NCBI RefSeq assembly: GCF_036507355.1
Contig: NZ_AP027881.1
Length of the DNA stretch: 6,346 bases
From: Escherichia coli
GTDB lineage: Bacteria; Pseudomonadota; Gammaproteobacteria; Enterobacterales; Enterobacteriaceae
Reading direction: 5' to 3' (one strand)
Shown here: one piece after another, positions 1 through 6,346 of the stretch
Layout of the letters: every line of letters begins with the position of its first letter
How positions within the stretch are numbered: the first letter of the stretch is position 1
Position numbers and translations under genes: made by a program
The notes under the pieces: generated by a model
The model's input: only the letters and a program-made list of their open reading frames with translations
What the model was told of the DNA's origin: nothing
The model's database searches: none

Positions 1-126
1 AGTCGGCGAATATCTTGAACAGGACTACTATCGGCAACTTGACGAACTATCCGTCAACACGCCTTAACTTAAACAAAATACCCTCCGCCAAACCCGGGGC
101 GGTTCACTTCTTCGACGAGAAAAACC

Positions 127-588
127 ATGCAAAACATTCTGATGAATCTGGCGTTTTATCTCCTGGTTGTTGCTGCCGGCGCCAGCTTTTCCCTGCAACA
201 GGCGGCCAACAACCATCTTCGCGCAGAACTGCTTTCACCATGGTGGGCAGGTTTCATCAGTTATGTCGGCGGTTCCCTGGCCATGCTGGTCATGGCGCTG
301 GTTTGTCGCGGCCCTGGCCTGTCATGGGATATGCTTTCGCGTACCAGCCCGTTTTCATGGACAGGCGGTATTTTAGGGGCGATTTACATTGCCACGGCCA
401 TTTTCATGATCCCGAAACTGGGAGCAACAACGGTTCTGGCATTGATGGTGGTCGGGCAAATGCTGCTTTCCCTGATGCTCGATCACTATGGCCTTCTTGG
501 TATCCCGGTTTATCCTGTCACCGGTATCCGCCTGCTGGGCGTTGTCCTGCTTGTTCTTGGGGTAGTGCTGATCAGATGGCAGGCATAA
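127..588 (+). CDS. Small inner-membrane protein, DMT-superfamily (YdcZ/DUF606-like), 153 aa
   Basis: Intact ORF; product is almost entirely hydrophobic with several predicted TM helices and resembles the DUF606 small transporter family from memory. GC-rich codon usage explains the overlapping alternative-frame ORFs. Weak GAG-type SD upstream. Stop codon directly abuts the IS6-family remnant. Confidence 0.6.
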   Translation: MQNILMNLAFYLLVVAAGASFSLQQAANNHLRAELLSPWWAGFISYVGGSLAMLVMALVCRGPGLSWDMLSRTSPFSWTGGILGAIYIATAIFMIPKLGATTVLALMVVGQMLLSLMLDHYGLLGIPVYPVTGIRLLGVVLLVLGVVLIRWQA

Positions 589-589
589 G

Positions 590-817
590 ATCAAGGGATT
601 CGAAGTCATGCGAGCCCTGCGCAAAGGACAGGCTCGCCCCTGGTGCCTGCAGCCCGGCATCAGGGGCGAGGTGCGCCTTGTGGAGAGAGCTTTTGGCATT
701 GGGCCCTCGGCGCTGACGGAGGCCATGGGCATGCTCAACCACCATTTCGCAGCAGCCGCCTGATCGGCGCAGAGCGACAGCCTACCTCTGACTGCCGCCA
801 ATCTTTGCAACAGAGCC
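590..817 (+). mobile_element. Remnant (3' end only) of an IS6-family insertion sequence, distinct from IS26
   Basis: Frame starting at 590 translates to IKGFEVMRALRKGQA...GEVRLVERAF, matching the C-terminus of the IS26 transposase in this window (KGIEVMRALRKGQASAFYYGDPLGEMRLVSRVFEM) at protein but not nucleotide level. Stop at 761-763 is followed 54 bp later by TTTGCAACAGAGCC (804-817), 13/14 identical to the IS26 terminal inverted repeat, with the same stop-to-end spacing as IS26. Confidence 0.55.
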
Positions 818-938
818 CTTGCGCGCATACTCATGCATGCCGTAAAAACAGAGCCTGCGCGTTTCTGGCGGGTTTTCGGGTGGTTTGTTGCCTGTTTTAC
901 CGGTTTCCCGTCAGAAACGCCCTCAGAGCCTCTCAGGC

Positions 939-966
939 GGTGCACGCAAGGGATGTTATGGTAAAT
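939..966 (+). other. XerC/XerD-type recombination core, site 1 (GGTGCACGCAA-GGGATG-TTATGGTAAAT)
   Basis: 28-bp site: 11-bp XerC-like arm, 6-bp central region, 11-bp XerD arm identical to the cer XerD arm as I recall it (TTATGGTAAAT). One of three direct copies in the window. Confidence 0.75.
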
Positions 967-1033
967 ATCGTTTATGTTGATTAACAAATTAAAAGATAAG
1001 ATTATTCCTACTTCTCTATTTTCTGGGGCTTTT

Positions 1034-1267
1034 ATGAAAAAGGTAATTCTCTCATTGGTTTTTCTGTCATCAGTAATTCTTGCTGGCTGCTCAAGCCAAG
1101 CAGGTCCATTTGTGACCAACATTAGCAGTGATGGTAGAGGTGGGCTTGTCGTTGAGAAATGTATGGTTCGCCTTGATAGAATGATTAATACCGTTGAATC
1201 ATCTAGCTGCACTAATTCAAGTATTACTCTGTCCTCACCATCTTCTAGCTCGACACTGACTCGTTAG
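1034..1267 (+). CDS. Small lipoprotein of unknown function, 77 aa, low GC
   Basis: ORF with signal peptide MKKVILSLVFLSSVILAGC (lipobox LAGC); GGGG 6 nt upstream of the ATG at 1034. The track ORF starts at 974, but that start has no SD and falls before the signal peptide. Ser-rich C-terminus. No family recognised. Confidence 0.55.
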   Translation: MKKVILSLVFLSSVILAGCSSQAGPFVTNISSDGRGGLVVEKCMVRLDRMINTVESSSCTNSSITLSSPSSSSTLTR

Positions 1268-1282
1268 ATTTCATGTTGCTAC

Positions 1283-1311
1283 TTGAGATTATTTAATTCA
1301 GCGGGTAGTCT
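1283..1311 (+). promoter_or_regulatory. RNA II (primer) promoter of ColE1-type replicon 1
   Basis: TTGAGA (-35), 17-bp spacer, TAGTCT (-10), positioned as in the pMB1 RNA II promoter (TTGAGA...TAATCT) just upstream of the RNA I terminator complement. Confidence 0.55.
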
Positions 1312-1321
1312 TTCGCTTGAA

Positions 1322-1425
1322 AAAGAAAAAACCGCCCTGCAAGGCGGTTTTTCGAAGGTTCTCTGAGCTACCAACTCTTTGAACCGAGGTAACTGGCTTG
1401 GAGGAGCACAGTCACCAAAACTTGT
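1322..1425 (-). ncRNA. RNA I antisense copy-number control RNA, replicon 1
   Basis: Complement of the RNA II 5' region. 5' end placed by alignment to pMB1 RNA I (ACAGTATTTGG vs ACAAGTTTTGG here); 3' end is the hairpin ACCGCCTTGCAGGGCGGT plus U-run. Ends approximate to about 5 nt. Confidence 0.7.
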
Positions 1426-2432
1426 CCTTTCAGTTTAGCCTTAACCGGCGCATAACTTCAAGACTAACTCCTCTAAATCAATTACCAGTGGCTGCTGCCA
1501 GTGGCGCTTTTGCATGTCTTTCCGGGTTGGACTCAAGTCGATAGTTACCGGAACAGGCGCAGCAGTCGGACTGAACGGGGGGTTCGTGCATACAGTCCAG
1601 CTTGGAGCGAACTGCCTTCCCGGAACCGAGTGTCAGGCGTGGAATGAGATAAACGCGGCCATAACAGCGGAATGACACCGGTAAACCGAAAGGCAGGAAC
1701 AGGAGAGCGCACGAGGGAGCTACCAGGGGGAAACGCCTGGGATCTTTATAGTCCTGTCGGGTTTCGCCGCCACTGATTTGAGCGTCAGATTTTGTGATGC
1801 TTGTCAGGGGGGCGGAGCCTATGGAAAAACGGCAACGCCGCTTCCTTTTCTCTTCCTTTCCCAATTTGATTGCTACTAGCCTACTCCTTTACTTCTGAGC
1901 CGGTAACGCCCGCCGCAGTCTCACGTCCGGAGCGTAGCGACCGAGTGAGCGAGGAGGCGTAATTTCATCGACTCCTGCATTTTTCACTTACGCCCTACAG
2001 CTACATTTTTCACCTGCCAGGGGTCAGTTTGGATATAGAGAATTATTGTACGGTAAGCCTGTTTTTTGAACAGACTTACCTATAGCAATAGGGTGTACTC
2101 CCGCGCTATACGGCATTTTCAGAGGTTTGACCTTAATCGGATAACCTAAATGCGATACTGCAAGAGCGACAACTTAAAAGCGATAGCCACTGACGCAAAA
2201 TCAACCCCTTACGAACCAAGATTGGTTAAATAATGCGCTTAACGTACAAAAATTTCCGATCTCCAAACTGACCCCTTCTTCGCCTCTTATGTTTCTCGAA
2301 TGAATCGATGGGGACAGGAAATGTTTTGTGGCCACCGCCGCTTCGCCGGCACCACAAAACTGTCGGACAAGATGTGTTTTTGGAGTACCGCCGGCACCAA
2401 AAACATTTCATCAGGCGCAGCCTGATACCCTG

Positions 2433-2452
2433 AATTTCGTACGTACGAAATT
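2433..2452. repeat. Perfect 20-bp palindrome AATTTCGTACGTACGAAATT
   Basis: Exactly self-complementary; lies in a gene-free tract that also holds two tandem hairpin units (2323-2360, 2375-2405). Confidence 0.8.
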
Positions 2453-2850
2453 TTGCTTTTGTTCAGATCGAGGGCAGGATTCGCAAAGTGCTGGCGTTTG
2501 TGCTCACATCCTTTAGACGTTGCGATGCAGGATAGGGCAGACGCCGCAAAATGACGTCATTTGCGGTATCTGCCCCGAAAACAGAATGTTTTCTCCTGAG
2601 CCTGCAGCTGGCTCTCAGAACCCCTACCGCCTCGCAAAGCTCGTTGCTCAACGCCTCACGACCGCACAGTAAACTGTGCACCCGTTCACCGTTATCGATG
2701 GGGTTCAGCGAGCCTTTTGAGCAGTTCGCAGGATTTTAGCCGCTAAAATTCCGGCCAGGCATGTTCGTGCATAGCCATGCAGATGCGCAGAAATCATCAG
2801 GCGCGTTTTTCAGGGGTTGGTGCTGGGAAAGGTGCCGGAAACGGCCCGTT

Positions 2851-2878
2851 CGCCTCAAAATGGCTCTGAGGCGTTTTC
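2851..2878 (+). terminator. Hairpin plus T-run just upstream of Xer site 2
   Basis: CGCCTCA-aaatggctc-TGAGGCG followed by TTTTC. The same GCCTCA/TGAGGC stem recurs before site 3 and in degenerate form before site 1, so it may be part of the recombination-site module rather than only a terminator. Confidence 0.35.
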
Positions 2879-2881
2879 AGC

Positions 2882-2909
2882 GGTGCGGGCAAGGGATGTT
2901 ATGGTAAAT
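2882..2909 (+). other. XerC/XerD-type recombination core, site 2 (GGTGCGGGCAA-GGGATG-TTATGGTAAAT)
   Basis: Same architecture and identical central region and XerD arm as site 1; direct orientation. Confidence 0.75.
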
Positions 2910-2944
2910 TGCTCATCACAGTAGCCAGTTAAGCAGAGGTTAGA

Positions 2945-3271
2945 ATGTTTGGGTTTTTTAAGAAAAAAAAGCTCTATGAAGAGATCTGTAAAGATGCAGG
3001 GATGGCTTTATCTGATGGGTTATTGGCCCAAGGCTTAGCGAGAAACAAAATAGAAGCAATGGGGGCTGGTGCTGTTTTTAGTCAGTCTTTGAGGGAGGCT
3101 GTTTCTCAAGGTTACAAGTCTTCTGATGCGATTGCTGAAGCAAGAAAAAACACATCTCATCATCTAGCTGCTAGAGGGTTTGATTTTGAAACGATCGCAA
3201 GTGCGATTGATGTTTTTTGTACTGCTACAGCATTTGAATCAATGTTAGATCTTGCTCGCGATAAAGGCTGA
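2945..3271 (+). CDS. Hypothetical cytoplasmic protein, 108 aa, low GC
   Basis: ORF with good SD (GAGG 6 nt upstream of ATG); no signal peptide; lysine-rich N-terminus (MFGFFKKKK). Bracketed by Xer sites 2 and 3. No family recognised. Confidence 0.6.
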   Translation: MFGFFKKKKLYEEICKDAGMALSDGLLAQGLARNKIEAMGAGAVFSQSLREAVSQGYKSSDAIAEARKNTSHHLAARGFDFETIASAIDVFCTATAFESMLDLARDKG

Positions 3272-3303
3272 ATATCGAGAGGAGTGACGGGTTGTTATCA
3301 TTA

Positions 3304-3330
3304 GCCTCAGAGTAGATTTGAGGCCTTTTG
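3304..3330 (+). terminator. Hairpin plus T-run after the 108-aa ORF, immediately upstream of Xer site 3
   Basis: GCCTCA-gagtagatt-TGAGGC followed by CTTTTG, 33 nt after the ORF stop; same stem as the site 2 hairpin. Confidence 0.4.
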
Positions 3331-3333
3331 GGC

Positions 3334-3361
3334 GGTGTATGCAGGAGATGTTATGGTAAAT
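3334..3361 (+). other. XerC/XerD-type recombination core, site 3 (GGTGTATGCAG-GAGATG-TTATGGTAAAT)
   Basis: XerD arm identical to sites 1 and 2; XerC arm and central region diverged; direct orientation. Confidence 0.7.
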
Positions 3362-3428
3362 ATGTCTTATTGAGAATATTCTTACTAATGCGCGGTTTTT
3401 TTCTAATTTTTAAATGGATGACTTAAAA

Positions 3429-3806
3429 ATGAAGGCAAGATTTTTTGCAGCCTTGCTTATTACTTTTTTTCTTTCTGGATGTGCGACAGAGGCGGGATAT
3501 CAAAGGGTATTAAATTCATGGATGGGATCTACTGATGTGAGCTTGATTCAGTCATGGGGGCCGCCTCAGCAATCTTATGAACTTTCTGGCCATACCTTCC
3601 TAGTTTATTCAAATAGCTCTAGCTCTTATATACCTGGAGTGGCTCCTACCTATCAGACTACGTTTATTGGTAATACAGCGTATACAAACACCTATGGCGG
3701 CTCGCCCGGCTTTAATGTTAGCTACTCATGTACTACGACTTTTGAGGTTGTTGGCGGGAAAATTGTTAACTGGCGTTATCAGGGCAACAATTGCACATCG
3801 CGTTAG
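3429..3806 (+). CDS. Lipoprotein of unknown function, 125 aa, low GC
   Basis: Signal peptide MKARFFAALLITFFLSGC (lipobox LSGC). Start at 3429 preferred over the track start at 3414 because it begins the signal peptide. Mature part is Ser/Thr/Tyr/Gly-rich with two Cys near the C-terminus. No family recognised. Confidence 0.65.
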   Translation: MKARFFAALLITFFLSGCATEAGYQRVLNSWMGSTDVSLIQSWGPPQQSYELSGHTFLVYSNSSSSYIPGVAPTYQTTFIGNTAYTNTYGGSPGFNVSYSCTTTFEVVGGKIVNWRYQGNNCTSR

Positions 3807-3973
3807 TCGTGTGTCCAATCGTAGTATCAGGTGAAGATACAATAGAGAACTTAATACCCTCTTGGTGGGTATATAAAAACCAAGATGAGCGTAGCGACCT
3901 TCTTTAAACTCGTTCCTTGTGTGTCTTACCCTGCAAAAGGTTTGATTGTGTGGGTGTAAATGAAATCGTTGCG

Positions 3974-4003
3974 TTGACAGTTACATGTGACGAGATGTAG
4001 TCT
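3974..4003 (+). promoter_or_regulatory. RNA II (primer) promoter of ColE1-type replicon 2
   Basis: TTGACA (-35), 18-bp spacer, TAGTCT (-10), directly upstream of the RNA I terminator complement. Confidence 0.55.
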
Positions 4004-4011
4004 CTAAAACG

Positions 4012-4112
4012 AAAAAACCGCCCTGCAAGGCGGTTTTTTCGAAGGTTCTCTGAGCTACCAACTCTTTGAACCGAGGTAACTGGCTTGGAGGAGCGCAGTC
4101 ACCAAAACTGTT
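4012..4112 (-). ncRNA. RNA I antisense copy-number control RNA, replicon 2
   Basis: Same reasoning as replicon 1 RNA I; terminator hairpin ACCGCCTTGCAGGGCGGT plus U-run at the 3' end. Ends approximate. Confidence 0.7.
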
Positions 4113-4693
4113 CGTTTAGTTTAGCCTTAACCGGCGCATAACTTCAAGACTATCTCCTCTAAATCAGTTACCAGTGGCTACCGCCAATGGCGATTTGTCG
4201 TGTCTTTCCGGGTTGGACTCAAGACGATAGTTACCGGAACGGGCGTGGTAGTCGGACTGAACGGGGGGTTCGTGCATACAGTCCAGCTTGGAGCGAACTG
4301 CCTACCCGGAACTGAGTGTCAGGCGTGGAATGAGATAAACGCGGCCATAACAGCGGAATGACACCGGTAAACCGAAAGGCAGGAACAGGAGAGCGCACGA
4401 GGGAGCCACCAGGGGGAAACGCCTGGGATCTTTAAGTCCTGTCGGGTTTCGCCACCACTGATTTGAGCGTCAGATTTCGTGATGCTTGTCAGGGGGGCGG
4501 AGCCTATGGAAAAACGCCCGCCGGGGCGTGGCCTTTTCGCCCTTGTCCTTAGCTTTCGTTATGCTTACCGTTACGTTATCTGCTTATCCTCCCTCCGCTC
4601 GCCGCAGACTCATGACCGAACGGAGTGAGCGAATGAGCGAGGAAGCGGAAAACAATCAGAACGTACAGTAAGCACTTTCGCGCCGGGGCCTTC

Positions 4694-4885
4694 ATGAACA
4701 AACAACAAAAGACAGCCGTTAACATGGCTAAATTCATCCAGGATCAGTCCCTGCTTCTTCTGGACAGGCTTAATGAGCTGGATCTGGATCATGAGGCTGA
4801 TTTCTGCGAGAAACTCCATGAGGATGCGGAACGCCTTTACCGAAGCCTGTCAGCGCGCCTGAATGAGCAGCAGGACGGTGCGTAA
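4694..4885 (+). CDS. rop: Rop/Rom (RNA one modulator) homolog, 63 aa
   Basis: Same length as pMB1 Rop, with clear similarity along the whole protein as recalled (MTKQEKTALNMARFIRSQTLTLLEKLNELDADEQADICESLHDHADELYRSCLARF vs MNKQQKTAVNMAKFIQDQSLLLLDRLNELDLDHEADFCEKLHEDAERLYRSLSARL here). Confidence 0.85.
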   Translation: MNKQQKTAVNMAKFIQDQSLLLLDRLNELDLDHEADFCEKLHEDAERLYRSLSARLNEQQDGA

Positions 4886-4898
4886 TGTCTCCGTTCTG

Positions 4899-4918
4899 GG
4901 TATTACCGGAGTAATACC
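4899..4918. repeat. Perfect hairpin/palindrome GGTATTAC-cgga-GTAATACC downstream of rop
   Basis: 8-bp perfect stem with 4-nt loop. A second palindrome with the same half-site, TATTACC-cc-GGTAATA, lies at 4957-4972. Confidence 0.6.
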
Positions 4919-5188
4919 GGCATCGCCTTAATTTTCATTGTCTTAGCGCTTAACATTATTACCCCGGTAATACCCACAATCCCTGTATTTTTTCTTTTTT
5001 ATTTATTTTTCATGAAGTTGCGATGAAAATCGCAGCTGCGTTAGGTGTATGACCATTTTGAGGTTGAAAAATAATCAACCATGGCGGGTGATTTACGCAG
5101 GTTAAGGGGAGATCGTGACAAAAAAAAGCGTTCCTCACTGTATCGTTCATGCCTGCATGAACGGGTTATTCTTCCTGACTACAGAATT

Positions 5189-5340
5189 ACATCGCTCCTT
5201 CAGTTCATACATCACTTTTACAACACTTTTACAACACTCCTTCGGCCTGTACATCACTTTTACAACACTTTTGCATCACTTTTACATCATTTATACATCA
5301 CTTTTACATCATTCCTTCAGCTCATACGTCACTTTCATCC
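5189..5340. repeat. Tract of roughly 11-bp tandem repeats (core ACAxCACTTTT), iteron-like
   Basis: Repeated units ACATCACTTTT / ACAACACTTTT / GCATCACTTTT / ACATCATTT across about 150 bp, bracketed by direct repeats CCTTCAGTTCATACATCACTTT (5197-5218) and CCTTCAGCTCATACGTCACTTT (5314-5335). The ORFs the track predicts here are repeat-translation artefacts. Confidence 0.7.
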
Positions 5341-5526
5341 TCTGTGCCATTTGTACATCACCCCCTTCCTGAACGTGCTGACAGCGGGTTTTCCGGCTGC
5401 GCCGGCAACGCTTCACGGCCACGCAATAAATTGCGTCCCCGTTCACCGTTTTCGGATGGGAAGAACGCCGGAAACAGGACTTCCCCTGGCTGAATGGTGT
5501 GAATTTCCGCGCTATGCACTTGCGCG

Positions 5527-6346
5527 GGCACTGTTGCAAAGTTAGCGATGAGGCAGCCTTTTGTCTTATTCAAAGGCCTTACATTTCAAAAACTCTGCTT
5601 ACCAGGCGCATTTCGCCCAGGGGATCACCATAATAAAATGCTGAGGCCTGGCCTTTGCGTAGTGCACGCATCACCTCAATACCTTTGATGGTGGCGTAAG
5701 CCGTCTTCATGGATTTAAATCCCAGCGTGGCGCCGATTATCCGTTTCAGTTTGCCATGATCGCATTCAATCACGTTGTTCCGGTACTTAATCTGTCGGTG
5801 TTCAACGTCAGACGGGCACCGGCCTTCGCGTTTGAGCAGAGCAAGCGCGCGACCATAGGCGGGCGCTTTATCCGTGTTGATGAATCGCGGGATCTGCCAC
5901 TTCTTCACGTTGTTGAGGATTTTACCCAGAAACCGGTATGCAGCTTTGCTGTTACGACGGGAGGAGAGATAAAAATCGACAGTGCGGCCCCGGCTGTCGA
6001 CGGCCCGGTACAGATACGCCCAGCGGCCATTGACCTTCACGTAGGTTTCATCCATGTGCCACGGGCAAAGATCGGAAGGGTTACGCCAGTACCAGCGCAG
6101 CCGTTTTTCCATTTCAGGCGCATAACGCTGAACCCAGCGGTAAATCGTGGAGTGATCGACATTCACTCCGCGTTCAGCCAGCATCTCCTGCAGCTCACGG
6201 TAACTGATGCCGTATTTGCAGTACCAGCGTACGGCCCACAGAATGATGTCACGCTGAAAATGCCGGCCTTTGAATGGGTTCATGTGCAGCTCCATCAGCA
6301 AAAGGGGATGATAAGTTTATCACCACCGACTATTTGCAACAGTGCC
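5527..6346 (-). mobile_element. IS26 (IS6 family), complete 820-bp copy
   Basis: 14-bp terminal inverted repeats GGCACTGTTGCAAA at 5527-5540 and its reverse complement at 6333-6346; length 820 bp; encodes the canonical Tnp26 sequence. The element ends at the last base of the window. Confidence 0.95.
5579..6283 (-). CDS. tnp26: IS26 transposase Tnp26, 234 aa
   Basis: Translation MNPFKGRHFQRDIILWAVRWYCKYGISYRELQEMLAERG...GEMRLVSRVFEM matches IS26 transposase as recalled. The track ORF carries a 6-codon upstream extension (MLMELH) that is probably not translated. Confidence 0.95.
   Translation of the reverse strand: MNPFKGRHFQRDIILWAVRWYCKYGISYRELQEMLAERGVNVDHSTIYRWVQRYAPEMEKRLRWYWRNPSDLCPWHMDETYVKVNGRWAYLYRAVDSRGRTVDFYLSSRRNSKAAYRFLGKILNNVKKWQIPRFINTDKAPAYGRALALLKREGRCPSDVEHRQIKYRNNVIECDHGKLKRIIGATLGFKSMKTAYATIKGIEVMRALRKGQASAFYYGDPLGEMRLVSRVFEM

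Follow-up and report, generated by a model that had tools for sequence, protein, structure and literature searches.

The DNA that we analysed (the window) comprises 6,346 nucleotides and is a small mosaic ColE1-type plasmid. Its features are as follows:

1-24, + strand: piece from the interior of the IS3000 (Tn3 family) transposase gene, truncated on the left side by IS26
25-588, + strand: foreign DNA of ~564 bp that carries the DMT gene, between the IS3000 fragment and ΔIS6100
127-588, + strand: gene for a DMT_YdcZ-family membrane protein of 153 aa (Pfam PF04657), the passenger of the unit described below
589-817, + strand: ΔIS6100, corresponding to nt 652-880 of IS6100 (229/229 identity to the intact 880-bp IS6100)
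818-825: right copy of an 8-bp target-site duplication, CTTGCGCG
826-937, + strand: proximal cer-like accessory region, still joined to Xer core 1 (aligned with ColE1 cer and site 2)
938-966, + strand: Xer core 1, GGTGCACGCAA-GGGATG-TTATGGTAAAT (XerC arm, 6-bp central region, XerD arm)
1323-1423 and 4009-4110: two RNAI genes
2882-2909 and 3334-3361: Xer cores 2 and 3, the others of the three cores (ends at 966, 2909 and 3361)
5400-5518, + strand: distal accessory region of site 1, with a CCCGTTCACCGTT module common to site 2 (aligned with ColE1 cer and site 2)
5519-5526: left copy of the 8-bp target-site duplication, CTTGCGCG
5527-6346, - strand: intact IS26 of 820 bp, with tnp26 at ~5579-6283 (Pfam DDE_Tnp_IS240, E=2.5e-48)
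5527-5540: IS26 IRR, the left end of the unit
6333-6346: IS26 IRL, the inner repeat, which adjoins window position 1 in all relatives

The central region is 6 bp long in each of the three Xer cores (GGGATG in cores 1 and 2, GAGATG in core 3), against 8 bp in ColE1 cer. Positions 933-2909 make up a complete 1,943-bp cryptic ColE1-type plasmid (99.85% to NZ_CP080064.1, L018), which sits exactly between the directly repeated cores 1 and 2; this makes the window a cointegrate that arose through Xer and has two RNAI replicons. Two small ORFs directly downstream of cores 1 and 3 (974-1267 and 3414-3806) encode lipoprotein-type signal peptides (…LAGC and …LSGC) and look like Xer-bounded gene modules; a YecR-family lipoprotein gene occupies the same post-core position in one relative in which the insertion site described below is empty. 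At ~5187-5340 lies a run of direct repeats, imperfect and of the form (T)ACATCACTTTTACA(A/T)CA, which the ~2-3-kb empty-site plasmids also have; they may be iteron-like or form a binding array.

An earlier inspection of these letters without database searches (the sequence-only reading) had taken the stretch between the DMT gene and core 1 for the 3′ remnant of an IS6-family element that is not IS26 at the nucleotide level. Comparison with an intact annotated IS6100 copy (pMCR1-PA, L004 2350-3229), which served as our reference, bore out both parts of this assignment, and the annotated IS6100 copies in the database that match 589-817/819 number in the thousands. IS6100 and IS26 can be aligned over only ~300 bp of their transposase genes, at ~72% identity, and that part does not lie within 589-817. 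The last ~57 codons and the terminal inverted repeat do survive, as had been proposed: the frame 590-763 (stop at 761-763) encodes the C-terminal 57 residues of the 254-aa IS6100 transposase, and 804-817 (TTTGCAACAGAGCC) is the reverse complement of the 14-bp IS6100 terminal repeat, GGCTCTGTTGCAAA. Identity to IS6100 begins at 589, the first base past the TAA (586-588) of the DMT gene, and 120 bp separate the outer end at 817, within the accessory region, from core 1 at 938, so that both boundaries, and all other coordinates of the earlier observation, were correct.

ΔIS6100 keeps 229 of the 880 bp of IS6100; the window lacks the other 651 bp, those on the left, and with them the left repeat. 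A Pfam search with the 57-aa tail gave no match and no DDE domain, as expected for a segment that falls outside that domain, and the identification therefore had to rest on the nucleotide match. With 57 of 254 codons left, there is no complete DDE transposase gene, and only the right terminal repeat (804-817) is present, the other end of the unit being the IS26 IRR. Lacking a DDE domain, a left repeat and a transposase of its own, ΔIS6100 is therefore not an autonomous IS6100; the duplication of 8 bp at the target site belongs to the composite unit rather than to ΔIS6100 alone.

The DMT protein matches PF04657 (E=2e-35) over profile positions 3-140 of 140, that is, at full length, and its listed homologues are 138-170 aa long, mostly 150-151 aa, save one 94-aa partial sequence. 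The gene is therefore complete, which answers a question that the sequence-only reading had raised about its length relative to homologues. An NCBIfam search assigned the protein to no family. Nine independent homologues end in ...RW, or with one different residue there, and stop two codons earlier than the window copy, which ends in ...RWQA and is thus two residues (QA) longer; the final two codons and the stop (580-588) may be junction-derived. The 564-bp segment spans ~100 bp upstream of the ATG and runs up to the stop codon exactly. When we looked for its natural source, the nearest independent homologue (81% identical as protein) was found on a metagenome contig (L012), with DNA similarity confined to the interval from ~6 nt before the ATG through the W151 codon. 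We know of no resistance role for this passenger, and the clinical significance of this particular unit is therefore low.

Many large plasmids of Klebsiella and E. coli carry window positions 1-817 at 100% identity. In one of these, pPittNDM01 p3 (L002), the 3′ segment of a class 1 integron (qacEΔ1-sul1-orf5) precedes, in this order, IS6100 nt 1-654, a 2,344-bp insert, and IS6100 nt 652-880. The insert begins with an IS3000 terminal repeat and also holds a truncated tnpA as well as the DMT gene; its transposase ORF (554 aa) matches positions 2-520 of the 954 positions in the Tn3-family transposase profile, and RefSeq annotates the truncated transposase as 'Tn3-like element IS3000 family transposase'. 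Homology to IS3000 stops at L002 6024, which corresponds to window position 24. The two IS6100 breakpoints (L002 4242-4247 and 6586-6591, the latter being window 586-591) repeat 3 bp only, GAT, at IS6100 nt 652-654. A Tn3-family element would be expected to leave a 5-bp duplication. Simple transposition of IS3000 into IS6100 was rejected as the whole story, given that only the 3 bp are repeated and that the right IS3000 end is missing. The junction between DMT and ΔIS6100 is widespread in integron-linked large plasmids, which makes the scar at the stop codon an old one, formed elsewhere and imported ready-made; the remnant structure itself is already known and widespread. The IncHI1B plasmids L005 and L006 hold other derivatives of the IS3000Δ-DMT-ΔIS6100 block, in which the cut by IS26 in the IS3000 fragment lies 775 bp more to the left and IS26 has the reverse orientation, so that IS26 has struck this block more than once.

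The window IS26 is 100% identical to IS26 copies of other plasmids. Its left repeat is joined to window base 1 in every relative (8 PLSDB records and 9 E. coli records show the junction between IS26 and AGTCGGCG uninterrupted), and the window was therefore read as circular; the window itself is linear, and we infer the contiguity of 6346 with 1 from the relatives and from the duplication. Read in this manner, IS26 (5527-6346) is followed by 24 bp of IS3000 tnpA, the 564-bp DMT_YdcZ segment and the last 229 bp of IS6100. The resulting 1,637-bp unit (IS26 plus 1-817), for which the junction of the IS26 left repeat with AGTCGGCGAATATC is diagnostic, is bracketed by CTTGCGCG at 5519-5526 and 818-825. 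Its ends are inverted IS6-family repeats, the IS26 IRR (GGCACTGTTGCAAA) and the IS6100 IRR given above, which match at 13 of 14 positions and differ at position 4; the corresponding transposases, Tnp26 and Tnp6100, are ~66% identical.

The identical 1,637-bp unit was found within four distinct 8-bp duplications, three of them at loci other than that of the window:

CTTGCGCG: the window, L001 and L017
TGAAATTC: the IncP plasmids pHNEP124 and pHNGDF36-1
TTATTTTC: inside qacEΔ1, in NZ_CP100993.1
GCCCTATC: pHNGDSC2227-4, a 4.6-kb plasmid

For all four (4/4), the reconstructed empty site exists uninterrupted, at 100% identity, in other plasmids. In the case of the window, 5227-5526 joined to 826-1125 gave a contiguous 100% match to 2,117-bp and ~3-kb ColE1-like plasmids, which supplies the pre-insertion sequence that, according to the sequence-only reading, might be reconstructed from related plasmids. 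The unit thus has the features of a transposable element, namely inverted repeats, a transposase gene, occurrence at multiple loci with duplications, and matching empty sites. These comparisons show that the unit has inserted as one piece at four or more sites, and 589-817 is in all likelihood the right terminus of a hybrid-ended transposable unit that entered the cer-type site as a whole. Two small plasmids retain the left flank of the window's insertion but lack 209 bp and 181 bp, the loss beginning in both precisely at the IS6100 repeat. The IS6100 end would therefore be transpositionally active; deletions of this kind are what intramolecular events at such an end leave behind.

A flanking 8-bp duplication is missing from two copies of the unit, one in the IncF plasmid p30EVA2-1 (L011) and the other in an E. 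coli chromosome, NZ_AP045787.1 (L013), beside glaH. Their state points to deletions or inversions at a later time, or to a different route of arrival, and the need to invoke later rearrangements for these copies counts against our best explanation. In NZ_JBRYZC020000005.1 (L017; 7,737 bp), both the unit and the backbone occur twice. This record may be a multimer or an artefact of long-read assembly, and given the latter possibility it was left out as evidence of multimerisation.

According to the sequence-only reading, ΔIS6100 was the scar, left in place, of an older and independent IS6-family insertion that had removed the context of site 1, with IS26 a separate matter. Two different IS species are indeed present, and the truncation of IS6100 is older than the IS26 junction, so that this part of the claim stands. 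However, the truncation was made elsewhere, and the 8-bp duplication brackets IS26 and ΔIS6100 jointly, which makes the IS6100 repeat the apparent working end of an IS26-containing unit. Moreover, the flanks, once joined, align at 100% through the joint with uninterrupted plasmids, the block from IS26 to IS6100 recurs at three other loci, each with a duplication of its own, and the junction of DMT with ΔIS6100 is 100% identical in many unrelated large plasmids. Unless the flank identities are assembly artefacts, an in-situ scar is already refuted, and we consider it highly improbable. The earlier interpretation, taken overall, is partly supported.

The window, L001, L003, L009, L010, L014 and L015 each have only one IS26 at the unit, rather than two directly oriented copies. 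Insertion of a translocatable unit beside a pre-existing IS26 was rejected, the IS26 being single and the IS6100 repeat itself adjoining the duplication. A further explanation would be that an ordinary cointegrate with two IS26 copies formed and then lost the second IS26, together with donor DNA up to the IS6100 repeat, by a precise deletion. IS26 normally gives two-IS26 cointegrates (PMC7885326), and deletions beside IS26 are common. Yet such a deletion would have had to be precise to the base, both at the IS6100 repeat and at the outer IS26 end, independently at four sites, and no intermediate with a second IS26 was seen at the unit-bearing loci. We find this the least credible of the explanations considered, and retain insertion of the whole hybrid-ended unit.

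At cer, resolution owes its selectivity to ~180-190 bp of accessory DNA that PepA and ArgR wrap. Core 1 has the cer-type make-up of XerC arm, 6-bp central region and XerD arm, and the reconstructed site 1 aligns at full length with authentic ColE1 cer (NC_001371.1) and with site 2. An ARG-box-equivalent palindrome at ~822-839 overlaps the duplication, and the proximal accessory region also contains the GGGTGGTTTGTTGCC motif. The sequence-only reading held that the region upstream of site 1 had been replaced and lost. This proved incorrect: none of it was deleted, the CTTGCGCG duplication being present instead, and the upstream module lies beyond IS26, where the distal accessory DNA (~5400-5526), contiguous with 826-966 in the empty-site plasmids, has been shifted 1,645 bp from core 1. 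Core 1 consequently retains 112-120 bp of contiguous accessory sequence, short of the ~180-190 bp of a cer-type site, a length that the empty-site form does reach. The deviant hairpin region upstream of core 1, which falls well within the retained 818-966, is likewise no effect of the IS. The GCCTCA...TGAGGC hairpin of sites 2 and 3 is absent at site 1, and its absence is native to the backbone, because the retained 818-966 is 100% identical in insertion-free plasmids.

Site 1 thus resembles ColE1 cer and related Xer sites (mwr, psi) in its arms, in ~190 bp of cer-aligned accessory sequence, in its ARG-box position and in the GGGTGGTTTGTTGCC motif. It differs in its central region (6 bp, GGGATG, vs 8 bp in ColE1 cer) and in that its accessory region is split by 1,645 bp of inserted DNA. 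By analogy with cer, we predict that site 1 would not support normal PepA/ArgR-dependent resolution, and a crippled site 1 might, as a hypothesis, help the 1,943-bp plasmid to stay integrated between cores 1 and 2. The relatives that share the window's insertion diverge exactly at or right after core 1; in L001 the central region is GGGGTG, one base off that of the window, and the sequences part directly after the XerD arm. Core 1 may therefore still recombine, which argues against a fully dead site. The reading of this plasmid is accordingly corrected, in that Xer site 1 was split at the ARG-box position by a recent insertion, not stripped by an old event, and the split site offers a testable reason for the persistence of the 1,943-bp plasmid between two directly repeated Xer cores.

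How might the unit have arisen and moved? The junction between DMT and ΔIS6100 came first, when an IS6100 downstream of a class 1 integron was split at nt 652-654 by an IS3000 fragment together with the DMT segment. Later, IS26 cut the IS3000 fragment, leaving an intact tnp26 between two inversely oriented IS6-family repeats. An IS6-family transposase would then handle the IS26 IRR and the IS6100 IRR as the ends of one long IS. The enzyme would most likely be Tnp26 made in cis, which would pair the IS26 IRR with the IS6100 repeat. As in the established IS26 mechanism that this proposal follows (PMC7885326, PMC6807381), copy-in transposition would produce the 8-bp duplication and a cointegrate that contains the unit twice; these 1.6-kb copies would then recombine homologously and leave a simple insertion. 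In the window, the unit landed in the cer-type accessory region, at the left edge of the ARG-box position and 112 bp upstream of core 1, with the distal accessory DNA displaced and none deleted.

The main alternative concerns only the enzyme. In that case the unit would move as described, and an IS6100 transposase, supplied in trans from an intact IS6100, would cross-recognise the IS26 IRR. IS6100 is very common in the same hosts, the carrier plasmid L014 has an intact copy ~2 kb away, and, with no more than a 57-codon tail of the IS6100 gene left in the unit, Tnp6100 is the only enzyme to which the repeat is 'native'. Against this, tnp26 is intact and 100% identical in every copy of the unit, the small carrier plasmids encode no IS6100 transposase, and cross-recognition would be needed equally, here of the IS26 IRR. 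We therefore regard a trans-acting Tnp6100 as unlikely. In its most far-reaching form, toward which we lean by a little, the proposal is that the unit is a currently active, self-sufficient hybrid IS, in which Tnp26 would pair its own right repeat with a heterologous IS6100 repeat and move all that lies between them.

In Enterobacteriaceae, multi-resistance regions owe their assembly mainly to IS26, and IS6100 ends occur abundantly near class 1 integrons. If one IS26 and a bare IS6100 repeat can act as a single transposable unit, more DNA segments would be movable by IS26-family transposition; with an active hybrid IS, any DNA between IS26 and an inward-facing IS6100 end could be mobilised without a second IS26, and such a layout is often present beside class 1 integrons, sul1 and mph(A). 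Natural evidence for such single-unit behaviour comes from the four independent insertions and the two deletions anchored at the IS6100 end, and it would indicate some tolerance in the recognition of terminal repeats. The unit would also be a natural system that yields an IS26-derived element as simple, duplication-flanked insertions. We thus see ΔIS6100 as probably coupled in function to IS26, being one terminus of a hybrid unit that has moved repeatedly, which would be a modest new variant of IS26-family behaviour.

The same unit has been mentioned in passing in IncP plasmids, as 'IS26-hp-ΔIS6100 ... flanked by 8-bp (TGAAATTC) DRs' (PMC7823714). The structure in the mcr-1/cfr plasmids pHNEP124, pHNGDF36-1 and pSCC4 is the same 1,637-bp sequence (99.9-100% identical), inserted at a TGAAATTC site, whereas that of the window lies in a cer-like accessory region with CTTGCGCG; that paper does not analyse it as repeatedly mobile or discuss its heterologous end. 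Our literature searches yielded only this note and unrelated 'chimeric' IS6100/IS26-ΔTn7247 structures without duplications, and found no explicit description of cross-recognition between IS26 and IS6100. The repeated movement of a unit with a heterologous end is, modestly, the new point.

IS26 and IS6100 belong to one clade, and both have 14-bp terminal repeats and generate 8-bp duplications (PMC6807381). The unit shares with IS6100 (IS6/IS26 family, clade I) its nt 652-880 at 100% identity, including the repeat GGCTCTGTTGCAAA, as well as insertion with 8-bp duplications. Also comparable are IS26::catA1, an IS26 with an inserted passenger gene that took part in targeted conservative cointegrate formation, and the natural hybrid IS1006/1008, which gives cointegrates by the copy-in route (PMC7885326). 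Like the unit, these have an enlarged body or ends from two IS, and still form cointegrates. Their 14-bp repeats are identical, however, and IS1006/1008 keeps its cognate transposase (identical to Tnp1008), whereas the repeat of the unit has a mismatch at position 4 and derives from an IS with a transposase of only ~66% identity. With IS26 pseudo-compound transposons and translocatable units, the unit has in common an intact IS26, passenger DNA, an IS6-family repeat at each end and 8-bp duplications, and its adjacent deletions resemble intramolecular copy-in products. In contrast to a pseudo-compound transposon, which has two directly repeated copies of IS26, the unit has one IS26 and an inverted, heterologous IS6100 repeat, and it is formally closer to a single long IS with a passenger gene than to a two-IS transposon.

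Follow-up and report, generated by a model that had tools for sequence, protein, structure and literature searches.

A probable cointegrate of small ColE1-type plasmids joined at host XerC/XerD sites in Escherichia coli

Introduction

Xer sites on ColE1-like plasmids have mainly been seen as dimer-resolution sites guarded against fusion, and the ArgR/PepA synapse normally restricts cer-like sites to resolution. A hybrid of the cer and parB cores, whose central region has 6 bp and which was studied by Summers in 1989, reportedly recombines intermolecularly without accessory factors. The orientation of the Xer site in ColE1-like plasmids is fixed relative to the origin, with RNAII transcription entering from the accessory side (PMC2831885), and recombination at cer and mwr halts after XerC exchange (PMC2699498; PMC5357621). 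A survey of small enterobacterial plasmids described accessory sequences at all of their Xer sites (PMC11724359), and such sites are known crossover points in the evolution of ColE1-like plasmids (PMC6764390; PMC8683028). Gene modules bounded by Xer sites are regarded as a speciality of Acinetobacter, and their mechanism is debated. A 2026 paper calls the dif-module system unique to Acinetobacter (PMC13141974), and Xer-dependent cointegrates have been demonstrated in that genus (PMC11705084).

Here we analysed a 6,346-bp stretch of Escherichia coli DNA, hereafter the window, with three Xer sites that the original prediction, made from the sequence alone, had read as an array of single-gene cassettes. 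The window is quite likely a cointegrate of small ColE1-type plasmids joined at host XerC/XerD sites, and our best reading is that host XerCD recombination would fuse such plasmids and shuffle modules among them.

Results and discussion

Three Xer cores in direct orientation

Cores of the cer/mwr/parB type were defined by two 11-bp arms, for XerC and XerD, on either side of a central region of 6-8 bp. A pattern search of the window gave exactly three matches of 28 bp, all on the plus strand and in direct orientation, and none arose by chance in 200 shuffles, which confirms the three direct cores that had been predicted.

939-966, + strand: Xer core 1, GGTGCACGCAA GGGATG TTATGGTAAAT
2882-2909, + strand: Xer core 2, GGTGCGGGCAA GGGATG TTATGGTAAAT
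3334-3361, + strand: Xer core 3, GGTGTATGCAG GAGATG TTATGGTAAAT

The succession of 11-bp XerC arm, central region and 11-bp XerD arm at sites 1-3 fits the cer/mwr/parB type. All three have exactly the XerD arm that ColE1 cer, pJHCMW1 mwr and CloDF13 parB carry, as extracted from the reference plasmids, the XerC arm of site 1 is the mwr arm of pJHCMW1, and the central region GGGATG is that of CloDF13 parB, while the XerC arm of site 3 is degenerate. Sites 1 and 2 form a direct repeat and have the same central region, and an ARG-box-like element is kept at both. As both RNAI genes of the window lie on the minus strand, RNAII is on the plus strand, and all the cores run from XerC to XerD on that strand, an orientation relative to the ColE1-type origin that agrees with the published rule (PMC2831885). 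Judged by sequence, the three appear to be genuine cer/mwr/parB-type host XerC/XerD sites and to be recombination joints.

A whole plasmid between sites 1 and 2

The spacing of sites 1 and 2 is exactly 1,943 bp and encloses a whole replicon. Window positions 933-2909 make up one full turn of p655Rt_9 (L001) at 99.85% identity, a ColRNAI plasmid of 1,943 bp whose type is found free in six PLSDB records.

967-2881, + strand: integrated 1,943-bp plasmid body, with gene 1, a ColE1-type origin (origin 1) and a cer-like accessory region of its own
1323-1423, - strand: RNAI of origin 1 (Rfam RF00106, 92.6 bits)
4009-4110, - strand: RNAI of origin 2, that of the 3.18-kb plasmid lineage (Rfam, 95.8 bits)
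4694-4885: rop, annotated in the relative L002

The two ColE1-type origins are 94% identical to each other, and the Rfam search of the window returned nothing beyond the two RNAI genes. Because interval 1 is a complete ColE1-type plasmid, the structure would be a plasmid cointegrate, and what had been taken for a single-gene cassette is a 1,943-bp plasmid with its own origin and RNAI. Window positions 1-966 and 4995-6346 match pLR-62-2_8 (L003), which has the IS-bearing backbone in common with the window, at 99.5-99.9%, and this homology stops at base 966. Site 1 is a hybrid joint with its left half from the mwr-type backbone (L003) and its right flank from p655Rt_9 (L001). Site 2 is likewise hybrid, its XerC side coming from the 1,943-bp plasmid and its central region and XerD side from the gene-2 unit described below. 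Positions 2870-5455 match a 3,181-bp K. pneumoniae plasmid, itself with three direct sites.

The 1,943-bp backbone also lies between two hybrid cores in p16EC-9K, and an analogous Xer-joined cointegrate is present in the independent finished record FDAARGOS_1306 unnamed3. Elsewhere the same backbone is fused or linked with tet(X4) and qnrS1 plasmids. The junctions of the window, and the cointegrate as such, had no match in PLSDB or in 5,426 complete E. coli genomes, so the cointegrate rests on one sequence. As the two ends of the window adjoin in a relative, it is probably a complete circular 6,346-bp mosaic with two ColE1-type origins.

Accessory regions and the IS26 insertion

An accessory region was taken to be ~180 bp of sequence beside the XerC arm that contains an ArgR (ARG) box some 100 bp upstream of the core, and the ARG boxes in the window were assigned by alignment only.

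818-938, + strand: truncated mwr-type accessory region of site 1 (alignment with pJHCMW1 mwr, ColE1 cer and CloDF13 parB)
2649-2881, + strand: full cer-like accessory region of site 2 (alignment)
5527-6346, - strand: IS26, forming the left part of a unit of 1,637 bp (IS26 / DMT-transporter / IS6100-like end)

The IS unit runs on into window positions 1-817 and sits inside the accessory region of site 1, with an 8-bp target duplication (CTTGCGCG) at 5519-5526 and 818-825. The proximal 121 bp of this region are left at the site, including an ARG-box-like palindrome cgcatactcatgca at 824-837, and the distal part is found at ~5360-5526, displaced by 1.6 kb. With the insertion removed, the region aligns near-identically to mwr, and it is uninterrupted in the relatives L013 and L004. 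At site 2 the palindrome tgcatagccatgca stands at 2768-2781, ~107 bp upstream of the core, and the accessory region is 80% identical to that of L002. Site 2 has, and site 1 had before the IS unit inserted, a cer-like accessory region with an ARG-box-like palindrome ~105 bp upstream. Alignment found no accessory region at site 3, where the upstream sequence is the coding region of gene 2 and the only cer-type resemblance is a hairpin of ~35 bp upstream.

The 452-bp gene-2 unit

2893-3344, + strand: gene-2 unit, 452 bp, with an occupied/empty pair and varied partners
2945-3271, + strand: gene 2, a 108-aa ORF inside the unit
3304-3324: terminator-like hairpin of the unit

Gene 2 had been predicted to be exactly bracketed by sites 2 and 3, and the two sites, 452 bp apart, do enclose its ORF. 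The unit comprises the central region and XerD arm, a leader with a ribosome-binding site, the ORF, the terminator-like hairpin and a XerC arm that belongs to the unit itself (GGTGTATGCAG). Two plasmids, L005 (3,849 bp, occupied) and L012 (3,397 bp, empty), are 99.8% identical except for a 452-bp indel at the core. The central region of the empty site is GAGATG, the same as at the right-hand site of the occupied form, so the crossover falls before central position 2, where XerC cleaves, and outside the 15-bp block of identity, a placement that hangs on one polymorphic base.

The unit has at least six partners on its left and at least five on its right, and homology breaks at the junction of XerC arm and central region. 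This re-assortment of left and right halves was seen in 17 records, as well as in metagenome and assembly contigs, and the Rep_3 homologue shares these boundaries. The central region GGGGTG adjoins the gene-2 flank in L074, so the central region is sometimes separated from the XerD side. Boundaries of the same kind delimit a 90-aa unit in two contexts, related 3.18-kb plasmids carry an array of 90-aa, 108-aa and 125-aa genes with three direct sites, and one contig (L085) has four sites. Chromosome-like homologues of gene 2 were without Xer sites, and the contexts with sites are all small plasmids. The predicted discreteness of the 108-aa gene is borne out by the occupied/empty pair and by its many different neighbours, and the gene-2 unit appears to be a real Xer-bounded one-gene unit, the only portable one among the three intervals.

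Cargo genes and expression signals

1034-1267, + strand: gene 1, a 77-aa predicted lipoprotein with a signal peptide and LAGC lipobox, cargo of the 1,943-bp plasmid
3429-3806, + strand: gene 3, a 125-aa predicted lipoprotein with an LSGC lipobox

Longer ORFs start at 974 for gene 1 and at 3414 for gene 3. The distance from the XerD arm to the start codon is 67 nt for gene 1 (7 nt for the longer ORF), 35 nt for gene 2 and 52 or 67 nt for gene 3, and the GC contents of genes 1-3 are 0.38, 0.42 and 0.41 against 0.49-0.56 in the flanks, in keeping with the expected low-GC orphan gene shortly after each core. Gene 3 has site 3 on one side and origin 2 on the other, and no Xer site closes it downstream. 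All 10 of the contexts sampled have it behind gene 2, as part of the backbone of a common 3.2-kb plasmid lineage, at odds with its being a cassette of its own.

The three proteins had been thought unplaceable, and Pfam, NCBIfam, PADLOC and PHROGs indeed gave them no named family or function. Matches to the gene 1 protein were at the level of the signal peptide only. The gene 3 protein hit PHROG 3716 (function unknown, E = 3.9e-17) and has homologues on Pseudomonas chromosomes with 57-59% identity. A confident AlphaFold model of the gene-2 protein (pLDDT 87) has five helices, and its matches are uncharacterised proteins only. Consensus scans of the window for promoters and terminators stayed at chance level. 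The idea that a cer promoter drives the cassette genes was dropped, as the hairpins upstream of the cores had no significant excess stability over shuffles (best z = -1.7).

Proposed assembly and its alternatives

The recipient would have been a plasmid of ~4.4 kb that already had an mwr-type Xer site with its accessory region split by the IS26-bounded insertion, followed by the 452-bp gene-2 unit, the core-only site 3, gene 3, a ColE1-type origin and rop. Relatives of this plasmid, and not its exact form, were found in the databases searched; in two of them (L080, L081) an mwr-type arm runs straight into gene 2, the arrangement expected of the proposed recipient. Recombination between its Xer core and the one Xer site on the free plasmid of 1,943 bp would have enclosed an entire second replicon between two hybrid cores in direct orientation, sites 1 and 2. 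The gene-2 unit may be an older outcome of the same chemistry, its gain and loss taking place precisely at the Xer core. As for cer and mwr, XerC would swap the top strands at the boundary of XerC arm and central region, and the Holliday junction would then be resolved by replication or host enzymes. The accessory sequence and XerC arm would thereby re-assort against the central region, XerD arm and cargo, and modules could move either through plasmid fusion at one pair of sites and resolution at another or through integration of an excised circle. With a truncated accessory region at site 1 and a bare core at site 3, the ArgR/PepA synapse probably cannot form there; fusions could then arise and their resolution would be slowed. 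A working resolution system should separate the direct sites 1 and 2, which counts against this reading; the IS-split accessory region may be the reason why they persist together. The anatomy, breakpoints, occupied/empty difference and re-assortment are read directly from the aligned records, whereas catalysis by Xer, the route of strand exchange and the part played by the accessory defects are deduced from them.

The array originally predicted, an integron-like series of three independent single-gene cassettes excised or captured as small circles between neighbouring direct sites, is unlikely. The exact 452-bp difference between occupied and empty forms and the many contexts of the gene-2 unit suit it, as do the 3.18-kb plasmids with their three genes and three direct sites. 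However, interval 1 is an entire 1,943-bp replicon, and gene 3 lacks a closing site and was never found without gene 2. No junction of a circle formed by the 452-bp unit by itself was seen, directly repeated plasmid Xer sites did not excise in Acinetobacter tests (PMC11705084), and fusion followed by unequal resolution would give the same occupied and empty forms as the predicted excision of circles. A 1,141-bp circular-looking contig, identical from two metagenomes, joins the gene-2 unit to one other segment and would favour circles, but it lacks a recognisable origin and, at one of its junctions, a canonical XerC arm, and it was set aside as evidence for an excised circle on these grounds. 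Arrays are also rare: a scan of 100,044 species-representative genomes gave 48 loci with such a core, at most one of them with a possible second direct site, and either Xer arrays are uncommon or the contigs are too fragmented to display them.

Two further explanations dispense with Xer joining altogether. The joints could stem from the 15-21 bp shared by the cores, through RecA recombination or replication slippage; the cores have GATGTTATGGTAAAT (15 bp) in common, sites 1 and 2 share up to 21 bp, slippage between short direct repeats can give precise deletions, and high-copy plasmids offer many opportunities. This is very unlikely, as the crossover of the occupied/empty pair falls left of central position 2 and outside the identical 15 bp, and the breakpoint recurs in numerous independent combinations, among them some in which the central regions differ at position 1 (an identical XerC arm is followed by CAGATG, GAGATG, GGGGTG or GGGATG), and also where the XerD arms differ (L025). 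Sequence divergence upstream of the cores is too great for homologous recombination. An assembly chimera of one isolate's separate small plasmids, produced through shared Xer cores and similar origins, would account for an arrangement that is in no database searched and whose components exist as free plasmids, and two 94%-identical origins with shared cores are typical graph tangles. We nevertheless hold a chimera to be highly improbable: identity at the junctions is just 17-21 bp, under the usual assembly k-mers, two hybrid sites 1,943 bp apart are what reciprocal site-specific integration predicts, and Xer-joined cointegrates occur in the independent finished records named above (p16EC-9K and FDAARGOS_1306 unnamed3).

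Under the preferred reading, a cointegrate joined at Xer sites, the locus supplies a cointegrate apparently caught in place, an occupied/empty pair for a 452-bp unit and natural core-only sites. As the hosts are E. coli and Klebsiella-type plasmids with easy xerC, xerD, pepA, argR and recA genetics, fusion with unequal resolution can be directly tested against circle excision and capture. The locus also suggests how tiny plasmids acquire and pool cargo.

Comparison with known systems

Plasmids with cer, mwr or parB have one site per molecule with an intact accessory region, used for dimer resolution, whereas the window has three sites, which also mark joints of fusion and exchange, with the accessory region split by the IS unit at site 1 and missing at site 3. 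Site 3 and the site of the 90-aa unit, being core-only, are exceptions to the survey of small enterobacterial plasmids (PMC11724359).

With the pdif/dif modules of Acinetobacter the locus shares short Xer-bounded gene units in varied backbones, weak or degenerate XerC arms and the lack of a recombinase of their own. The Acinetobacter modules have inversely oriented sites (Blackwell and Hall; PMC11705084), whereas all sites are direct in the window and in related arrays, a contrast that the original prediction had drawn correctly. The occurrence of a module with site boundaries in different backbones is matched here by the gene-2 unit only, the hosts are small ColE1-type and Rep_3 plasmids of Enterobacterales instead of Acinetobacter plasmids, and the cargo consists of orphan genes in place of resistance genes. 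Closer to our reading is the model of Xer cointegrates and unequal resolution (Cameranesi 2018; Balalovski and Grainge 2020; PMC11705084), with which the window has in common two replicons, matching central regions and hybrid junction sites, and which likewise exchanges modules without free circles. Experiments on such cointegrates come only from Acinetobacter, whereas the present case is deduced from sequence and concerns ColE1-type sites that normally have a topological filter against fusion.

The oriT-fusion model for small enterobacterial plasmids, as other papers cite it, also has a Xer site bounding variable regions and cointegrate intermediates; there fusion occurs at oriT and Xer resolves, whereas both fusion junctions here are Xer cores and the 452-bp unit has Xer cores on both sides, and the two data sets may overlap. 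Integrative elements of the IMEX kind (VGJ-phi type phages) resemble the proposed integration in the window in the use of host XerCD, XerC-side exchange and two flanking direct sites (PMC5357621). Their target is chromosomal dif, whereas here it is a cer-like plasmid site, and the integrated elements are a plasmid and a 452-bp gene unit without replication or transfer functions.

Integron cassettes, too, are promoter-poor single-gene units in one orientation beside a primary site, each with its own half-site end. They depend on IntI, attI and attC, whereas the units of the window end in Xer half-sites that host XerCD would recombine, and the Xer arrays are short and rare. The window has no integrase ORF, and the only recombination-type enzyme that it encodes is the IS26 transposase. 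It is conceivable, if rather doubtful, that an integrase-free gene-cassette system run by host XerCD exists in small plasmids of Enterobacterales, in which orphan genes with a terminator and a weak XerC arm insert at a cer-like site and stack directly behind core-only sites, and in which accessory damage, here by IS26, turns a resolution-only site into one of capture and fusion. Xer modules and Xer cointegrates are already known, and the locus resembles them; what would be new is their occurrence in ColE1-like plasmids of Enterobacterales with directly oriented sites.

Xer cores of the window

A degenerate 28-bp core pattern was matched three times in the window, always on the + strand, and not once in 200 shuffled sequences, which bears out the original prediction of three Xer cores in a single orientation. 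The classical cer, mwr and parB cores were taken directly from reference plasmids for comparison.

Xer cores of the window (degenerate 28-bp pattern) and of reference plasmids
939-966, + strand, site 1: XerC arm GGTGCACGCAA, central region GGGATG, XerD arm TTATGGTAAAT
2882-2909, + strand, site 2: XerC arm GGTGCGGGCAA, central region GGGATG, XerD arm TTATGGTAAAT
3334-3361, + strand, site 3: XerC arm GGTGTATGCAG, central region GAGATG, XerD arm TTATGGTAAAT
cer (ColE1): XerC arm GGTGCGTACAA, central region TTAAGGGA, XerD arm TTATGGTAAAT
mwr (pJHCMW1): XerC arm GGTGCACGCAA, central region CAGATG, XerD arm TTATGGTAAAT
parB (CloDF13): XerC arm GGTACCGATAA, central region GGGATG, XerD arm TTATGGTAAAT

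The XerD arm of all three window cores equals that of cer, mwr and parB and is thus the canonical plasmid one. The mwr site has the same XerC arm as site 1, and parB shares the central region GGGATG with sites 1 and 2. An orphan gene had also been proposed close behind each core, with low-GC cargo, and both features were found: an ORF starts 35-67 nt downstream of every core, and the cargo has a GC content of 38-42% against 49-56% in its surroundings.

The window as a probable cointegrate of small plasmids

The segments of the window were assigned by BLAST against plasmid records and by local alignments, and its two ColE1-type origins, marked by RNAI genes, are 94% identical to each other.

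Origins and plasmid segments of the window
1323-1423, - strand: RNAI gene of origin 1 (Rfam)
4009-4110, - strand: RNAI gene of origin 2 (Rfam)
4995-6346 + 1-966: E. coli plasmid pLR-62-2_8, 99.5-99.9% identity
933-2909: one full turn of p655Rt_9 (1,943 bp), 99.85% identity
2870-5455: 3,181-bp K. pneumoniae plasmid, 98.2% identity

Homology to pLR-62-2_8 ends precisely at base 966, and as both ends of the window adjoin each other in that plasmid, the window is probably circular and complete at 6,346 bp. The spacing of sites 1 and 2 is exactly 1,943 bp, which together with the full-turn match to p655Rt_9 indicates that the first supposed cassette is an entire replicon, apparently integrated via its single Xer site. 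Site 1 is a hybrid with its left half from the recipient and its right flank from the 1,943-bp plasmid, and site 2 is the reciprocal hybrid; judged from these junctions, the anatomy of the window appears to be that of a site-specific cointegrate. The window cointegrate was absent from the databases searched and is a single observation, and it might be read as an assembly chimera; this is unlikely, as only 17-21 bp are common at the junctions and analogous structures are present in finished records. The 1,943-bp plasmid was found free in six records, and in the tet(X4) plasmid p16EC-9K its backbone also lies between two hybrid cores. The same cryptic backbone recurs in p3_025985 (qnrS1, 5,847 bp) as well as in p16EC-9K (tet(X4) and estT, 9,228 bp). 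This tiny replicon participates in the building of resistance plasmids.

A 5,647-bp contig (ENA ERZ1310095) has four direct Xer sites and is probably a further cointegrate joined at such sites: an array encoding products of 90, 108 and 125 aa is followed by the fourth, GGTGCACGCAA CGGATG TTATGGTAAAT, with a gene for a HindIII-like restriction enzyme behind it. A 6,421-bp contig (ENA ERZ28662445) holds the 3.18-kb three-site plasmid repeated head-to-tail and represents a dimer of that plasmid or else an error of assembly.

The gene 2 unit

In the 3,181-bp plasmid and related ones, each of three direct sites has one gene behind it, the products being 90, 108 and 125 aa long. The 108-aa unit (gene 2, 452 bp between sites 2 and 3) was also found, without gene 3, in plasmids of 3,849 bp that belong to a different replicon group. 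The two flanks of the unit were joined and used as a query for empty sites, which recovered 3,397-bp plasmids with a contiguous match at 99.8% and a length difference from the occupied form of exactly 452 bp. The empty site, as in pXD35007, reads GGTGCGGGCAA GAGATG TTATGGTAAAT, and the occupied form reads GGTGCGGGCAA GGGATG ... gene 2 ... GGTGTATGCAG GAGATG. As the polymorphic central base segregates with the XerD side between the two forms, the crossover would lie at the junction of XerC arm and central region, outside the 15-bp block common to both sites. Slippage or homologous recombination could also be held to set the unit boundary; this is argued against by the crossover falling at the XerC cleavage position and not in the 15-bp identical block.

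Further partners were collected from a metagenome scan for the right end of the unit and from the contexts of gene 3. On its left the unit adjoins the 1,943-bp plasmid, the 90-aa unit, the pABW_A32c backbone, an mwr-type arm (contexts L080 and L081), GGTGCGAACAA (L084) or GGTGCGGGCAA GGGGTG (L074), and on its right gene 3, the pABW backbone, a 294-aa ORF, a 106-aa ORF or a Pantoea-plasmid segment. The unit boundaries are unchanged for a 94%-identical gene 2 homologue on Rep_3 plasmids, and the 90-aa unit shows the same boundary type in a second context. Tabulated across contexts, left halves (accessory region and XerC arm) re-assort with right halves (central region, XerD arm and cargo). The expectation that gene 2 occurs as a Xer-flanked unit in differing backbones is supported by the occupied and empty plasmids and the many partners on either side.

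Homologues of gene 2 at 79-82% identity lie in large or chromosome-like contigs, and no Xer sites were found around them. A 79%-identical protein homologue on a 134-kb contig (GCA_902363335.1 and a related contig), likewise without a Xer site, has an Rpn-family (Transposase_31) gene on one side and macA/macB-like efflux genes on the other; the cassette gene may stem from such a chromosomal copy. An 8-kb Rep_3 plasmid (JGI 3300014734) has three Xer-like sites, all oriented alike, at positions 572, 1108 and 3938. The last of them has a 7-bp central region and leads the 94%-identical homologue, so the direct multi-site arrangement is not confined to ColE1-type replicons. Two identical circular-looking contigs of 1,141 bp from two metagenomes (JGI Ga0181471_105474 and Ga0115853_103717; 127-bp terminal overlap) consist of the gene 2 unit and a 59%-GC segment, which in the Pantoea plasmid pPSP-b98 lies immediately downstream of a Xer site. 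They have no recognisable origin, and at one junction a canonical XerC arm is missing; candidate readings are a two-module circle that was excised, a tandem array and an assembly cycle.

Genes 1 and 3

Gene 1 is the cargo carried by the 1,943-bp plasmid. Gene 3 has no closing Xer site in the window, homology to other ColE1-type origins restarting near 3870 downstream of it, and it stood behind gene 2 in all 10 sampled contexts. The proposed three-cassette array thus holds for the middle interval, which alone of the three appears to behave as a Xer-bounded unit, and fails for the other two. None of the cargo proteins could be assigned a function, in agreement with their description as lacking a family; the products of genes 1 and 3 are predicted lipoproteins, and that of gene 2 is modelled as a small five-helix protein.

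Accessory regions and the IS26 insertion

The 230 bp upstream of each window core were aligned with cer, mwr and parB. Site 2 has a complete cer-like accessory region with an ARG-box-like palindrome ~107 bp upstream, and that of site 1 is nearly identical to mwr after removal of a 1,637-bp insertion.

Insertion in the accessory region of site 1
5527-6346 + 1-817: 1,637-bp insertion in the mwr-type accessory region, comprising IS26, a DMT-family transporter gene and an IS6100-like end
5519-5526 and 818-825: 8-bp target duplication CTTGCGCG flanking the insertion
127-588: DMT-family transporter gene (153 aa) within the insertion

The unit ends in a complete IS26 on one side and on the other in a terminal fragment of ~218 bp, which we take to come from an IS6100-like element; the two outer inverted repeats of the unit differ at 1 base in 14. 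Lying directly beside the ARG box, the insertion moves the distal half of the accessory region away from the core; the region is uninterrupted in the comparison records L013 and L004. Between rop and the accessory region, at 5208-5311, an 11-bp motif, TACATCACTTT, is repeated 9.6 times (74% matches); this array is also present in the related plasmids L002 (the 3,181-bp plasmid), L003 (pLR-62-2_8) and L004.

Site 3 and the site after the 90-aa gene are core-only, with coding DNA and a terminator-like hairpin upstream and XerC arms degenerate beside the cleavage point. A survey reported accessory sequences at all Xer sites of small enterobacterial plasmids and 28-bp sites without them almost only on large replicons (PMC11724359), a rule to which these two sites are exceptions. 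They resemble extra XerD-arm sites in two reference plasmids, where a second perfect TTATGGTAAAT follows a degenerate XerC-like arm and a 6-bp spacer: CCGGCGGACAA CGGATG at ~457-484 of pJHCMW1, and GCGCCCAGCTT GCGACG on the - strand of CloDF13.

Proposed mechanism

At cer and mwr, XerC swaps one strand pair and the Holliday junction is processed otherwise (PMC2699498; PMC5357621). The window breakpoints, as far as sequence can tell, fit such chemistry, and from them we infer Xer catalysis. The accessory synapse normally limits recombination to resolution, and sites without it may permit fusion and resolve poorly, which would explain the persistence of a cointegrate with an IS-damaged site 1. 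The unit could move when plasmids fuse at one pair of sites and then resolve at a second pair, or through excised circles, and both routes could be compatible with the data. For Acinetobacter, where cointegrates were detected and excisions were not, the fusion-then-resolution model is favoured (PMC11705084).

Comparison with known systems

Xer arrays of this kind are rare among species-representative genomes, and the 90/108/125-aa plasmid lineage is common in gut metagenomes. In the literature covered by our search, no account was found of core-only Xer units in direct orientation that carry a single gene and exist both occupied and empty on small plasmids of Enterobacterales. In ColE1-like plasmids, Xer sites as the limits of variable regions and small-plasmid cointegrates have already been described (PMC6764390; PMC8683028). 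Xer-bounded modules and Xer cointegrates are also known from Acinetobacter, where the sites are inverted (PMC11705084), whereas all those of the window are direct. IMEX likewise integrate via host Xer recombination, but their target is the chromosomal dif (PMC5357621), while the events in the window would have taken place at plasmid Xer cores.

Follow-up and report, generated by a model that had tools for sequence, protein, structure and literature searches.

Two tandem ColE1-type origins in an Escherichia coli plasmid region as a probable product of plasmid fusion at Xer sites

The region analyzed here, a 6,346-nucleotide stretch of Escherichia coli DNA (hereafter, the window), is very likely a footprint of host XerCD site-specific recombination on small ColE1-type plasmids. 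It contains two tandem sets, each consisting of an Xer site, a lipoprotein gene and an origin (Table 1), which, judging from sequence comparison, are a 1.9-kb mini-plasmid inserted at shared Xer sites into a second ColE1-type plasmid. A preliminary description took the duplicated pattern for an architectural preference of this plasmid family; the insertion of a whole plasmid and the hybrid cores at its ends point instead to a product of Xer-mediated fusion.

Table 1. Features of the two-origin region (positions in the window)
Feature	Position	Strand	Description
Truncated accessory sequence of X1	819-938	+	identified by aligning plasmid Xer regions, including ColE1 cer, and by an ARG-box scan
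Xer core X1	939-966	+	GGTGCACGCAA-GGGATG-TTATGGTAAAT; left hybrid junction
Body of the apparently integrated 1,943-bp cryptic ColE1 plasmid	967-2881	+	1,943 bp together with one Xer core
77-aa lipoprotein gene	1034-1267	+	predicted signal peptide MKKVILSLVFLSSVILAG/C, lipobox LAG/C
RNA II promoter, origin 1 (putative)	1283-1311	+	-35 TTGAGA 1283-1288, 17-nt spacer, -10 TAGTCT 1306-1311
RNA I, origin 1	1323-1423	-	Rfam RF00106, 92.6 bits (gathering score 47)
Full-length accessory sequence of X2	2641-2881	+	alignment with cer; belongs to the mini-plasmid
Xer core X2	2882-2909	+	GGTGCGGGCAA-GGGATG-TTATGGTAAAT; right hybrid junction
ORF108	2945-3271	+	108-aa cytoplasmic protein, sole gene of a 452-bp Xer-to-Xer module
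Terminator-like hairpin with U-run	3304-3329	+	RNA fold; closes the ORF108 module just before X3
Xer core X3	3334-3361	+	GGTGTATGCAG-GAGATG-TTATGGTAAAT; degenerate XerC arm, without accessory sequence
125-aa lipoprotein gene	3429-3806	+	predicted signal peptide MKARFFAALLITFFLSG/C, lipobox LSG/C
RNA II promoter, origin 2 (putative)	3973-4001	+	-35 TTGACA 3973-3978, 17-nt spacer, -10 TAGTCT 3996-4001
RNA I, origin 2	4009-4110	-	Rfam RF00106, 95.8 bits (gathering score 47)
rom/rop gene of origin 2	4694-4885	+	ORF list; homologue annotated as Rop family protein in NZ_CP034051.1

A pattern search identifies three Xer cores in direct orientation (three matches versus 0.00 expected in 200 shuffles), each with the XerC arm, 6-8-bp central region and XerD arm of plasmid XerCD sites of the cer/mwr class. 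The XerD arm is perfect in all three; X1 and X2 each have one mismatch to GGTGCGCGCAA, and four mismatches fall in the XerC arm of X3. The preliminary description was right that each lipoprotein gene is led by an Xer core (X1 and X3, respectively) and missed the third core, X2. As in cer of ColE1 and mwr of pJHCMW1, an 11-bp XerC arm and the 11-bp XerD arm TTATGGTAAAT enclose a short central region, which is 6 bp long here versus 8 bp in cer; the XerC arm GGTGCACGCAA combined with a 6-bp central region ending in GATG we take to resemble mwr. The accessory sequence of X2 is alignable with cer throughout, including the position of the ArgR box (homologue at 2766-2783), and is 72.5% identical to the accessory region of NZ_CP034051.1; with respect to RNA II, location and orientation also agree with those of cer. 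In this class of sites, ~180-200 bp of accessory sequence, with an ArgR box, adjoin the XerC arm. X1, unlike cer and mwr, has lost most of its accessory sequence. The 120 bp that are left, identical in NZ_AP027584.1, include a weak ARG-box homologue (822-839) at the position homologous to the ArgR box of ColE1 cer, and the terminal repeat and transposase C-terminus found there suggest that the sequence further upstream has given way to an IS6100 remnant, which ends at ~818. X3 also departs from cer and mwr: in addition to its degenerate XerC arm, alignment with cer and other plasmid Xer regions detects no homology to cer-type accessory sequence beyond ~40 bp, because the sequence upstream of this core is the ORF108 coding region.

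Comparison with free plasmids shows a whole 1,943-bp cryptic ColE1 plasmid between the directly repeated cores X1 and X2. Positions 939-2909 correspond to the complete mini-plasmid and one additional Xer core: the alignment of 937-2909 with the doubled sequence of NZ_CP080064.1 yields 99.9% identity over 1,973 bp (the whole circle and a 30-bp core repeat), and X2 starts 1,943 bp after the start of X1, a distance equal to the length of that circle. The mini-plasmid is known in free form from E. coli and Klebsiella, at 99.9% identity, and there are five free 1,943-bp records. The mini-plasmid consists of a cer/mwr-like Xer site, the 77-aa lipoprotein gene, which is its only cargo, and an RNA II/RNA I origin; the rom gene is absent. 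By the same comparisons, X1 and X2 are reciprocal hybrids of the mini-plasmid site and the recipient site. X1 combines the XerC arm GGTGCACGCAA and the left flank of the backbone plasmid, as in the related NZ_AP027584.1, with the right flank of the mini-plasmid, and X2 combines the XerC arm GGTGCGGGCAA of the mini-plasmid with the ORF108 module as its right flank, as in site X_b of NZ_CP034051.1. Hybrid cores of this kind, with the XerC arm from one parent and the right flank from the other, are the signature of XerCD site-specific integration, and one full free plasmid enclosed between direct repeats that are reciprocal hybrids is the configuration of a cointegrate.

The two origins share 94.7% identity over 513 bp, and the window contains IS26 as well as the IS6100 remnant, which might suggest that the double origin arose without Xer, by RecA-dependent recombination between the ~510-bp origin regions or by IS26/IS6100 activity. 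This scenario is very unlikely: a crossover between the origins would have put the junctions inside the origins, whereas both fall within 28-bp Xer cores; the hybrid arms are reciprocal and the insert has exactly the length of one plasmid; and no IS end or target duplication is found at X1, X2 or X3. The scenario does fit a third, right-hand junction, between the segment of origin 2 and the backbone (~4992-5455), which lies within shared homologous sequence and is not an Xer event, so that at least one further recombination step is needed beyond the fusion at Xer sites.

That the mini-plasmid takes part in such fusions is evident from three independent records in which it is joined at Xer cores to other partners. 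For example, NZ_CP190042.1 (4,359 bp) combines the 1,943-bp mini-plasmid with a 2,416-bp Rep plasmid, and this same fusion is also present in p16EC-9K. In an independent metagenome contig (OOBX01001041.1, L049), the same X1 junction is present, with a different segment after X2. These records also bear on the possibility that two co-resident plasmids were misjoined by the assembler at short shared sequences. The end of the window coincides exactly with an IS26 terminus, and one related metagenome contig, a tandem dimer (L035), may itself be an assembly product. Nevertheless, such an artefact is exceedingly improbable, given that X1 and X2 offer a shared stretch of only ~20 bp, over which the usual assemblers would not go astray, that the X1 junction recurs independently, that finished genomes contain comparable Xer fusions of the mini-plasmid, and that the continuity from the end of the window to its start agrees with two independent circular records.

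The recipient is a second ColE1-type plasmid whose variable region is made of Xer-delimited units, in the order X2, ORF108, terminator hairpin, X3, 125-aa lipoprotein gene and RNA II promoter. Because of the third core and ORF108, there are two Xer-bounded units, not one, before the second origin. X3 separates the ORF108 module from the module of the 125-aa lipoprotein, and the homology of NZ_CP067306.1 ends exactly at 3361, the last base of X3; this one natural breakpoint suggests that X3 is active in recombination. Altogether, X1, X2 and X3 all coincide with homology breakpoints relative to other natural plasmids. Family searches detect no matches for ORF108. The unit that encodes it has four different left neighbors and two different right neighbors among the plasmids compared. 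A hairpin equivalent to the one that closes the ORF108 module precedes an accessory-less core after ORF90 in two other plasmid sequences (L002 and L046). In these arrangements, the cargo of the host plasmid is modular in its own right. In a relative (L037), a further Xer core is followed by a HindIII-type restriction-modification unit, which is thereby joined to the 3.2-kb plasmid.

Both origins are of the ColE1 type, as recognized in the preliminary description: each contains a match, well above the gathering score, to RNA I, the antisense RNA with three stem-loops that overlaps the 5' end of the primer transcript, and a putative RNA II promoter at the conserved position upstream of the RNA I 3' end, assigned by alignment with ColE1 and eight other plasmids (11 ColE1-type origins in all). 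The predicted RNA II starts are at ~1319 and ~4009, and the RNA I sequences of the two origins are separated by three substitutions and a single-base indel, four alignment columns in all. The 99.9% identity to free, finished 1,943-bp plasmids argues that origin 1 is functional.

In all 18 ColE1-type plasmids compared, every Xer core has the same orientation and precedes RNA II, at a distance of 357-3353 bp, with none inverted, and the cargo lies between the core and the RNA II promoter. In ColE1 itself, the order is cer, exc, cea, imm, kil and RNA II, the cargo thus ending with the lysis lipoprotein gene. The preferred cassette slot that had been proposed next to the primer promoter is therefore real as a position but not new: since the cores point to RNA II with the cargo in between, it is the known ColE1 variable region, which is described as beginning just upstream of RNA II (passages of PMC5864857). 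The arrangement resembles the ColE1 gene-capture platform of the same passages (Ares-Arroyo et al. 2018, PMC5864857), in which accessory genes, deviating in GC content, precede the RNA II start and the sequence is conserved from RNA II on; in those passages, the left boundary is not tied to an Xer core and Xer-delimited sub-modules are not described. The low GC content noticed originally in the two lipoprotein cassettes is likewise confirmed (0.38 and 0.41, within an overall cassette range of 0.38-0.42, versus 0.51-0.56 in the backbone).

Whether the lipoprotein genes lie directly upstream of the RNA II promoter, as had been stated, depends on the gene: the stop codon of the 77-aa gene is 15 nt before the -35 element, whereas the 125-aa gene is separated by a spacer of 166 nt and fits the description only loosely. 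The unequal spacing bears on a different explanation of the pattern, namely, a dedicated regulatory architecture in which transcription of the cassette reads into RNA II and tunes the copy number, and lipoprotein genes are specifically selected at this position. This explanation seems improbable, although neither lipoprotein gene is followed by a plus-strand terminator-like site before the RNA II promoter, the 77-aa gene ends close to the -35 element, and in most plasmid types the gene nearest to the promoter runs in the same direction, encoding a lipoprotein in 5 of ~11, including kil of ColE1, in a sample that is small and not randomly drawn. Elsewhere, the same position is occupied by genes for a SHOCT membrane protein, a GFA enzyme, a DUF6998 protein on the opposite strand or a 210-aa lipoprotein, also on the opposite strand, and plasmid fusion fully explains the duplication of the pattern.

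The two lipoprotein genes take the place of the lysis lipoprotein gene of ColE1 and pMB6013_2. The position of the 77-aa gene in particular is that of kil in these plasmids, where a small co-directional lipoprotein gene ends 51-60 bp before the 5' end of RNA II. Unlike the colicin lysis plasmids, however, the region contains no colicin or immunity genes, and its lipoproteins show no sequence relationship to kil. A role as colicin release lysis proteins was considered and rejected: the matches (NCBIfam, Pfam) are at the level of the signal peptide only, with none to a lysis-protein family, and the precursors are 77 and 125 aa long versus ~45-52 aa. The original statement that neither protein resembles the colicin lysis lipoproteins is thus correct by sequence.

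Both genes encode predicted lipoproteins that belong to conserved families (86 homologous clusters for the 77-aa protein and 37 for the 125-aa protein). In alignments of 39 homologues of the 77-aa protein and 29 of the 125-aa protein, the lipobox cysteine never varies and much of the mature part is likewise invariant, which agrees with the original reading of the signal peptides; the two proteins are also unrelated, as had been noted, the similarity being confined to the signal peptide (8 of 24 residues). Residue +2 is Ser or Ala rather than Asp, and by the established Lol sorting rule an outer-membrane location is predicted for both proteins. The mature parts, of 58 and 107 residues, are predicted to be folded, beta-rich domains. 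The family of the 77-aa protein shares the invariant motif AGPFVT..G.G...EK, and its AF2 model (pLDDT 79) is a three-strand meander; with no match among Pfam, NCBIfam or PADLOC families, all that can be said is that it is a predicted small disulfide-stabilised beta-meander envelope lipoprotein.

The model of the 125-aa protein adopts a BLIP/BamE-like fold, with similarity to solved members. No Pfam or NCBIfam domain is matched, including Pfam SmpA_OmlA, so that the protein falls outside BamE by sequence profile, and the only match is to the uncharacterised phrog_3716. Its identity to BLIP-like, BamE and OsmE lipoproteins and to the T6SS immunity protein BtiO is 8-19%, a likeness of fold class alone, which says little about the binding partner. 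Tentatively, it could be a protein-binding module that faces the periplasm and belongs to the BLIP/BamE/OsmE fold class, and perhaps an envelope protector of the exclusion or immunity type, although this is doubtful; the fold and the phage homologues give a faint hint of an envelope or exclusion role. For both lipoproteins, such functional readings would follow only from the class of fold and the position of the gene. The presence of a lipoprotein in each of the two cargos reflects how common small envelope proteins generally are in the cargo position, rather than a shared origin.

The fusion would have occurred through XerC/XerD exchange between the Xer sites of two separate plasmid molecules. 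In both parents, the Xer site would have been in the same orientation, upstream of the cargo and the RNA II promoter, hence the tandem head-to-tail units of Xer site, cargo and origin; the parallel architecture of the window would thus result from the fusion of two plasmids with the layout of the family. The accessory proteins at cer-type sites are understood to act as a topological filter that favors resolution over fusion (PMC7399989; PMC11724359), so that intermolecular Xer integration should be rare, and we infer it here from its products alone. The persistence of the fusion could have one or more of three explanations. First, the accessory sequence of X1 has mostly been lost to the IS6100 end, and therefore ArgR/PepA-dependent resolution should be impaired. 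Second, because the RNA I molecules of the two origins are nearly identical, separate plasmids with these origins might not coexist stably. Third, the fusion may have been sampled before resolution.

In some respects, the region resembles the pdif (dif) modules of Acinetobacter, where 28-bp accessory-less Xer sites bracket single-gene units in varied plasmid contexts: the ORF108 unit likewise occurs in different contexts, and a homologue of the ORF90 cassette gene adjoins a pdif site in an Acinetobacter plasmid. An assignment to this class was nevertheless rejected. Acinetobacter dif modules are described as flanked by inversely oriented sites (in the title of Blackwell & Hall 2017), whereas all the cores in the window and in the related plasmids are direct repeats; the replicon type and the host family differ as well.

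Xer sites are implicated both in the formation and in the resolution of plasmid cointegrates (PMC6764390; PMC8683028). Unlike cer and mwr in their role as resolution sites, the cores described here appear as fusion junctions and module boundaries. Small ColE1-type plasmids that swap or fuse segments at Xer sites include pECL18/pKPN2 (Zakharova 2002) and the qnrB19 plasmids (Tran 2012), as cited in passages of PMC6764390 and PMC8683028; the partners and cargo differ here, being the 1,943-bp lipoprotein mini-plasmid, ORF108 and the 125-aa lipoprotein. Thus, fusion at Xer sites is an already known evolutionary route for small ColE1-type plasmids, and the cargo that it would have brought together in this case is two uncharacterised lipoprotein genes.

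Xer sites serve plasmids as dimer-resolution sites. A search with a degenerate Xer pattern identifies three matches in the window, all on the plus strand, compared with 0.00 expected from 200 shuffles. These cores are denoted X1, X2 and X3 in plus-strand order, with the XerC arm on the left and the XerD arm on the right; the preliminary description recognized X1 and X3 and overlooked X2. The distance from X1 to X2 is exactly 1,943 bp, and the segment 937-2909 aligns with the doubled sequence of NZ_CP080064.1, a 1,943-bp E. coli plasmid, at 99.9% identity over 1,973 bp, that is, the full circle plus a 30-bp repeat that holds the Xer core. This cryptic ColE1 mini-plasmid, which carries the 77-aa lipoprotein gene and the first origin (ori1), occurs free in five records from E. 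coli and Klebsiella michiganensis. Positions 2870-5455 match NZ_CP034051.1 (a 3,181-bp Klebsiella plasmid) at 98% identity, and positions 4992-6346 continued by 1-966 match NZ_AP027584.1 (a 4,171-bp plasmid) at 99% identity, unbroken across the window end and start. The third junction (about 4992-5455) falls within shared homologous sequence.

At X1, the XerC arm (GGTGCACGCAA) and the left flank are of the backbone type, as in NZ_AP027584.1, and the right flank is of the mini-plasmid type. At X2, the XerC arm (GGTGCGGGCAA) and the accessory region are of the mini-plasmid type, and the right flank, TGCTCATCACAG..., comes after the second Xer core in NZ_CP034051.1. Judged from the sequence, such reciprocal hybrid sites, directly repeated around one plasmid length, are the expected product of a single XerCD exchange between two circles. 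Homologous recombination between the origins (94.7% identity across 513 bp) is an unlikely source of the double origin because a crossover there would leave junctions inside the origins.

Coordinates of features in the window and of the ORF90 unit in comparison loci
Feature	Coordinates	Strand	Remarks
DMT/EamA-type membrane protein gene, 153 aa	127-588		backbone
IS6100-like element, C-terminal end and terminal repeat	about 600-818		backbone
X1 Xer core	939-966	plus	degenerate pattern match
77-aa lipoprotein gene	start 1034	plus	signal peptide, lipobox LAG/C
RNA II promoter, ori1	-35 1283-1288, -10 1306-1311	plus	alignment
RNA I, ori1	1323-1423	minus	Rfam
X2 Xer core	2882-2909	plus	degenerate pattern match
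ORF108, 108 aa	2945-3271	plus	between X2 and X3
X3 Xer core	3334-3361	plus	degenerate pattern match
125-aa lipoprotein gene	start 3429	plus	signal peptide, lipobox LSG/C
RNA II promoter, ori2	-35 3973-3978, -10 3996-4001	plus	alignment
RNA I, ori2	4009-4110	minus	Rfam
IS26, complete	5527-6346		backbone; outer end is the last base of the window
ORF90 unit (not in the window)	L002 1223-1664; L046 1321-1767; L047 1676-1994		comparison loci

The window end is joined to the window start in two independent circular records; besides NZ_AP027584.1, the metagenome contig OOBX01001041.1 shows this continuity. The window thus fits a 6,346-bp circle cut open at the outer IS26 end, although it could also be an IS26-bounded segment of a larger replicon.

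Under the fusion model, XerCD would join two ColE1-type circles, here the mini-plasmid and a recipient with cargo of the 3.2-kb plasmid family, through directly oriented Xer sites. Because both parents share the Xer, cargo and origin layout with direct Xer sites, their fusion must yield two tandem units of this kind. Related events recur in other records. In the 4,359-bp NZ_CP190042.1, two Xer cores join the mini-plasmid (1,943 bp) to a Rep-encoding plasmid of 2,416 bp; the tet(X4) carrier p16EC-9K contains the same fusion, and in NZ_CP043290.1 the mini-plasmid has taken up a qnrS1 segment at a different place, so that the mini-plasmid has entered resistance-bearing plasmids. In OOBX01001041.1, the backbone, the X1 junction and the mini-plasmid are all as in the window, and X2 is followed by a Rep-plasmid segment in place of ORF108, the 125-aa lipoprotein gene and ori2; these sequences show X2 as an apparent swap point. 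The recurrence of fusions in NZ_CP190042.1, p16EC-9K and OOBX01001041.1 also speaks against an assembly artefact, making misassembly an unlikely origin of the double-origin structure. A separate 6,421-bp metagenome scaffold (L035) contains the 3.2-kb plasmid repeated head-to-tail, with all three Xer cores present twice, 3,183 bp apart, and is either a real dimer or a circle read twice in assembly.

The three cores of the window differ in their accessory sequences. Upstream of X2, 240 bp are alignable with cer, the position of the ArgR box included; X1 retains just 120 bp, with a weak ARG-box homologue (822-839), preceded by the IS6100 remnant; and X3 has none. Because both partner sites need accessory sequences for cer-type resolution (PMC11724359), the shortening of the X1 region may make renewed excision of the mini-plasmid slower.

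Rfam detects RNA I twice on the minus strand, which indicates two ColE1-type origins whose RNA II is encoded on the plus strand. To place the RNA II promoters, the 50-nt stretch upstream of each RNA I 3' end was compared by alignment with ColE1 and eight further plasmids. Aligned with each other, the two RNA I genes differ at four columns, by three substitutions and a one-base indel. By the logic of ColE1 copy control, replicons with near-identical RNA I are incompatible as separate plasmids; hence the two replicons should be incompatible if separated, which would favour their retention as a fusion, and both origins should cross-regulate as one incompatibility group. A simple consensus scan, which overlooked even the RNA II promoters and was used solely for plus-strand terminators, found none between the lipoprotein genes and their RNA II promoters. 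The rom gene (4694-4885) runs in the same direction as RNA II in this plasmid family and is annotated on the opposite strand in the ColE1 record (L025 1612-1803). The 4,165-bp Klebsiella plasmid NZ_CP103637.1 (L026) has two different rop genes (1-192 and 3510-3695) and a single Rfam RNA I match, and may be another mosaic or fusion product.

Downstream of rom, positions 5208-5311 hold about 9.6 tandem copies of the 11-bp unit TACATCACTTT, in a backbone region common to NZ_CP034051.1, NZ_AP027584.1 and GCA_003859015.1. Eleven bp correspond to one helical turn, and the array looks like iterons or another protein-binding array. The non-coding part of the mini-plasmid also contains short direct repeats (2344-2403 and 1975-2013), namely the pair CGCCGGCACCACAAA/CGCCGGCACCAAAAA at a distance of 45 bp and the pair CTGCATTTTTCAC/CTACATTTTTCAC at a distance of 26 bp; a portion of the region (2312-2507) is 89% conserved in NZ_CP067306.1, a plasmid that is otherwise divergent.

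The preliminary description had interpreted the parallel order of Xer site, lipoprotein gene and RNA II promoter as a preferred cassette slot. Xer cores were scored relative to RNA II in 18 ColE1-type plasmids in which RNA I was located by Rfam: all are oriented as RNA II and lie 357-3353 bp upstream of its 5' end, and none is inverted. The origin-proximal position of the cargo therefore stands, whereas the parallelism within the window comes from the fusion of two such plasmids. Downstream of the cer core of ColE1 itself (3909-3938) come exc2, exc1, the colicin operon and, stopping 60 bp before RNA II, the lysis lipoprotein gene; this cargo interval is already described as the ColE1 'variable region' (PMC5864857). 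The promoter-nearest gene encodes a lipoprotein in 5 of about 11 plasmid types, a small sample picked from similarity matches rather than at random, so that two lipoprotein cargos in one fusion are unsurprising.

ORF108 was also missed in the preliminary description, and ori2 is preceded by two Xer-bounded units rather than one. Members of the 3.2-kb family (NZ_CP034051.1, NZ_CP138400.1, pCE35-4 and many metagenome contigs) contain three direct Xer cores in the order X_a (with accessory sequence), ORF90, X_b, ORF108, X_c, 125-aa lipoprotein gene and RNA II promoter, where X_c is X3 of the window. The left neighbour of ORF108 is of four kinds: the ORF90 unit, the mini-plasmid (in the window), the accessory region of NZ_CP067306.1, and a mob region of GCA_003859015.1. 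NZ_CP067306.1 continues with another segment after X_c, its homology to the window reaching precisely to the final base of X3 (3361). Each accessory-less core is preceded by a terminator-like hairpin (3304-3329 in the window). ORF108 accompanies the 125-aa lipoprotein in the window (2945-3806) and in all 10 places listed (loci L035-L044), the protein being entered in 349 index blocks, and ORF108 occurs without it in a 3,849-bp plasmid family; from this distribution, the two may form a functional pair. ORF90, a 90-aa Cys-rich protein absent from the window, is encoded in a separate unit bounded by two direct Xer cores. PLSDB has it in 128 plasmids, of which about 90 are from Klebsiella, at 80-99% identity; the 80%-diverged version, in Enterobacter and a common 3,991-bp Klebsiella plasmid, keeps both flanking direct cores, and homologues of about 50% identity adjoin pdif sites in Acinetobacter plasmids. 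Searches of Pfam, NCBIfam, PADLOC and PHROGs yielded no family for ORF90 or ORF108, only signal-peptide-level or insignificant matches. In another relative of the 3.2-kb plasmid (L037 3266-4922), a fourth Xer core is followed by genes for a HindIII-type restriction enzyme and an N6/N4 methyltransferase, an arrangement reminiscent of literature examples of Xer-linked restriction-modification plasmids.

Both lipoprotein genes are real, as originally proposed: besides signal peptides and lipoboxes, the 77-aa and 125-aa proteins have diverged homologues in 86 and 37 clusters at 90% identity, respectively, with the lipobox Cys and much of the mature part invariant, and homologue lengths favour the shorter start codon choices. 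They are unrelated to each other, sharing 8 of 24 residues in the signal peptide only, and their cassettes are of low GC (0.38 and 0.41 versus 0.51-0.56 in the backbone), both as first described. In the two proteins, position +2 holds Ser or Ala, from which the Lol rule predicts sorting to the outer membrane. For the 125-aa protein, the structural model (pLDDT 86), a match to the uncharacterised phrog_3716 (E 3.9e-17) and the position of homologues with 36-39% identity, which in a Uetakevirus phage and a Klebsiella prophage directly follow a large structural gene, a site typical of accessory 'moron' genes, weakly favour a protein that faces the periplasm and acts in binding or exclusion. The 77-aa protein is predicted to form a three-strand beta-meander and has no fold or family match; Cys43 and Cys59 (first-sequence numbering), kept in most homologues at a level below the 90% list of the alignment tool, could form a disulfide. 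Apart from phrog_3716, searches of Pfam, NCBIfam, PADLOC and PHROGs gave signal-peptide-level or insignificant matches for both proteins, and defence-system models gave zero. Chromosomal and metagenomic homologues (Nitrosococcus, Pseudomonas, transposase-rich contigs) have no conserved informative neighbours. The 'VirB7' label of some 77-aa homologues in JGI is unsupported, with no T4SS genes nearby and no VirB7 model match. Homology to colicin lysis lipoproteins, already denied in the preliminary description, was rejected after family searches. Neither family is covered by a Pfam or NCBIfam model, and both may act in the envelope or in exclusion.

Small plasmids are known to form and resolve cointegrates at Xer sites (PMC6764390; PMC8683028), and the present fusion is a well-resolved further case. 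In the accessible part of the literature, direct accessory-less Xer cores that bound units of one gene in enterobacterial ColE1 plasmids seem to have been described less fully. Such cores at cassette boundaries contrast with a 2025 survey that reports accessory sequences on all Xer sites of small plasmids (PMC11724359), and, being direct repeats, they differ from dif modules, described as an Acinetobacter feature with inverted sites. A speculative and rather doubtful extension is that small enterobacterial ColE1-type plasmids carry integron-like arrays of single-gene cassettes, each comprising a gene, a terminator hairpin and a directly repeated 28-29-bp accessory-less XerCD core. The XerCD recombinase of the host would cut out, insert and rearrange such cassettes, along with entire mini-plasmids, in the interval upstream of the RNA II promoter, in a system separate from the Acinetobacter modules. 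ORF90, ORF108 and the two lipoprotein families would be cargo specialised for small plasmids and might protect the envelope. The window itself provides a fully traceable natural example of host Xer recombination fusing and reshuffling the smallest plasmids of Enterobacteriaceae, and shows how a 'double origin' can be recognized as a fusion product and not as a design feature.

Follow-up and report, generated by a model that had tools for sequence, protein, structure and literature searches.

Small ColE1-like plasmids of enterobacteria are known to form cointegrates and to exchange modules through Xer recombination, and the review accounts drawn on here (PMC6764390, PMC8683028) describe this for qnrB19 plasmids (Tran et al. 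2012) and for pECL18/pKPN2 (Zakharova et al. 2002). The Xer site of ColE1 itself, cer, requires about 180 bp of accessory sequence together with ArgR and PepA, and these restrict it to resolution (PMC5357621), so that fusion through such sites needs a relaxed or rare event. In ColE1 homodimers, the subject of the 'dimer catastrophe' model, two origins stand under one inhibitor pool and directly repeated Xer sites allow resolution (PMC2831885). Published values for the effect of two origins on copy number disagree, since dimers are credited with about half (PMC2831885) and a ColE1 plasmid engineered to have two origins with about 400 copies versus 50 (PMC1664580). In Acinetobacter, multiple Xer cores (pdif, or XerC/D sites) bracket exchangeable modules and mediate both fusion and resolution (PMC5790767).

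The stretch of Escherichia coli DNA analysed here (the window, 6346 bp in total) carries two replicons that resemble that of ColE1/pMB1 in their full-length RNA I, in an alignment that runs from promoter to A-run, and in the G-run and pas-like blocks present in both copies. They differ from ColE1 in a primer region about 45 nt shorter (deletions of 25 and 13 nt), in a rop gene that points in the same direction as RNA II and not to the opposite strand as in the ColE1 record, in the lack of an own rop for replicon 1, and in the presence of two replicons on what is probably one molecule. The Xer sites of the window share with cer the XerC and XerD arms, the latter (TTATGGTAAAT) being identical, an upstream region of about 230 bp that aligns with cer and includes a presumed ArgR box, and the way they point with respect to RNA II (PMC2831885, PMC5357621). 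In contrast to cer, their central region measures 6 bp (28-bp core) instead of 8 bp, an IS composite has cost site A its distal accessory DNA, site C consists of a core alone, and the sites appear to mark the fusion of different plasmids, not a homodimer awaiting resolution.

As far as the review descriptions of the qnrB19 and pECL18/pKPN2 cases allow a comparison, those plasmids or cassettes were likewise joined at Xer sites with the switch inside the core; here, however, a cryptic replicon of 1943 bp is paired with a rop-positive plasmid that bears IS26, the replicons of the two partners are predicted to have a common RNA I specificity, and an IS has damaged one Xer site. Unlike those of a ColE1 homodimer, the halves of the window are different plasmids with origin regions 94.7% identical, and resolution of such unlike halves would yield two unlike, mutually incompatible products. 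The 452-bp cassette between sites B and C resembles a pdif module, but the host family and plasmid type are different and two of the three window sites retain cer-type accessory sequences. Finally, three other natural plasmids, NZ_CP118571.1 (5.2 kb, qnrB19), NZ_CP042340.1 (12.6 kb) and NZ_CP075743.1 (9.0 kb), also combine a pair of complete RNA I genes, both pointing the same way, on a single small plasmid, an arrangement found in 2 of 60 records in a spread sample of origin-matching PLSDB records. Within each of these pairs two or all three of the RNA I loops differ, and control is therefore probably independent, whereas the loops of the window are identical.

Two ColE1-type replicons in direct orientation

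Two full-length RNA I matches lie in direct repeats 2686 bp apart, start to start, in agreement with the original prediction of two intact ColE1-type replicons in the same orientation; the start proposed there, 1283, falls exactly on the -35 box of copy 1. The repeat is 512 bp long (1320-1831 versus 4006-4516) and 94.7% identical over 513 columns. Similarity between the copies extends from the RNA II -10 box (GTAGTCT) to just past the origin A-run, and upstream of this box the sequence of copy 2 is unrelated to that of copy 1. The elements of the two replicons are the following:

1283-1311, plus strand: RNA II promoter of replicon 1, TTGAGA-17-TAGTCT, aligned base for base with the ColE1 RNA II promoter block
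1319-1829, plus strand: RNA II primer region of replicon 1, from the ColE1 alignment; 5' end inferred to within a few nt, 3' end at the A-run
about 1323-1425, minus strand: RNA I of replicon 1 (Rfam match 1323-1423; RF00106, full model, 92.6 bits, E 6e-17)
1432-1461, minus strand: RNA I promoter block of replicon 1, TTGAAG-18-TAAACT, homologous to the ColE1 block
1820-1831, plus strand: origin 1, A-run TATGGAAAAACG, where similarity between the copies ends
about 1907-1959, plus strand: pas-like (primosome assembly) block after origin 1, putative, from alignment to ColE1 and pLR-62-2_8
3974-4003, plus strand: RNA II promoter of replicon 2, TTGACA-18-TAGTCT, identical in pCE35-4
4006-4514, plus strand: RNA II primer region of replicon 2, from the ColE1 alignment; 5' end inferred
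about 4009-4111, minus strand: RNA I of replicon 2 (Rfam match 4009-4110; RF00106, full model, 95.8 bits, E 1e-17)
4118-4147, minus strand: RNA I promoter block of replicon 2, the same 30-mer as in replicon 1
4505-4516, plus strand: origin 2, A-run TATGGAAAAACG, from the repeat comparison and the ColE1 alignment
about 4595-4650, plus strand: pas-like block after origin 2, putative, from the ColE1 alignment
4694-4885, plus strand: rop (PF01815, 2.4e-29), in the direction of RNA II

Both copies align to ColE1 (NC_001371) over the entire primer region, which begins at the RNA II promoter and ends at the A-run of the origin, and this alignment together with Rfam confirmed that RNA I with its terminator and the origin blocks are kept in each, with an RNA II promoter assigned by homology. 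A G6 run (1577-1582 and 4263-4268) and a G6 block some 15-20 nt ahead of the origin (1807-1812 and 4492-4497) are likewise kept in both copies; from what is known of ColE1 we take these G-run blocks to be implicated in persistent hybrid formation, and TATGGAAAAACG is presumably the RNA-to-DNA transition run. None of the four RNA II and RNA I promoters was flagged by a generic promoter scan, at whose thresholds ColE1's own promoters (RNA II TTGAGA/TAATCT) would fail too, and the hexamers given above come from homology. A plasmid homodimer with two identical halves was ruled out, as the earlier reading of similar but not identical copies had implied: the repeats diverge, their flanks are unrelated, and the halves measure 1943 and 4403 bp. 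The risk of homologous deletion between the copies, which had also been pointed out, is real, with identical runs of up to 93 bp. The comparisons support the presence of two complete origins, from related ColE1-type plasmids, probably on one molecule.

RNA I, Rop and predicted copy control

Both RNA I matches exceed the gathering score of RF00106 (47), and both RNAs are predicted to fold into three hairpins with the same loops (CCUCCA, GGU and UGCA), at -41.4 kcal/mol for copy 1 (z = -3.6) and -46.4 kcal/mol for copy 2 (z = -5.6); a terminator-like site of RNA I copy 1 lies at 1353-1326. Cross duplexes between the two replicons reach -196 and -200 kcal/mol, compared with -209 and -212 kcal/mol for the cognate pairs (92-96% of cognate), and duplexes with the replicon of pLR-62-2_8 are weaker (-151 to -163 kcal/mol). 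Given identical loops and near-identical stems, each RNA I should inhibit both primers, so that the cross-regulation suggested for the two RNA I/RNA II pairs is upheld as a prediction, and the two replicons are predicted to draw on one common copy-control pool, as those of a plasmid dimer do. A search of the window by tblastn returned one rop match (4694-4882) and no second, and rop accordingly follows copy 2 only, as had been noted. The encoded Rop has 63 aa, matches PF01815 over residues 1-56 and is 59% identical to ColE1 Rop.

A 1943-bp plasmid between two Xer cores

Each replicon matches the sole ColE1 replicon of a separate plasmid (pKmfe267-5 and pCE35-4), which supports the proposed cointegrate of two related small ColE1-like plasmids. 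Copy 1 is sequence-identical to the only replicon of five 1943-bp records that are autonomous in PLSDB, copy 2 is likewise identical in sequence to the one RNA I replicon that pCE35-4 has, and Rfam found no further RNA I gene in the plasmids matching each replicon. These identities lend indirect support to the idea that each copy may replicate on its own, with no Rep protein from the plasmid. The window departs from the free 1943-bp plasmid only at 944-945, in the XerC arm of site A. From 2891 to 5051 it equals pCE35-4 except for one SNP, at 4654, and whatever else distinguishes it from pCE35-4 is confined to the XerC arm of site B and the sequence left of that site. The Xer sites and the 1943-bp unit comprise:

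5400-5526, plus strand: distal accessory sequence of site A, from the cer alignment, cut off from the core by a 1637-bp IS composite
823-840, plus strand: presumed ArgR box of site A, GCGCATACTCATGCATGC, aligned with TTGCATAGGTATTCATAC of ColE1 cer
939-966, plus strand: core of Xer site A, the left junction, GGTGCACGCAA-GGGATG-TTATGGTAAAT
946-2909, plus strand: integrated 1943-bp cryptic ColE1 plasmid of pKmfe267-5 type, 100% identical to NZ_CP071398.1
1034-1267: small lipoprotein ORF in the 1943-bp unit
2020-2275: 256-bp MITE in the 1943-bp unit
2649-2881, plus strand: accessory sequences of site B, from the 1943-bp plasmid, aligned with ColE1 cer over about 260 bp
2767-2784, plus strand: presumed ArgR box of site B, from the cer alignment
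2882-2909, plus strand: core of Xer site B, the right junction, GGTGCGGGCAA-GGGATG-TTATGGTAAAT
3334-3361, plus strand: core of Xer site C, without accessory region, GGTGTATGCAG-GAGATG-TTATGGTAAAT

The boxes are called presumed since we take TTGCATAGGTATTCATAC to be the ArgR box of ColE1 cer. Sites A and B align with ColE1 cer over about 260 bp; the alignment is full at site B, is interrupted by the IS composite beyond the presumed ArgR box of site A, and is lacking at site C; sites B and C bracket the 452-bp cassette, which has one ORF. Cores A and B are 28-bp direct repeats exactly 1943 bp apart, the size of the free plasmid, and the parental switch points fall inside them, at 946-966 and 2891-2909. 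At site A the left flank and XerC arm match pLR-62-2_8 and the right flank matches the 1943-bp plasmid; at site B the left half matches the 1943-bp plasmid and the right flank the cassette of pCE35-4 and NZ_CP034051. With both crossovers inside Xer cores, we ascribe the fusion to XerCD and not to IS26 or RecA. The metagenome contig OOBX01001041.1 (L015) contains the 1943-bp module with an identical junction A and has a 55-bp terminal overlap. One left half, on the side of site A, thus occurs with two different neighbours to its right: in pLR-62-2_8 it is joined to a SHOCT-gene module, in the window and in this contig to the 1943-bp plasmid. The 1943-bp module has been captured independently at Xer cores in pEC17CM12_6 and p16EC-9K.

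The IS26/IS6100 composite and the probable closure of the window

The 1637-bp IS composite directly borders site A's presumed ArgR box on the upstream side and includes:

5527-6346, minus strand: complete IS26 with both 14-bp inverted repeats (NCBIfam transpos_IS6, 2.3e-82), 100% identical to the IS26 copies in L004
127-588, plus strand: DMT-family transporter gene, from annotation
589-817, plus strand: 3' end of IS6100, 100% identity, terminal repeat at 804-817

An 8-bp target duplication, CTTGCGCG, at 5519-5526 and 818-825, pairs the IS26 end with the IS6100 end and spans the 6346/1 junction. In pA1731-KPC and many ColE1-like plasmids 5400-5526 is contiguous with 818-966, and the displacement of the distal accessory DNA by the composite may hinder resolution at site A. 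Window 4995-6346 runs straight into 1-966 in the circular plasmid pLR-62-2_8 (L001), and position 6346 is also contiguous with position 1 in OOBX01001041.1. On the strength of this contiguity in pLR-62-2_8 the window is probably the complete circle of a 6346-bp mosaic plasmid, with parts of 1943 and 4403 bp. Neither the full mosaic nor junction B has another record in PLSDB, RefSeq complete E. coli genomes, GTDB representative genomes or JGI metagenomes, and the presumed 4.4-kb recipient plasmid is absent among the collections searched.

Alternative explanations

We think it likely, from sequence comparison, that XerCD inserted a cryptic plasmid of 1943 bp, until then free, at the cer-like site of a rop-positive ColE1-like plasmid of about 4.4 kb, and that the window is probably the resulting circle. 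The absence of the exact mosaic and of junction B from the four collections would also fit an assembly chimera, in which two or three co-resident small plasmids were joined in silico at Xer cores or at the origin repeat; related small plasmids have the conserved cores and a 460-bp backbone stretch in common, and at least one public record of this plasmid family (L010) resembles a partial duplicate. We nevertheless regard such a chimera as improbable. The parents share just about 19-21 identical bases per junction, which is below usual assembly k-mers and far too short to mislead long reads, and a false join would require each parent to have shed hundreds of bases. The origin copies are not hybrids: each is 100% like one parent from end to end, so that no false join took place within the 93-bp identical runs. 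Moreover, junction A recurs in the independent metagenome contig, and if the 55-bp terminal overlap of that contig is the assembly k-mer, its junction-spanning 55-mers must be from real reads. Fusion by IS26 cointegrate formation, or by RecA recombination between the homologous origin regions, could draw on the intact IS26 at 5527-6346, on the recorded fusion of ColE1 plasmids with other replicons by IS26 (PMC8683028) and on the identical runs in the origin repeats, but it is very hard to reconcile with the junctions and we consider it highly improbable: the parental switches lie in Xer cores, neither at IS26 nor inside the origin repeat, and pLR-62-2_8 has the same IS insertion without the 1943-bp unit. 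The conventional IS26-mediated cointegrate, with two direct IS26 copies at the partner junctions and an 8-bp duplication, was ruled out, since there is a single IS26, its duplication pairs with the IS6100 end 1.6 kb off, and Xer cores stand at the junctions of the 1943-bp unit. The original suggestion of assembly through IS26 and/or Xer recombination thus holds for its Xer part and fails for IS26.

It is also conceivable, though in our judgement rather doubtful, that the fusion is real and made by Xer but is transient or a minority form, in equilibrium with 1943-bp and 4403-bp plasmids, or that only one of the two origins is used when fused. Sites A and B are direct repeats, B has the full cer-like accessory region, and A still has the core, the presumed ArgR box and the proximal accessory DNA, which should permit resolution; in PLSDB the free state of the 1943-bp plasmid is the commoner one (5 of 7 records), and ColE1 dimers have been described as destabilising (PMC2831885). 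On the other hand, the fused form is what was recovered, site A is without its distal accessory DNA, and, given identical loops, incompatibility is to be expected between the two products of resolution, which would favour fusion when both parts are selected.

Proposed history and implications

According to the preferred reading, integration by XerCD, the host recombinase would have joined the 1943-bp plasmid to the rop-positive recipient of about 4.4 kb at its cer-like site. Both origins would be able to fire in the standard ColE1 way, with a persistent RNA II hybrid, an RNase H cut at the A-run and extension by Pol I, each RNA I would inhibit both RNA II primers, and the single Rop would act in trans on both kissing complexes. 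Copy control would then be dimer-like, with one inhibitor pool for two origins. As A and B are direct repeats, XerCD could re-excise the 1943-bp plasmid, and both products would replicate; the composite would have stripped the distal accessory DNA from site A, and slower resolution may help the fused form to persist.

The window is a clean example of a known route of small-plasmid fusion, and the mechanism itself is not new. The cause of any relaxation of Xer directionality is a matter of conjecture. We hypothesise, as an unlikely possibility, that the IS26/IS6100 insertion converted a site of cer type, limited to resolution, into an Xer docking site free of topological constraint, at which whole replicons were repeatedly captured. 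If this were true, two ColE1 origins that would be incompatible when apart would be held together here, and the plasmid would be a natural, stable 'heterodimer' in which origin counting and the dimer-catastrophe model could be tested.

Two related ColE1-type replicons in the window

As the original prediction had claimed, the window carries two RNA I-bearing ColE1-type replicons in direct orientation, about 2.7 kb apart: the Rfam model for RNA I (RF00106, gathering score 47) matched twice, and a repeat finder together with pairwise alignment gave two directly repeated segments, 1320-1831 and 4006-4516, whose starts are 2685-2687 bp apart. The main features of copy 1, the origin inside an integrated 1943-bp plasmid, and of copy 2, the rop-linked origin, are the following.

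1283-1311, RNA II promoter of copy 1 (TTGAGA-17-TAGTCT), which aligns with the ColE1 RNA II promoter
1323-1423, minus strand, RNA I of copy 1 (RF00106, full model, 92.6 bits, E 6e-17)
3974-4003, RNA II promoter of copy 2 (TTGACA-18-TAGTCT), with upstream sequence unrelated to copy 1
4009-4110, minus strand, RNA I of copy 2 (RF00106, full model, 95.8 bits, E 1e-17)
4694-4885, rop, single copy (Pfam match, 2.4e-29; 59% identity to ColE1 Rop)

The origin repeats proved similar and not identical, also as proposed, with 94.7% identity over 513 columns (copy 1 being represented in this comparison by the identical 1943-bp plasmid). Their similarity runs from the RNA II -10 box to just past TATGGAAAAACG; a pas-like block some 80-130 nt beyond that point is again weakly similar. 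Alignment to ColE1 (NC_001371) showed that the whole primer region of both copies is homologous to it, with the G6 run, the RNA I promoter block, the origin A-run and a second G6 block, about 15-20 nt before the origin, retained in both; compared with ColE1, the two primer regions are about 45 nt shorter, via two deletions. A generic promoter scan flagged none of the four RNA II and RNA I promoters, and those of ColE1 itself fall below the same thresholds.

The claim that rop follows only copy 2 held as well, tblastn giving no further Rop match in the window; a search of NCBIfam returned no usable family for this protein, which Pfam then confirmed. The rop gene of this plasmid group shares the direction of RNA II and begins about 180 nt beyond the origin, whereas rop in the ColE1 record (1612-1803) is encoded on the other strand, some 400 nt downstream of the origin. 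Directly after the rop stop codon there is a 23-nt inverted repeat (4894-4916 and 4957-4979, 91% complementary, 40-nt spacer), followed by an AT-rich stretch, which may be a terminator or a binding site. In several database records a 37-aa 'replication initiation protein' is annotated within the RNA II region, on the strand that encodes RNA I (L003 2919-3032, pCE35-4 3873-3986 and similar records); this looks like an annotation artefact of ColE1 origins and not a real Rep gene.

Probable integration of a cryptic plasmid at Xer cores

Whole-window searches of PLSDB and the RefSeq complete E. coli genomes returned no single record covering more than 53% of the window, and neither the source record nor the presumed 4.4-kb recipient was found in these collections. 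Parents were assigned segment by segment, with local BLAST and base-by-base comparisons. Window 946-2909 is a 100% match to the circular 1943-bp plasmid pKmfe267-5 (NZ_CP071398.1), one of five 1943-bp plasmids of this type in PLSDB, from E. coli and Klebsiella, and window 2891-5051 equals part of the 6370-bp pCE35-4 (NZ_CP139186.1), with a SNP at 4654 as the sole difference. Three 28-bp Xer cores, all in direct orientation, lie in the window.

939-966, Xer site A, GGTGCACGCAA-GGGATG-TTATGGTAAAT
2882-2909, Xer site B, GGTGCGGGCAA-GGGATG-TTATGGTAAAT
3334-3361, Xer site C, GGTGTATGCAG-GAGATG-TTATGGTAAAT

Sites A and B are spaced exactly 1943 bp apart, which is the length of the free plasmid. Site A takes its left flank and XerC arm from the backbone of the 4171-bp plasmid pLR-62-2_8 and its right flank from the 1943-bp plasmid, while site B takes its left flank and XerC arm from the 1943-bp plasmid and its right flank from the pCE35-4 cassette. 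Only two bases differ between the integrated and the free 1943-bp plasmid, both in the XerC arm of site A, and, one SNP aside, the window departs from pCE35-4 only in, or to the left of, the XerC arm of site B. The positions of these parental differences confine the crossovers to 946-966 and 2891-2909, inside the cores, which is, as read from the sequence, the signature of Xer site-specific recombination.

Both parents being matched and the crossovers lying inside Xer cores, the idea of a cointegrate of two related small ColE1-like plasmids stands, and a narrower reading, Xer-mediated integration of a known 1943-bp cryptic plasmid, is supported. Assembly through IS26 and/or Xer recombination had been suggested; the Xer part was borne out, and an IS26 cointegrate is ruled out, given that there is one IS26 only and that the junctions lie elsewhere. 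A homodimer is ruled out by the differences between the halves, in keeping with the earlier view that this is not a simple dimer. A RecA crossover within the origin repeats is ruled out too, neither copy being a hybrid of both parents, as is gene conversion between the copies, each being 100% like its own parent.

That the window is an assembly chimera we regard as unlikely. Identity between the parents at each junction extends over only about 20 bases, and an exact 56-nt probe for junction A, the left end of the insert, matched one JGI metagenome contig, OOBX01001041.1 (6543 bp), which holds the window's backbone, an identical junction A and the 1943-bp module. The 55-bp terminal overlap of this contig suggests that it is a circle, and if that overlap is an assembly k-mer, its junction A requires reads spanning the junction. 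Unlike the window, the contig has a Rep-type module after site B and one RNA I only, and therefore the same Xer sites exchange several different modules. Exact scans for junction A and for junction B, the right end of the insert, found no match in GTDB representative genomes, the scan for junction B found none in JGI metagenomes, and PLSDB and the RefSeq complete E. coli genomes hold no other record of the full mosaic. Two further plasmids, pEC17CM12_6 (4359 bp) and p16EC-9K (9228 bp), also have the 1943-bp module joined through Xer cores to a Rep-protein plasmid, and in the metagenome contig (2860-4676) the flank to the right of site B matches the Rep-protein plasmid part of these two. Separately, NZ_JBRYZC020000005.1 (7737 bp) combines a 4171-bp plasmid of the pLR-62-2_8 type with part of a second copy; its two RNA I genes are identical, and the record represents either a genuine partial dimer or an artefact of assembly.

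Probable closure of the circle and the state of site A

In the circular pLR-62-2_8, window 4995-6346 runs straight into 1-966 (99.5-99.9% identity), and it likewise continues into 1-966 in OOBX01001041.1. The ends are thus adjacent in related circles and an 8-bp duplication spans the join, so the window most likely represents an entire circle of 6346 bp, linearised at the IS26 end.

Sites A and B align to ColE1 cer, the Xer multimer-resolution site, over about 260 bp, including a segment that we take to be the ArgR box, at 823-840 for site A and 2767-2784 for site B (TTGCATAGGTATTCATAC in ColE1); an accessory region is lacking at site C. The central region is 6 bp in the window's cores and 8 bp in ColE1 cer. 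In the cer derivative termed 'type II hybrid' the central region is 6 bp and the dependence on accessory factors is lost; a literature search found no paper using this term for a cer derivative, and the likeness of the window's cores to it can serve as a lead only. At site A, a 1637-bp insertion with the following parts cuts the distal accessory DNA (5400-5526) off from the remainder.

5527-6346, IS26 (terminal repeat 5527-5540)
127-588, DMT-transporter gene
589-817, IS6100 3' end (100% identity to annotated IS6100; terminal repeat 804-817)

The IS6100 terminal repeat matches that of IS26 at 13 of 14 bases, and the insertion is flanked by the 8-bp duplication CTTGCGCG (5519-5526 and 818-825). 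From these bounding repeats and the duplication, the insertion seems to have transposed into the cer-like accessory region as one hybrid-ended unit; it is also present in pLR-62-2_8, NZ_JBRYZC020000005.1 and OOBX01001041.1. No usable family for the DMT-like protein came from NCBIfam. For cer, the restriction to resolution depends on about 180 bp of accessory DNA together with ArgR and PepA (PMC5357621), and by analogy site A, with its accessory DNA split, is probably impaired or deregulated.

Predicted copy control and recombination products

Each replicon is identical in sequence to the only ColE1-type replicon detected in a plasmid recorded as a free circle, and on the strength of this identity both are presumably competent. 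The proposed comparison of the RNA I loops was run, and all three proved identical: both species form the same three hairpins, with loops CCUCCA, GGU and UGCA, and differ at only three places. One is the bulged base of stem-loop I (U vs C), the second an additional A-U pair in stem III and the third a single base in the 5' tail. Computed RNA I-RNA II duplex energies were -209 and -212 kcal/mol for the cognate pairs and -196 and -200 kcal/mol for the cross pairs of copies 1 and 2, compared with -151 to -163 kcal/mol for either copy with the replicon of pLR-62-2_8, in which loops II and III differ. From the identical loops and near-cognate cross-duplex energies, full cross-inhibition between the two pairs is predicted. 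There would be one inhibitor pool and a single Rop, acting in trans, for two origins, copy control would be that of a permanent dimer, and the separated parents would be mutually incompatible. Xer recombination between A and B would yield circles of 1943 and 4403 bp with one origin apiece, and RecA recombination between the origin repeats, whose longest identical run is 93 bp, would yield circles of 3660 and 2686 bp, each with a hybrid origin.

An origin query matched at least 5000 PLSDB records, and in a spread sample of 60 of them two RNA I genes were verified in two; a third such plasmid was found among the close matches. Such plasmids are not rare. In all three other plasmids the RNA I pair differs in at least two loops, whereas the window's pair is alike in all three, and we would call the matching loops the single unusual feature of the window, the comparison being with a small sample of three plasmids.

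Cargo, mobile element and repeats

The 452-bp cassette between Xer cores B and C (2882-3361) has one ORF of 108 aa (2945-3271), for which there was no NCBIfam match; the cassette's layout resembles the Xer-site modules of Acinetobacter plasmids. Two small ORFs (1034-1267 and 3429-3806; 77 and 125 aa) have lipoprotein-type signal peptides with LAGC and LSGC lipoboxes, and gave no usable NCBIfam family. Each starts about 68 nt past a Xer core, which suggests that cargo genes hold a fixed position relative to the cores.

A MITE-like element of 256 bp occupies 2020-2275; its terminal inverted repeats are imperfect, about 59 nt long and begin GGGGTCAG, an end that resembles that of the Tn3 family. 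At least 936 PLSDB records contain the whole element, which carries no annotation in the matches listed; a 5-bp target duplication is absent in the window. In pCE35-4, two copies (1253-1508 and 4760-5014) flank the replicon. Between rop and the distal cer-like accessory sequence an 11-bp unit, TACATCACTTT, is repeated in tandem about 9.6 times at 5208-5311, with looser copies over 5166-5335; the array is conserved in the backbones of pLR-62-2_8, NZ_CP034051 and OOBX01001041.1. The unit equals one helical turn, and bent DNA or a protein-binding array are possibilities.

Significance

The two origins share one RNA I specificity, and the molecule is therefore expected to act as a permanent dimer, which is generally considered a harmful condition. 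Published work conflicts on the copy-number effect of two ColE1 origins, since ColE1 dimers are described as having about half the copy number and as destabilising (PMC2831885), while an engineered two-origin ColE1 plasmid is reported to have reached about 400 copies, compared with about 50 with one origin (PMC1664580); the window plasmid and its two parents would offer a simple experimental system for this disagreement. A consequence for annotation is that two ColE1 replicons reported by plasmid typing tools can belong to one real molecule. Fusion and module exchange at Xer sites among small ColE1-like plasmids are established, the qnrB19 plasmids and the pair pECL18/pKPN2 being the examples cited in PMC6764390 and PMC8683028, and the XerC/D-site cointegrates of Acinetobacter are a parallel case (PMC5790767). 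The window is probably a natural case, resolved to the base pair and with both parents identifiable in public data, of the host Xer system fusing two presumably self-sufficient ColE1 replicons, and such fusions are one way in which small cryptic plasmids shuffle cargo and gain elements such as IS26.

Follow-up and report, generated by a model that had tools for sequence, protein, structure and literature searches.

Plasmids of the oriT-only ('pOriT') kind are common in Escherichia coli, and mobilisation by a relaxase supplied in trans has been proposed for many of them (PMC10123127). In the summaries given by PMC9282650 and PMC7448864, which cite Moran & Hall 2019, pBuzz is mobilised in trans by a B/O plasmid, and in those of PMC9282650, PMC7448864 and PMC8765060, pSZECL_a carries two L/M-like oriTs, for which a relaxase acting in trans was proposed as well. 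Staphylococcal oriT mimics (the pWBG749 family) are copied oriTs through which non-conjugative plasmids are mobilised despite having no relaxase of their own, and the mimic subtypes track the specificity of the helper (PMC8136818).

Here we analyse a stretch of 6,346 nucleotides of E. coli DNA (GCF_036507355.1 NZ_AP027881.1; hereafter the window, with positions counted from its first nucleotide). Positions 2306-2575 (270 bp) very likely form a tandem array of four orphan oriT 'mimics' that lie on the minus strand in one orientation, each derived from a different conjugative family with a MOBP relaxase. The most probable sources of the four units are a Pantoea-type MPF_I plasmid (unit P), the IncL/M plasmids related to pOXA-48 (unit L), an IncU/RA3-like plasmid that also contributed a KorB operator (unit U) and an IncX plasmid (unit X). 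No description of such an array was found in the searchable literature, a body that did not include the original pBuzz paper.

Results

Carrier plasmid and context of the array

The array is located in a 1943-bp cryptic plasmid of the ColE1 type (ColRNAI), present in one complete copy (933-2909, plus strand) that along its full length shows 99.6-100% identity to pPK5074-2kb and is bounded by duplicate Xer cores (939-966 and 2882-2909). Cer-like XerC/D cores occur three times in the window (at 939, 2882 and 3338), which also contains the RNAI matches of two ColE1-type origins (1323-1423 and 4009-4110), a Rop gene (4694-4885) and IS26 (5527-6346). Downstream of the first origin, the first-pass annotation described a tract of about 900 bp without a convincing ORF. 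The tract is indeed gene-free, as its ORFs are all 72 aa or shorter and none of the three that were scanned matched Pfam, but it is not a single tract: its components are a homologue of the primosome-assembly site of ColE1 (1908-1965), a Tn3-family MITE of 256 bp, the array of oriTs and a Xer site of the cer type. The MITE (2020-2275) lies between the origin and the array, has 38-bp terminal repeats (GGGGTCAGTTTGGA...TAAG) that are identical at 32 of 38 positions, and is also present by itself in numerous large plasmids, with at least 5000 records matching the query. The cer-like multimer-resolution site (2640-2909, plus strand, with an approximate left limit of ~2640) consists of accessory sequence and the XerC/D core GGTGCGGGCAAGGGATGTTATGGTAAAT at 2882-2909 and is conserved with pPA3.0 and p29807.

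The only sizeable ORF of the carrier encodes a putative lipoprotein of 97 aa. Pfam searches detected no relaxase and no ribbon-helix-helix accessory domain in the ORFs of the window. Small ORFs over the hairpins (41-62 aa) were considered and set aside, as they gave no Pfam match and conservation tracks the nick cores and not the codons. The carrier displays the combination that characterises the oriT-only hitchhikers (pOriT), with oriT homology present and neither relaxase nor accessory domains detected on the plasmid. MOB-suite assigns 145 of the 159 carriers of the region in PLSDB to the non-mobilizable class, an assignment that follows from the MOB-suite reference set, so that the units are without the backing of a curated oriT library.

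Dyad symmetries and predicted folding

Four dyad symmetries had been recorded between 2318 and 2452, and all four were recovered at those positions when the sequence was re-read and searched for repeats. Two are 9-bp perfect inverted repeats, with arms GTTTTGTGG and CCACAAAAC in hairpin unit 1 (2323-2331 and 2352-2360) and arms TGTTTTTGG and CCAAAAACA in hairpin unit 2 (2375-2383 and 2397-2405); the others are the small hairpin TCAGGC-gca-GCCTGA (2411-2425) and the perfect 20-bp palindrome AATTTCGTACGTACGAAATT (2433-2452). The two hairpin units are similar and in tandem, as had been recognised, and are direct repeats of each other (repeat families D2 and D4). The loop motif that had been assigned to both is correct for unit 2, where the loop is CCGCCGGCA, and incorrect for unit 1, where it is TCGCCGGCA; the 8-mer that the two share is CGCCGGCA. 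Folded as single-stranded DNA, the minus strand of 2318-2452 reaches -33.9 kcal/mol compared to a mean of -18.3 kcal/mol for dinucleotide shuffles (z = -5.77; none of 200 shuffles as good), and the plus strand has a z of -5.52 against its shuffles. The density of symmetry in this span is beyond chance.

Strong predicted structure on both strands, one terminator-like consensus match (minus strand, 2427-2409) and a T-rich run after the palindrome on the plus strand are features expected of a structured small RNA, as the first pass had suggested, or of transcription terminators. In a scan of the window against Rfam 15, only the RNAI of the two origins passed, and the small RNA reading was dropped for this reason; the sole hit that overlaps the span, Gut-1, scored 21.9 bits (E = 0.89), short of its gathering score of 50. 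Promoter-like sites are absent from the span, the only one of the tract being located at 2070-2042 on the minus strand, and the single terminator-like match compares to 1.6 expected in shuffles; neither kind of site exceeded chance. Further, the conserved blocks are nick cores and not stems, and the homology described below is to DNA processing sites. An RNA or terminator function for this region is hardly credible.

Homology to the oriTs of conjugative plasmids

A BLAST search of the hairpin region against a plasmid library (72,556 plasmids, 7.3 Gb) returned, in addition to close small-plasmid relatives, short near-perfect matches to large conjugative plasmids. In each of the four helpers, 59-79 bp separate the match from a downstream operon for an accessory protein and a relaxase, and the match is directed away from that operon. 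Each unit of the array consists of an inverted repeat paired with a MOBP-type nick core (ATCCTG-like), and, read along the minus strand, the units follow in the order X, U, L, P. The nick positions given below are predicted by analogy with R64, RP4 and RA3. The span singled out by the first pass (2318-2452) holds the complete P and L units and only half of U, namely the palindrome, because the corresponding nick region (2471-2496) lies outside; X (2520-2575) is also outside. An oriT was one of the three functions offered for the span, and the homology bears this out, but not as a single oriT, since two complete copies and half of a third are inside and the fourth was missed.

Units P and L are of the R64 and IncL/M kind. 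Unit P (2306-2360, minus strand) contains hairpin 1 as an inverted repeat running from 2360 to 2352 and from 2331 to 2323, followed by the core ACATTTCCTG/TCCCC (here and below the slash marks the nick), and nicking of the minus strand is predicted 8 nt past the proximal arm, between 2315 and 2314. Positions 2311-2339 match the Pantoea MOBP/MPF_I plasmid pAHKW2b.2 at 28 of 29 nt, 79 bp upstream of mobA (nikA-like)-traI (E = 9e-4), and the fold of the unit has a z of -3.99. In the plasmid library, helpers of the P type belong mainly to Pantoea and its relatives and not to E. coli. Unit L (2361-2430, minus strand) is composed of hairpin 2 and the TCAGGC/GCCTGA hairpin at 2411-2425; its inverted repeat runs from 2405 to 2397 and from 2383 to 2375 and is followed by the core ACATCTTG/TCCGAC, where the minus strand is predicted to be nicked between 2368 and 2367. 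Positions 2365-2397 match IncL plasmids of the pOXA-48 type at 32 of 33 nt (E = 2e-5), and in these plasmids the match is ~70 bp upstream of the likely start of a nikA-like mobA, which is followed by the MOBP relaxase gene traI. Unit L is without the central part of the pOXA-48 repeat, and plasmids of the size of pSZECL_a (2056-2058 bp) share 29 nt of it exactly.

Both units align with the oriTs of R64 (the sequence used was checked at 100% against NC_005014.1), pOXA-48 and the Pantoea plasmid, in the order of a small GC hairpin, the inverted repeat, 8 nt and the nick core. In this alignment the TCAGGC/GCCTGA hairpin occupies the position that the GTCGGGGC..GCCCTGAC hairpin has in R64 and pOXA-48. 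The nick consensus of the IncI and IncP groups is YATCCTG/Y. The nick core is ACATCCTG/TCC in R64, ACATCTTG/TCC in pOXA-48 and L, and ACATTTCCTG/TCC in the Pantoea plasmid and P, and the full nick-core strings of the two units, ACATCTTGTCC (L) and ACATTTCCTGTCC (P), are related to that of R64 and align column for column with R64 and pOXA-48. P and L therefore have the layout of the R64 (IncI1) oriT and its IncL/M relatives (pOXA-48 and pCTX-M3), in which the proximal arm ends 8 nt before the nick. They differ from these oriTs in that nikA and nikB are not adjacent, the repeat is shortened in L and the arm sequences are unlike those of R64. Based on this difference in the arms, P and L probably share the NikA specificity of the Pantoea-type and L-type helpers and not that of R64.

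Unit U and its palindrome

The nick region of unit U (IncU/RA3-like) is CGCCAGCACTTTGCGAATCCTG/CCCT at 2471-2496 on the minus strand, with the palindrome 22 nt 3' of a nick that is predicted between 2475 and 2474 on that strand. A 'fifth' repeat at 2471-2500 that resembles the X arm (repeat family D1) had been a candidate in its own right and was reassigned to this nick region. The nick region matches a 31-kb MOBP/MPF_T E. coli plasmid, pYUXYEH3314-3, at 26 of 26 nt, 59 bp upstream of mobC-relaxase (E = 1e-3), and the minus strand of 2426-2500 is ~76% identical over 68 nt to the IncU plasmid pMBUI7 upstream of mobC-nic. The nick core GCGAATCCTGCCCT is common to unit U and both helpers, where it is found upstream of mobC. 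In both helpers the core reads GCGAATCCTG/CCCT and is followed 22-26 nt later by a palindrome, which is TTTCGTACGTACGAAA in pMBUI7 and TTTCGTGCGCACGAAA in pYUXYEH3314-3.

The palindrome at 2433-2452 is identical (20 of 20 nt) to the one at position 12415 of pMBUI7. It occurs exactly three times in that plasmid, once in the orf02 region, once at mobCp/oriT and once near orf23-25, and these positions agree with those of the three KorB operators that PMC7414963 lists for RA3; pYUXYEH3314-3 has three copies of its own variant within 7 kb. In RA3 the nick site is within the mobC promoter region, and a palindrome beside the nick, 'IR-SnaBI', is the binding site (OB/parS) of the ParB-family protein KorB (PMC4175270). 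The only SnaBI site (TACGTA) of the oriT region falls inside the palindrome at 2433-2452, and from the name of the site and its position we infer that IR-SnaBI is exactly this palindrome sequence. Taken together, the identity to the pMBUI7 copy, the agreement of the three copies with the KorB operators of RA3 and the location of IR-SnaBI beside the nick identify the palindrome, at the level of sequence, as a copied KorB/ParB operator of the IncU (RA3) type that is part of the third oriT unit. This assignment replaces a plus-strand terminator or a LacI-type operator, both of which had been considered for the palindrome. A protein-binding regulatory region, another of the functions first offered for the span, thus applies to the palindrome, which is identical to the IncU KorB operator, and not to the remainder.

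Unit U follows the parS-oriT-mobCp arrangement of RA3 (IncU), in which the nick core GCGAATCCTGCCCT precedes the KorB operator palindrome TTTCGTACGTACGAAA by ~22-26 nt, with several differences. The MobC operator OM (IR4, AGCGTCTG^CCGCCGCT), which is present in pMBUI7 as AGCGGCGGCAGACGCT, is absent from the window and from pYUXYEH3314-3; in RA3 it lies between the -35 and -10 of mobCp and is dispensable for transfer when mobC-nic is expressed (PMC4175270). Compared to RA3, unit U has neither this operator nor the mobC promoter, the plasmid that hosts it has neither korB nor incC, and the flank 5' of the nick matches the 31-kb E. coli relative and not RA3 itself.

The centre of the palindrome varies among the small plasmids and yet remains palindromic (GTACGTAC, GTCCGGAC and GACGCGTC), and the palindromes of the helpers differ at the same positions, with GTACGTAC in the IncU plasmid pMBUI7 and GTGCGCAC in pYUXYEH3314-3. 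Changes of the centre that retain the symmetry, at the positions where the helpers also differ, fit selection on protein binding. When genome contigs (298 Gb) were scanned for the variant palindrome TTTCGACGCGTCGAAA, only scattered single matches in unrelated phyla were obtained, roughly as many as chance alone would give for a 16-mer. The KorB protein of RA3 represses the promoters of mobC-nic and of the transfer operon. A multicopy KorB operator on a ColE1-type plasmid might act on the helper, either by titrating KorB such that the transfer genes are turned on and mobilisation of the carrier itself is raised, or by recruiting the IncC/KorB partition machinery; we offer this only as a tentative suggestion and consider it more doubtful than probable.

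Unit X

Unit X (IncX/R6K-like; 2520-2575, minus strand) consists of a 41-bp near-palindrome (2535-2575) followed by TATCCTG/CATCGCA, with the nick predicted between 2528 and 2527 on the minus strand. It matches both inverted oriT copies of the IncX3 plasmid pC767_2 at 37 of 38 nt (E = 1e-7), and one of these copies is 62 bp upstream of ddp1(taxA)-relaxase. A query containing X matched ~1850 plasmid records at 95-99% identity, almost all through the 38-bp stretch. The fold of the unit has a z of -4.08. An inverted duplication of the oriT is a known trait of IncX (R6K-type) plasmids, by the citation of Avila et al. 1996 in PMC10123127. Unit X shares TATCCTG/CATCGCA with both copies of the IncX3 plasmid, to which the comparison with the R6K/IncX oriT was made, and departs from the IncX arrangement in being a single copy, in having an inverted repeat that is longer and more perfect than that of IncX3 and in being without taxA and taxC.

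Other oriT types and replication signals

Other types of oriT were searched for in the window by BLAST. The RP4 oriT matched only at two ATCCTGC cores, and the two best matches to the RP4 nick core are the cores of X and U. The bom site of ColE1/pMB1 (nick at ...CTGG/CTTAA) gave only 7-9-mers at the level of chance, and a MOBQ (RSF1010-type) oriT, an inverted repeat with TAAGTGCG/CCCT, gave nothing beyond chance.

As the hairpins are downstream of an origin in a non-coding tract, and clustered hairpins are typical of such signals, they could be read as single-strand initiation or primosome-assembly signals or as some other ColE1 replication element. This reading is very improbable given that the homologue of the ColE1 primosome site lies elsewhere (1908-1965), that the hairpins match sites adjoining relaxase genes in plasmids with unrelated replicons, and that in p1_020031 the array is set apart from the origin by rop and the MITE.

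Conservation among small plasmids

To assess its conservation, the array was compared across a set of 12 related small plasmids of Escherichia, Klebsiella, Salmonella, Citrobacter, Enterobacter, Cronobacter, Yersinia, Serratia and Pantoea. Every plasmid of the set has an L-type core and all but one (11 of 12) a P-type core, and in 10 of the 12 the two nick cores are 53-54 nt apart; the L core of the Pantoea plasmid is off by two bases, and the second core of the Citrobacter plasmid is ACATATCCTGTC. Seven of the 12 have the X unit, and the U nick region and palindrome likewise occur in seven. Across these plasmids there is almost no variation in the nick cores and proximal arms (as seen for the L unit in 13 small plasmids), the flanks diverge and the distal arms vary by compensating substitutions. 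For the P repeat arms, 93% of cells are paired, with 6 double-sided changes (1 of 500 shuffles as good), and for the palindrome 95% are paired and 9 double-sided changes are seen, a result that none of 500 shuffles equalled (slid controls 21-51%). The arms of X show several compensating changes in pKpnB1_7, judged by eye, and the distal arm of the X repeat is absent in four small plasmids. Conservation of the dyads across homologous plasmids had been named in advance as the test that could refute the first-pass description, and the symmetries have been kept, with compensatory changes, across eight genera. The array is under purifying selection.

The units also shift as modules: X is upstream of the P/L pair in p29807, downstream of it here and absent from pPA3.0. 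An additional oriT, of the R64 type and on the opposite strand, is found in p1_020031, the only carrier examined that MOB-suite calls mobilizable, and this oriT may be the cause of that call.

The differing order of the units suggests assembly by recombination, and in the array all units are truncated relative to the oriT regions of the helpers and are packed end to end, each ending a few to ~20 nt past its own nick core. These properties are also those of inactive relics, scars of past cointegration or of relaxase-mediated oriT-oriT recombination that cannot be used for transfer. Relics should decay, however, and here the nick cores and proximal arms have scarcely changed across eight genera as the neighbouring sequence diverges, and the repeat arms and palindrome change by compensating substitutions. 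Nor does a short length imply inactivity, as 45 nt of the RA3 oriT suffice for transfer (PMC4175270) and a core of 31-44 nt is known to suffice for R64. We therefore consider it unlikely that the units are relics.

Discussion

With no relaxase or accessory domain detected in the ORFs of the window, mobilisation by a relaxase acting in trans is the best explanation for the array of oriT mimics. For this to occur, a matching conjugative plasmid would have to share a cell with the carrier. An accessory protein of the helper (NikA/MobA, MobC or TaxA) would bind the repeat arm beside the nick core, and the relaxase of the helper would cut the minus strand at the ATCCTG-like core and remain on the 5' end. 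The single strand of the carrier would then be exported by the type IV secretion system of the helper, and in the transferred strand the inverted repeat would refold and aid the relaxase in closing the circle. Because the four units would act as four different 'keys', the carrier could ride on any of four helper families.

If the array works in this manner, a plasmid of 1.9 kb could be moved by conjugative plasmids of the IncL (pOXA-48), IncX, IncU-like and Pantoea types. Three of these families are major carriers of genes for carbapenemases or colistin resistance. Anything fused to the carrier would be movable as well, and here the carrier is Xer-joined to a second replicon that abuts IS26. 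Small ColE1-type plasmids of this sort are routinely typed as non-mobilizable and are for that reason ignored in models of gene spread. The 270-bp array also provides a compact natural test bed for the minimal sequence that each relaxosome requires and for the manipulation of a helper through a copied operator.

The placement of the array, between the origin and the multimer-resolution site, is in general terms that of the ColE1 bom site and of the mobilisation regions of ColE1-like plasmids with NikA of the pCERC7/NTP16 type, and the purpose of mobilisation is shared. In contrast to these plasmids, the carrier has no match to bom, no mob genes and no nikA, and would be wholly dependent on helper proteins. 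Compared to the staphylococcal oriT mimics, the carrier belongs to another phylum and would rely on another relaxase family, and the combination of four distinct families in one 270-bp array is here a feature of Enterobacterales.

The closest resemblance is to pBuzz and pSZECL_a. As described in the secondary accounts cited above, these are also cryptic plasmids of ~2 kb without a relaxase or accessory gene, and each has more than a single oriT, the copies having come from I-complex or L/M conjugative plasmids. According to the same accounts, they replicate by the rolling-circle mode and have two orphan oriTs in inverted orientation, whereas the carrier is a ColE1-type theta plasmid with four units in direct tandem. 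Further, the units of the carrier come from four helper families, and one of them includes a ParB-type operator. Thus, with oriT-only hitchhikers already known, what is new relative to the closest known cases is the presence of four specificities in 270 bp, the ColE1-type replicon on which they are found and the inclusion of a ParB-type operator of a helper.

Module structure of the window

Cer-like XerC/D cores lie at window positions 939-966, 2882-2909 and 3338-3361, and duplicate cores enclose the entire 1943-bp cryptic plasmid (933-2909) that carries the four tandem predicted oriT units P, L, U and X (the array). Two short modules follow this plasmid: one at 2910-3361, which has a 108-aa ORF and another Xer core as its boundary, and one from 3362 to ~4000, whose 130-aa ORF is lipoprotein-like. 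The combination of plasmid, short modules and Xer cores looks like the product of Xer-mediated module shuffling or cointegration, and any one plasmid record accounts for at most 53% of the window. The second origin and Rop are followed downstream, at 5190-5340, by a series of about nine iteron-like direct repeats (ACATCACTTTTAC / ACAACACTTTTAC), after which a truncated cer accessory region (5400-5526) is cut by IS26 (5527-6346).

Between the first origin and the array, lies a 256-bp Tn3-family miniature inverted-repeat element (MITE; 2020-2275) with terminal repeats that are 38 bp each, agree at 32 of 38 positions and read GGGGTCAGTTTGGA...TAAG. A clear 5-bp target duplication is absent from its flanks in the window (TGCCA vs TTCTT). 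Many large conjugative plasmids hold solitary matching copies (76-100% identity), nearly all of which lack annotation.

oriT modules and operators in related plasmids

The 4097-bp plasmid p1_020031 (NZ_CP033397.1) carries all four array units and an R64-type oriT, GGTAATTGTAAGACGTTGCGGGCGACGGTATTACAATTGCACATCCTGTCC, at about 2250-2320; this adjoins the MITE on the plus strand, opposite in orientation to the four units, making five oriTs on one 4-kb plasmid. An orphan unit with an RP4-like core (GTAAAGTGGGCCCACTTTACATATCCTGCCCG) occurs near position 139, on the minus strand, in a small Serratia rubidaea plasmid, and the same unit, reading ACATGTCCTGCCCG, lies upstream of the array in pPA3.0, which suggests that the oriT-module repertoire of this small-plasmid group is larger still.

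Directly upstream of the array, four of the related small plasmids (L010, L011, L014 and L016) have a 66-aa VbhA-family antitoxin gene that ends a few bases short of the P unit; no toxin partner is annotated in the fetched stretches of these four. The annotation of a pOXA-48-type plasmid places a GTG-initiated 'mobA' CDS at 2392-2919, spanning the oriT itself. The true start is likely the ATG at 2603 (MSRSESRK...), and the 'mobA' annotation appears to be over-extended, here as in many other pOXA-48 records.

The IncU plasmid pMBUI7 has exactly three copies of the KorB operator palindrome, TTTCGTACGTACGAAA (at 12415, 26191 and 33645), and the 31-kb E. coli helper, the plasmid matched by the U nick region, has the variant TTTCGTGCGCACGAAA three times within 7 kb (at 1915, 3548 and 6703). 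A half-and-half form of the palindrome, TTTCGTGCGTACGAAA, is present in two small plasmids, L011 and L018. Comparison of pMBUI7 with the E. coli helper thus indicates that the centre of the operator varies between helper lineages.

Follow-up and report, generated by a model that had tools for sequence, protein, structure and literature searches.

The window, that is the whole stretch of 6,346 nucleotides analysed here (Escherichia coli, assembly GCF_036507355.1, contig NZ_AP027881.1), is a fusion of two ColE1-like plasmids at their Xer cores. Each replicon has an RNAI gene on the - strand, at 1323–1423 in replicon 1 (Rfam RF00106, 92.6 bits; origin near 1876) and at 4009–4110 in replicon 2 (RF00106, 95.8 bits; origin near 4562), and RNAII therefore lies on the + strand in both. 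A complete ColE1-like plasmid of the pPK5074-2kb type occupies 939–2881 (+ strand; 1,943 bp) between directly repeated Xer cores 1 and 2, and matches with 99.7% identity over 1,977 nt, which corresponds to one plasmid length plus the repeated core. Core 1 (939–966, + strand) reads GGTGCACGCAA-GGGATG-TTATGGTAAAT and core 2 (2882–2909, + strand) reads GGTGCGGGCAA-GGGATG-TTATGGTAAAT. The window ends in a complete IS26 of 820 bp (5527–6346), with terminal repeats at 5527–5540 and 6333–6346 and its transposase on the - strand. The 3' fragment of an IS6-family element, which we take to be IS6100, is found at 600–817 (+ strand) and ends in GGCTCTGTTGCAAAG read on the - strand; matches to it in more than 5,000 plasmids stop at 817–820. 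Two copies of a short module, the subject of this analysis, are located about 770 nt downstream of the replicon 1 origin (copy 1, 2649–2697) and about 840 nt downstream of the replicon 2 origin (copy 2, 5406–5454).

Both copies contain an inner hairpin held between two flanks. In + strand text copy 1 reads CAACGCCTCACGACC-GCACAG-TAAA-CTGTGC-ACCCGTTCACCGTTATCG, with the hairpin at 2664–2679, and copy 2 reads CAACGCTTCACGGCC-ACGCAA-TAAA-TTGCGT-CCCCGTTCACCGTTTTCG, with the hairpin at 5421–5436. The original prediction had described two homologous stretches of about 75 bp with an internal palindrome. The homology is borne out by a repeat finder and by alignment, and the palindrome is present in both copies, but the conserved unit is only about 45–49 nt long: 2649–2697 and 5406–5454 are 80% identical over 49 nt, outside them the copies are only weakly alike, and the predicted bounds of 2632–2705 and 5395–5465 are too wide. 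The inner stems differ at three positions, every one a compensatory double change, and the flanks, CAACGC(C/T)TCACG and CCCGTTCACCGTT, are almost identical. Family-wide the hairpin is enclosed by two invariant flanks, CAACGCYTCAC and CCGTTCACCGTT (flank segments also written AACGGTGAACGG and GTGAGGCGTTG). On the - strand of copy 2 an extended hairpin is formed by AACG/CGTT, ACGG/CCGT and the inner stem, with a folding energy of -15.7 kcal/mol (z -2.27; 3 of 200 shuffles are equally stable); the structure-forming strand of copy 1 is probably the - strand as well.

The fusion of two small plasmids at their Xer cores accounts for the two copies of the module, copy 1 having come with the 939–2881 plasmid. 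Copy 1 ends 176 nt upstream of core 2 and copy 2 ends 62 nt upstream of IS26, in keeping with the predicted distances of about 180 and 60 bp. The suggestion that IS26 had removed a fourth Xer core fails, as intact relatives (L001) run directly from the position of 5526 into that of 818 and onward. The 8-bp sequence CTTGCGCG is duplicated at 5519–5526 and 818–825, a target duplication from which it follows that a segment ending in IS26 and IS6100 entered at the border of the ARG box. This insertion, of which the 600–817 fragment forms the other edge, split the cer-like site of copy 2, and the missing Xer partner of that copy is core 1. The left accessory arm of the site (5455–5526, + strand) was cut off by IS26 and has CTTGCGCG as its final 8 nt, while the displaced right part (818–966, + strand) starts with CTTGCGCG and continues with an ARG-box-like sequence at about 822–840 and with core 1. 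With the duplication removed, core 1 begins 201 nt after CCGTTCACCGTT of copy 2. Recognition of the module allows the window to be read as an Xer-site cointegrate that was later split by IS insertion, and not as a site that lost a core.

The module recurs far beyond chance. At least 2,752 PLSDB plasmid records match copy 2 (61 nt), and in metagenomes and genomes a flank-only pattern that leaves the hairpin free was found on at least 120 and on 54 contigs, respectively. None of the PLSDB records inspected has a gene-table entry for the module; an Rfam 15 scan returned nothing at 2632–2705 or 5395–5465 even at E ≤ 1, with only the two RNAI genes passing, and a literature search with the module sequence gave unrelated primers only. 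Carriers include RNAII-primed, ColE2-type, qnrD-type and rolling-circle replicons, among them tiny plasmids encoding no common protein, and the module is kept in plasmids of 1.8–2.5 kb with almost no spare DNA. Even between plasmids that are less than 70% identical in the surrounding DNA the flanks do not vary, and the module is conserved more strictly than the neighbouring ARG box.

Between the invariant flanks more than 15 different inner stems were found. Over 58 distinct copies 96.7% of the hairpin cells are paired and double changes affect 6 pairs, a degree of covariation reached by none of 500 shuffles; in the divergent copy L186 the outer stem is also compensated, from AACG/CGTT to AGCG/CGCT. 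The mismatches of transition type, spread over five pair positions, are strongly asymmetric, being G.T on the minus strand in 66 cells and on the plus strand in 3. Rare variants in the flanking cer DNA carry no such strand bias (G>A 15, C>T 12, A>G 8, T>C 7), and a general mutation bias is therefore ruled out as the source of the asymmetry. The hairpin is real and is under selection on one DNA strand only, the minus strand.

Module copies that lack a cer site adjoin transfer origins of the ColE1, RP4/R64 or MOBQ type. The alternative that the module is oriT-like was thus right as to its neighbourhood and wrong as to the nick site itself, since the module contains no ATCCTG, TAAGTGCGC, CTGG^CTTA, GTCTATAGC or similar nick motif (a caret marks the nick). 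Such motifs are located 41–390 nt from the module, each with an inverted repeat of its own. The hairpin strand is the nicked strand at 39 of 39 loci with a ColE1-type nic and at 32 of 34 with a MOBQ nic, the exception being one MOBQ family (L072, L093) that is nicked on the other strand. Among 111 distinct contexts the RP4/R64-class motif YATCCTGY is found on the hairpin strand, on the nick side and within 400 nt in 17, where about 2.7 would be expected by chance, and on the opposite side of the module in one. About three quarters of the distinct contexts, including that of copy 2 in the window, have no recognized nick motif within 400 nt. The module was also considered as the cognate MOBQ oriT of qnrD plasmids and rejected, the real inverted repeat with TAAGTGCGC being located upstream of mobA.

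Two orphan sites in the window belong to this picture, both on the - strand. The first, an RP4/R64-class oriT-like site at 2527–2566, consists of CCGCAAA(A)TGACGTCATTT(T)GCGG at 2544–2566 followed by CGTCTGCCCTATCCTG^CAT. Its nick would fall between 2528 and 2527, 3' of copy 1 on the - strand, if placed by ATCCTG^C, which we take to be the nick of RP4. The same layout recurs at L065, L106, L156, L015 and L158. The second, at 2310–2360, is of the R64 type, GTTTTGTGG...CCACAAAAC and then CATTTCCTG^TCCCC; this last sequence is presumably a match to the R64 nick, and the site is conserved in many loci. A functional R64-type oriT has been reported in small plasmids of the pEC156 type (PMC4743918).

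These arrangements raise the question of whether the module is an accessory component of transfer origins, either a second hairpin on the transferred strand that serves relaxosome assembly or termination and recircularization, or a hot spot of site-specific recombination by relaxases. As with the inverted repeats of RP4, R64, R1162 and ColE1 bom, the module is a hairpin on the transferred strand, 5' of the nick, and this is so for three oriT classes; in some lineages merely 41 nt separate it from TATCCTG^C. In addition, BLAST alignments of many plasmids begin exactly at CAACGC, and relaxase-mediated recombination would explain why homology often breaks at the module edge. Unlike those inverted repeats, however, it lacks a nick consensus of its own and is tied to no single relaxase family, and the inverted repeat proper to the origin lies between module and nick, over a distance that varies from 41 nt to 1.5 kb. 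Its sequence is unchanged beside the unrelated relaxases MOBHEN, MOBP-like and MOBQ, whereas sites for relaxases and their accessory proteins are family-specific. It sits just beyond the ColE-type oriT, which is annotated as 89 bp (PMC9282650). In MOBQ plasmids the nick is 1.5 kb away and the cognate oriT is elsewhere, as in pCGF41, many carriers have no recognizable nick nearby, and base pairing between the two module flanks sets them apart from the nick regions that relaxases use, which are single-stranded. An auxiliary role at oriT is accordingly rather unlikely. A block of about 260 bp that includes the module is common to at least 270 plasmids, and the module marks one edge of an oriT–cer backbone at which these plasmids recombine.

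The expectation that an Xer core routinely follows the module was confirmed for 118 of the 176 copies with enough flanking sequence, mostly 200–201 nt after CCGTTCACCGTT; the other 58 have no core within 420 nt. Core 2 begins 200 nt after CCGTTCACCGTT of copy 1, and the accessory region of this cer/mwr-like site, delimited by alignment with ColE1 cer and a motif scan, is at 2698–2881 (+ strand), with an ARG-box-like sequence at 2766–2784. The module might then be the outer boundary of a cer/mwr subfamily, extending the PepA-wrapped arm or shielding the synaptic complex from transcription and replication arriving from the origin. It adjoins the accessory sequences in the same orientation, lies directly upstream of the characterized mwr site in pJHCMW1, and keeps its core spacing even where the intervening sequence has diverged past recognition; moreover, cer is always oriented the same way relative to RNAII (PMC2831885). 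Nevertheless, the module spans -233 to -185 from the core and so falls outside the accessory region, which measures about 180 bp in cer-type sites (PMC2699498). A motif scan of both copies found no ARG or ArcA box in the module (the best ARG match has 7–8 of 16 informative positions), and the ARG-like boxes of both sites, placed by the scan at 2766–2783 and 822–839, lie outside it. ColE1-type cer sites work without the module, which is absent from ColE1 and six other cer-bearing plasmids (seven sampled); conversely, at least 25 contexts have the module and no cer, and qnrB19 plasmids keep it at nic, 540 nt from the Xer core. Finally, selection on one strand with tolerance of wobble pairs is not predicted for a site bound by protein as duplex, and the module is no intrinsic terminator on either strand, so that a boundary function is unlikely. 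Position, motif content, occurrence without cer and one-strand selection likewise speak against its proposed identity as accessory DNA for ArgR, PepA or ArcA, and on the reading preferred below the module is no part of the Xer machinery. Its position next to cer would follow from the compact backbone of small plasmids, in which oriT, module and cer are joined in one orientation. A resemblance of the right arm and flank to degenerate Xer half-sites was also considered and discarded, being weak and unconserved across variants.

A hairpin that tolerates G.U pairs on the minus strand would suit RNA as well as DNA, and the module could in principle belong to an antisense or convergent minus-strand transcript, as its 3' structure or as an element governing its processing or stability, possibly bound by an RNA chaperone. 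In a ColE2-like group a convergent minus-strand ORF does end at the module and is followed by a terminator-like hairpin and T-run, and a ProQ/FinO-family gene adjoins the module in Rosenbergiella plasmids. Such a role is nonetheless improbable: there is no promoter-like site on the minus strand near copy 1 and none is conserved in an alignment of 47 sequences, the promoter side is occupied by unrelated sequences (cer, mobC or an ORF), most contexts have no T-run after the hairpin, no Rfam family matches, and the fixed co-orientation with replication and nick sites would not be predicted. Least probable is that the module is now a functionless, hitch-hiking palindrome inherited with the oriT–cer backbone; it is never annotated and its distribution partly tracks plasmid lineages, but the invariant flanks, the compensatory exchange of stems, the 66:3 wobble asymmetry and the retention in very small plasmids all speak against this.

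Several other identities were discarded. In a scan of 2400–3000 the module yielded neither a promoter nor a terminator; as an intrinsic terminator the module would have its T-run 12 nt away or none. The A-rich loop of some variants resembles a -10 element by eye, but no -35 is present at usable spacing and other loops (GGA) are unfit. An integron attC-like site is not supported either, as copy 1 starts with RYYYAAC and copy 2 does not, and the 3' end is unlike GTTRRRY. The compensatory stem changes also argue against a remnant of the C-terminal codons of rop, which had been considered for ACGGTGAA, common to the module and ColE1.

The module has the same orientation as RNAII in all of 145 module–origin pairs, 25 of them without an Xer core, and its minus strand is the leading-strand template in every one. 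In p15A-like and qnrB19 plasmids it comes after TGACGCGCCTGCGGCTTGTC, 92 nt beyond nic. The ColE1 homologue of that segment, TGACGCGCCCTGACGGGCTTGTC, is continued by a large hairpin on the H strand, which we take to be ssiB/rriB. An indirect statement in the literature backs this identification (PMC3167613). The minus-strand flank GTGA(A/G)GCGTTG aligns with ColE1 GTGAGCGGATG. A ColE1-type hairpin was found at 1 of 181 module loci and the module in none of 7 plasmids bearing that hairpin; in this small sample, chosen by similarity, module and hairpin exclude each other, the module occupying the locus that the hairpin has in ColE1/pBR322. This exclusivity could also stem from two plasmid lineages and not from equal function. 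The module shares with known single-strand initiation signals a bias to one strand, a fixed orientation, a conserved single-strand structure and the position of a known ssi.

From these comparisons of sequence and position we tentatively favour the view that the module is an ssiB-like single-strand initiation signal, and neither an Xer accessory site nor a nick site. It would act in cis, in single-stranded form, on the window's minus strand; this strand serves a ColE1-type replicon as leading-strand template (the 'H' strand), and conjugation nicks and transfers the same strand. On it the module folds into an irregular hairpin of about 45 nt. The outer stem is AACG/CGTT, a purine-rich internal loop (GTGA/GARG) separates it from the middle stem ACGG/YYGT, and at the top is a variable inner stem of 6–7 bp with a TTTA loop. 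Synthesis of the complementary strand would begin at this hairpin through a priming system of the host, as an equivalent of the ssiB/rriB of ColE1 and pBR322. This might happen on the transferred strand arriving in a recipient, where priming is possible because the module lies 40–390 nt 5' of the nick and near the last-entering end, or on the leading-strand template exposed during vegetative replication. The association with at least three unrelated oriT classes, the separate location of the oriT in pCGF41 and the carriers without a common protein point to a host factor as the reader, possibly the PriA primosome or DnaG.

Some features fit this signal less well. Known primosome sites are weak in consensus whereas the module flanks are invariant over 11–12 nt, so a different reader is possible; the module has no conserved CTG start triplet as in G4-type sites, and the near-constant spacing of 200 nt to the Xer core is left unexplained. 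Further points against it are the rolling-circle family L003, the MOBQ family nicked on the other strand and the many contexts with no recognized nick motif. We give less credence to a second formulation, which remains doubtful. The module would then be a generic, host-read 'establishment' element of single-stranded DNA on the transferred strand, with its own sequence-specific reader, neither a PriA n'-site nor a G4-type primase site, perhaps coupling complementary-strand synthesis to the adjacent Xer site, and common to small enterobacterial plasmids with unrelated replication systems and transfer origins.

Among the genes on small ColE1-like plasmids are qnr, aminoglycoside-resistance and other resistance genes, and these plasmids spread by means of the transfer machinery of larger ones. 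For plasmids without a primase gene, the conversion of the incoming single strand to duplex in a new host is, to our knowledge, poorly understood. The large number of plasmid records, the strict conservation, the selection on the transferred strand and the independence of relaxase type make the module a concrete and testable candidate for this complementary-strand step after transfer, or for the leading-strand polymerase switch in ColE1-type replication.

Among known single-strand signals, the sso of rolling-circle plasmids and the ssi-like palindrome of pHW126, pIGRK and pIGMS31 resemble the module as structured elements of small plasmids that are specific for strand and orientation, and sso and ssi are non-essential. 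Loss of the pHW126-type ssi raises copy number and multimerization (PMC6854812; bioRxiv 10.1101/2022.12.05.519187). Unlike an sso, the module is apparently on the non-displaced strand in L003, the sole rolling-circle family that has it. A role as the single-strand origin of L003 was not supported, as the replication origin there is probably nicked on the plus strand; this family also carries inversely oriented oriTs.

The ssiB-like reading preferred here draws on a closer likeness. The ssiB/rriB of ColE1 and pBR322 is the site at which the factor Y/n'/PriA primosome assembles on the H strand. The module is on the same strand, leading-strand template and transferred strand alike, has the same orientation to RNAII and nic, and occupies the same locus after a homologous TGACGCGCC..GGCTTGTC segment just past the ColE1-type nic; the resemblance of GTGAGCGGATG to its GTGA(A/G)GCGTTG is also on that strand. 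The two differ in form, since the ssiB hairpin is about 70 nt long with a 7-bp GCTTGTC/GACAAGC stem and a 21-nt loop, whereas the module has 45 nt, a short variable stem and invariant flanks. They differ too in setting, the module being found also in ColE2-type, qnrD-type and rolling-circle plasmids and directly abutting cer.

The module is present twice in the window, at 2649-2697 (copy 1) and 5406-5454 (copy 2), and the repeat finder and alignment match the two copies over 49 nt with 80% identity. Each contains an internal palindrome, at 2664-2679 in copy 1 (GCACAG-TAAA-CTGTGC) and at 5421-5436 in copy 2 (ACGCAA-TAAA-TTGCGT). The stems differ at three positions, each changed on both sides so that pairing is preserved, and the flanks, CAACGC(C/T)TCACG and CCCGTTCACCGTT, are near-identical. 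The original prediction was right in the duplication, the palindromes and the distances (about 180 nt from copy 1 to Xer core 2, about 60 nt from copy 2 to IS26), but its length of about 75 bp was too great, the conserved unit being approximately 45-49 nt.

Rfam detects RNAI genes at 1323-1423 (replicon 1) and 4009-4110 (replicon 2), both on the minus strand. The window therefore holds two replicons of the ColE1 type; RNAII is on the plus strand in each, and their origins lie near 1876 and 4562. Three Xer cores, each formed from a XerC arm, a 6-bp spacer and a XerD arm, lie at 939-966 (core 1), 2882-2909 (core 2) and 3334-3361 (core 3). Aligning doubled pPK5074-2kb (1,943 bp) with 933-2909 gives 99.7% identity over 1,977 nt, which is one plasmid length plus a repeated core, so that 939-2881 is a whole 1,943-bp ColE1-like plasmid between direct-repeat cores 1 and 2. 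The window is thus a cointegrate in which two small plasmids are fused at their Xer sites. Core 3 is without an ARG box or module, and its upstream likeness to the other sites covers only about 35 nt (a GCCTCAGAG...TTTGAGGC hairpin); small ORFs at 2945-3271 and 3414-3806 have a cassette-like placement between cores.

The second plasmid runs from 2910 to 5526, resumes at 818, and is similar to L001, an intact relative of 2,459 bp. The 8-bp CTTGCGCG is found at 5519-5526 and 818-825, and the segment that it brackets has a complete IS26 (5527-6346) at its start and, at its end, an IS6-family terminal repeat (804-817, within 600-817), presumably that of IS6100. Matches to the window from more than 5,000 plasmids end at this repeat. 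An insertion with IS26 and IS6100-like ends thus split the cer-like site of copy 2 at the left border of the ARG box, which together with the core now lies at 823-966. With the duplication removed, core 1 begins 201 nt past CCGTTCACCGTT of copy 2, and core 2 begins 200 nt past CCGTTCACCGTT of copy 1. The idea that IS26 had deleted a fourth core does not hold: nothing was deleted, the expected core is core 1, displaced by the insertion, and L001, which lacks the insertion, is colinear with 2910-5526 and then 818 onward, with a single CTTGCGCG. It is unusual for hybrid IS26/IS6100 ends to come with a clean target duplication.

The family was searched with a pattern of the two flanks only, leaving the hairpin unconstrained, and matches were obtained in at least 120 metagenome contigs and 54 genome contigs. 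A 61-nt copy 2 query matched at least 2,752 PLSDB records, in none of which the module is annotated as a feature; the PLSDB gene tables inspected hold no annotation of it, and Rfam no matching family. Carriers are chiefly Klebsiella, Escherichia, Enterobacter and Salmonella, and the majority of records are 2-10 kb. The retrieved loci provide 190 copies and about 58 distinct sequences, with more than 15 forms of the inner stem (e.g. ACGCAA, GCACAG, CGCGAAA, CGGAT(T), CAAATAAA, GGCAA, TCAGAT, GCTCAG) and a loop of TAAA, AAA or GGA. Copy-2-type modules on tiny low-coverage contigs of unrelated taxa (Pseudovibrio, Cutibacterium, Microbacterium, Rhizobium, Streptantibioticus and Acetobacter; including L127, L128, L132, L140, L145, L162, L166 and L178) are probably assembly contamination by small enterobacterial plasmids. 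PQ800155.1 ('Klebsiella phage Kpn_R1', 3,748 bp) also carries the module and is probably a small plasmid, not a phage. In a ColE1-like plasmid of Rosenbergiella epipactidis (L131) a ProQ/FinO-family gene (Pfam PF04352, E 2.5e-20) begins about 25 nt past the module.

Across 58 distinct 51-mers, standard pairs fill 96.7% of cells and double changes occur at six pairs. This covariation was reached by 0 of 500 shuffles, and in slid controls the paired fraction falls to 23-42%. Transition-type mismatches are strongly one-sided: 66 cells are A.C on the plus strand, equivalent to G.T on the minus strand, versus 3 of the opposite kind, and the G.T mismatches occur at five pair positions and in several unrelated stem families. 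Rare variants of the adjacent cer sequence have a symmetric spectrum (G>A 15, C>T 12, A>G 8, T>C 7), so the asymmetry reflects selection on the minus-strand structure and not mutation pressure. On that strand the module reads 5'-AACG GTGA ACGG N [stem-TTTA-stem] N YYGT GARG CGTT-3'. The middle stem, ACGG/YYGT, contains 19 of the G.T cells, and the invariant T of GTGA has a possible partner in the R of GARG (T-A or T.G). The outer stem, AACG/CGTT, shows no variation in the pattern-selected set and a compensatory change to AGCG/CGCT in a divergent copy (L186); it is less certain because pJHCMW1 has one C.A mismatch there. As minus-strand DNA, copy 2 is predicted to fold into the same extended hairpin (-15.7 kcal/mol, z -2.27).

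Module and RNAII point the same way in all 145 module-origin pairs, of which 25 lack cer, and in four further loci checked with Rfam; the minus strand is therefore the leading-strand template. Copies without an adjoining cer are found in several settings. In p15A-like plasmids (L144, L159, L174, L142) the module lies 92-162 nt past a ColE1-type nic and ahead of a mobC-like gene; three qnrB19 plasmids (L182-L184) have it at the same place, 540 nt from their own core. It also lies 18 nt past the stop of a 177-aa ORF in ColE2-type/MOBQ plasmids, and is present in qnrD plasmids and in the Rep_1 rolling-circle plasmid L003. In 39/39 loci the ColE1-type nic has TAAGCCAGTATACACTCC on the plus strand and hence its nick on the minus strand. 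Among 34 loci with a MOBQ nic region (an inverted repeat plus ATAAGTGCGC), 32 have it on the minus strand; many of these come from a single plasmid family, and one family has the reverse orientation. Of 111 distinct contexts, 17 have the RP4/R64-class motif YATCCTGY, with its own inverted repeats, on the minus strand within 400 nt to the left; chance would give about 2.7, and the right side has only 1. L003 (2.09 kb, Col(BS512) type) has at about 1110-1210 two GTCTATCCTGCAT sites in inverse orientation, an arrangement similar to the pair of oriTs reported for pBuzz.

Along the minus strand of the window the order is 5'-cer ... module 1 ... CCGCAAATGACGTCATTTTGCGG CGTCTGCCCTATCCTG/CAT ... GTTTTGTGG..CCACAAAAC CATTTCCTG/TCCCC-3', the slashes marking nicks that we place by analogy with RP4 and R64. 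Copy 1 is thus about 120 and 330 nt 5' of two orphan oriT-like sites on the same strand, one RP4-like (2527-2566; inverted repeat, then CTATCCTG/CAT) and one R64-like (2310-2360; inverted repeat, then CATTTCCTG/TCCCC). Between them, at 2433-2452, is a perfect 20-bp palindrome, AATTTCGTACGTACGAAATT, whose relatives keep AATTTCG...CGAAATT around a variable centre (GACGCGTC, TCCGGA); it resembles the binding site of a dimeric protein. The plasmid holding these two orphan sites is typed non-mobilizable, and the window has no mob gene. Functional oriTs of the R64 and F types are on record for small plasmids (PMC4743918), and the oriT of pJHCMW1 is mobilised by RK2 functions (PMC6764390). No recognised nick is found near copy 2; in its place, immediately origin-side at 5166-5340, are at least seven 11-bp repeats (TACATCACTTT / TACAACACTTT). 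Other 11-bp repeats (GATAGCAAACA) hold the equivalent relative position in L069 and L073, which points to either bent DNA or phased protein binding.

The module is structured and acts on one strand, which serves as the leading-strand template and is also the strand transferred; it depends neither on relaxase family nor on any protein encoded by the plasmid. The reading that we tentatively favour is that it may be an ssiB-like single-strand initiation signal. The data establish its structure, strand, orientation and surroundings and its exclusivity with the ColE1-type hairpin; that priming takes place there, and which host proteins would read the signal, is what we infer. At 40-390 nt 5' of the nick it lies near the strand end that enters the recipient last, so a primer made there could copy nearly the whole plasmid in one run, and in vegetative replication it could serve the leading-strand switch to Pol III. 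Weak points are flanks unusually invariant for a primosome site, the oppositely oriented MOBQ family, the probable position of the L003 module on the non-displaced strand, the many contexts (the majority) without a recognised nick, and a conserved 200-nt spacing to the Xer core that this reading does not account for. A role as an auxiliary hairpin of the transfer origin, or as a hot spot of recombination, would agree with the strand and with the sharp homology break at CAACGC, but is doubtful given the independence from relaxase family.

An Xer core routinely follows the module, as the original prediction envisaged: one is near it in 118 of the 176 copies with enough flank, and 200-201 nt downstream in 93 of these. 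The DNA from module to ARG box is almost unalignable, yet constant in length within a few bases (47 units, <90% mutual identity), and in pJHCMW1 the module (3081-3125) is directly upstream of mwr (core 3315-3342). This spacing would suit a boundary element of cer/mwr sites. Such a role is unlikely, since the module falls outside the accessory region of about 180 bp (PMC2699498), contains neither an ARG nor an ArcA motif, is absent from ColE1-type cer, exists in copies without cer and is under selection on one strand only. A minus-strand RNA element would explain the wobble pattern but is very unlikely, with no promoter near copy 1, no conserved promoter in the family alignment and inconsistent context among copies. 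That the module has no function is hardly credible, being contradicted by the covariation.

The reading as an ssiB-like signal draws on comparison with ColE1 (L002), where the nic region is followed by TGACGCGCCCTGACGGGCTTGTC and a large hairpin, GCTTGTC...GACAAGC, which has GTGAGCGGATGCC on the minus strand as its loop and the rop stop codon at its end. We take this hairpin of ColE1/pBR322 to be the H-strand factor Y (n') site, rriB/ssiB. An ssiB described as 'displaced' in a pUC-type vector (PMC3167613) fits the hairpin segment, found in pUC on the far side of the polylinker. In p15A-like plasmids the homologous TGACGCGCCTGCGGCTTGTC leads instead into the module, which thus occupies the ssiB locus; the ColE1 loop motif can be aligned with the module's minus-strand flank, GTGA(A/G)GCGTTG. 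Module and ColE1-type hairpin are mutually exclusive in the sampled plasmids: the hairpin occurs in 1 of 181 module-bearing loci and the module in none of seven plasmids with the hairpin (sampled at 78-100% identity), in which cer sites are present. This exclusivity could be phylogenetic. The module resembles known kinds of element, namely ssi signals, oriT-adjacent hairpins and the cer neighbourhood; we found no earlier description of the module itself in the literature. At the ssiB position L185 and L187 carry GGGAAA-GAA-TTTCCC, a diverged hairpin, and a hairpin of some kind stands there in every ColE1-like plasmid inspected; in module carriers, strand-specificity points to the H strand.

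Follow-up and report, generated by a model that had tools for sequence, protein, structure and literature searches.

Extended -10 resemblance at three plasmid Xer cores, a probable by-product of the XerD half-site

The promoter-like sequence at the head of the piece shown above is the XerD-binding arm of a cer/parB-type Xer core, one of three in the window (the whole 6,346-nt stretch of DNA that was analysed) that joined small ColE1-type plasmid modules. The sequence-only reading of this DNA had noticed that the arm ends in TGgTAAAT(T/A), which resembles an extended -10 element, and had proposed that each recombination site supplies the promoter of the gene behind it, making every cassette transcriptionally self-contained. 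Sequence comparison suggests that the resemblance is a by-product of the XerD half-site and was not selected for self-contained cassettes. XerD binding suffices to explain why the arm is conserved, and a motif that is part of a conserved half-site is present whatever lies downstream. The reading that we favour, with a probability of about 0.5, is that the core makes no meaningful contribution to transcription, ORF1 and ORF3 using promoters of their own and ORF2 being reached by read-through. A core promoter is plausible at site 2, as a candidate only, and would not be a general design.

The pattern GGTGNNNGCANGNGATGTTATGGTAAAT matched the window three times, each time on the + strand, against 0 matches expected from shuffled sequences (Table 1). 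The three cores are direct repeats built of an 11-bp XerC arm, a 6-bp central region and an 11-bp XerD arm, the last being identical in all of them. This is the composition of a cer/parB-type core (11-bp XerC arm, 6-8-bp central region, XerD arm TTATGGTAAAT), and the same architecture was found in ColE1 and in 48 distinct cores from public contigs. Plasmid Xer cores are oriented like RNAII as a rule (PMC2831885), and the cores of the window likewise share the + strand with RNAII. ColE1-like XerD sites differ from the XerD consensus of proteobacteria by a single G/T exchange (PMC5935869). Upstream of site 2 the DNA is cer-like, with a TGCATAG...CA box that resembles, by eye only, the ColE1 region at ~3786-3805. 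The parB site of CloDF13 and the mwr site of pJHCMW1 have a 6-bp central region as well (XerC arm GGTGCRNNCAA, a central region such as GGGATG or CAGATG, XerD arm TTATGGTAAAT), and the cores described here are like them in the layout of arms and central region and in orientation relative to RNAII. They differ in that core 3 has a deviant XerC arm (GGTGTATGCAG) and ORF2 coding sequence where the accessory sequences (~180 bp, ArgR/PepA binding) would be, and in that core 1 has only ~124 bp of accessory DNA before an IS-like boundary.

Table 1. Features of the window, in order of position. Scores are heuristic promoter scores.
Feature	Position	Strand	Details
DMT_YdcZ membrane protein	127-588		
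Xer core 1	939-966	+	XerC arm 939-949 GGTGCACGCAA; central region 950-955 GGGATG; XerD arm 956-966 TTATGGTAAAT
TGtTATGGT register, site 1	954-962	+	TGTTATGGT; poor -35 CAGGCG; score 4.7
Candidate cassette-internal ORF1 promoter	977-1005	+	TTGATT-17-GATTAT; score 7.4, best in 930-1030
ORF1	1034-1267	+	77-aa putative lipoprotein, MKKVILSL...LAGC, lipobox by inspection
RNAI gene 1	1323-1423	-	Rfam, permissive thresholds
Hairpin, site 2	stem 2851-2857/2867-2873, T run 2874-2877	+	CGCCTCA/TGAGGCG; 7 bp; -14.4 kcal/mol
Xer core 2 (site carrying the proposed promoter)	2882-2909	+	XerC arm 2882-2892 GGTGCGGGCAA; central region 2893-2898 GGGATG; XerD arm 2899-2909
TGtTATGGT register, site 2	2897-2905	+	TGTTATGGT; -35-like TTCAGC 2876-2881, 18-bp spacer; score 8.0
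TGgTAAATN register, site 2	2902-2910	+	TGGTAAATT; fits TGNTANNNT, the only one of the three
ORF2	2945-3271	+	108 aa, no Pfam family
Extended -10-like element upstream of site-3 hairpin	3293-3301	+	TGTTATCAT; score 8.6, highest in 3200-3350
Hairpin, site 3	stem ~3304-3309/3319-3324, T run 3326-3329	+	GCCTCA/TGAGGC; -12.4 kcal/mol
Xer core 3	3334-3361	+	XerC arm 3334-3344 GGTGTATGCAG (deviant); central region 3345-3350 GAGATG; XerD arm 3351-3361
TGtTATGGT register, site 3	3349-3357	+	TGTTATGGT; -35-like TTGGGC 3328-3333, 18-bp spacer; score 8.3
Candidate cassette-internal ORF3 promoter	3379-3407	+	TTCTTA-17-TCTAAT; score 5.8
ORF3	3429-3806	+	125-aa putative lipoprotein, MKARFF...LSGC, lipobox by inspection
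RNAI gene 2	4009-4110	-	Rfam, permissive thresholds
Rop homolog	4694-4885		
IS26-family transposase ORF	5579-6301	-	

The window is a patchwork of modules from small ColE1-type plasmids. Both RNAI genes lie on the - strand, so there are two RNAII/ori units on the + strand; beyond these two genes, Rfam at permissive thresholds gave no match at or near the cores and none that was Rcd-like. Positions 933-2909 correspond to complete circular plasmids of 1,943 bp (such as NZ_CP071398 and NZ_CP080064) at 99.6-99.8% identity. Therefore, a whole mini-plasmid lies between cores 1 and 2, and core 1 is a plasmid-fusion joint. From core 2 onward the DNA matches 3.2-kb plasmids such as NZ_CP034051, a match that spans ORF2, core 3, ORF3, the second origin and the Rop homolog, and cores 2 and 3 enclose a one-gene mini-cassette of about 452 bp. 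DNA exchange at such cores is seen in the bounded 1,943-bp plasmid, in a module swap at a metagenome locus (L149) and in 107 clusters of distinct downstream junctions. The metagenome locus carries the window's cassette 2, has a site-2 junction with the central region GGGGTG, and keeps the XerC side of core 3 in front of a different downstream module.

Two registers of the core resemble an extended -10 element. In the register of the sequence-only reading, TGgTAAATN, the letters are as it gave them at all three sites, but they fit an extended -10 element at site 2 only. The T at -7 is near-invariant in -10 elements and one of their two most conserved positions. The base after the arm, which occupies this position, is T at 2910 and A at 967 and 3362. 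Site 2 thus has TG at -15/-14 and a hexamer with T-12, A-11, A-9 and T-7, whereas sites 1 and 3 read TGGTAAATA (959-967 and 3354-3362) with no T at -7. The TAAATA hexamer of sites 1 and 3 reaches 0.4 bits versus 5.2 for the TAAATT of site 2, where the whole candidate scores 5.9 on a heuristic log-odds scale, made from consensus frequencies and meant for ranking candidates only. Matches to the generic extended -10 pattern TGNTANNNT number 10 in the window, where 10.0 are expected.

The other register, TGtTATGGT, lies 5 bp upstream of TGgTAAATN and is found in all three cores, its TG being the end of the central region and its TATGGT being positions 2-7 of the XerD arm. TG stands at -15/-14 at all three sites in either register (TGG before TAAAT(N), TGT before TATGGT); A at -11 together with T at -7 is seen at site 2 only for TAAATN and at every site for TATGGT. 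From these letters, TGtTATGGT would be the better general promoter candidate, and TGgTAAATN would be a credible one at site 2 alone. The core candidate of sites 2 and 3 is the top promoter-like element of its region, at about the top 0.1% of window positions (13 of 12,620 score at least 8), and its -10 is identical to the one of galP1, a promoter that functions with no -35, an observation that speaks against the by-product view.

The genes behind the cores differ in how much room they leave for a promoter. The sequence-only reading had placed each cassette ORF 35-70 bp downstream of its site, and the starts indeed lie 67, 35 and 67 nt after the arm. The 67-nt leaders of ORF1 and ORF3 are AT-rich (ORF3 has an alternative ATG at 3414), and the two genes are most likely transcribed from promoter-like elements within them. 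At site 1 the leader element scores above the core candidate (7.4 vs 4.7). The leaders of ORF1 and ORF3 occur on no more than 7 and 3 plasmids, respectively, which at 99.7% identity or above are too uniform for phylogenetic footprinting. Other cassettes with leaders of ~60 nt carry promoter-like elements by inspection, namely TATAAT in one (L163) and TTGAAC-16-AATAAT in another (L143).

ORF2 is the only cassette gene without room for its own promoter, and no competing promoter fits in its 35-nt leader, where AGAGG stands five nt before the start. It is a real, conserved gene that falls into 8 protein clusters, with homologs in other contexts at 79-99% identity. Because only 35 nt separate the arm from the ATG, ORF2 would need either read-through or initiation in the core. 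Co-directional read-through would be the first possible source, with RNAII, the rop homolog, ORF2 and ORF3 all on the + strand, and weak initiation within the core would be the second. A homolog 94% identical in amino acids, on Rep3 plasmids, keeps the 35-nt leader and has co-oriented genes upstream. It sits behind GGTGCACGCAA GAAGGCA TTATGGTAAAT A, a core that lacks both the TG before TATGGT and, in the TGgTAAATN register, the T at -7. Homologs of 82% and 79% identity occur in an operon on F-like plasmids and in a chromosome, with no Xer site there. ORF2 thus persists behind a motif-less core, or with no Xer site at all, and so without either motif. In a further cassette (L238), only 11 nt separate the arm from the start of a gene that has a GGAGG Shine-Dalgarno sequence, hence its transcription must cross the core from upstream.

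The terminator-like hairpin that had been placed just upstream of each core is there at sites 2 and 3, followed by TTTT, but not at site 1, where the corresponding stretch is no more stably folded than its shuffles (z +0.3) and lacks a T run. The hairpins of sites 2 and 3 have GC-rich stems of 6-7 bp, only four T and z-scores of -1.25 and -1.58, and the terminator scan made no call at any of the three sites. A hairpin with T4 before the core would attenuate read-through. At site 3 it lies between the ORF2 stop codon and XerC arm 3 and would be the 3' hairpin of the cassette itself. No single consensus hairpin emerged from RNAalifold on 117 upstream regions, because several hairpin types are mixed. 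Two features here stand against the by-product view as well: hairpin and T4 would hinder read-through, and the 320 nt upstream of core 2 (+ strand, 2560-2900) have no strong predicted promoter, the best heuristic score being 4.7.

The T run of the site 2 hairpin ends 4 nt before XerC arm 2, and in ColE1 cer a small hairpin with a T run also ends just before the XerC arm. By this analogy the site 2 hairpin probably lies where the 3' end of Rcd would be; transcription of rcd runs in the RNAII direction, towards the core (PMC2831885). Its promoter, Pcer, lies inside the Xer site complex of ColE1 cer and is reported to be repressed by XerCD and FIS, so bound recombinase can silence a neighbouring promoter. 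The published Pcer spacer is 15 bp, and the ColE1 sequence TTGCAT-15-TAAAAT, upstream of a conserved GGGTGGTTTGTTGCC box, is on that ground probably Pcer. Unlike the elements considered here, Pcer is situated in the accessory sequences ~100 bp upstream of the core and yields a small RNA, not a cargo mRNA. Its equivalent upstream of site 2 is degenerate (GTGCAT-15-CAGAAA), as is the box. Upstream of site 1 the conserved 15-nt Rcd box GGGTGGTTTGTTGCC is present, and the promoter region is directly adjacent to the IS-like boundary.

Xer cores with this XerD arm were gathered from species-representative genomes and metagenomes. The first genome scan used a loose pattern, about 2/3 of whose matches were chance matches in unrelated genomes and were filtered out, and a tighter pattern was used for the metagenomes; 170 sites remained after removal of chance matches, forming the 107 junction clusters. 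Across the 170 sites the DNA upstream of the core is conserved and the downstream DNA is almost always different, the pattern that exchange of cargo at the core leaves. TAAAT is followed by A in 34 of the 107 junctions, by C in 33, by G in 21 and by T in 19 (18%). With a crude gene calling that took the nearest ORF of at least 70 aa, this ORF was convergent in 63 of 107 junctions (59%) and co-oriented within 120 nt in 15, where the base after the arm was A in seven, C in five, G in one and T in two. A central region ending in TG was found in 71/107 junctions, a breadth that again sits against the by-product view. Co-oriented ORFs within 120 nt followed 10 of these 71 TG-type cores and 5 of the 36 others, 14% in both cases. 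It seems clear enough that these junctions bear no visible trace of promoter use. In a search for an association of a short leader with T after TAAAT, ORF2 alone qualified. A second short-leader case (L161) was rejected, its ORF having only ~17 codons.

The alternative that survives best, which we consider possible but somewhat doubtful, is that the Xer core does act as an extended -10 promoter, though a weak one, which is open to occlusion by XerCD and matters chiefly for ORF2. TGtTATGGT, in all cores with a 6-bp central region, and TGgTAAATT at site 2 would then fire outward into the adjacent module; the TT of the T run would belong to a -35-like element, the XerC arm and central region would form the 18-bp spacer and the XerD arm would be the -10, so that each recombination joint would rebuild the promoter. 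Were the core to fire, TGtTATGGT would be the likelier element, with help from TTCAGC at site 2 and TTGGGC at site 3, each 18 bp upstream, and TGgTAAATT would offer a further start at site 2 alone. The scores of TGtTATGGT at sites 2 and 3 favour such a promoter, as does the want of room for another before ORF2, and a multicopy plasmid would be expected to amplify even weak activity. Starts are preferred at 7, then 8, then 9 nt past the -7 base, with A at least as good as G, followed by T and, far behind, C (PMC2613000). The TAAATT of site 2 has A2918 8 nt past its -7 base, which would give a 27-nt leader with a Shine-Dalgarno sequence, and TATGGT has a G 7-8 nt past -7 at site 3 (3364) and site 1 (970); at site 2, however, the positions predicted for TATGGT (2912-2914) are C, T and C. 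The orientation census and the Rep3 homolog of ORF2 also count against a core promoter, the one by showing no bias of cargo orientation behind TG-type cores, the other by its core without TG. Moreover, the XerD footprint covers the entire -10 and should occlude RNA polymerase. Since the -10 lies entirely inside the XerD arm, bound XerC/XerD would shut off a core promoter.

Two known promoters bear directly on this alternative. The imperfect extended -10 of galP1, TGnTATGGT, has no recognisable -35 and requires its TG (PMC2613000), and TGTTATGGT in all three cores is identical to it. However, galP1 depends on CRP or on A/T-rich upstream DNA (PMC2613000), whereas the candidate core elements have a GC-rich XerC arm in front of them and no evident CRP site or A/T tract upstream. 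The candidate registers of site 2 lie 5 bp apart, as do the two extended -10 promoters of gal, which overlap.

One cargo promoter that overlaps a cer core has been published: PR, the main promoter of the EcoRI restriction-modification system, was described as embedded in a pMB1/ColE1-type cer core (Mruk laboratory 2020, PMC7315355, a paper that refers to earlier mapping of the promoter). Its -35, TTAAGG, was placed in the 8-bp cer central region, with a potential extended -10 printed as TGTTAATTC; mutating the -35 T reduced restriction, and the authors regard PR as re-formed as a hybrid at every Xer crossover (PMC7315355). The likeness is considerable in layout, with a cargo operon directly behind the XerD arm, a promoter that overlaps XerC/XerD binding sites and an extended -10 that is invoked. 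In contrast, removing the Xer sites or mutating xerC, xerD, argR or pepA changed EcoRI expression little (PMC7315355), which weighs against a core promoter gated by the recombinase. The EcoRI promoter also differs in position: in the natural EcoRI plasmid pU90-3 the nearest -10 match, TGTTAATCT, starts 8 nt after the XerD arm and not inside it, and its distance from the stated -35 is 24 nt by count, a spacing that is not canonical. Loci L002, L034, L115 and L138 have EcoRI-like cassettes whose conserved leader stands behind three or more different Xer cores. At the cores of the window, with central regions GGGATG or GAGATG and unrelated leaders, no PR-type elements were found.

A third reading, which we think very unlikely, has cassette 3 driven from the 3' end of cassette 2, by a transcript that starts from TGTTATCAT (3293-3301) and passes the hairpin and core 3, so that expression of a module would depend on its upstream neighbour and not on the Xer core. 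This element outscores everything else in its stretch, and its TATCAT matches 5/6 and has TG; however, the start would fall within or just before hairpin and T4, and at the metagenome locus L149 the same 3' end precedes a convergent module. The proposal as first made, that the XerD arm end TGgTAAAT(T/A) is an extended -10 element that transcribes each of three self-contained cassettes, is scarcely credible and could not be upheld: it has in its favour the TG at all three sites, co-oriented ORFs at all three and an arm that, from Xer biology and the junction data, should never part from the DNA downstream, the crossover being 5' of the arm, but at sites 1 and 3 TAAATA lacks the T at -7, the majority of modules behind the arm are convergent, T follows TAAAT in few junctions, both among all of them and among those with nearby co-oriented ORFs, and a built-in promoter scan that needs a -35 and T at -7, and is blind to promoters with an extended -10 only, found nothing at the three cores.

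We think it unlikely that TG-type cores in general, with their exact galP1-type TGtTATGGT, serve as a recombinase-gated promoter for Xer-mobilised cargo. If TGtTATGGT did fire whenever XerC/XerD are unbound, expression of the downstream module would be coupled to Xer occupancy and, beyond that, to plasmid copy number or to the monomer, multimer or cointegrate state. The question matters because small ColE1-type plasmids exchange cargo at Xer sites, which includes restriction-modification genes in the sampled loci and reportedly resistance genes. A core that transcribes outward would give any gene beside the XerD arm a baseline expression that the recombinase can repress, which would partly explain how genes that lack a promoter, such as ORF2, can be of use once they arrive. 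The comparison suggests that the core does not do so at most junctions; cargo would then be expressed through cassette-borne promoters and read-through, and the resemblance would be a caution against reading promoters into protein-binding sites.

In the literature we found no proposal that the XerD arm itself acts as a -10 element, and the pdif literature examined contained no statement that a recombination site supplies a promoter. Integron cassettes are usually promoterless and use the promoter of the platform, and they recombine by IntI and attC, not by Xer. The modules of the window are like those of Acinetobacter pdif sites and like integron cassettes in that short recombination sites bound single-gene modules that move between replicons; the pdif modules differ in being bounded by inverted sites, whereas the cores described here are direct repeats.

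Several 1,943-bp circular ColE1-like plasmids (NZ_CP071398, NZ_CP080064 and others) correspond in their entirety to one interval of the window with 99.6-99.8% identity, and both ends of this interval carry an Xer core. Since the interval represents a complete plasmid with an Xer core at either end, the window is a cointegrate formed by Xer recombination, and it contains two RNAI/RNAII origins. A longer stretch of the window is also common to NZ_CP139186, a 6,370-bp plasmid.

Coordinates of features in the window and in comparison loci
Sequence	Position	Feature
Window	600-815	region of IS6-family-like repeat and ORF
Window	608-763	ORF opening with MRALRKGQA
Window	895-938	hairpin preceding the XerC arm, aligned with L183, L156 and L188 (alignment A1)
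Window	933-2909	interval equivalent to the 1,943-bp plasmids
Window	1320-5051	stretch shared with NZ_CP139186
Window	2893-3344	mini-cassette (~452 bp): XerD arm, 35-nt leader, ORF2, hairpin plus T4, deviant XerC arm GGTGTATGCAG
Window	3293-3301	TGTTATCAT
Window	5208-5311	9.6 tandem copies of the 11-bp unit TACATCACTTT (74% matches)
Window	5527-6346	complete IS26, ending the window
ColE1 (L001)	3909-3920	XerC arm plus first central-region base, containing TACAAT
pU90-3 (L002)	1110-1165	EcoRI-family leader
L149 (metagenome)	2702-3250	ORF2 mini-cassette
L238	2749-2900	91-aa ORF behind XerD arm

The mini-cassette holds a single gene between two direct Xer cores, and upstream of core 3 coding DNA takes the place of the expected accessory sequences. 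The same ORF2 mini-cassette recurs in a metagenome locus, where it is followed by a convergent module that differs from that of the window. A search of Pfam with the 108-aa ORF2 family gave no match. Homologs of ORF2 (L243-L250) include an operon member on F-like conjugative plasmids and a chromosomal copy that has an Rpn (Transposase_31) gene and an RND efflux operon beside it. Past the ORF2 stop codon but ahead of the site-3 hairpin, TGTTATCAT forms a strong extended -10-like motif (TATCAT, 5/6 matches) directed towards core 3 and ORF3.

EcoRI-family restriction-modification cassettes (in pU90-3 and in L034, L115 and L138) share a conserved leader, tatgttaaTctaNc...tataaaataaca, although the Xer core that precedes it varies, with three or more distinct cores represented. 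The published EcoRI -35 is TTAAGG, and an ATAAGG variant has been reported to lower restriction (PMC7315355); ATAAGG is the natural sequence in pU90-3. By our count, 24 nt lie between the published -35 and the extended -10. In L238, the 91-aa ORF has a GGAGG Shine-Dalgarno sequence and starts only 11 nt past the XerD arm, so its transcript has to begin inside the Xer core or upstream of it. In ColE1, TACAAT matches 5/6 of the -10 consensus, falls within the stretch made up of the XerC arm and the first central-region base, and scores 7.5 with CTGAAC as the -35 in a heuristic log-odds ranking; it is a further promoter-like string within an Xer core.

The hairpin preceding the XerC arm occurs in several types, with compensatory changes among relatives (cctgag...ctcagg versus cctcag...ctgagg). 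Site 1 of the window and L188 carry the mismatched mix cctcag...ctcagg, which looks as if it had recombined inside the hairpin.

Towards the window ends, the tandem array has the Rop homolog on one side and, on the other, a cer-like accessory remnant that IS26 cuts at ~5527. At the other end, MRALRKGQA matches a motif that the IS26 transposase ORF carries close to its C-terminus, and 3' of the ORF it opens an IS6-family-like inverted repeat, which we take to be IS6100-like, finishes near 815. This repeat and ORF adjoin the accessory region of core 1, which is shortened.

Follow-up and report, generated by a model that had tools for sequence, protein, structure and literature searches.

How does a single gene with no recognisable relatives come to lie exactly between two plasmid recombination sites in Escherichia coli, and what might it do there? 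The window analysed here, a 6,346-nt stretch of contig NZ_AP027881.1, carries on its + strand a 108-aa orphan gene (2945..3271, ATG to TGA; WP_032431019.1, UniProt A0A3P1P7N6). A sequence-only reading of this stretch had proposed that the gene is a single-gene mobile unit on a plasmid. We propose that the 452-bp unit containing it is probably a gene cassette of Xer recombination with a genuine orphan cargo; the protective role that we suggest for the protein is the low-confidence part of this proposal.

The recombination sites were located with a degenerate form of the repeated motif, using 200 dinucleotide-preserving shuffles as the control. Across the whole window, three 28-bp cores and no more were found, at 939-966, 2882-2909 and 3334-3361 on the + strand, and the shuffles contained 0. 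Each core comprises an 11-bp XerC-type arm, a 6-bp central region and the XerD arm TTATGGTAAAT. Site 1 (939..966) reads GGTGCACGCAA GGGATG TTATGGTAAAT. Site 2 (2882..2909) has the XerC arm GGTGCGGGCAA at 2882-2892, the central region GGGATG at 2893-2898 and the XerD arm at 2899-2909, and site 3 (3334..3361) has the XerC arm GGTGTATGCAG followed by GAGATG and the same XerD arm. In ColE1 (NC_001371), this XerD arm is present once, in the cer core GGTGCGTACAA-TTAAGGGA-TTATGGTAAAT, with 11/11 positions identical; the three XerC arms, by direct sequence reading, match that of cer at 9/11, 9/11 and 7/11 positions. Plasmid Xer sites have the architecture 11 + 6-8 + 11, and exchange at cer is catalysed by XerC (PMC5357621). 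By core architecture and by the natural recombinants described below, the window cores are assigned as XerC/XerD plasmid recombination sites of the type of cer (ColE1), psi (pSC101) and mwr (pJHCMW1), a type whose XerD arm is close to TTATG(G/T)TAAAT. The arrangement differs from these systems in that cer, mwr and psi are single sites that resolve plasmid dimers, whereas here several direct cores bracket cargo; moreover, the central region is 8 bp in cer and 6 bp here.

Next to the XerC arm, sites of this type have about 180-200 bp of accessory sequence for the binding of ArgR/ArcA and PepA, and in this respect the surroundings of the cores are not equivalent. When the 200 bp upstream of each core was globally aligned to the corresponding 200 bp of ColE1 cer and scored against shuffles, the flanks of site 1 (z = 6.5) and site 2 (z = 3.4) resembled the cer accessory region, the latter flank lying at 2682..2881 on the + strand, where it adjoins the site 2 XerC arm and belongs to an integrated 1943-bp plasmid. 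Site 3 has no such accessory sequence (z = 0.1), because the ORF fills that space, and a strict ARG-box pattern found no match in its flank. The bracketing described by the sequence-only reading is exact, with the ATG 35 nt beyond the end of site 2 and the start of site 3 62 nt beyond the stop codon.

The next question is whether the ORF is a real gene. Against homologues of 79-94% identity, the Nei-Gojobori dN/dS is 0.087-0.12 with dS up to 1.27, which by this comparison marks the ORF as a real gene under purifying selection. Two loci without Xer cores nearby carry homologues of 79-82% identity, namely an Enterobacter IncFII plasmid (L007) and a large contig of Klebsiella aerogenes, where the gene lies beside Rpn-family genes (L004); the nucleotide similarity of these Xer-less homologues to the window starts at the Shine-Dalgarno sequence and stops at the stop codon. 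The exact protein WP_032431019.1 is found in 1732 assembly blocks, almost all of them contigs of <10 kb, and in 4 of 5426 complete E. coli genomes, always plasmid-borne. Annotated 89-aa forms are rare and are homopolymer frameshifts. That the ORF is spurious and the conserved element non-coding could be argued from these short forms and from the lack of homologues of known function; however, the dN/dS of about 0.1 at saturating dS, the conserved Shine-Dalgarno sequence, the origin of the 89-aa forms, an AlphaFold2 pLDDT of 89 and a 39% identical homologue that folds to the same model (TM 0.89) leave this explanation a virtually negligible probability.

The expression signals are uneven. The Shine-Dalgarno sequence noted earlier is indeed present (AGAGG, 2935-2939, + strand), 5 nt before the ATG, and is kept in the homologues without Xer sites. 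Downstream, the hairpin GCCTCAGA-GTAGA-TTTGAGGC (3304-3324, + strand) has an 8-bp stem followed by CTTTT, and in a 94% variant of the cassette it is conserved with changes in the loop alone. The sequence-only reading had described a hairpin plus T-run; both are literally present, but as a terminator the element is weak, since its T-run amounts to four T, it fails the terminator scan, and its fold is no better than that of shuffles (z = -0.36). It may be a weak terminator candidate or a flank of the recombination site. A sigma-70 promoter scan of 2700-3500 found none. By eye alone, a possible extended -10 element, TGGTAAATT, can be read at 2902-2910, where it would overlap the XerD arm; the 94% variant does not keep it.

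Whether the unit moves can be judged from its relatives, which were gathered through exact matches to the protein, BLAST searches and a scan of metagenomes for the 24-mer made of the XerD arm plus leader; the same 24-mer had 0 matches in the GTDB representative genomes. The comparative breakpoints delimit a 452-bp cassette (2893..3344, + strand), which consists of the central region, the XerD arm, the 35-nt leader, the Shine-Dalgarno sequence, the ORF, the 3' hairpin and the XerC arm belonging to the following core. All 32 complete copies measure 452 bp from core to core, and they show 9 upstream and 5 downstream junction types. In 17 loci, the similarity to the window breaks inside Xer cores: by ungapped extension from the ORF, the left break falls at 2880-2899, in site 2, and the right break falls at 3361, the last base of site 3, in three loci (L001, L017 and L018). 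For one copy (L045/L046), the left junction is not at a canonical core. The cassette is found on three replicon types (ColE1/RNAI, rep_cluster_2324 and Rep_3); the 94% variant is carried by Rep_3 plasmids, and a 3849-bp carrier represents the third replicon type. The GC content is about 43% in the cassette and 50-57% in the plasmid backbones.

The clearest evidence is an empty/occupied pair of plasmids. pXD35007 is 3397 bp long and pABW_A32c is 3849 bp long, a difference of exactly 452 bp, and their shared backbone has 3 mismatches in 3369 bp. In pABW_A32c, the left site is GGTGCGGGCAA|GGGATG|TTATGGTAAAT and the right site is GGTGTATGCAG|GAGATG|TTATGGTAAAT, while the empty site of pXD35007 is a single hybrid core, GGTGCGGGCAA|GAGATG|TTATGGTAAAT, that joins the left XerC arm to the right central region. 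The crossover is thereby confined between the last base of the XerC arm and base 2 of the central region, which is the XerC cutting position. As the crossover lies at this position, the XerC arm stays with the upstream neighbour, and the central region and XerD arm go with the gene; indeed, at site 2 the XerC arm is part of the integrated 1943-bp plasmid. The neighbouring 90-aa cassette obeys the same rule, as it always carries GTAGTC + TTATGTTAAAT. Crossovers on the XerC side are also what is expected of an XerC-first exchange (PMC5357621). Together, the occupied and empty plasmids 452 bp apart and the similarity breaks within cores in 17 loci strongly support the earlier suggestion of a single-gene mobile unit.

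The window records a second event of the same kind. Positions 967-2909 are identical to the complete circular plasmid p655Rt_9 (NZ_CP080064.1) at 1943/1943 positions without gaps; that is, a complete 1943-bp ColE1-like plasmid (967..2909, + strand; RNAI at 1323-1423), opened at its single Xer core, lies directly upstream of the cassette. Because a complete plasmid sits at a core, the window is a Xer cointegrate, and its two RNAI genes and Rop mark it as ColE1-type plasmid sequence, in agreement with the plasmid location proposed before. Site 1 combines a foreign XerC arm, GGTGCACGCAA, with the XerD side of the small plasmid and is the second recombinant junction of the cointegrate; site 2 combines the small plasmid's own XerC arm, GGTGCGGGCAA, with the XerD side of the cassette. 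The arrangement before integration is found in nature, in a locus (L019) where the cassette comes immediately after the GGTGCACGCAA arm. About 500 bp of ori DNA is common to the two replicons at 94% identity, and RecA recombination would be expected there; nevertheless, the junctions lie at the 28-bp cores, which argues for site-specific over homologous recombination. The array of cassettes seen in the sequence-only reading thus stands in part: sites 2 and 3 enclose a single gene, but sites 1 and 2 enclose the whole 1943-bp plasmid, and the window has just one true single-gene cassette, the 108-aa unit.

We propose the following mechanism. Host XerC and XerD would occasionally excise or integrate the unit at the 28-bp cer/mwr-like cores of small enterobacterial plasmids, crossing over where XerC cleaves, at the junction of the XerC arm and the 6-bp central region, and the same type of reaction would have fused the whole 1943-bp plasmid beside the cassette in the window. 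The cores are direct repeats, which predicts excision of a circle and not inversion or exchange. The cassette would usually be stable, with recombination being rare and perhaps dependent on particular conditions. Another mechanism that crossed over within the shared 17-bp central-plus-XerD stretch would give identical products.

The stability can be set against known behaviour. In Xer+ E. coli, excision is about 100% for a gene placed between two psi sites that are in direct orientation and have their accessory sequences (PMC9113270). The wide and stable persistence of the cassette, compared with this nearly complete excision, implies that the natural site pair is a poor Xer substrate. Recombination is probably rare because site 3 is without accessory sequence and because the central regions of sites 2 and 3 differ by one base. 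In the work of Summers from 1989, cer derivatives with a 6-bp central region reportedly recombined without accessory factors, and did so intermolecularly.

It might still be argued that the unit does not itself move and that its bracketing was left behind passively when plasmids fused and lost segments, or when short repeats recombined homologously. The window itself cointegrates two replicons, the crossover is not separable from one within the 17 shared bases, and the commonest context, in which a 90-aa gene is followed by the 108-aa gene and then by a 125-aa lipoprotein gene, resembles a fixed backbone. Against this stand the exact presence or absence of 452 bp between otherwise 99.9% identical plasmids and the occurrence of the unit behind 9 different XerC arms and on three replicon types; the 90-aa cassette assorts on its own, since 9 of the 10 places that have it lack the 108-aa gene, and the cointegrate junctions avoid the roughly 500 bp of ori homology. 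We thus consider the passive origin quite unlikely and prefer the Xer cassette. As to the neighbours themselves, a functional pairing with the upstream 90-aa gene was considered and rejected on the ground of this independent assortment. A pairing with the downstream 125-aa lipoprotein gene is conceivable: that gene was always preceded by the 108-aa gene, although the 108-aa gene is often found without it.

Two established kinds of cassette resemble the unit and were rejected as its identity. The pdif modules of Acinetobacter are likewise discrete gene modules between XerC/XerD sites in many plasmid contexts (PMC7399989, PMC6449649); however, their sites are inversely oriented and the host family differs, whereas the cores here are direct and on one strand in all 15 loci compared (the window and 14 related loci). 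Integron cassettes share the minimal, promoter-poor and mostly single-gene form, the arrays in one orientation and the many orphan ORFs, as well as excision as circles and insertion at a recombination site, which for the unit here are predicted. In contrast, the boundaries here are double-stranded Xer cores without attC, attI or IntI, served by housekeeping recombinases in arrays of 1-3 units, and the window contains no integrase ORF. The closest precedents are plasmids of the same hosts. According to passages in PMC6764390 and PMC8683028, which cite Tran 2012 and Zakharova 2002, Xer sites mediate gene integration and cointegrate formation in small plasmids. As described in citing papers, the ColE1-like plasmids with qnrB19 and with restriction-modification genes (Tran et al. 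2012; Zakharova et al. 2002) share with our case the hosts, the plasmid type and Xer cores as seams; there the segments carry resistance or restriction-modification genes, whereas the minimal 452-bp unit here has one orphan gene as its cargo and an empty-site partner. The mobility mechanism is a known one, Xer-mediated plasmid rearrangement, and the cargo is an orphan protein family.

What, then, is the cargo? The 108-aa protein has a mass of 11.6 kDa, a pI of 6.7 and the lysine-rich N-terminus MFGFFKKKK that had been remarked on from sequence. It has no signal peptide, as was claimed, and no transmembrane segment either (maximum Kyte-Doolittle 19-residue mean 1.24), and it contains no catalytic motifs. 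The N-terminal motif M-x-G-[FL]-F-K-K-K is conserved in the protein and its homologues in both clades, those of Enterobacteriaceae and Providencia, and the residues invariant in both concentrate in the N-terminal half (M1, F5-K8, E12-I14 and G30-S46). An amphipathic helix at the N-terminus was rejected, as the hydrophobic moment is 0.07-0.27; the motif has a hydrophobic block first and a polybasic block after it. The AlphaFold model shows five helices with a less ordered N-terminus (pLDDT 89.4, pTM 0.82).

Every sequence and fold search agrees with the earlier impression that no family can be recognised. Neither the protein nor any family member had a significant match in Pfam, NCBIfam or PADLOC, the last with 0 families at E <= 1; PHROGs gave weak matches only, to phrog_20951 (E 0.008-0.02), a family whose function is unknown. 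A HMMER profile search of 1.84 billion representatives recovered the protein's own cluster, a frameshifted fragment and one 112-aa Providencia protein of 39% identity. Nothing further came from a second profile search, and in two word-indexed searches all relatives belonged to the Enterobacteriaceae and Providencia clades. There was no match in a PDB sequence profile search or in tblastn against phage genomes, and a literature search for the protein's accessions returned nothing. In Foldseek searches of AFDB50 and BFVD, the Providencia homologue was the only match besides the protein itself, and there were no other significant structural neighbours. RecX, the RecA regulator, was tried as a candidate and rejected: the RecX-like matches lay below threshold, and membership would call for a score above the family cut-off together with the three-helix-repeat fold. 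From these searches and the model, the protein appears to be a soluble orphan, predicted to form a five-helix bundle, with no detectable relatives of known function; it is conserved under selection and is not a housekeeping protein.

The distant relative offers a second context. In at least 5 mosaic prophages of Providencia, which differ in holin families, Q types and head modules, the homologue is on the opposite strand, in the gap that separates Q antiterminator and holin; it is AT-rich, has its own Shine-Dalgarno sequence and terminator-like hairpins on both flanks, and no Xer cores occur in these contexts. The place between Q and holin is typical of morons, and it points to expression in the lysogen. 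Like the morons at the Q-holin junction of lambdoid prophages, the Providencia homologue has the form of an independently expressed, AT-rich single gene with flanking hairpins; unlike them, the copy in the window is plasmid-borne and bounded by Xer cores.

Considering these contexts together, it is possible, though held with low confidence, that the 108-aa protein is a stand-alone, non-enzymatic binding protein that protects its carrier, of the superinfection exclusion or immunity type. We are led to this guess because the gene is self-contained and single on three kinds of mobile element, because its orientation in the prophages suits expression in lysogens, because its carriers are otherwise cargo-poor small plasmids, and because the conserved hydrophobic-polybasic N-terminus could dock on a membrane. 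The protein may use this N-terminus to work at the inner membrane, on its cytoplasmic side, the docking being conjecture, and its expression would be constitutive, from multicopy plasmids and from prophages in lysogens. The neighbourhoods surveyed, namely the IncFII plasmid, the K. aerogenes island, the Providencia prophages and about 30 small plasmids, contain no consistently adjacent toxin, defence or receptor gene. The roles floated in the sequence-only reading, namely immunity, anti-restriction, defence or counter-defence, have a single contextual hint in their favour, the moron slot of the distant homologue.

More specific roles have to be weighed against this guess. An orphan immunity protein against a competitor's cytoplasm-acting toxin, be it a bacteriocin, a CDI or a T6SS toxin, would suit a small, soluble, all-helical protein of a hyper-restricted family, as many immunity proteins are; bacteriocin and immunity genes are classic on ColE1-type plasmids (PMC8683028), and the 3849/3397-bp backbone also carries a lone VbhA-family antitoxin gene. 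Such a role is nonetheless unlikely, as no homologue lies beside a toxin gene in any of the contexts surveyed and the protein matches no Pfam or NCBIfam immunity family, including those for nuclease bacteriocins and polymorphic toxins. Slightly less probable again is a factor for anti-defence or host takeover, such as a restriction inhibitor, that would aid the establishment of a plasmid or phage: small plasmid and phage binding proteins of unknown fold are often anti-defence factors, and one family member is on an IncFII plasmid, but the prophage copy lies antisense to the late operon in the Q-holin gap, outside any early or leading region, a position that speaks for expression in the lysogen and not on entry, and the carriers are mostly non-mobilisable small plasmids. 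Finally, the protein might serve the element itself, as an activation or directionality factor for Xer similar to XafT, or in plasmid maintenance or copy number. Site 3 is without accessory sequences and would need some activator of recombination, and Xer activation factors encoded by mobile elements are known, as with XafT of TLC-phi. This is very unlikely, since homologues of 79-82% and 39% identity exist in contexts without any Xer cores, other cassettes with the same type of core (the 90-aa gene) spread without the 108-aa gene, and neither DUF3653, the XafT domain, nor any other Pfam match appears at E <= 10. The protective binding protein is therefore the reading that we carry forward, at the low confidence stated.

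Xer-bounded modules have been well studied in Acinetobacter, and those known in Enterobacteriaceae come mainly from a small number of resistance plasmids. The 452-bp unit is a minimal and clean example, with a single gene, a partner plasmid that lacks exactly this unit and a crossover that maps to where XerC cleaves, and its carriers are very common small plasmids of E. coli, Klebsiella and Salmonella. It provides a convenient model for the recombination of Xer cores that lack accessory sequences and for the exchange of cargo among cryptic small plasmids. A wider and rather doubtful proposal is that enterobacterial small plasmids host an integron-like pool of XerCD single-gene cassettes and that the 108-aa protein founds a protective family common to these plasmids and to prophage moron slots. 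Genes of this type, conserved, without relatives and found in moron slots, have repeatedly proved to have defence or exclusion functions. The 108-aa gene is thus a reasonable candidate for phenotypic screening.

A complete ColE1-like plasmid of 1943 bp is integrated at window 967-2909, with 100% identity to p655Rt_9, and its junction is a Xer core. This means that the window is a naturally formed Xer cointegrate that joins two replicons, whose RNAI genes are at 1323-1423 and 4009-4110. Downstream of Rop, an 11-bp unit (TACATCACTTT) is repeated in tandem about 9.6 times (5208-5311), resembling iterons. On both sides of the plasmid segment lies mobile-element DNA (1-815 and 5522-6346): the left flank carries the gene for a DMT-family transporter (127-588) and the remnant of an IS6-family transposase (about 590-815), and the right flank an IS26-type transposase gene on the minus strand (5579-6301); thus, a larger IS26-rich plasmid has probably taken up the cointegrate.

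The sole cargo of the 1943-bp plasmid is a 77-aa lipoprotein gene (1034-1267) directly 3' of its Xer core, which is missing from the PLSDB annotation of this plasmid; family matches of the product are at the lipobox level only. Another lipoprotein gene, of 125 aa (3429-3806), is located 3' of site 3, the Xer core that closes the 108-aa gene cassette, and its product matches phrog_3716 (E = 4e-17), a family without assigned function. The 108-aa gene is upstream of it in all 10 of the 10 contexts sampled. There is no Xer core 3' of the 125-aa lipoprotein gene, so it may belong to the plasmid backbone or be a functional partner within that plasmid lineage.

The 452-bp cassette carrying the 108-aa gene is seen in occupied and empty states: plasmids pABW_A32c (NZ_CP067306.1, 3849 bp) and pXD35007 (NZ_CP089140.1, 3397 bp) differ in length solely by this unit, present in the former and absent from the latter. 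Their backbone contains a VbhA-family antitoxin gene, with no Fic toxin visible. All carriers have Enterobacteriaceae hosts except in NZ_CP034557.1, a further record of the 3849-bp cassette plasmid, deposited under Burkholderia cepacia ATCC 25416 with a single-cell source; this Burkholderia record may be a contamination.

A second Xer cassette encodes the 90-aa Cys-rich protein WP_032725101.1, at 1223-1664 of the related locus L002 and at many other loci. Its own core half is GTAGTC followed by TTATGTTAAAT, and a canonical terminator stands ahead of the next XerC arm. The protein occurs in 2465 assembly blocks, usually without the 108-aa cassette alongside. Every XerC arm is directly preceded by a short inverted repeat and then G/C-rich bases (window 3304-3333, 2860-2881 and 915-938; ColE1 3890-3908). 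The CTGAG…CTCAG-type repeat is common to cassette 3' ends and true cer-like flanks, and the cassette ends may imitate the final part of the accessory region.

Two 1268-bp contigs from two metagenomes (L045 and L046) each have a 127-bp terminal repeat, which implies a circle, or a unit repeated in tandem, of 1141 bp. The 452-bp cassette makes up one part of this unit, and the other is a stretch of 689 bp with 98.6-99.3% identity to plasmid pPSP-b98 of Pantoea; no replicon can be recognised in it. On the left, the junction (…GCATA|CCAAGGGATG) falls within an ORF, and the site is not a canonical one. The contigs could represent a circle of two units that has been excised, a tandem array that has been collapsed, or the product of illegitimate Xer recombination.

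Codons 2-9 of the 108-aa gene form the homopolymer runs G3-T6-AAG-A8 (window 2948-2974), and the rare annotated 89-aa forms (L063-L065 and L067) are +1 or -1 frameshifts within them. Errors in sequencing, or mutations that arose sporadically, probably account for these; it is also possible that such frameshifts may switch the gene on and off.

Among the 79-82% homologues, the one on an IncFII plasmid (L007) has upstream of it, and the one in K. aerogenes (L004) has downstream, related sequences: a gene for a 207-aa protein with no function assigned (5352-5975; N-terminus …RRPSPLQRRVL…) and a fragment of a related gene (6405-6668), respectively. Together, they may be a trace of a shared ancestral context. 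The 39% identical 112-aa homologue of Providencia prophages starts with TTG (gene at 8001-8339 in L038) and is encoded in antisense orientation, with the Q antiterminator on one side and the holin on the other. This position is constant in L011 and L038-L042, prophages that vary in holins, Q types and head modules, and it looks like a conserved moron slot.

Follow-up and report, generated by a model that had tools for sequence, protein, structure and literature searches.

In ColE1-type plasmids RNA I is transcribed antisense to the 5'-terminal part of RNA II, the primer transcript, and Rop (Rom), a small four-helix-bundle dimer, stabilises the RNA I–RNA II kissing complex and thereby lowers copy number; Rop acts in trans. 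In ColE1 itself (NC_001371) blast mapping places the origin at 1201 on the plus strand and rop on the minus strand, running from 1803 to 1612, so that gene and primer transcript converge; beyond the origin, the rop stop codon comes after 411 bp and the start codon after 602 bp. The pMB1 replicon of pBR322 has the same arrangement. An earlier note on the DNA studied here had described the classical rop as opposite to RNA II and several hundred bp beyond the origin, and ColE1 agrees with that description. Convergent rop genes are also found 596–605 bp from the origin in a Salmonella 4.6-kb plasmid, an E. coli 6.8-kb plasmid and Yersinia pPCP1, and 425–433 bp from it in two 2.7-kb plasmids (from Shigella and E. 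coli).

The window—the whole stretch of E. coli DNA analysed, 6,346 nucleotides—contains two ColE1-type replicons and one rop gene, which follows origin 2. Replicon 2 shares with ColE1 and pMB1/pBR322 the RNA I/RNA II control, a homologous origin motif, a primosome-site block and a homologous Rop (56–59% identity), but in ColE1 rop is on the opposite strand, bom/oriT lies between origin and rop, and rop is divergent from mobC. We conclude, with a probability of roughly 0.9, that positions 4006–4885 form an ordinary replicon of ColE1 type, from a lineage widespread among enterobacteria, with its elements in the order RNA II promoter, RNA I, origin, primosome-site block and rop.

Results

Replicon 2: RNA I, RNA II and the origin

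The RNA I antisense repressor of replicon 2 (4009–4110, minus strand) matches Rfam family RF00106 over the full model, 1–102, with 95.8 bits (E = 1.1e-17; gathering score 47), and is preceded by a promoter, TTGAAG-18-TAAACT, on the minus strand at about 4147–4118. Because RNA I lies on the minus strand in both replicons, RNA II is on the plus strand in both, and is therefore co-directional with rop. The RNA II promoter (3974–4003, plus strand) has a −35 element TTGACA at 3974–3979, an 18-nt spacer and a −10 element TAGTCT at 3998–4003; its sigma-70 weight-matrix score of 11.0 is the highest in the region, and it aligns with the RNA II start region of ColE1. The primer precursor itself (4006–4515, plus strand, about 508 nt) is 74% identical to ColE1 645–1201 over its whole length (558 aligned columns, blastn). 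ColE1 RNA II is some 47 nt longer in a three-way alignment, as replicon 2 has lost segments of 25, 3 and 13 nt and shows a few gaps of one base.

The ColE1 origin motif GGCGGAGCCTATGGAAAAACG aligns at 4496–4516 and 1811–1831 when replicon 1, replicon 2 and ColE1 are compared. Within it, the putative RNA-to-DNA switch region of origin 2, GGAAAAACG (4508–4516, plus strand), is assigned by homology to the ColE1 origin and is invariant in alignments with ColE1, replicon 1 and four related plasmids. Homology with the ColE1 motif places origin 2 at about 4515; in ColE1 the switch reportedly occurs within the A run. Further downstream, at 4595–4652 on the plus strand, is a block resembling a primosome assembly (n'/PriA) site, CCGCTCGCCGCAG...GAGCGAGGAAGCGGAAAA, which is kept in replicon 1, replicon 2, ColE1 and all five of the co-directional plasmids compared. 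We take this block to correspond to the ColE1/pMB1 primosome assembly site, its function being assumed from ColE1. Homology with the ColE1 backbone extends in the alignment to about 10 bp before the rop ATG. Replicon 2 thus has what defines a ColE1-type replicon: an RNA I overlapping the primer 5' end, the origin motif and the primosome-site block.

Many of these plasmids have in RefSeq a 37–52-aa "replication initiation protein" CDS inside RNA II on the opposite strand, at 1135–1248 in plasmid L001, 3873–3986 in L002 and 784–942 in L003, equivalent to about 4183–4296 on the minus strand of the window. ColE1-type replication is not known to need a plasmid-encoded initiator, and this CDS is therefore probably an annotation artefact.

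The rop gene and its product

The gene at 4694–4885 on the plus strand encodes a 63-aa protein that matches Pfam PF01815 (Rop) at profile positions 1–56 of 57 (E = 2.1e-29; 101.6 bits against a cut-off of 25) and aligns one-to-one with PDB 1rop (E = 5e-19). It is identical to RefSeq WP_001041614.1, which is annotated as Rop in related plasmids. These matches, together with the minus-strand RNA I, bear out the claim that a real rop follows origin 2 on the RNA II strand. That it lies close downstream also stands, although the distance of about 130 bp given in the earlier note is some 50 bp off: the origin motif alignment puts the rop ATG 179 bp downstream of origin 2, the shorter figure having come from adding the 555 nt of ColE1 to the RNA II start. 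Its position, behind the primosome-site block, 179 bp beyond the origin and on the strand of RNA II, agrees with the co-directional plasmids described below and not with the ori-bom-rop layout of ColE1 and pMB1.

The RNA-binding face of Rop is said to consist of K3, N10, F14, Q18 and K25. Four of these five residues are unchanged in the alignment with PDB 1rop (K3, N10, F14 and Q18), and K25 is replaced by R. We infer that the window's Rop would bind the kissing complex and lower copy number. Between the window's rop and those of its relatives dN/dS is about 0.1 and dS about 1.5, which indicates that the co-directional layout is old and that rop is constrained by purifying selection.

Distribution of the co-directional layout

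The region 3990–4900 was compared with PLSDB by megablast, matches being counted as collinear at a coverage of 80% or more. This gave a minimum of 749 collinear plasmid records; among the matches listed all 30 cover the query from end to end and 28 have rop annotated. A shorter query for the ori-to-rop junction, 4440–4885, which includes only 76 bp of conserved origin, recovered at least 1,048 records at 80% coverage or more, some of them at about 75% identity and including plasmids of 2.0–2.5 kb from several genera; a ColE1-type junction used for comparison recovered at least 1,308. The earlier note had allowed that this may simply be a known variant arrangement, and that being the norm in related plasmids would make it unremarkable. 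Given so many collinear records and the rop annotations among them, that is the case: the co-directional layout is already known, standard and widely annotated. A literature search for a co-directional rop or for RNA II read-through into rop returned nothing specific.

Rop homologs were identified by tblastn in 4,289 PLSDB records, and the gene arrangements measured in representatives of each Rop identity tier fall into three classes. In class A, with a Rop either 100% or 74–79% identical to that of the window, rop is co-directional and 171–179 bp from the origin. Class B Rops are 54–61% identical and the genes convergent, as in ColE1, pPCP1 and small plasmids of E. coli, E. fergusonii, Salmonella and Shigella. 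Class C, represented by 9.3-kb Klebsiella colicin-type plasmids, has a Rop of 64% identity encoded on the opposite strand about 4 kb from the origin. Class A Rops are 76–97% identical among themselves and at most 69% identical to the rest. NZ_AP027481.1 (L016), whose Rop falls in the class B tier, was left out of the geometry classes because the blastn queries detected no ColE1-type origin in it.

Eighteen of 60 evenly spaced rows from the listing of 4,289 records fall in the class A tiers. The co-directional layout would accordingly appear in roughly 30% of the Rop-encoding records, a figure extrapolated from those 60 rows with one verified representative per identity tier and so not a full census. 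The ori-to-rop distance is 171–179 bp in all nine of the other co-directional copies measured, which come from seven plasmids, two of them measured twice; it is 179 bp in the three copies with an identical Rop and 171–179 bp in those whose Rop is 74–79% identical.

The closest relatives are members of MOB-suite rep_cluster_2327: K. pneumoniae NZ_CP034051.1 (3181 bp), E. coli p64EVA-1 NZ_CP138400.1 (3167 bp) and pCE35-4 NZ_CP139186.1. Their origin, spacer and rop are 99.9–100% identical to those of the window, with WP_001041614.1 annotated and rop co-directional at 179 bp; no difference distinguishes them over 4006–4885, the window differing in having a second ColE1-type replicon and IS26. More distant are the Klebsiella and Salmonella plasmids p4B960 (NZ_CP070414.1), pZ0117KP0028-3 (NZ_CP098134.1), OW968462.1 and NZ_CP126180.1, which share the gene order, orientation, 171–179 bp spacing and primosome-site block, but have a Rop of 74–79% identity, a spacer about 75% identical and an intact 140-aa HTH_17 gene after rop. 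The 9.3-kb K. pneumoniae colicin-type plasmids of ColRNAI_rep_cluster_1857 (pCZ862_ColRNAI) resemble the window in having a ColE1-type origin and a Rop homolog (64%), and differ in the place of rop, some 4 kb from the origin and on the other strand.

Source of rop transcripts

Polymerases that set out from the RNA II promoter without forming a primer would continue past the origin and transcribe rop in sense orientation. Terminator prediction gives no intrinsic terminator on the plus strand between origin 2 and rop, and the weight matrix finds no conserved sigma-70 promoter in the origin–rop spacer of the window and four relatives. The best spacer candidate, TTGTCC-17-TACCGT at 4543–4571, scores 8.3, at about the 90th–95th percentile of shuffled sequences, and is common to only one of the four relatives (where it scores 6.5). 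With the same matrix the established promoters of RNA II and RNA I reach 10–11, and the region upstream of ColE1 rop, a gene known to be expressed, only 4.0. Since the matrix also misses the ColE1 rop promoter, the missing spacer promoter says little, and a weak promoter may be present. A consensus promoter and terminator scan of 3900–5100 reported no promoters; it missed those of RNA II and RNA I as well and is therefore too strict to be informative.

Immediately after the origin there is a GC hairpin (4514–4529) followed by GGCCTTTTC, present in all five relatives, that could attenuate read-through. We make no claim that it terminates read-through, since the T run is separated from the stem and compensatory base changes are missing from the alignment.

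Whether RNA II read-through provides a real share of rop mRNA is, on the sequence features, a question on which we would give even odds. A weak spacer promoter specific to this lineage, for which 4543–4571 is the best candidate, would account for the remaining message or for the whole of it. A stronger version holds that rop has no promoter of its own in this lineage and is made essentially or mainly as a 3' extension of non-priming RNA II. Consistent with this are the co-directionality and the 171–179 bp spacing, both kept despite saturated synonymous divergence, the spacer without a conserved sigma-70 promoter, the plus strand without a predicted terminator, and the position of rop in relatives at the head of a two-gene unit with overlapping stop and start codons. 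However, conservation of the primosome-site block largely explains the constant spacing, the spacer candidate does reach 8.3 in the window, with 6.5 for its counterpart in one relative, and the scoring that finds no promoter here fails on ColE1 rop too. We therefore regard exclusive or predominant dependence on read-through as doubtful.

The gene following rop

In all five of the aligned plasmids the rop stop codon overlaps the next ATG (TAATG or TGATG). The relatives have at this place a 140-aa reading frame matching PF12728 (HTH_17; E = 6e-9), intact in the co-directional plasmids L020 (3777–4199), L009 (2116–2547) and L007 (632–1054), where it overlaps the rop stop. The overlap suggests that the HTH_17 gene is translationally coupled to rop in these plasmids. 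Only nine HTH_17 codons are left in the window and its closest relatives; the remnant (4885–4914, plus strand) ends after MSPFWVLPE.

Reduction of the downstream partner to nine codons is what would be expected if the rop reading frame were itself a decaying remnant without a role. It is nevertheless very improbable that rop is decaying, because the 63-aa frame is intact and covers the Pfam model almost completely, the identical protein is present in several independent plasmids, dN/dS is low, and the RNA-binding residues are retained.

A mosaic of three small plasmids

Three small plasmids, joined at Xer sites, make up the window together with an IS26. Positions 1–966 and 4995–6346 match the 4171-bp plasmid pLR-62-2_8; 933–2909 correspond to the complete 1943-bp plasmid NZ_CP080064.1, with replicon 1 and no rop; and 2870–5455 match the 3181-bp plasmid NZ_CP034051.1, with replicon 2 and rop. 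Such a history, with Xer-site junctions and IS26, might be thought to have generated the co-directional rop by a local rearrangement or assembly artefact of the cointegrate, such as an inverted pMB1-type bom-rop segment, but this can hardly be entertained and is refuted by the collinearity of 2870–5455 with complete monomeric 3.2-kb plasmids at 96–100% identity and by the recurrence of the same junction in those 1,048 or more records, plasmids of 2.0–2.5 kb and several genera included, quite apart from the freedom of 4006–4995 from any mosaic junction.

Three Xer (cer/mwr-like) core sites with the exact XerD arm TTATGGTAAAT and 6-bp central regions are present, at 939–966, 2882–2909 and 3334–3361, compared with 0.07 exact arms expected in the window; the ColE1 cer core was checked as a comparison. 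The parental-plasmid junctions fall on Xer sites 1 and 2, with the complete 1943-bp plasmid between them, which suggests that the cointegrate formed by Xer recombination. A literature text search for the XerD arm yielded nothing relevant. Each Xer site is followed by a small open reading frame (974–1267, 2945–3271 and 3414–3806), none of which has a Pfam match; those at 974–1267 and 3414–3806 look lipoprotein-like by eye.

IS26 (820 bp, 5527–6346; transposase reading frame 5579–6301 on the minus strand, Pfam DDE_Tnp_IS240) ends exactly at the end of the window. In pLR-62-2_8 the sequences corresponding to positions 6346 and 1 directly adjoin each other, which makes it likely that the window is an entire circular plasmid of 6346 bp, linearised at the edge of IS26. 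IS26 has no target-site duplication, its two 8-bp flanks being different. No record in PLSDB or among complete E. coli genomes covers 80% or more of the exact 6346-bp mosaic.

Several other features of the parental backbones were noted. A tandem array at 5208–5311, in the backbone common to the 4171-bp and 3181-bp plasmids, repeats an 11-bp unit, TACATCACTTT, 9.6 times, each repeat corresponding to one helical turn. At 127–588 there is a gene for a DMT transporter of the YdcZ type (Pfam PF04657, E = 2e-35). It is followed, within 127–816, by a putative IS6100 3' end, made up of the C-terminal part of a transposase and, at about 784–816, a terminal inverted repeat. In the backbone of the 1943-bp plasmid, at 2320–2410, adjacent GC-rich inverted repeats, GTTTTGTGGCCACCGCC...GGCACCACAAAAC and GTTTTTGG...CCAAAAAC, are apparent by eye.

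Replicon 1 and the probable sharing of one rop

Replicon 1 (1283–1831, plus strand, with origin 1 at about 1830) is identical over its whole length to the complete 1943-bp plasmid NZ_CP080064.1. Its RNA II promoter, TTGAGA-17-TAGTCT at 1283–1311 on the plus strand, has a sigma-70 matrix score of 10.2, and its RNA I (1323–1423, minus strand) matches RF00106 with 92.6 bits. By tblastn the rop at 4694–4885 is the only one in the whole window, and none is found in the 1943-bp plasmid that supplied replicon 1; origin 1 therefore has no rop, as had been proposed. What lies behind origin 1 is a ColE1-backbone-like stretch (1907–2019, plus strand) made up of the primosome-site block and a stretch of CATTTTTCAC repeats. 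The suggested likeness of 1977–2019 to the post-origin stretch of ColE1/pMB1 holds up in the alignment, where CTGCATTTTTCACTTACGCCCTACAGCTACATTTTTCAC of replicon 1 is matched with GTGCATTTTCTCCTTACGCATCTGTGCGGCATTTCACAC of ColE1 downstream of its origin.

The RNA I molecules of replicons 1 and 2 differ at four positions, none of them in the three loops. As Rop is trans-acting and the RNA I loops are identical, origin 1 probably suffers no functional consequence from having no rop behind it, and the single rop would serve both origins of the cointegrate in trans. On the same sequence comparison the two replicons should have the same incompatibility specificity and repress each other, an unusual situation for a small plasmid that maintains two origins.

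Discussion

As a discovery the co-directional ori-rop layout matters little, since it looks odd only against ColE1 and pBR322. Among Rop-encoding plasmids there are at least three stable ori-rop geometries, and because these track Rop lineage, models of copy-number control derived from pMB1 may not transfer directly to the other lineages. The one real functional difference between the layouts is that read-through from RNA II is sense to rop in one and antisense in the other. If rop is indeed made as an extension of non-priming RNA II, Rop dosage would depend both on how much RNA II is made and on what share of initiations fail, a feedback absent from ColE1 and pMB1, in which read-through is antisense to rop.

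Follow-up and report, generated by a model that had tools for sequence, protein, structure and literature searches.

The region at approximately 4899–5361 of the window, the whole 6,346-nucleotide stretch of Escherichia coli DNA analyzed here, is probably an orphan origin of transfer (oriT) of the IncN type (pKM101/R46, MOBF), in which the two palindromes downstream of rop would represent four putative boxes for TraK. The nic sequence in this region is identical to that of pKM101 and is preceded by a hairpin, the region is collinear with the IncN oriT over approximately 4899–5361, and the boxes are conserved at fixed offsets, in a layout shared with R388. The host is a small, relaxase-less ColE1-type plasmid, which IS26 joins to other DNA in the window. 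Small plasmids with an oriT but no relaxase are currently termed “pOriT” plasmids (PMC12282955), and the sequence features make it most likely that the plasmid in the window is one of them, a ColE1-type plasmid with an orphan oriT of the IncN type. We infer that an IncN conjugative helper could mobilize this plasmid, with nicking at the site described below.

To the left of the putative oriT, and not part of it, lies rop (4694–4885, plus strand), which encodes a Rop/Rom protein of 63 aa (Pfam PF01815, E = 2.1e-29); homologous plasmids have this gene annotated as coding for a Rop family protein. Rfam places RNAI at 4009–4110 on the minus strand, and therefore RNAII, the replication origin and rop are all read from left to right. 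Beyond two RNAI genes, the Rfam search of the window returned nothing.

Palindrome 1 consists of GGTATTAC (4899–4906) and GTAATACC (4911–4918), two arms of 8 nt with 100% complementarity around a 4-nt spacer (cgga). Palindrome 2 is formed by TATTACC (4957–4963) and GGTAATA (4966–4972), arms of 7 nt that are likewise 100% complementary, with a spacer of 2 nt (cc). Sequence and repeat finder thus agree with the initial annotation, which had described two palindromes downstream of rop (4899–4918 and 4957–4972); the distance between them, put there at approximately 40 bp, is 38 nt. The repeat finder also returned a longer inverted repeat of 23 nt (4894–4916 versus 4957–4979, 91% complementary), absent from that annotation, which makes the palindromes inverted copies of one another.

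The motif shared by the palindromes, TAWTACC, is more abundant in the window than expected by chance, with 10 exact occurrences on both strands against 0.91 expected, a number that none of 200 shuffled sequences attained. Six of these ten fall within 4899–4974, a region that can be read as four 9-mers (GGTAWTACC) starting at 4899, 4910, 4955 and 4966. The 9-mer is self-reverse-complementary save for its central base, and TAWTACC has the same orientation in all four (starts at 4901, 4912, 4957 and 4968; spacing 11/45/11 bp). On the plus strand, box 1 (GGTATTACC, 4899–4907, core TATTACC at 4901–4907) and box 2 (AGTAATACC, 4910–4918, core TAATACC at 4912–4918) correspond to the left and right arms of palindrome 1, and box 3 (ATTATTACC, 4955–4963, core TATTACC at 4957–4963) and box 4 (GGTAATACC, 4966–4974, core TAATACC at 4968–4974) to those of palindrome 2. 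The spacer between the two pairs (36 nt, 4919–4954, plus strand) contains ATTTTCAT at 4931–4938, which is found 13 nt after box 2 in both the window and the qnrB19 plasmid L007 and is kept in ColE1-type copies; apart from this element the spacer is divergent among lineages.

Judged from the aligned sequences, the conserved unit is a set of four direct TAWTACC boxes and not two palindromic operators. The palindromy in the ColE1-type copies would then be a by-product, arising because GG precedes the boxes. Boxes 3 and 4 of the IncN plasmids R46 and L019 are plain direct repeats (TTTAATACC-ta-ATTATTACC in R46, TTTAATACC-tt-TTTAATACC in L019). The proposal of the initial annotation that the palindromes are sites for a dimeric protein therefore holds in part: an oligomeric DNA-binding protein fits the conserved position and sequence of the motif, but the unit to be recognized is the row of four direct boxes.

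The positions of the boxes were compared by counting from a GGTGTAT anchor to the start of each TAWTAC hexamer. Offsets of −143, −132, −87 and −76 are found in the window, in the rop-linked plasmids L001, L008, L012 and L013, in the qnrB19 plasmid L007, in p9123 and in R46, and the offsets of boxes 1 and 2 (−143 and −132) were also found in L005. The R46 boxes are located at 788, 799, 844 and 855, with GGTGTAT at 931, and the second reads TAATAA. pJHCMW1 differs by a single position (−143, −132, −88 and −76), and the IncN sequences L019 and L020 have boxes at −132, −87 and −76 with an imperfect first box (TATTAA). In an ungapped alignment anchored on nic, the boxes stand out as islands of identity within diverged sequence. 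Across lineages (11 sequences), 12 of the 26 box-core columns are invariant versus 6 of the 80 other columns of 4886–4991 (Fisher p = 3e-5). Variation among the 13 sequences of the window-type lineage affects 2 of the 36 positions in the boxes and 16 of the 70 outside them (p = 0.03). We also scanned a species-representative genome collection with a pattern of hairpin and nic, of which the boxes were not part, and this yielded 8 loci, all of which (8/8) contain the four boxes. The central base of the boxes is variable: the window has T,A,T,A, L007 and pJHCMW1 have A,T,A,T, R46 has T,A,A,T, and L019 has T,A,A,A.

Downstream of the boxes, the remaining elements of an IncN-type oriT were identified on the plus strand. 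A T-rich tract (4986–5013) lies between the boxes and the relaxase hairpin, in agreement with the initial annotation, which had noted an AT-rich tract after the palindromes. Since the nic-anchored alignment places a T-rich tract at the matching position in R46, L019, L007 and pJHCMW1, we regard it as a feature of the oriT rather than the tail of a rop terminator. It is followed by the inverted repeat AGTTGCGAT-gaaa-ATCGCAGCT (5016–5037, repeat I16), the predicted recognition hairpin of the relaxase, whose 9-nt arms (5016–5024 and 5029–5037) are 89% complementary and end 11 nt before nic. This hairpin is the counterpart of that in the pre-nic 35-mer of pKM101 and aligns with the hairpins of pKM101, R46 and L019. 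The nic region itself, GCTGCGTTAGGTGT^AT (5033–5050), has its predicted nick between 5048 and 5049 and is identical to oriT57 of pKM101 at 16 of 16 bases. Among the oligonucleotides used for nicking by pKM101 TraI, the pre-nic 35-mer ends in GCTGCGTTAGGTGT and the pre-nic oligos in GCGTTAGGTGT; the post-nic oligo begins with ATAGC, and the post-nic 22-mer with ATAGCAGGTTAAGG (PMC9868005, Table S1). The boxes are situated 74–150 nt upstream of the predicted nick (5048^5049).

On the 3′ side of nic, the element CGCAGGTTAAGGGG (5096–5109, plus strand) forms an island of conservation in diverged variants and is also present in R46 and L019, with AGGTTAAGG occurring twice in R46. The inverted repeat CGTTCATGC-ct-GCATGAACG (5144–5163, plus strand, repeat I10) has arms that change in step, to GGTCATGC/GCATGACC in variants and to GTATTCATGC/GCATGAATAC in R46. 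Finally, direct repeats with an 11-bp periodicity and the consensus TACATCACTTT extend over 5188–5361 of the plus strand, with a core array at 5208–5312 (period 11, 9.6 copies according to TRF) and outlying motif matches at 5188, 5325 and 5354; these are the counterpart of the repeats upstream of stbA in R46 and R388.

By BLAST, 4968–5109 of the window has approximately 72% identity to the intergenic region between traK and stbA of IncN plasmids. Alignment extends this likeness to the boxes, the T-rich tract, the hairpin, nic, AGGTTAAGG, the second inverted repeat and the 11-bp repeats, so that all collinear flanking elements of the IncN-type traK-stbA region are found in the window in the same order. 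The initial annotation had noted that no gene for a cognate regulator is present in the window, and the ORF list of the window indeed contains neither traK, traJ or traI nor any other relaxase or accessory gene. As the cognate genes are missing in cis, the region would represent an orphan oriT and not a conjugative module.

Paterson reportedly described oriT-specific recombination for TraI/TraK in 1999. Modular breakpoints among the plasmid variants lie near the nick, in the window at approximately 5059, inside identical sequence after nic. Such breakpoints are consistent with oriT-specific recombination, as described for these plasmids in a passage of PMC10454011 that cites Tran 2012.

An alternative explanation for the palindromes, and one that the initial annotation had also offered in proposing a terminator or attenuator for rop, is that they function as RNA structure, either terminating rop or stabilizing its 3′ end and insulating downstream DNA from read-through of RNAII and rop, as their main or as a second function. 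Palindrome 1 begins only 14 nt past the rop stop codon, and the transcript of 4886–5012 is predicted to form a long hairpin between palindromes 1 and 2 (−29.1 kcal/mol, z = −5.3, none of 200 shuffles as good) with a U-rich run downstream of it; the hairpin of palindrome 1 alone is predicted at −9.3 kcal/mol in the window. In L007-type plasmids the corresponding palindrome 1 hairpin (−10.3 kcal/mol) lies approximately 25 nt past an upstream ORF and is directly followed by UUUUAUUUCUUU, and in variant L010 (C4963T) the long inverted repeat is perfect (23/23). In addition, transcription through the oriT of R388 is reported to affect relaxase reactions (PMC3264647), and the strong extension of the palindromes in ColE1-type copies is not something the box model alone requires. 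However, terminator scans found no canonical intrinsic terminator at the palindromes, with no hit at 4890–5015. The stems are AT-rich instead of G+C-rich, and the U-run follows the long stem only after approximately 8 nt and palindrome 2 after 14 nt. At 4896 and 4977, which are partners in the long repeat, C/C, C/G and G/G all occur, with no compensating change, and R46 and L019 have kept the boxes with neither rop nor the hairpin, their folds reaching only 0 to −4 kcal/mol with z near zero. We therefore consider a function as RNA structure unlikely, and a role in terminating rop would be at most secondary. That the direct box and its position are kept across the family, and the secondary structure is not, points to recognition of double-stranded DNA by a protein.

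The distribution of the boxes among plasmids also bears on their relation to rop. In other rop lineages (approximately 77% identical) an overlapping helix-turn-helix gene comes after rop and no such palindromes are present, and boxes without rop occur in R46, in another IncN type (L019), in the qnrB19 plasmids (L007), in p9123 and in pJHCMW1; therefore, the palindromes go with the downstream block and not with rop. The palindromes are not absent from related plasmids, which would have spoken against the initial annotation: a 116-bp module around them was found in 192 plasmid records, all with at least 90% identity and essentially always directly 3′ of this rop allele. The carriers are mostly very small ColE1-type plasmids from Klebsiella and E. 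coli; two of them measure only 2.1 kb, and the plasmids of 2.0–2.1 kb with the same block code only for Rop and a small membrane protein. Of the 192, 163 were typed as non-mobilizable by MOB-suite. The DNA to the right (4992–5130) is much more widespread (800 records), and BLAST found it without the module in, among others, p9123, the 8.4-kb plasmids of Shigella sonnei, qnrB19 plasmids and pJHCMW1.

The initial annotation proposed that the regulator gene co-occurring with the half-site be sought in related plasmids. In these relatives, the boxes are situated between the nick site and the gene for TraK or TrwA: between nic and the traK start in R46 (L021, position 725, minus strand), between nic and a gene annotated as traK in L019, and between nic and trwA in the IncW plasmid R388. 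R388 contains GTAGTG at 330, 341 and 386 and in inverted orientation at 397, a spacing that is also 11/45/11 bp, and by their position these boxes are probably the TrwA sites sbaA/sbaB. Their offsets from nic (TTGTCT^ATAGC, 475^476) are −146, −135, −90 and −79, within 2 nt of the offsets of the window boxes from the predicted nick (−148, −137, −92 and −81). TrwA, a tetrameric protein of the ribbon-helix-helix (RHH) type, enhances nicking by TrwC and represses trwABC (PMC3264647; PMC4175270). For the TraI proteins of pCU1 and pKM101 little DNA-binding specificity has been described, with TraK put forward as the factor that confers specificity (PMC2943615).

The sequence of the box appears to differ along with that of the protein, as judged from only three protein/box pairs. 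TraK of R46 and TraK of L019 are 59% identical and both are accompanied by the TAWTAC box; TraK of R46 and TrwA are 31% identical, and the box of the latter is GTAGTG. The N-terminal strand reads PIIT[AC]KV in the two TraK proteins versus PIQVRL in TrwA. Both TraK and TrwA gave only sub-threshold scores for Pfam RHH (NikA-like) families, and a search of the PDB found no relative of TraK. RHH operators commonly consist of subsites one helical turn apart that are bound by dimers of dimers, and TraK is said to be a probable tetramer (Li and Christie, in 2020). Because of their position, the analogy with TrwA, the apparent joint change of protein and box and the architecture of RHH operators, we consider the boxes likely to be binding sites for TraK, as a member of the RHH proteins of the TrwA family, provided in trans by an IncN helper. 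No published footprint of TraK on the pKM101/R46 boxes was found in the accessible literature.

The assignment to TraK relies on analogy with TrwA, and a different protein could in principle bind the boxes, either a nucleoid protein of the host, such as IHF or Fis, or another protein of the helper, such as StbA or TraI with its C-terminal part. The box region is AT-rich, and in the oriT of R388 two IHF binding sites are interleaved with the two TrwA binding sites (PMC3264647). Yet the box differs between IncN (TAWTAC) and IncW (GTAGTG) plasmids in the same hosts, which argues for a plasmid-specific binder rather than one from the host, and the targets of the relaxase domain are the hairpin and nic. 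Subsites in tandem at a distance of 11 bp match the textbook RHH operators of the Arc/Mnt/CopG type. StbA-type repeats have a different motif and lie on the other side of nic; in R388 these repeats (stbDRs, TTGCATCAT, two sets of five with 2-bp spacing) bind StbA (PMC3098194). Binding by a protein other than TraK is thus very unlikely.

Even less probable, to the point that we give it hardly any weight, is that the palindromes are single-stranded DNA priming hairpins (a primosome assembly or ssi site like the pas-BH of pBR322) or the remnant of a miniature inverted-repeat element. In pBR322, rop is immediately followed by a factor Y site rich in hairpins, and the minus strand of the window at 4919–4932 (TAAGGCGATGCCGG) matches the pBR322 sequence TAAGCGGATGCCGG at 12 of 14 positions; moreover, the 23-nt inverted repeat flanks 40 nt. 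Against a priming site, a 12/14 match is close to chance for regions of that size (we estimate p ~ 0.06), the 4919–4932 segment is not kept in L007-type or IncN homologues, and the hairpin potential is lost in the IncN copies. For a mobile element, a target-site duplication and other copies of the module were absent, and in the 192 records the module is essentially never found away from rop. We rejected both readings.

Several further candidates were rejected as well. A cer-like Xer site was discarded, as a XerC/XerD core with a TTATGGTAAAT-type half-site is absent from this region, the best candidate (4948–4958) having 2 mismatches; exact XerD half-sites are located at 956, 2899 and 3351, and the cer-like site of the small plasmids lies elsewhere. 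The ColE1 bom (nic CTGG^CTTAAC) has only a partial likeness to GGTTAAGG at 5100–5107 on the minus strand, and was dropped because nic, according to the pKM101 oligonucleotides, is the plus-strand GGTGT^AT and because AGGTTAAGG is a repeated element of the IncN oriT. Inversion between the arms of the long repeat was considered for the plasmids with C/C or G/G at 4896/4977, but their loop has kept its orientation. An F-type oriT, suggested by the literature on pSe-Kan/pKPN2, was disfavored, with no convincing similarity to the F oriT apparent.

For the mobilization of the plasmid we propose the following. A co-resident IncN plasmid would supply TraK, TraI, the coupling protein and the mating pore. 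TraK, as an RHH homologue of R388 TrwA, would act in trans on box pairs 1–2 and 3–4, where the boxes of a pair, 11 bp apart and on one face of the helix, may each time be bound by two TraK dimers, forming a tetramer. The bound pairs, together with the AT-rich DNA at 4986–5013, could bend or open the region and so shape the relaxosome, after which TraI would bind the hairpin (5016–5037) and nick the plus strand after T5048 (5048^5049). The plus strand would then be transferred in the 5′ to 3′ direction, so that the 11-bp repeat array leads and the replication origin, rop and the boxes are the last to enter.

A ColE1-type plasmid carrying an orphan oriT of the IncN type is in itself an arrangement of a known kind, and an oriT in the related pJHCMW1 and qnrB19 plasmids has already been reported. 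What may be new is the map of four TraK boxes that shares the layout of R388, the observation that the rop-linked variant is mostly typed as non-mobilizable despite a nic identical to that of pKM101, and the finding that plasmids that would hitch on a helper have their boxes sharpened to palindromes. The unannotated stretch between rop and the repeat array in approximately 190 small enterobacterial plasmids would be one end of a complete IncN-type oriT. If this oriT works, the 163 of 192 plasmids typed as non-mobilizable hitch on conjugative plasmids of the IncN group, a point of importance for the spread of small Col plasmids carrying resistance in Klebsiella and E. coli. The model also predicts the positions of TraK on pKM101 and R46, at the TAWTAC boxes −148, −137, −92 and −81 from the nick.

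More speculatively, and with little confidence, we suggest that the high-copy ColE1-type hitchers may have sharpened the TraK boxes, to GGTAWTACC sites that are almost fully self-complementary, for a purpose of their own, combining titration of TraK with an insulating 23-bp hairpin or cruciform. If so, dozens of plasmid copies with four optimal boxes each would titrate the TraK autorepressor, derepress traKJI of the helper and raise the transfer of both plasmids, and the 23-bp hairpin or cruciform would at the same time insulate the oriT against transcription reading through from RNAII/rop. A plasmid that looks non-mobilizable would in that case manipulate its helper through decoy operator sites.

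The RHH sites of Arc, Mnt, CopG, TraY and NikA resemble the boxes in being short, partly symmetric subsites at about one helical turn that are bound cooperatively. In contrast to these operators, the window contains two box pairs 45 bp apart instead of a single operator, on a plasmid that has no gene to regulate.

The closest known arrangement among small plasmids is that of the ColE1-like pOriT plasmids (pJHCMW1, pPAB19/qnrB19 and the p9123/pCERC1 type), which have the same oriT block with four boxes 3′ of a ColE1-type origin. They differ in carrying a 49-aa ORF upstream where the window has rop, in the flipped central base of each box (A,T,A,T, where the window has T,A,T,A) and in a box module too diverged from that of the window for BLAST, so that the alignment starts only at 4992. 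The oriT of pJHCMW1, the only relative tested experimentally, was mobilized with pRK2073 (described as RK2 machinery) and not with an IncN helper.

R388 has, like the window, a hairpin (IR2) followed by nic, 11-bp-periodic repeats before stbA and four boxes approximately 80–146 nt 5′ of nic, but its box is GTAGTG (with box 4 inverted), its nic core TTGTCT^ATAGC and its repeat motif TTGCATCAT.

The oriT of the IncN plasmids R46, pKM101 and pCU1 functions with a MOBF relaxase (TraI), the accessory protein TraK and an stbABC leading region, and in R46 TACATCA repeats occupy the place of the 11-bp array of the window. Unlike these plasmids, the window has neither traK/traJ/traI nor stbABC in cis and is flanked by a ColE1-type origin and rop, and its boxes are extended to GGTAWTACC, creating two palindromes (20 bp) and a 23-nt long-range inverted repeat that IncN plasmids lack. 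Although identity outside the conserved islands is only approximately 72%, the window shares with the IncN oriT a nic identical over 16 nt, a hairpin 5′ of nic and four TAWTAC boxes at the same offsets in a collinear region.

The minus strand of the window carries two RNAI genes (1323-1423 and 4009-4110), and the window therefore contains two complete ColE1-type replicons, placed in the same orientation inside 6.3 kb. None of the plasmid records covers at least 80% of the window, the best coverage being 53%; small Col plasmids are combined in this stretch, as a mosaic or a cointegrate. Three exact XerD half-sites with cer-like cores (TTATGGTAAAT; 956-966, 2899-2909, and 3351-3361) flank small gene modules, which hold a lipoprotein-like ORF (974-1267), a 108-aa ORF (2945-3271) and a 130-aa lipoprotein ORF (3414-3806), and look like Xer-site-bounded modules. 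At the other end, a complete IS26 of 820 bp (5527-6346; inverted repeat GGCACTGTTGCAAA at 5527-5540, transposase ORF at 5579-6301 on the minus strand) ends exactly where the window ends, and breaks the small-plasmid backbone approximately 165 bp past the last outlying direct repeat (5354-5361) on the leading side of the predicted transfer origin.

Several elements surround the predicted nic site of this oriT. On its leading side lies an inverted repeat, CGTTCATGC-ct-GCATGAACG (5144-5163), in which pairing is retained despite changes in both arms among the rop-linked variants L008, L012, and L013, in L003 and in the IncN plasmid R46 (L021). The arms read GGTCATGC/GCATGACC in variants and GTATTCATGC/GCATGAATAC in R46, so that conservation of the repeat reaches from the relaxase-less pOriT plasmids to IncN plasmids. 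A AGGTTAAGG-like element is found at 5060-5067 and 5096-5109 of the window, and R46 has two copies located 3' of nic (940-950 and 988-998); the element forms an island of identity within pOriT variants that have diverged elsewhere. An initial reading of this element as a ColE1-type nic was misleading. We also observed that ATTTTCAT (4931-4938), in the spacer separating the two pairs of TAWTACC boxes, is exactly complementary to ATGAAAAT (5023-5030), a segment that extends across the relaxase hairpin's loop. ColE1-type lineages, including the qnrB19 plasmid L007, keep both sequences, and R46 does not. Outside the oriT, TAWTACC-like matches (ATTAATACC, AGTATTACT, and CTTAATACC at 1184-1192, 1220-1228, and 3850-3858) lie upstream of both RNAI genes, at distances of 100-150 bp. 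These matches do not show the 11-bp spacing, and probably reflect chance in AT-rich DNA.

The rop-linked module is present in 192 plasmids, of which MOB-suite classifies 163 as non-mobilizable. Plasmids that have this oriT in its L007-type form are called mobilizable, and the 57-mer around the pKM101 nic is matched by 804 "mobilizable" records; oriT-based typing seems to miss the rop-linked variant. The commoner Klebsiella rop lineage (~77% identical) has rop overlapping the start of a helix-turn-helix gene (L016, 892-1135; L017, 822-1244), apparently as a rop-HTH operon, and the oriT-like block is absent at this locus in both. The enterobacterial plasmid oriT was also found on contigs from assemblies of Corynebacterium, Flammeovirga, and Sphingomonas and from one Bacillota MAG (L024, L028, L029, and L030). 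These contigs are short, with very low coverage where stated (0.48x, 1.7x), and probably represent contamination of those assemblies with small Col plasmids.

The leading side of the oriT further contains approximately 10 copies of 11-bp-periodic direct repeats (TACATCACTTT / TACAACACTTT / TGCATCACTTT; 5188-5361, core 5208-5312). As no stbA gene is present in the window, this array may be a partition or transfer-control site that is used in trans. Its counterparts are the TACATCA repeats preceding stbA in R46 and the StbA-bound stbDRs of the IncW plasmid R388.

Follow-up and report, generated by a model that had tools for sequence, protein, structure and literature searches.

A direct-repeat array between rop and IS26 on a ColE1-type plasmid of Escherichia coli as the probable distal part of an IncN-type oriT

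In the IncW plasmid R388, the protein StbA binds 9-bp repeats, TTGCATCAT, which are spaced by 2 bp and arranged in two sets of five. These stbS repeats sit between the nic site and stbA, where they overlap the stbA promoter, and they are required for StbA-dependent stability and for the control of conjugation (PMC3098194; 10.1101/2022.04.29.490116). StbA has a helix–turn–helix and binds to stbS cooperatively; its roles comprise nucleoid positioning, repression of the stbA and leading-region promoters and restraint of conjugation (PMC3098194; 10.1101/2022.04.29.490116). Stable binding of StbA requires at least two contiguous repeats, one dimer being bound per two adjacent repeats (bioRxiv 10.1101/2022.04.29.490116). 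When R388 is deprived of StbA, its conjugation increases 50-fold and the plasmid is destabilised (PMC3098194). Sites of a helper plasmid can also be used by other elements; SGI1 contains parS mimics that hijack the ParABS system of IncC plasmids, as has been demonstrated experimentally (PMC10954446).

Plasmids that possess only an oriT and use the relaxase of a helper constitute an established class, for which Ares-Arroyo et al. list an ‘R46-like’ oriT family (PMC10123127). Short repeats have also been described in ColE1-family plasmids. In pSW200, a member of this family, the RNAII promoter is preceded by 41 repeats of 15 bp. These repeats bind the RNA polymerase holoenzyme and increase transcription of RNAI and RNAII by about 30%, an effect that depends neither on their orientation nor on close proximity (PMC3628316). 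A paper of 2023 on the qnrB19 plasmid pAM1 reported 11-bp repeats in 5 + 2 copies, ‘resembling iterons’, and pointed to pSW200 (PMC10454011).

The window considered here is a stretch of E. coli DNA 6,346 nucleotides in length (contig NZ_AP027881.1 of assembly GCF_036507355.1). Its replicon belongs to the RNAII/RNAI type according to Rfam, and the RNAI of this ColE1-type replicon is encoded on the minus strand at 4009–4110 (RF00106, 95.8 bits, E = 1e-17). The rop gene (4694–4885, plus strand) is a 63-aa ORF; NZ_CP055060 and pKH2-5 have the annotated Rop-family protein WP_001041614.1 in a syntenic position. Directly downstream of rop lie an oriT module and a tract of short tandem repeats, followed by a complete IS26 of 820 bp (5527–6346, minus strand), which separates this module from an Xer site. 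Along its full 820 bp this IS26 shows 100% identity with each of the two IS26 copies found in R46, and its transposase matches the IS6-family model (E = 2.5e-82); an NCBIfam search of the other ORFs of the window recognised nothing besides this transposase. The location of the tract between rop and IS26 is thus as described in the first-pass annotation. The tract is probably the direct-repeat array of an IncN-type (R46/pKM101, MOBF) oriT that is carried by a ColE1-type plasmid and would rely on StbA and relaxase supplied by a co-resident IncN plasmid.

The array consists of 12 stbS-like units on the plus strand at 5188–5364, with the core TACA[T/A]CA and a period of 11 bp. Tandem Repeats Finder detects a period of 11 at 5208–5311 (9.6 copies, 74% matches, score 110, consensus TACATCACTTT). 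The motif TACATCAC, with at most one mismatch, occurs 12 times on the plus strand within 5188–5361; over both strands of the whole window the number of matches is 14, where 3.2 would be expected, and not one of 200 shuffled windows reached this number, so the count is well above the chance level. These results bear out the earlier description of about a dozen 11-bp tandem units, and extend the tract slightly beyond the 5189–5340 given there. The units start at 5188, 5208, 5219, 5230, 5250, 5261, 5272, 5283, 5294, 5305, 5325 and 5354, and their spacings are, in order, 20, 11, 11, 20, 11, 11, 11, 11, 11, 20 and 29 bp. Two sub-arrays of contiguous units with an 11-bp spacing can be distinguished, one of three units (5208–5240, plus strand) and one of six (5250–5315, plus strand), with three isolated units outside them. 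Three ‘long’ units of 20 bp (TACAnCnnTCCTTCrG...) account for the direct repeat of 22 bp that was said to bracket the tract. That repeat is present, but imperfect: 5188–5210 and 5305–5327 are identical at 20 of 23 positions, and a weaker third copy (16/23) is found at 5230–5252.

An ORF of 154 aa (5081–5545, plus strand) begins with an ATG, passes through the repeats and ends inside IS26. That the repeats encode a small repetitive protein is suggested by this ORF and by the annotation of similar ORFs as hypothetical proteins in a few records. The same ATG in eight relatives, however, opens ORFs of 82–215 aa that run through the repeats in differing frames and end at different points, the frame being shifted by an A7/A8 run (5120–5127) and by 11-bp indels. 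The ORF is therefore considered spurious and not a gene, and a coding function has a negligible likelihood. The earlier view that no coding sequence explains the tract holds in that the tract is non-coding, although an ORF does span it. Scanning for promoters and terminators revealed no promoter-like site across 4850–5560, and the sole stems were those of the oriT palindrome described below; a search for inverted repeats within 5100–5420 found none. The Rfam search of the whole window returned two RNAI genes only, with no match in the repeat tract.

Judging from homology, the interval at about 4895–5364 is an IncN-type oriT module, with the repeat array as its distal part. Four stbA-bearing plasmids, namely R46, an IncN-like KPC plasmid and one plasmid each of the IncR/IncFIA and IncFIA types, supplied the oriT cores for an nhmmer profile from which the small plasmids and the direct repeats were left out. 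It matched the window at 4895–5161 (E = 2.1e-26), on the plus strand, which corresponds to the core of an oriT of the R46/pKM101/pCU1 type. The window is collinear with the oriT–stbA intergenic region of R46 in a MAFFT alignment, and blastn aligns 138 bp of the two at 69.6% identity (E = 1.8e-4). The elements follow one another in the same order in R46 and in the window. The first of two inverted-repeat pairs, GGTATTAC..GTAATACC, is located at 4899–4918 and aligns with GTATTACCAAAGTAATA of R46; the second, TATTACC..GGTAATA, is located at 4958–4973 and aligns with AATACCTAATTATTACC. Both are of the GTATTACC/GGTAATAC type common to R46 and the window. An AT-rich stretch, a hairpin and the 16-mer GCTGCGTTAGGTGTAT come next, and then GGTTAAGG, AAAAAGCGTTC, the palindrome TCATGCNTGCATGA and the 11-bp array.

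The putative relaxase recognition hairpin, TGCGAT-GAAA-ATCGCA (5019–5034, plus strand), is situated just 5′ of the nic box; its position matches that of the hairpins in R46, in the IncN-like plasmid of locus L009 and in R388 (GCGCACC-GAAA-GGTGCGT). The nic box, GCTGCGTTAGGTGT/AT (5035–5050, plus strand; the slash marks the predicted nic), is a 16-mer that is identical in R46, L009, L007 and L010 and occurs once in the window against 0.04 occurrences expected. As is characteristic of the MOBF type, the hairpin is followed by TAG and the pentanucleotide GGTGT, with the predicted nic ahead of AT. The R388 sequence GTCT/ATAGC and the pCU1 layout, in which a hairpin, TAG and a pentanucleotide succeed one another (PMC2943615), place this predicted nic between 5048 and 5049. 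The conserved palindrome, GTTCATGC-CT-GCATGAAC (5145–5162), located between the nic box and the repeats, was flagged as a stem by the terminator scan. It is found 106–109 bp past the nic box in the window, in 10 of 11 small-plasmid relatives, in R46 and in L009; the 10 relatives counted have the exact nic-box 11-mer, and pGY1, with a variant nic box, was left out. A possible ColE1 bom-type oriT noted by eye near 5480–5500 (CCCTGGCTGAATGG) was dropped once the upstream IncN nic box had been found.

MOB-suite labels many of the array-bearing relatives ‘mobilizable’. According to a study of qnrB19 plasmids of this type, transfer from its isolates failed, and MOB-suite called the oriT MOBP-type (PMC9101827). 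The published MOBP-type call sits oddly with the MOBF-type nic box of the window.

The closest match to the array itself is found in R46, where 13 TACA[T/A]CA units with an 11-bp spacing occupy 20320–20492 in sets of 5, 2 and 6. In 1987, Coupland et al. reportedly described the oriT of R46 as having 13 direct repeats of 11 bp, and this number is reproduced in the R46 sequence. The R46 array is located between oriT and stbA, ending 17 bp ahead of the stbA ATG and lying about 11 kb from repA; the homologous array of L009 has 10 units. The window and the R46/pKM101/pCU1 oriT have in common the order of elements, the nic box and the palindrome with its distance, and the arrays of the window and R46 agree in core, period, strand and position and nearly so in the number of units (12 vs 13). 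The T1, C3 and C6 positions of the core are invariant in arrays of the window type, as they are in IncN arrays. Outside the nic box, however, identity to R46 is about 70%; the spacers are CTTT in the window and mostly AAAA or AAAG in R46, and the window array is interrupted by the three 20-bp units (..TCCTTCRG..). The window module also differs from those of IncN plasmids in its surroundings, having no flanking traK, traI or stbABC but rop on one side and the Xer site on the other, and in its carrier, a high-copy ColE1-type replicon. The arrays of pGY1 and of Proteus pW47-2 mix units of the R46 type (TACATCAAAAG, TACAACAGAAT) with units of the window type (TACATCACTTT), and these mixed sequences link the two array types by descent.

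The nearest characterised counterpart of the array is the stbS site of R388, a centromere-like partition site, so that the likeness to partition sites proposed in the first-pass annotation is justified. The R388 core TGCATCA is one base away from TACATCA, and the window unit at 5272 has exactly the R388 core. The units TTGCATCAC (at 5271–5279, in the second sub-array) and TTACATCAT each match the R388 stbDR consensus at 8 of 9 positions, and TTACATCAC, among the commoner window forms, at 7 of 9. The window units are related to the motif (T/C)TGCATCAT, and the core TNCATCA is common to the window and R388. Both sub-arrays (three and six units at exactly 11 bp) form contiguous runs, as in stbS. 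The position relative to nic is conserved as well, but the window array is not followed by a stbA gene. The R388 repeats, grouped as two sets of five, have the opposite orientation with respect to stbA, and it is for them that roles in binding, repression and segregation have been demonstrated. The StbA proteins of R46 and R388 are 29% identical over 58 N-terminal residues (E = 4e-6), which indicates that they have an N-terminal DNA-binding domain in common at the sequence level.

Homologues of StbA are encoded in 1926 PLSDB plasmids, and StbA of the R46 type (IncN) in about 550 PLSDB records. The core of the adjoining repeats is TACATCA for the R46 class and TGCATCA for the R388 class; it is TACACCAC, TACATCAC or TACGTCA in an IncN-like plasmid with an StbA 57% identical to that of R46, and ACTACA[A/G]A for the IncR/IncFIA (51%) and IncFIA (42%) classes. 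This comparison leaves out the IncX1 locus (49.6%-identity StbA). As read from these sequences, the core varies with the class of StbA on a conserved oriT scaffold, which is the pattern expected of a protein–site pair. The binding of StbA to the window array is supported indirectly by this difference in cores, and StbA would be predicted to recognise the window units. Counted against the explanation by an IncN-type oriT with StbA are the demonstration of StbA binding for R388 only, with 29% N-terminal identity to the StbA of R46, the CTTT rather than A-rich spacers, the strand difference from R388, the absence of TTGACA, the existence of a relative with five units and the failed qnrB19 transfer with its MOBP-type call.

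Searches by tblastn for StbA (five classes), StbB and TraK were negative both for the window and for 12 of its small-plasmid relatives (all E > 1). Since no stbA, stbB or traK is detectable, the window array can only be an orphan copy of an oriT-associated, stbS-like site. The IncN oriT repeats and the StbA–stbS system of R388 were known before. The first-pass annotation held that the tract would be refuted as a functional element if it were a simple-sequence expansion with no conserved partner gene in any relative. Such a gene is indeed missing from the small plasmids, but stbA adjoins the homologous repeats in conjugative IncN plasmids, which argues that the tract is more than a simple-sequence expansion without meaning.

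Among PLSDB plasmids, 1660 records match part or all of the 660-bp interval 4886–5545 (megablast), and the repeat region is matched by 425 records of 10 genera (blastn), including Escherichia, Klebsiella, Shigella, Salmonella and six others. Proximity to a ColE1 origin, which had been thought unexpected, is thus a usual setting, the IncN-type oriT module being present in hundreds of small ColE1-type plasmids. Some qnrB19 plasmids, among them pEC14-9, match the interval 5150–5400 of the window at 100% identity. Because pAM1-type qnrB19 plasmids are close relatives of this kind, the ‘iteron-like’ repeats of pAM1 are very probably the same element as the window array; the pAM1 paper differs in reading them as iteron-like, with no link to the IncN oriT or StbA (PMC10454011). 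Within the literature covered, which was incomplete, no paper was found that ties these repeats to the IncN oriT or StbA. Relatives that are circles of 2.1 kb contain, besides the ori, the oriT/repeat region and the Xer site, just one to three small ORFs; a Klebsiella 2.1-kb circle has rop among them, and a Salmonella plasmid of 2105 bp likewise carries the module.

The relatives have 12, 10, 9, 8, 7, 6 or 5 units. The changes occur in the middle of the array in whole 11-bp steps, and neither the first unit nor any of the last three varies. The 2105-bp relative is down to five units with one adjacent pair left, so a large array is dispensable. This variation among close relatives, together with the lack of a partner gene and the larger number of records that match some part of 4886–5545 (1660) than match the repeat region (425), would suit a passive relic, that is, an array captured with the IncN oriT by a ColE1-type plasmid, devoid of function and subject to slippage or unequal recombination. 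A useless tandem array on a high-copy plasmid would, however, be expected to vanish fast, yet it persists in 425 records of 10 genera; the invariance of the T1, C3 and C6 positions, as in IncN arrays, also speaks against a relic, as does the retention of at least one adjacent pair of units in every relative compared, which is the R388 minimum for stable StbA binding. A relic is thus an unlikely explanation. The retention in 425 plasmids of 10 genera with fixed end units was counted in favour of the IncN-type oriT with StbA as its ligand.

Short phased direct repeats in two sets recall iterons and parC-type centromeres, and the authors of the pAM1 paper likewise wrote ‘iteron-like’ (PMC10454011). 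The tract could then belong to a second replicon of the theta or rolling-circle type, or be a ParR/ParB centromere that has lost its gene to IS26. In none of 12 small-plasmid relatives, however, is a rep or par gene found next to the array, the 2.1-kb circles included, where no rep gene is present at all, and the homologous R46 array lies away from the R46 replication origin. The first-pass annotation was therefore right in seeing a non-coding, phased array of the protein-binding kind, but not in likening it to theta or rolling-circle iterons, and the rep or par gene that it suggested seeking beside homologous repeats is missing from all 12 of these relatives.

The structure of the insertion also bears on this point. 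The sequence CTTGCGCG at 5519–5526 is the left copy of an 8-bp duplication at the IS26-containing insertion, and the second copy is located at 815–822. Past the insertion, the backbone of the small plasmid resumes on the plus strand (815–966), is 98% identical to 1733–1884 of pEC14-9 and ends in the Xer core site GGTGCACGCAA-GGGATG-TTATGGTAAAT (939–966). The sequences that flank the insertion are contiguous in pEC14-9 (L003 1733–1743). If the window is circularly permuted, IS26 and the 814-bp fragment 1–814 represent a simple insertion with target duplication, and, as far as the sequence indicates, this insertion deleted nothing beside the repeats. The proposal that a cognate gene was lost to IS26 does not hold, given that the 8-bp repeats flank the insertion intact and the flanks are contiguous in IS26-free relatives without stbA. 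A second-replicon or ParR/ParB origin of the tract is accordingly very improbable. An Xer site inside the tract was considered and rejected; XerD half-sites are located at 956, 2899 and 3351.

The array contains five copies of TTTACA, which matches TTGACA at 5 of 6 positions, and no complete promoter. By analogy with pSW200, these −35-like hexamers could bind the RNA polymerase of the host and pass it to the RNAI and RNAII promoters; a plasmid with the repeats would then out-compete incompatible ColE1-type plasmids without them. The likeness extends to a long tandem array of short repeats outside the replicon of a ColE1-family plasmid; the array of a circular 2.1-kb relative precedes the RNAII promoter by several hundred bp, and the authors of the pAM1 paper refer to this mechanism in connection with these repeats (PMC10454011). 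The pSW200 array, on the other hand, comprises 41 units of 15 bp with an RNA polymerase mechanism, while that of the window has a period of 11 bp and a different, traceable IncN origin. The −35 likeness is not the conserved feature, TTTACA being absent (0 copies) from the homologous R46 units. The hexamer TTGACA occurs within the arrays of R46 and L009, where it is possibly the −35 box of stbA, and is absent from the window array. A role of the pSW200 type is improbable, and it could coexist with that of an IncN-type oriT component.

If the array is part of an IncN-type oriT, as preferred here, an IncN plasmid in the same cell would act on the small plasmid through its TraI/TraK relaxosome, which would nick at the predicted site 5048/5049, and the helper machinery would then mobilise the nicked plasmid. 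The StbA of the helper would load on the contiguous sub-arrays of three and six units. This loading would give the small plasmid the relaxosome context of its helper, from which it may benefit, or may simply complete the native context of the oriT. The plasmid would in this respect resemble the pOriT plasmids, which are small and carry a conjugative-type oriT and no relaxase; the part of that work available treats oriT as a unit and discusses no array for a partition protein of the helper (PMC10123127). Regarding co-residence of array-bearing and IncN records, one pair of neighbouring accessions was checked and belonged to different strains.

A bolder proposal, made by analogy and put forward tentatively as somewhat unlikely, is that the array is a high-copy ‘sponge’ titrating the StbA of the helper. 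With tens of plasmid copies and 12 sites on each, its sites would be more numerous than the approximately 13 of a low-copy IncN helper. Withdrawal of StbA would de-repress the stb and leading-region genes of the helper and free it from the StbA brake on conjugation, whereby mobilisation of the small plasmid itself would increase; incompatibility of the centromere type might possibly destabilise the helper. SGI1 is similar in being a mobilisable element with orphan centromere-like sites of a helper and no gene for the binding protein (PMC10954446). It differs in that the protein is ParB rather than StbA and that the element integrates, whereas the array is on a high-copy plasmid; for the window the analogy is a hypothesis.

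In Escherichia, Shigella and Salmonella, qnrB19, sul2/strAB and tet(A) are spread by this family of small ColE1-type plasmids, which are common in Klebsiella as well and whose means of transfer is often unclear. The identity of the oriT as IncN-type names IncN plasmids as their likely helper, and the ‘iteron-like’ repeats become a concrete candidate for a StbA-binding site. If StbA does not load on it, the tract would be an inherited part of a borrowed oriT. If StbA does load, these plasmids would exemplify in nature how a mobilisable plasmid taps or titrates the segregation–conjugation switch of its helper, with a bearing on the stability and transfer rates of helper plasmids in the epidemiology of resistance.

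The window appears to be a cointegrate in which two related small plasmids have fused. It carries two ColE1-type replicons in direct orientation, visible as a repeat of 1348–1831 at 4035–4516, and each has its own RNAI on the minus strand (1323–1423 and 4009–4110); the RNAI/RNAII regions of the two replicons share 93–98% identity. Three Xer-type core sites are also present, at 939–966, 2882–2909 and 3334–3361. All three have the XerD half-site TTATGGTAAAT and the 6-bp central region in common and differ in their XerC arms (GGTGCACGCAA, GGTGCGGGCAA and GGTGTATGCAG), a pattern consistent with plasmids having fused and been resolved at Xer sites.

The left side of IS26 (5527–6346) is adjoined by CTTGCGCG at 5519–5526, a second copy of which lies at 815–822. 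The fragment directly before this second copy (1–814) terminates in TTTGCAACAGAGCC, an IS6-family-like terminal repeat with one mismatch to the IS26 end. The 6346 bp of the window probably form a circle that has been opened at the end of IS26. Region 1–817 is found at an identity of at least 99% in more than 5000 PLSDB plasmids; it contains an ORF (127–588) annotated as 'DMT family transporter'.

A poly-A run (5120–5127), which lies after the nic region and before the palindrome, comprises eight residues in the window and seven in about half of the relatives. This difference by itself changes the frame of the spurious 154-aa ORF (5081–5545, plus strand) that crosses the repeat array. Among the small-plasmid relatives, MOB-suite assigns conflicting types to the same nic box, L001 (NZ_CP055060) and pKH2-5 being typed as 'non-mobilizable' and pEC14-9 as 'mobilizable'. 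For qnrB19 plasmids, the oriT has been given as MOBP-type (PMC9101827), whereas the nic box is of the MOBF (IncN/W) kind.

Mixed arrays, composed of R46-type units (TACATCAAAAG and TACAACAGAAT) together with units of the window type, are found in the small plasmids pGY1 (870–995), where the nic box is the variant GGTTGCGTATGGTGTAT, and Proteus pW47-2 (1501–1566). On the strand that encodes stbA in the IncW plasmid R388 (16290–16440), the stbDR repeats have the sequence ATGATGCAA; with respect to both stbA and the nic box, they run opposite to the TACATCA repeats in the IncN plasmid R46 and the window. An IncN-type nic box with a divergent stbA is also located in two large non-conjugative plasmids, NZ_CP035538 (IncFIA/IncR; 1090–1470) and NZ_CP060739 (IncFIA; 1140–1470), with no relaxase near the nic box and stbA. 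The 11-bp repeats of these two plasmids have another core, ACTACAGATAA / ACTACAAAAAG; the repeat core and the StbA class thus vary together.

Follow-up and report, generated by a model that had tools for sequence, protein, structure and literature searches.

In Gram-negative pathogens, clusters of resistance genes are organised mainly by IS26. To our knowledge, other DNA is moved by IS26 in two ways only under current models, either between two copies of the element or as a translocatable unit that is directed to a resident IS26. Many copies of IS26 are found without target duplications, and a missing duplication is therefore no bar to identifying the element; only where a simple insertion has been resolved would a duplication directly flanking IS26 be expected. 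Elements of the IS26 family generate an 8-bp target duplication and form cointegrates by a copy-in reaction (PMC7885326; PMC6807381). IS26::catA1, an IS26 with an inserted passenger, is functional (PMC7885326), and a review of the IS6 family notes a single natural member that carries a passenger gene, ISDsp3 (PMC7986276). A variant region designated 'IS26-hp-deltaIS6100' has been reported in the IncP mcr-1/cfr plasmids pHNEP124, pHNGDF36-1 and pSCC4, where 8-bp TGAAATTC direct repeats are given in one sentence (PMC7823714). This one-sentence mention was the only return of our literature search for a named element or for mixed IS26/IS6100 ends.

Here, we describe a stretch of DNA of 6,346 bp (the whole of which is called the window) that ends in a copy of IS26. 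We consider it likely that a 1,637-bp unit containing this IS26 moves as a hybrid-ended derivative of the element, a reading that takes together the anatomy of the unit, the circularity of the molecule and four insertions, and that treats an Xer-mediated fusion of two plasmids as a separate event.

IS26 in a probably circular molecule

IS26 is complete and occupies exactly 820 bp (5527-6346, minus strand). An earlier note made from the sequence had rightly called a complete element here but had started it at 5519, which takes in the 8-bp flank; the flank itself, read there as CTTGCGCG at 5519-5526, was confirmed. Both 14-bp termini are perfect: 5527-5540 reads GGCACTGTTGCAAA, and 6333-6346 is the reverse complement of this sequence. 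When an 828-bp query was used, at least 5000 plasmid records annotated as IS26 family transposase matched at 99% identity or more, and the copy here is 100% identical to thousands of database copies. The transposase gene, tnp26 (5579-6283, minus strand), is intact and encodes 234 aa with a DDE_Tnp_IS240 domain (Pfam, E=2.4e-48), and identical copies carry the RefSeq annotation WP_001067855.1. Because tnp26 runs from 6283 down to 5579, the terminus at 5527-5540 (plus strand), which begins GGCACTGTTGCAAAGTTAGCG, is the tnp-distal right inverted repeat, the left inverted repeat being that at 6333-6346 (minus strand). The length and the 14-bp repeats agree with published values (PMC6807381), and the reference IS26 (X00011; IS6/IS26 family, clade I) likewise has 820 bp, GGCACTGTTGCAAA repeats and a 234-aa DDE transposase. 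IS6-type 14-bp termini were found three times in the window against 0.08 expected by chance; the third, with one mismatch to the IS26 repeat, is the end of an IS6100 at 804-817.

The position of IS26 at the edge of the window is the product of linearising a circular record. Among circular plasmids, base 6346 continues directly into base 1 in NZ_AP027584.1, NZ_CP055045.1 and NZ_CP135599.1, and window 4995-6346 runs on into window 1-966 in L001 and L002. The same continuation is present in L020, in L021 and in the metagenome contig OOBX01001041.1 (L023), where the end of IS26 is followed directly by window bases 1 onward. As judged from these relatives and the metagenome contig, the window most likely represents a circular plasmid of 6,346 bp opened at the end of IS26. 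An exact-match scan for the joint between IS26 and base 1 over one genome per species gave 0 matches, and a scan of metagenomes gave three contigs, of which only OOBX01001041.1 was informative.

Reading across the joint of the circle supplies the right flank of IS26, which had been thought to lie outside the window and to leave a duplication beyond assessment. It is AGTCGGCG (window 1-8), unlike the left flank CTTGCGCG, and IS26 itself accordingly has no 8-bp direct repeat. The circle holds one IS26 only; the further copies bounding a pseudo-compound transposon, which the earlier note had suggested looking for beyond position 6346, are absent from it.

A 1,637-bp unit with ends of two elements

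Together with window 1-588 and the last 229 bp of IS6100 (589-817), IS26 makes up a unit of 1,637 bp, in the order IS26 right repeat, tnp26, IS26 left repeat, tail of a Tn3-family tnpA, DMT_YdcZ gene and IS6100 end. The tnpA tail (1-67, plus strand) comprises the last 66 bp and the stop codon of a truncated Tn3-family fragment, and it has been cut by IS26: in L006 an ORF of 554 aa (2403-4067) with a DUF4158 domain runs into the equivalent of window 1-67, and the sequence upstream of the tail that is present there is replaced by IS26 here. The passenger gene (127-588, plus strand) encodes a transporter of 153 aa belonging to the YdcZ type of the DMT family (PF04657 DMT_YdcZ, E=2e-35) and is annotated as WP_196451626.1, DMT family transporter. 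A candidate hybrid promoter reading into this gene from the joint of IS26 with base 1 (TTGCAA, 17 nt, TATCTT) was set aside; it matches the consensus at 8 of 12 positions and the scan made no call, and for this reason we make no claim about expression of the DMT gene.

The right arm (589-817, plus strand) corresponds to IS6100 positions 652-880, encodes only the C-terminal 51 aa of the transposase and is annotated in RefSeq as 'IS6 family transposase, missing N-terminus'. An IS6-family remnant had been placed at 590-817; it is indeed the 3′ end of such an element, IS6100, with its start at 589. Joined to the 5′ part found in L006, it rebuilds an IS6100 of 880 bp with a Tnp of 254 aa, both of which are the published sizes (PMC6807381). 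In 81 plasmids, the whole of window 1-817 belongs to an IS6100 that is split by a Tn3-family fragment, and IS26 stands at base 1 in only 8 of the 81. At the joint between the DMT gene and IS6100, a 5-bp duplication or a second Tn3-type repeat was looked for and neither was found, only a shared GAT.

The outer ends of the unit are the IS26 right repeat on the left and the IS6100 right repeat GGCTCTGTTGCAAA (804-817, minus strand) on the right, while the IS26 left repeat is internal and adjoins base 1 in the circle. The two outer ends are inverted with respect to each other, and GGCACTGTTGCAAA and GGCTCTGTTGCAAA match at 13 of 14 positions. The difference falls at position 4, the sub-terminal sequences differ as well, and Tnp26 and Tnp6100 have 60% identity. 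The earlier proposal that IS26 and the IS6100 remnant account for a GC-rich segment of the plasmid is borne out, as both belong to this one unit, which was inserted with an 8-bp duplication.

Insertion sites and target duplications

The duplication that is missing around the 820-bp IS26 flanks the 1,637-bp unit instead. The window contains just two copies of CTTGCGCG, one at each outer end of the unit: the left copy at 5519-5526 (plus strand) and the right copy at 818-825 (plus strand), immediately outside the IS6100 terminus. In L001 and L019, too, the unit is flanked by CTTGCGCG. In empty-site plasmids CTTGCGCG is single-copy. The reconstructed empty site was found at 100% identity over 340 bp in at least seven plasmids and was covered to 80% or more in 1,068 records, and it is also present in L003 and L004.

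At three other sites the unit recurs with 0-3 mismatches. It lies between two copies of TGAAATTC in the IncP plasmids pHNEP124, pHNGDF36-1 and pHNGDF1-1, with an empty site identical at 100% over 308 bp in 48 plasmids; it splits qacEdelta1 between two copies of TTATTTTC in NZ_CP100993.1, the empty site being the intact qacEdelta1, with an exact match of 100 bp centred on the target; and it is flanked by GCCCTATC on both sides in NZ_CP135599.1, a plasmid of 4.6 kb, with an empty site at 100% identity over 400 bp. The unit has inserted independently at four sites at least, with a different 8-bp duplication and an identified empty site in every case.

Two relatives add deletions to these insertions. 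In L002 and L021 the left CTTGCGCG is kept, and 209 bp and 181 bp, respectively, are missing, starting exactly at the IS6100 terminus, as would be expected had the unit transposed within the molecule. The IS6100 right repeat is the exact boundary of the four duplication-flanked insertions and of the two adjacent deletions. Because the unit has further targets with different duplications, empty sites and end-flush deletions, it has evidently moved repeatedly as a hybrid-ended entity. Three copies, in an IncF plasmid (L013), in an E. coli chromosome (L017) and at a contig end of L014, have no matching flanks and require secondary rearrangements as an explanation.

A search for an unresolved cointegrate with two full 1,637-bp units found none. 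L019 was considered as such a cointegrate and rejected; its second copy of the unit is without 605 bp at the record junction and resembles an assembly concatemer.

Proposed mechanism of movement

How could a unit with ends of two different elements move? In the proposed mechanism, a transposase would bring together the two outer ends of the unit, that of IS26 and that of IS6100, which match at 13 of 14 positions. The acting enzyme is most likely Tnp26, encoded by the unit itself. A copy-in (replicative) reaction would then produce the 8-bp target duplication and a cointegrate with two copies of the unit, and homologous recombination between these copies would leave a single copy in the target. 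In the present plasmid, the unit entered the middle of a cer-like Xer accessory region, duplicating CTTGCGCG. That Tnp26 may use an IS6100 end is proposed from sequence data.

In the targeted conservative reaction, no cooperation is seen even between close IS26 relatives whose repeats are identical (PMC7885326). This finding counts against cross-use of ends, yet the reaction differs from copy-in.

Another enzyme that could move the unit is Tnp6100, which would come in trans from an intact IS6100 at another place in the cell and would act on its own right repeat and on the near-identical IS26 repeat. The same resistance regions often contain IS6100; in L018 an intact copy is situated about 2 kb from the unit. 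The right arm of the unit derives from IS6100, and the repeats match at 13 of 14 positions. However, an intact tnp26 is located within the unit, beside one of the reacting ends, and several of the hosts are tiny plasmids with no evidence of a co-resident IS6100. We regard the participation of Tnp6100 as unlikely, but as an explanation that deserves to be kept in mind. Movement by Tnp26 and movement by Tnp6100 each need cross-recognition of one heterologous end, and the sequence data consequently do not separate them.

We lean toward the view that the unit is a 1.6-kb IS26 derivative of natural origin and that it spreads among Enterobacteriaceae of Asian and South American provenance; its existence would show that an IS26-family transposase can pair its own end with a stray IS6100 end.

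Fusion of two replicons

Small plasmids have Xer (cer-type) site-specific recombination systems, such as ColE1 cer and CloDF13 parB, and the joining of small ColE1-type plasmids and modules by Xer is reportedly the basis of the small-plasmid model for qnrB19. Two ColE1-type replicons, recognised by RNAI with or without rop, are present in the window. Replicon 1, the integrated plasmid, has its RNAI at 1323-1423 (minus strand; RF00106, 92.6 bits), and replicon 2, the host plasmid carrying the unit, has its RNAI at 4009-4110 (minus strand; RF00106, 95.8 bits) and the single rop gene at 4694-4885 (Rop, E=2e-29).

Window 933-2909 represents the full circle of a 1,943-bp plasmid, NZ_CP080064.1 (L015), plus an overlap of 34 bp, at 99.85% identity. 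The body of this plasmid (967-2881, plus strand) is bordered by two predicted Xer core sites. Site A, GGTGCACGCAA GGGATG TTATGGTAAAT (939-966, plus strand), forms the left junction; the match is to L001 over the left half and upstream flank, and to the 1,943-bp plasmid over the downstream flank. Site B, GGTGCGGGCAA GGGATG TTATGGTAAAT (2882-2909, plus strand), forms the right junction; here the left half and upstream flank match the 1,943-bp plasmid, and the downstream flank matches L016 and L005. The spacing of the two sites is exactly 1,943 bp. Three cores were predicted in all from the sequence, having a conserved TTATGGTAAAT arm and 6-bp centres, and they were called with what we take to be the Xer consensus arms. 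Because the half-sites and flanks of A and B are reciprocal recombinants of the host site and the site of the 1,943-bp plasmid, we conclude that this plasmid was integrated by XerC/XerD recombination between its own core and that of the host plasmid, in an event separate from the insertion of the unit.

In their 11-bp arms, 6-bp centre (GGGATG), conserved TTATGGTAAAT arm and about 230 bp of upstream accessory sequence, the sites are like those of known cer-type systems. The homologous accessory regions of the two cer regions measure about 233 bp each: 5406-5454 is 80% identical to 2649-2697 in the other cer region, and the distance to the XerC arm is 121+113 bp for the former and 233 bp for the latter. 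Nothing is unusual in comparison with cer-type systems except that the accessory region of one partner is split by a 1.6-kb insertion into a distal half (5406-5518, plus strand) and a proximal half (826-938, plus strand), which are contiguous in the empty-site plasmids.

The earlier note had instead ascribed the fusion of the two ColE1 replicons and the GC-rich segment to an IS26 copy-in cointegrate acting together with the IS6100 remnant. Cointegrates are the end product of IS26 (PMC7885326), and the window does contain two RNAI-type replicons and an IS26. An IS26 cointegrate would have a copy at each junction, and the presence of only one IS26 in the circle, with three IS6-type termini, thus counts against such a fusion. 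In addition, the unit is a simple duplication-flanked insertion with a contiguous empty site, the second replicon is a whole plasmid bounded by reciprocal Xer cores at a distance equal to its own length, and IS26 touches neither replicon junction. Fusion by IS26 is accordingly very improbable.

It had also been said that a role of IS26 would be weakened if related plasmids have the same fusion without it, and p16EC-9K goes part of the way: the 1,943-bp backbone is Xer-joined to other DNA in this plasmid, and IS26 is absent from the gene table of the record, although the table is incomplete and the absence applies to the table rather than to the sequence. As the 1,943-bp backbone is Xer-joined to other DNA in a plasmid in which the unit was not seen, no fusion-trapping effect can be deduced from the insertion into the cer region.

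Other origins of the structure

An assembly artefact, in which a contig was broken at a repeat or two plasmids were falsely joined through a shared Xer core, has a similarly slight chance of being correct. The window ends exactly at a terminus of IS26, a classic breaker of contigs, and the two Xer cores have 20 identical bases in common. Nevertheless, base 6346 is likewise joined to base 1 in finished circular plasmids that come from several countries, and in the independent contig OOBX01001041.1 the unit, the two Xer junctions and the 1,943-bp plasmid are arranged in the order of the window, at 99.86% identity.

We give practically no credence to a stepwise origin in place, without movement in one piece, in which an intact or interrupted IS6100 came first at CTTGCGCG, making the duplication, and IS26 later entered and deleted up to the left boundary of IS6100: IS26 is known for adjacent deletions and the parental interrupted IS6100 exists in 81 plasmids, but the identical unit, with IS26 flush with the duplication, stands at four unrelated targets with their own 8-bp duplications, so that the same base-precise secondary deletion would be needed four times, and the full interrupted IS6100, of 3.2 kb, was seen at none of the four sites.

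Comparison with known mobile elements

The hybrid-ended unit differs from the reference IS26 in that its 820-bp element lacks a duplication of its own, the transposing entity is twice as long and a heterologous IS6100 end replaces the IS26 left repeat. The region called 'IS26-hp-deltaIS6100' (PMC7823714) corresponds to the 1,637-bp unit described here, with 0-3 mismatches; it was reported at one site in one plasmid lineage and was left uninterpreted, whereas three further targets, empty sites and end-flush deletions are described here.

As in IS26 pseudo-compound transposons and translocatable units (e.g. Tn4352, Tn6023), IS26 mobilises adjacent passenger DNA, and the 8-bp duplications are the same as those made when these structures use the copy-in route. 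In a pseudo-compound transposon, the passenger lies between two complete copies of one IS in direct orientation, whereas the unit has one IS26 and, as its second arm, a 229-bp fragment of IS6100 in inverted orientation. A translocatable unit is inserted beside a resident IS26 by the targeted conservative route without duplication; in contrast, the empty sites of the present unit are free of IS26 and duplications were made. With four duplicated sites, empty targets, outer inverted repeats and an internal transposase gene, the unit is like an IS. IS26::catA1, which is artificial and active (PMC7885326), likewise has one transposase gene and a passenger between two IS6-type termini. The termini of IS26::catA1 and of ISDsp3 come from one IS, whereas the passenger of the present unit lies outside a complete IS26 and is closed by a surrogate IS6100 end.

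Implications

Several points concern annotation. Windows taken from circular records need to be followed past the point at which the circle was opened. Where an IS26 has no duplication of its own, it may belong to a longer element that has its other end on the far side of a "remnant". In small plasmids with several replicons, junctions at Xer sites should be looked for before the structure is ascribed to IS26.

The unit would also offer an easily testable natural substrate for the end requirements of an IS26-family transposase. If the proposed pairing of ends is true, orphan IS6-family termini, many of which are located in resistance regions, could act as surrogate ends, and a lone IS26, with no need of a second copy, could carry adjacent genes to targets where no IS26 is resident. 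Transposition by an IS26 end and an IS6100 end into targets free of IS26 would thus add a third route to the two by which IS26 is held to move other DNA.

IS26 and the Joint of the Circular Record

The IS26 at the window edge is complete, as the earlier note had maintained: it occupies exactly 820 bp (5527-6346), and its terminus GGCACTGTTGCAAA at the start is answered by a perfect reverse complement that ends at base 6346. Its transposase gene tnp26 (5579-6283, minus strand) encodes 234 aa with a match to the DDE_Tnp_IS240 domain (E=2.4e-48). At least 5000 plasmid records, annotated as IS26, match this stretch at ≥99% identity, and the element per se is already known. The start at 5519 given earlier does not hold for the element itself but results from counting in the 8-bp left flank, which had been correctly stated as CTTGCGCG.

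Because the window closes on the last base of IS26, a circular record opened there was suspected. Comparison with related records suggests that this is the case: window 4995-6346 runs unbroken into window 1-966 in the circular plasmids NZ_AP027584.1 (4,171 bp) and NZ_CP055045.1 (3,962 bp), and the joint 6346/1 is also present in NZ_CP135599.1 and NZ_CP136022.1, in six larger plasmids, in one E. coli chromosome and in the self-overlapping metagenome contig OOBX01001041.1. In a further record, NZ_JBRYZC020000005.1 (7,737 bp), a plasmid like NZ_AP027584.1 recurs at an interval of 4,171 bp, once in full and once incompletely; this is probably an artefact of long-read concatenation and not a true biological dimer or cointegrate.

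The right flank of IS26, held earlier to lie out of reach so that a target-site duplication could not be assessed, is thus readable across the joint. It is AGTCGGCG (window 1-8), which differs from CTTGCGCG, so the 820-bp IS26 alone has no target-site duplication. The 8-bp direct repeat to be looked for beyond 6346 is absent right at IS26 but occurs farther on, at 818-825, and encloses a larger unit.

The Right Arm and the IS6100 Remnant

A segment present in 81 plasmids matches window 1-817 at 100% identity; in plasmids such as PittNDM01 p3, it makes up the right-hand side of an IS6100 split by a Tn3-family fragment. It comprises the tail of a truncated tnpA (1-67; DUF4158 domain in the 554-aa product), a gene for a predicted DMT_YdcZ transporter of 153 aa (127-588; E=2e-35) and the 229-bp 3′ end of IS6100 (589-817). 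Once window 592-817 is attached to the 5′ part from PittNDM01 p3, the element measures 880 bp and encodes a transposase of 254 aa, in agreement with the sizes given for IS6100 in the literature (PMC6807381). The parental structure in PittNDM01 p3 (1591-4817) has IS6100 broken after position 654 by the Tn3-family fragment, which carries a 38-bp-type repeat (GGGGTTCTAGGG...) and the 554-aa tnpA fragment joined to the DMT gene. A search of the DMT/IS6100 joint (window 586-592) found a shared GAT only; neither a second repeat nor a 5-bp duplication is present there.

The IS6100 terminus at 817 is TTTGCAACAGAGCC, and the terminal repeats of IS6100 and IS26 are alike at 13 of 14 positions. Only three IS6-type termini exist in the window (5527, 6346 and 817). 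Since tnp26 points leftward and the IS6100 3′ end rightward, those at 5527 and 817 form an inverted outer pair.

Target Duplications and Empty Sites

The only copy of CTTGCGCG in the window other than the left flank abuts the IS6100 terminus at 818-825. A unit of 1,637 bp, consisting of IS26 and window 1-817, is therefore bounded at both outer ends by an 8-bp direct repeat. When the unit and one repeat copy were taken out in silico, the resulting 340-bp empty site was 100% identical to an uninterrupted region in at least seven small plasmids, and it is covered to at least 80% in 1,068 records. The CTTGCGCG pair is a true target-site duplication.

With 0-3 mismatches, the unit occurs at three more targets; a separate 8-bp duplication flanks it at each of them, and each has a documented empty site: the kfrC-traM interval of IncP mcr-1/cfr plasmids (TGAAATTC; 48 plasmids have the empty site at 100% identity), the qacEdelta1 gene in a class 1 integron of NZ_CP100993.1 (TTATTTTC; empty site, intact qacEdelta1) and a 4,589-bp RnlAB plasmid (GCCCTATC; empty site 100% identical over 400 bp). 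By chance, 8 bp at set positions would match exactly with a probability of about 1.5e-5 per site. A stepwise origin in place, with an initial IS6100 insertion that IS26 subsequently trimmed, would demand identical base-precise trimming at four unrelated targets and has been discarded.

Relatives NZ_CP055045.1 and NZ_CP136022.1 keep the left CTTGCGCG and lack 209 bp and 181 bp, respectively, starting exactly at the IS6100 terminus; such flush deletions are what intramolecular transposition leaves behind when the element ends at that terminus. Both deletions also remove the Xer core site. Three copies of the unit have no matching flanks (one IncF plasmid, one E. coli chromosome and one contig end), which secondary rearrangements would explain. 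The chromosomal copy in E. coli 23CRST025 (NZ_AP045787.1, 1864670-1866306) is 100% identical to the unit, with unmatched flanks ATCAAAAG and AATTCAAG; its location between glaH and genes near ssrA suggests an associated deletion.

Replicon Fusion at Xer Sites

The earlier note had ascribed to IS26 and the IS6-family remnant both the GC-rich segment and the fusion of two ColE1 replicons. The former attribution was right, unexpectedly by way of the single 1,637-bp unit; the latter has not been borne out, as the second replicon is bounded by reciprocal Xer cores. The window has two ColE1-type replicons (RNAI at 1323-1423 and 4009-4110), and NZ_CP080064.1, a plasmid of 1,943 bp, is found whole in window 933-2909, which matches it at 99.85% identity and includes an overlap of 34 bp. 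This overlap is a Xer core site, present as site A (939-966, GGTGCACGCAA GGGATG TTATGGTAAAT) and, exactly 1,943 bp away, as site B (2882-2909, GGTGCGGGCAA GGGATG TTATGGTAAAT). Site A takes its left arm and upstream flank from the host plasmid lineage (cf. NZ_AP027584.1) and its downstream flank from the 1,943-bp plasmid; site B combines the two the other way round, and its downstream flank is as in NZ_CP034051.1. As read from these junctions, the reciprocal sites are the signature of XerC/XerD integration, which explains the two-replicon structure. In p16EC-9K, too, the 1,943-bp backbone is linked through its Xer site to other sequence, and the site A junction recurs in OOBX01001041.1. The unit sits in the middle of the accessory region of site A, with 121 bp on one side and 113 bp on the other, and the homologous region of site B is intact (233 bp). 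One may speculate that the split makes the fused plasmid harder to resolve.

A third Xer-like core (GGTGTATGCAG GAGATG TTATGGTAAAT) lies at 3334-3361, 452 bp past site B. The small ORFs around it (2945-3271 and 3414-3806), one with a lipoprotein-like signal, had no Pfam match; they look like Xer-bounded modules shuffled among small plasmids (NZ_CP034051.1 and the comparison plasmids L005 and L026). Homology breakpoints common to several small plasmids (NZ_AP027584.1, L005 and NZ_CP034051.1) cluster at about 4995-5051 and at 2020-2275, and a relaxase fragment lies beside the L005 copy of the breakpoint sequence, which hints at a second, possibly oriT-related, recombination hotspot besides the Xer sites. 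Upstream of the cer accessory region, an 11-bp unit, TACATCACTTT, is repeated in tandem about 9.6 times in window 5208-5311, and a 42-bp periodicity is superimposed from 5178; the array is kept in relatives.

Movement of the Unit and Known Systems

Comparison of its insertions shows that the 1,637-bp unit behaves as a single insertion sequence, bounded on one side by the right repeat of IS26 and on the other by that of IS6100. Tnp26, encoded within the unit, would pair these two repeats; a copy-in reaction would then duplicate 8 bp of the target and yield a cointegrate containing the unit twice, and homologous recombination between the two 1.6-kb copies would leave a simple insertion. Copy-in by the IS26 family is known to give a cointegrate and an 8-bp duplication, and IS26::catA1, an artificial IS26 with a passenger gene, is active (PMC7885326), so extra length is tolerated. 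Catalysis by Tnp6100 acting in trans seems unlikely, though Tnp6100 and Tnp26 share 60% identity and either enzyme would need to accept one heterologous end.

With its single IS26 and a second arm that is an inverted fragment of a different IS, the unit does not qualify as a pseudo-compound transposon; nor is it a translocatable-unit insertion, because its targets are free of IS26 and duplications are produced. The most fitting description is a hybrid-ended IS26 derivative with a passenger gene. A 2021 paper on IncP plasmids contains one sentence on "IS26-hp-deltaIS6100 ... flanked by 8-bp (TGAAATTC) DRs", without interpretation (PMC7823714); the literature search turned up neither an account of repeated movement of the unit nor any work on ends that combine IS26 with IS6100. 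There is strong evidence for a mixed-end IS26 unit that is mobile in nature. Such a unit is easy to test, and it extends a well-known system rather than constituting a new one.
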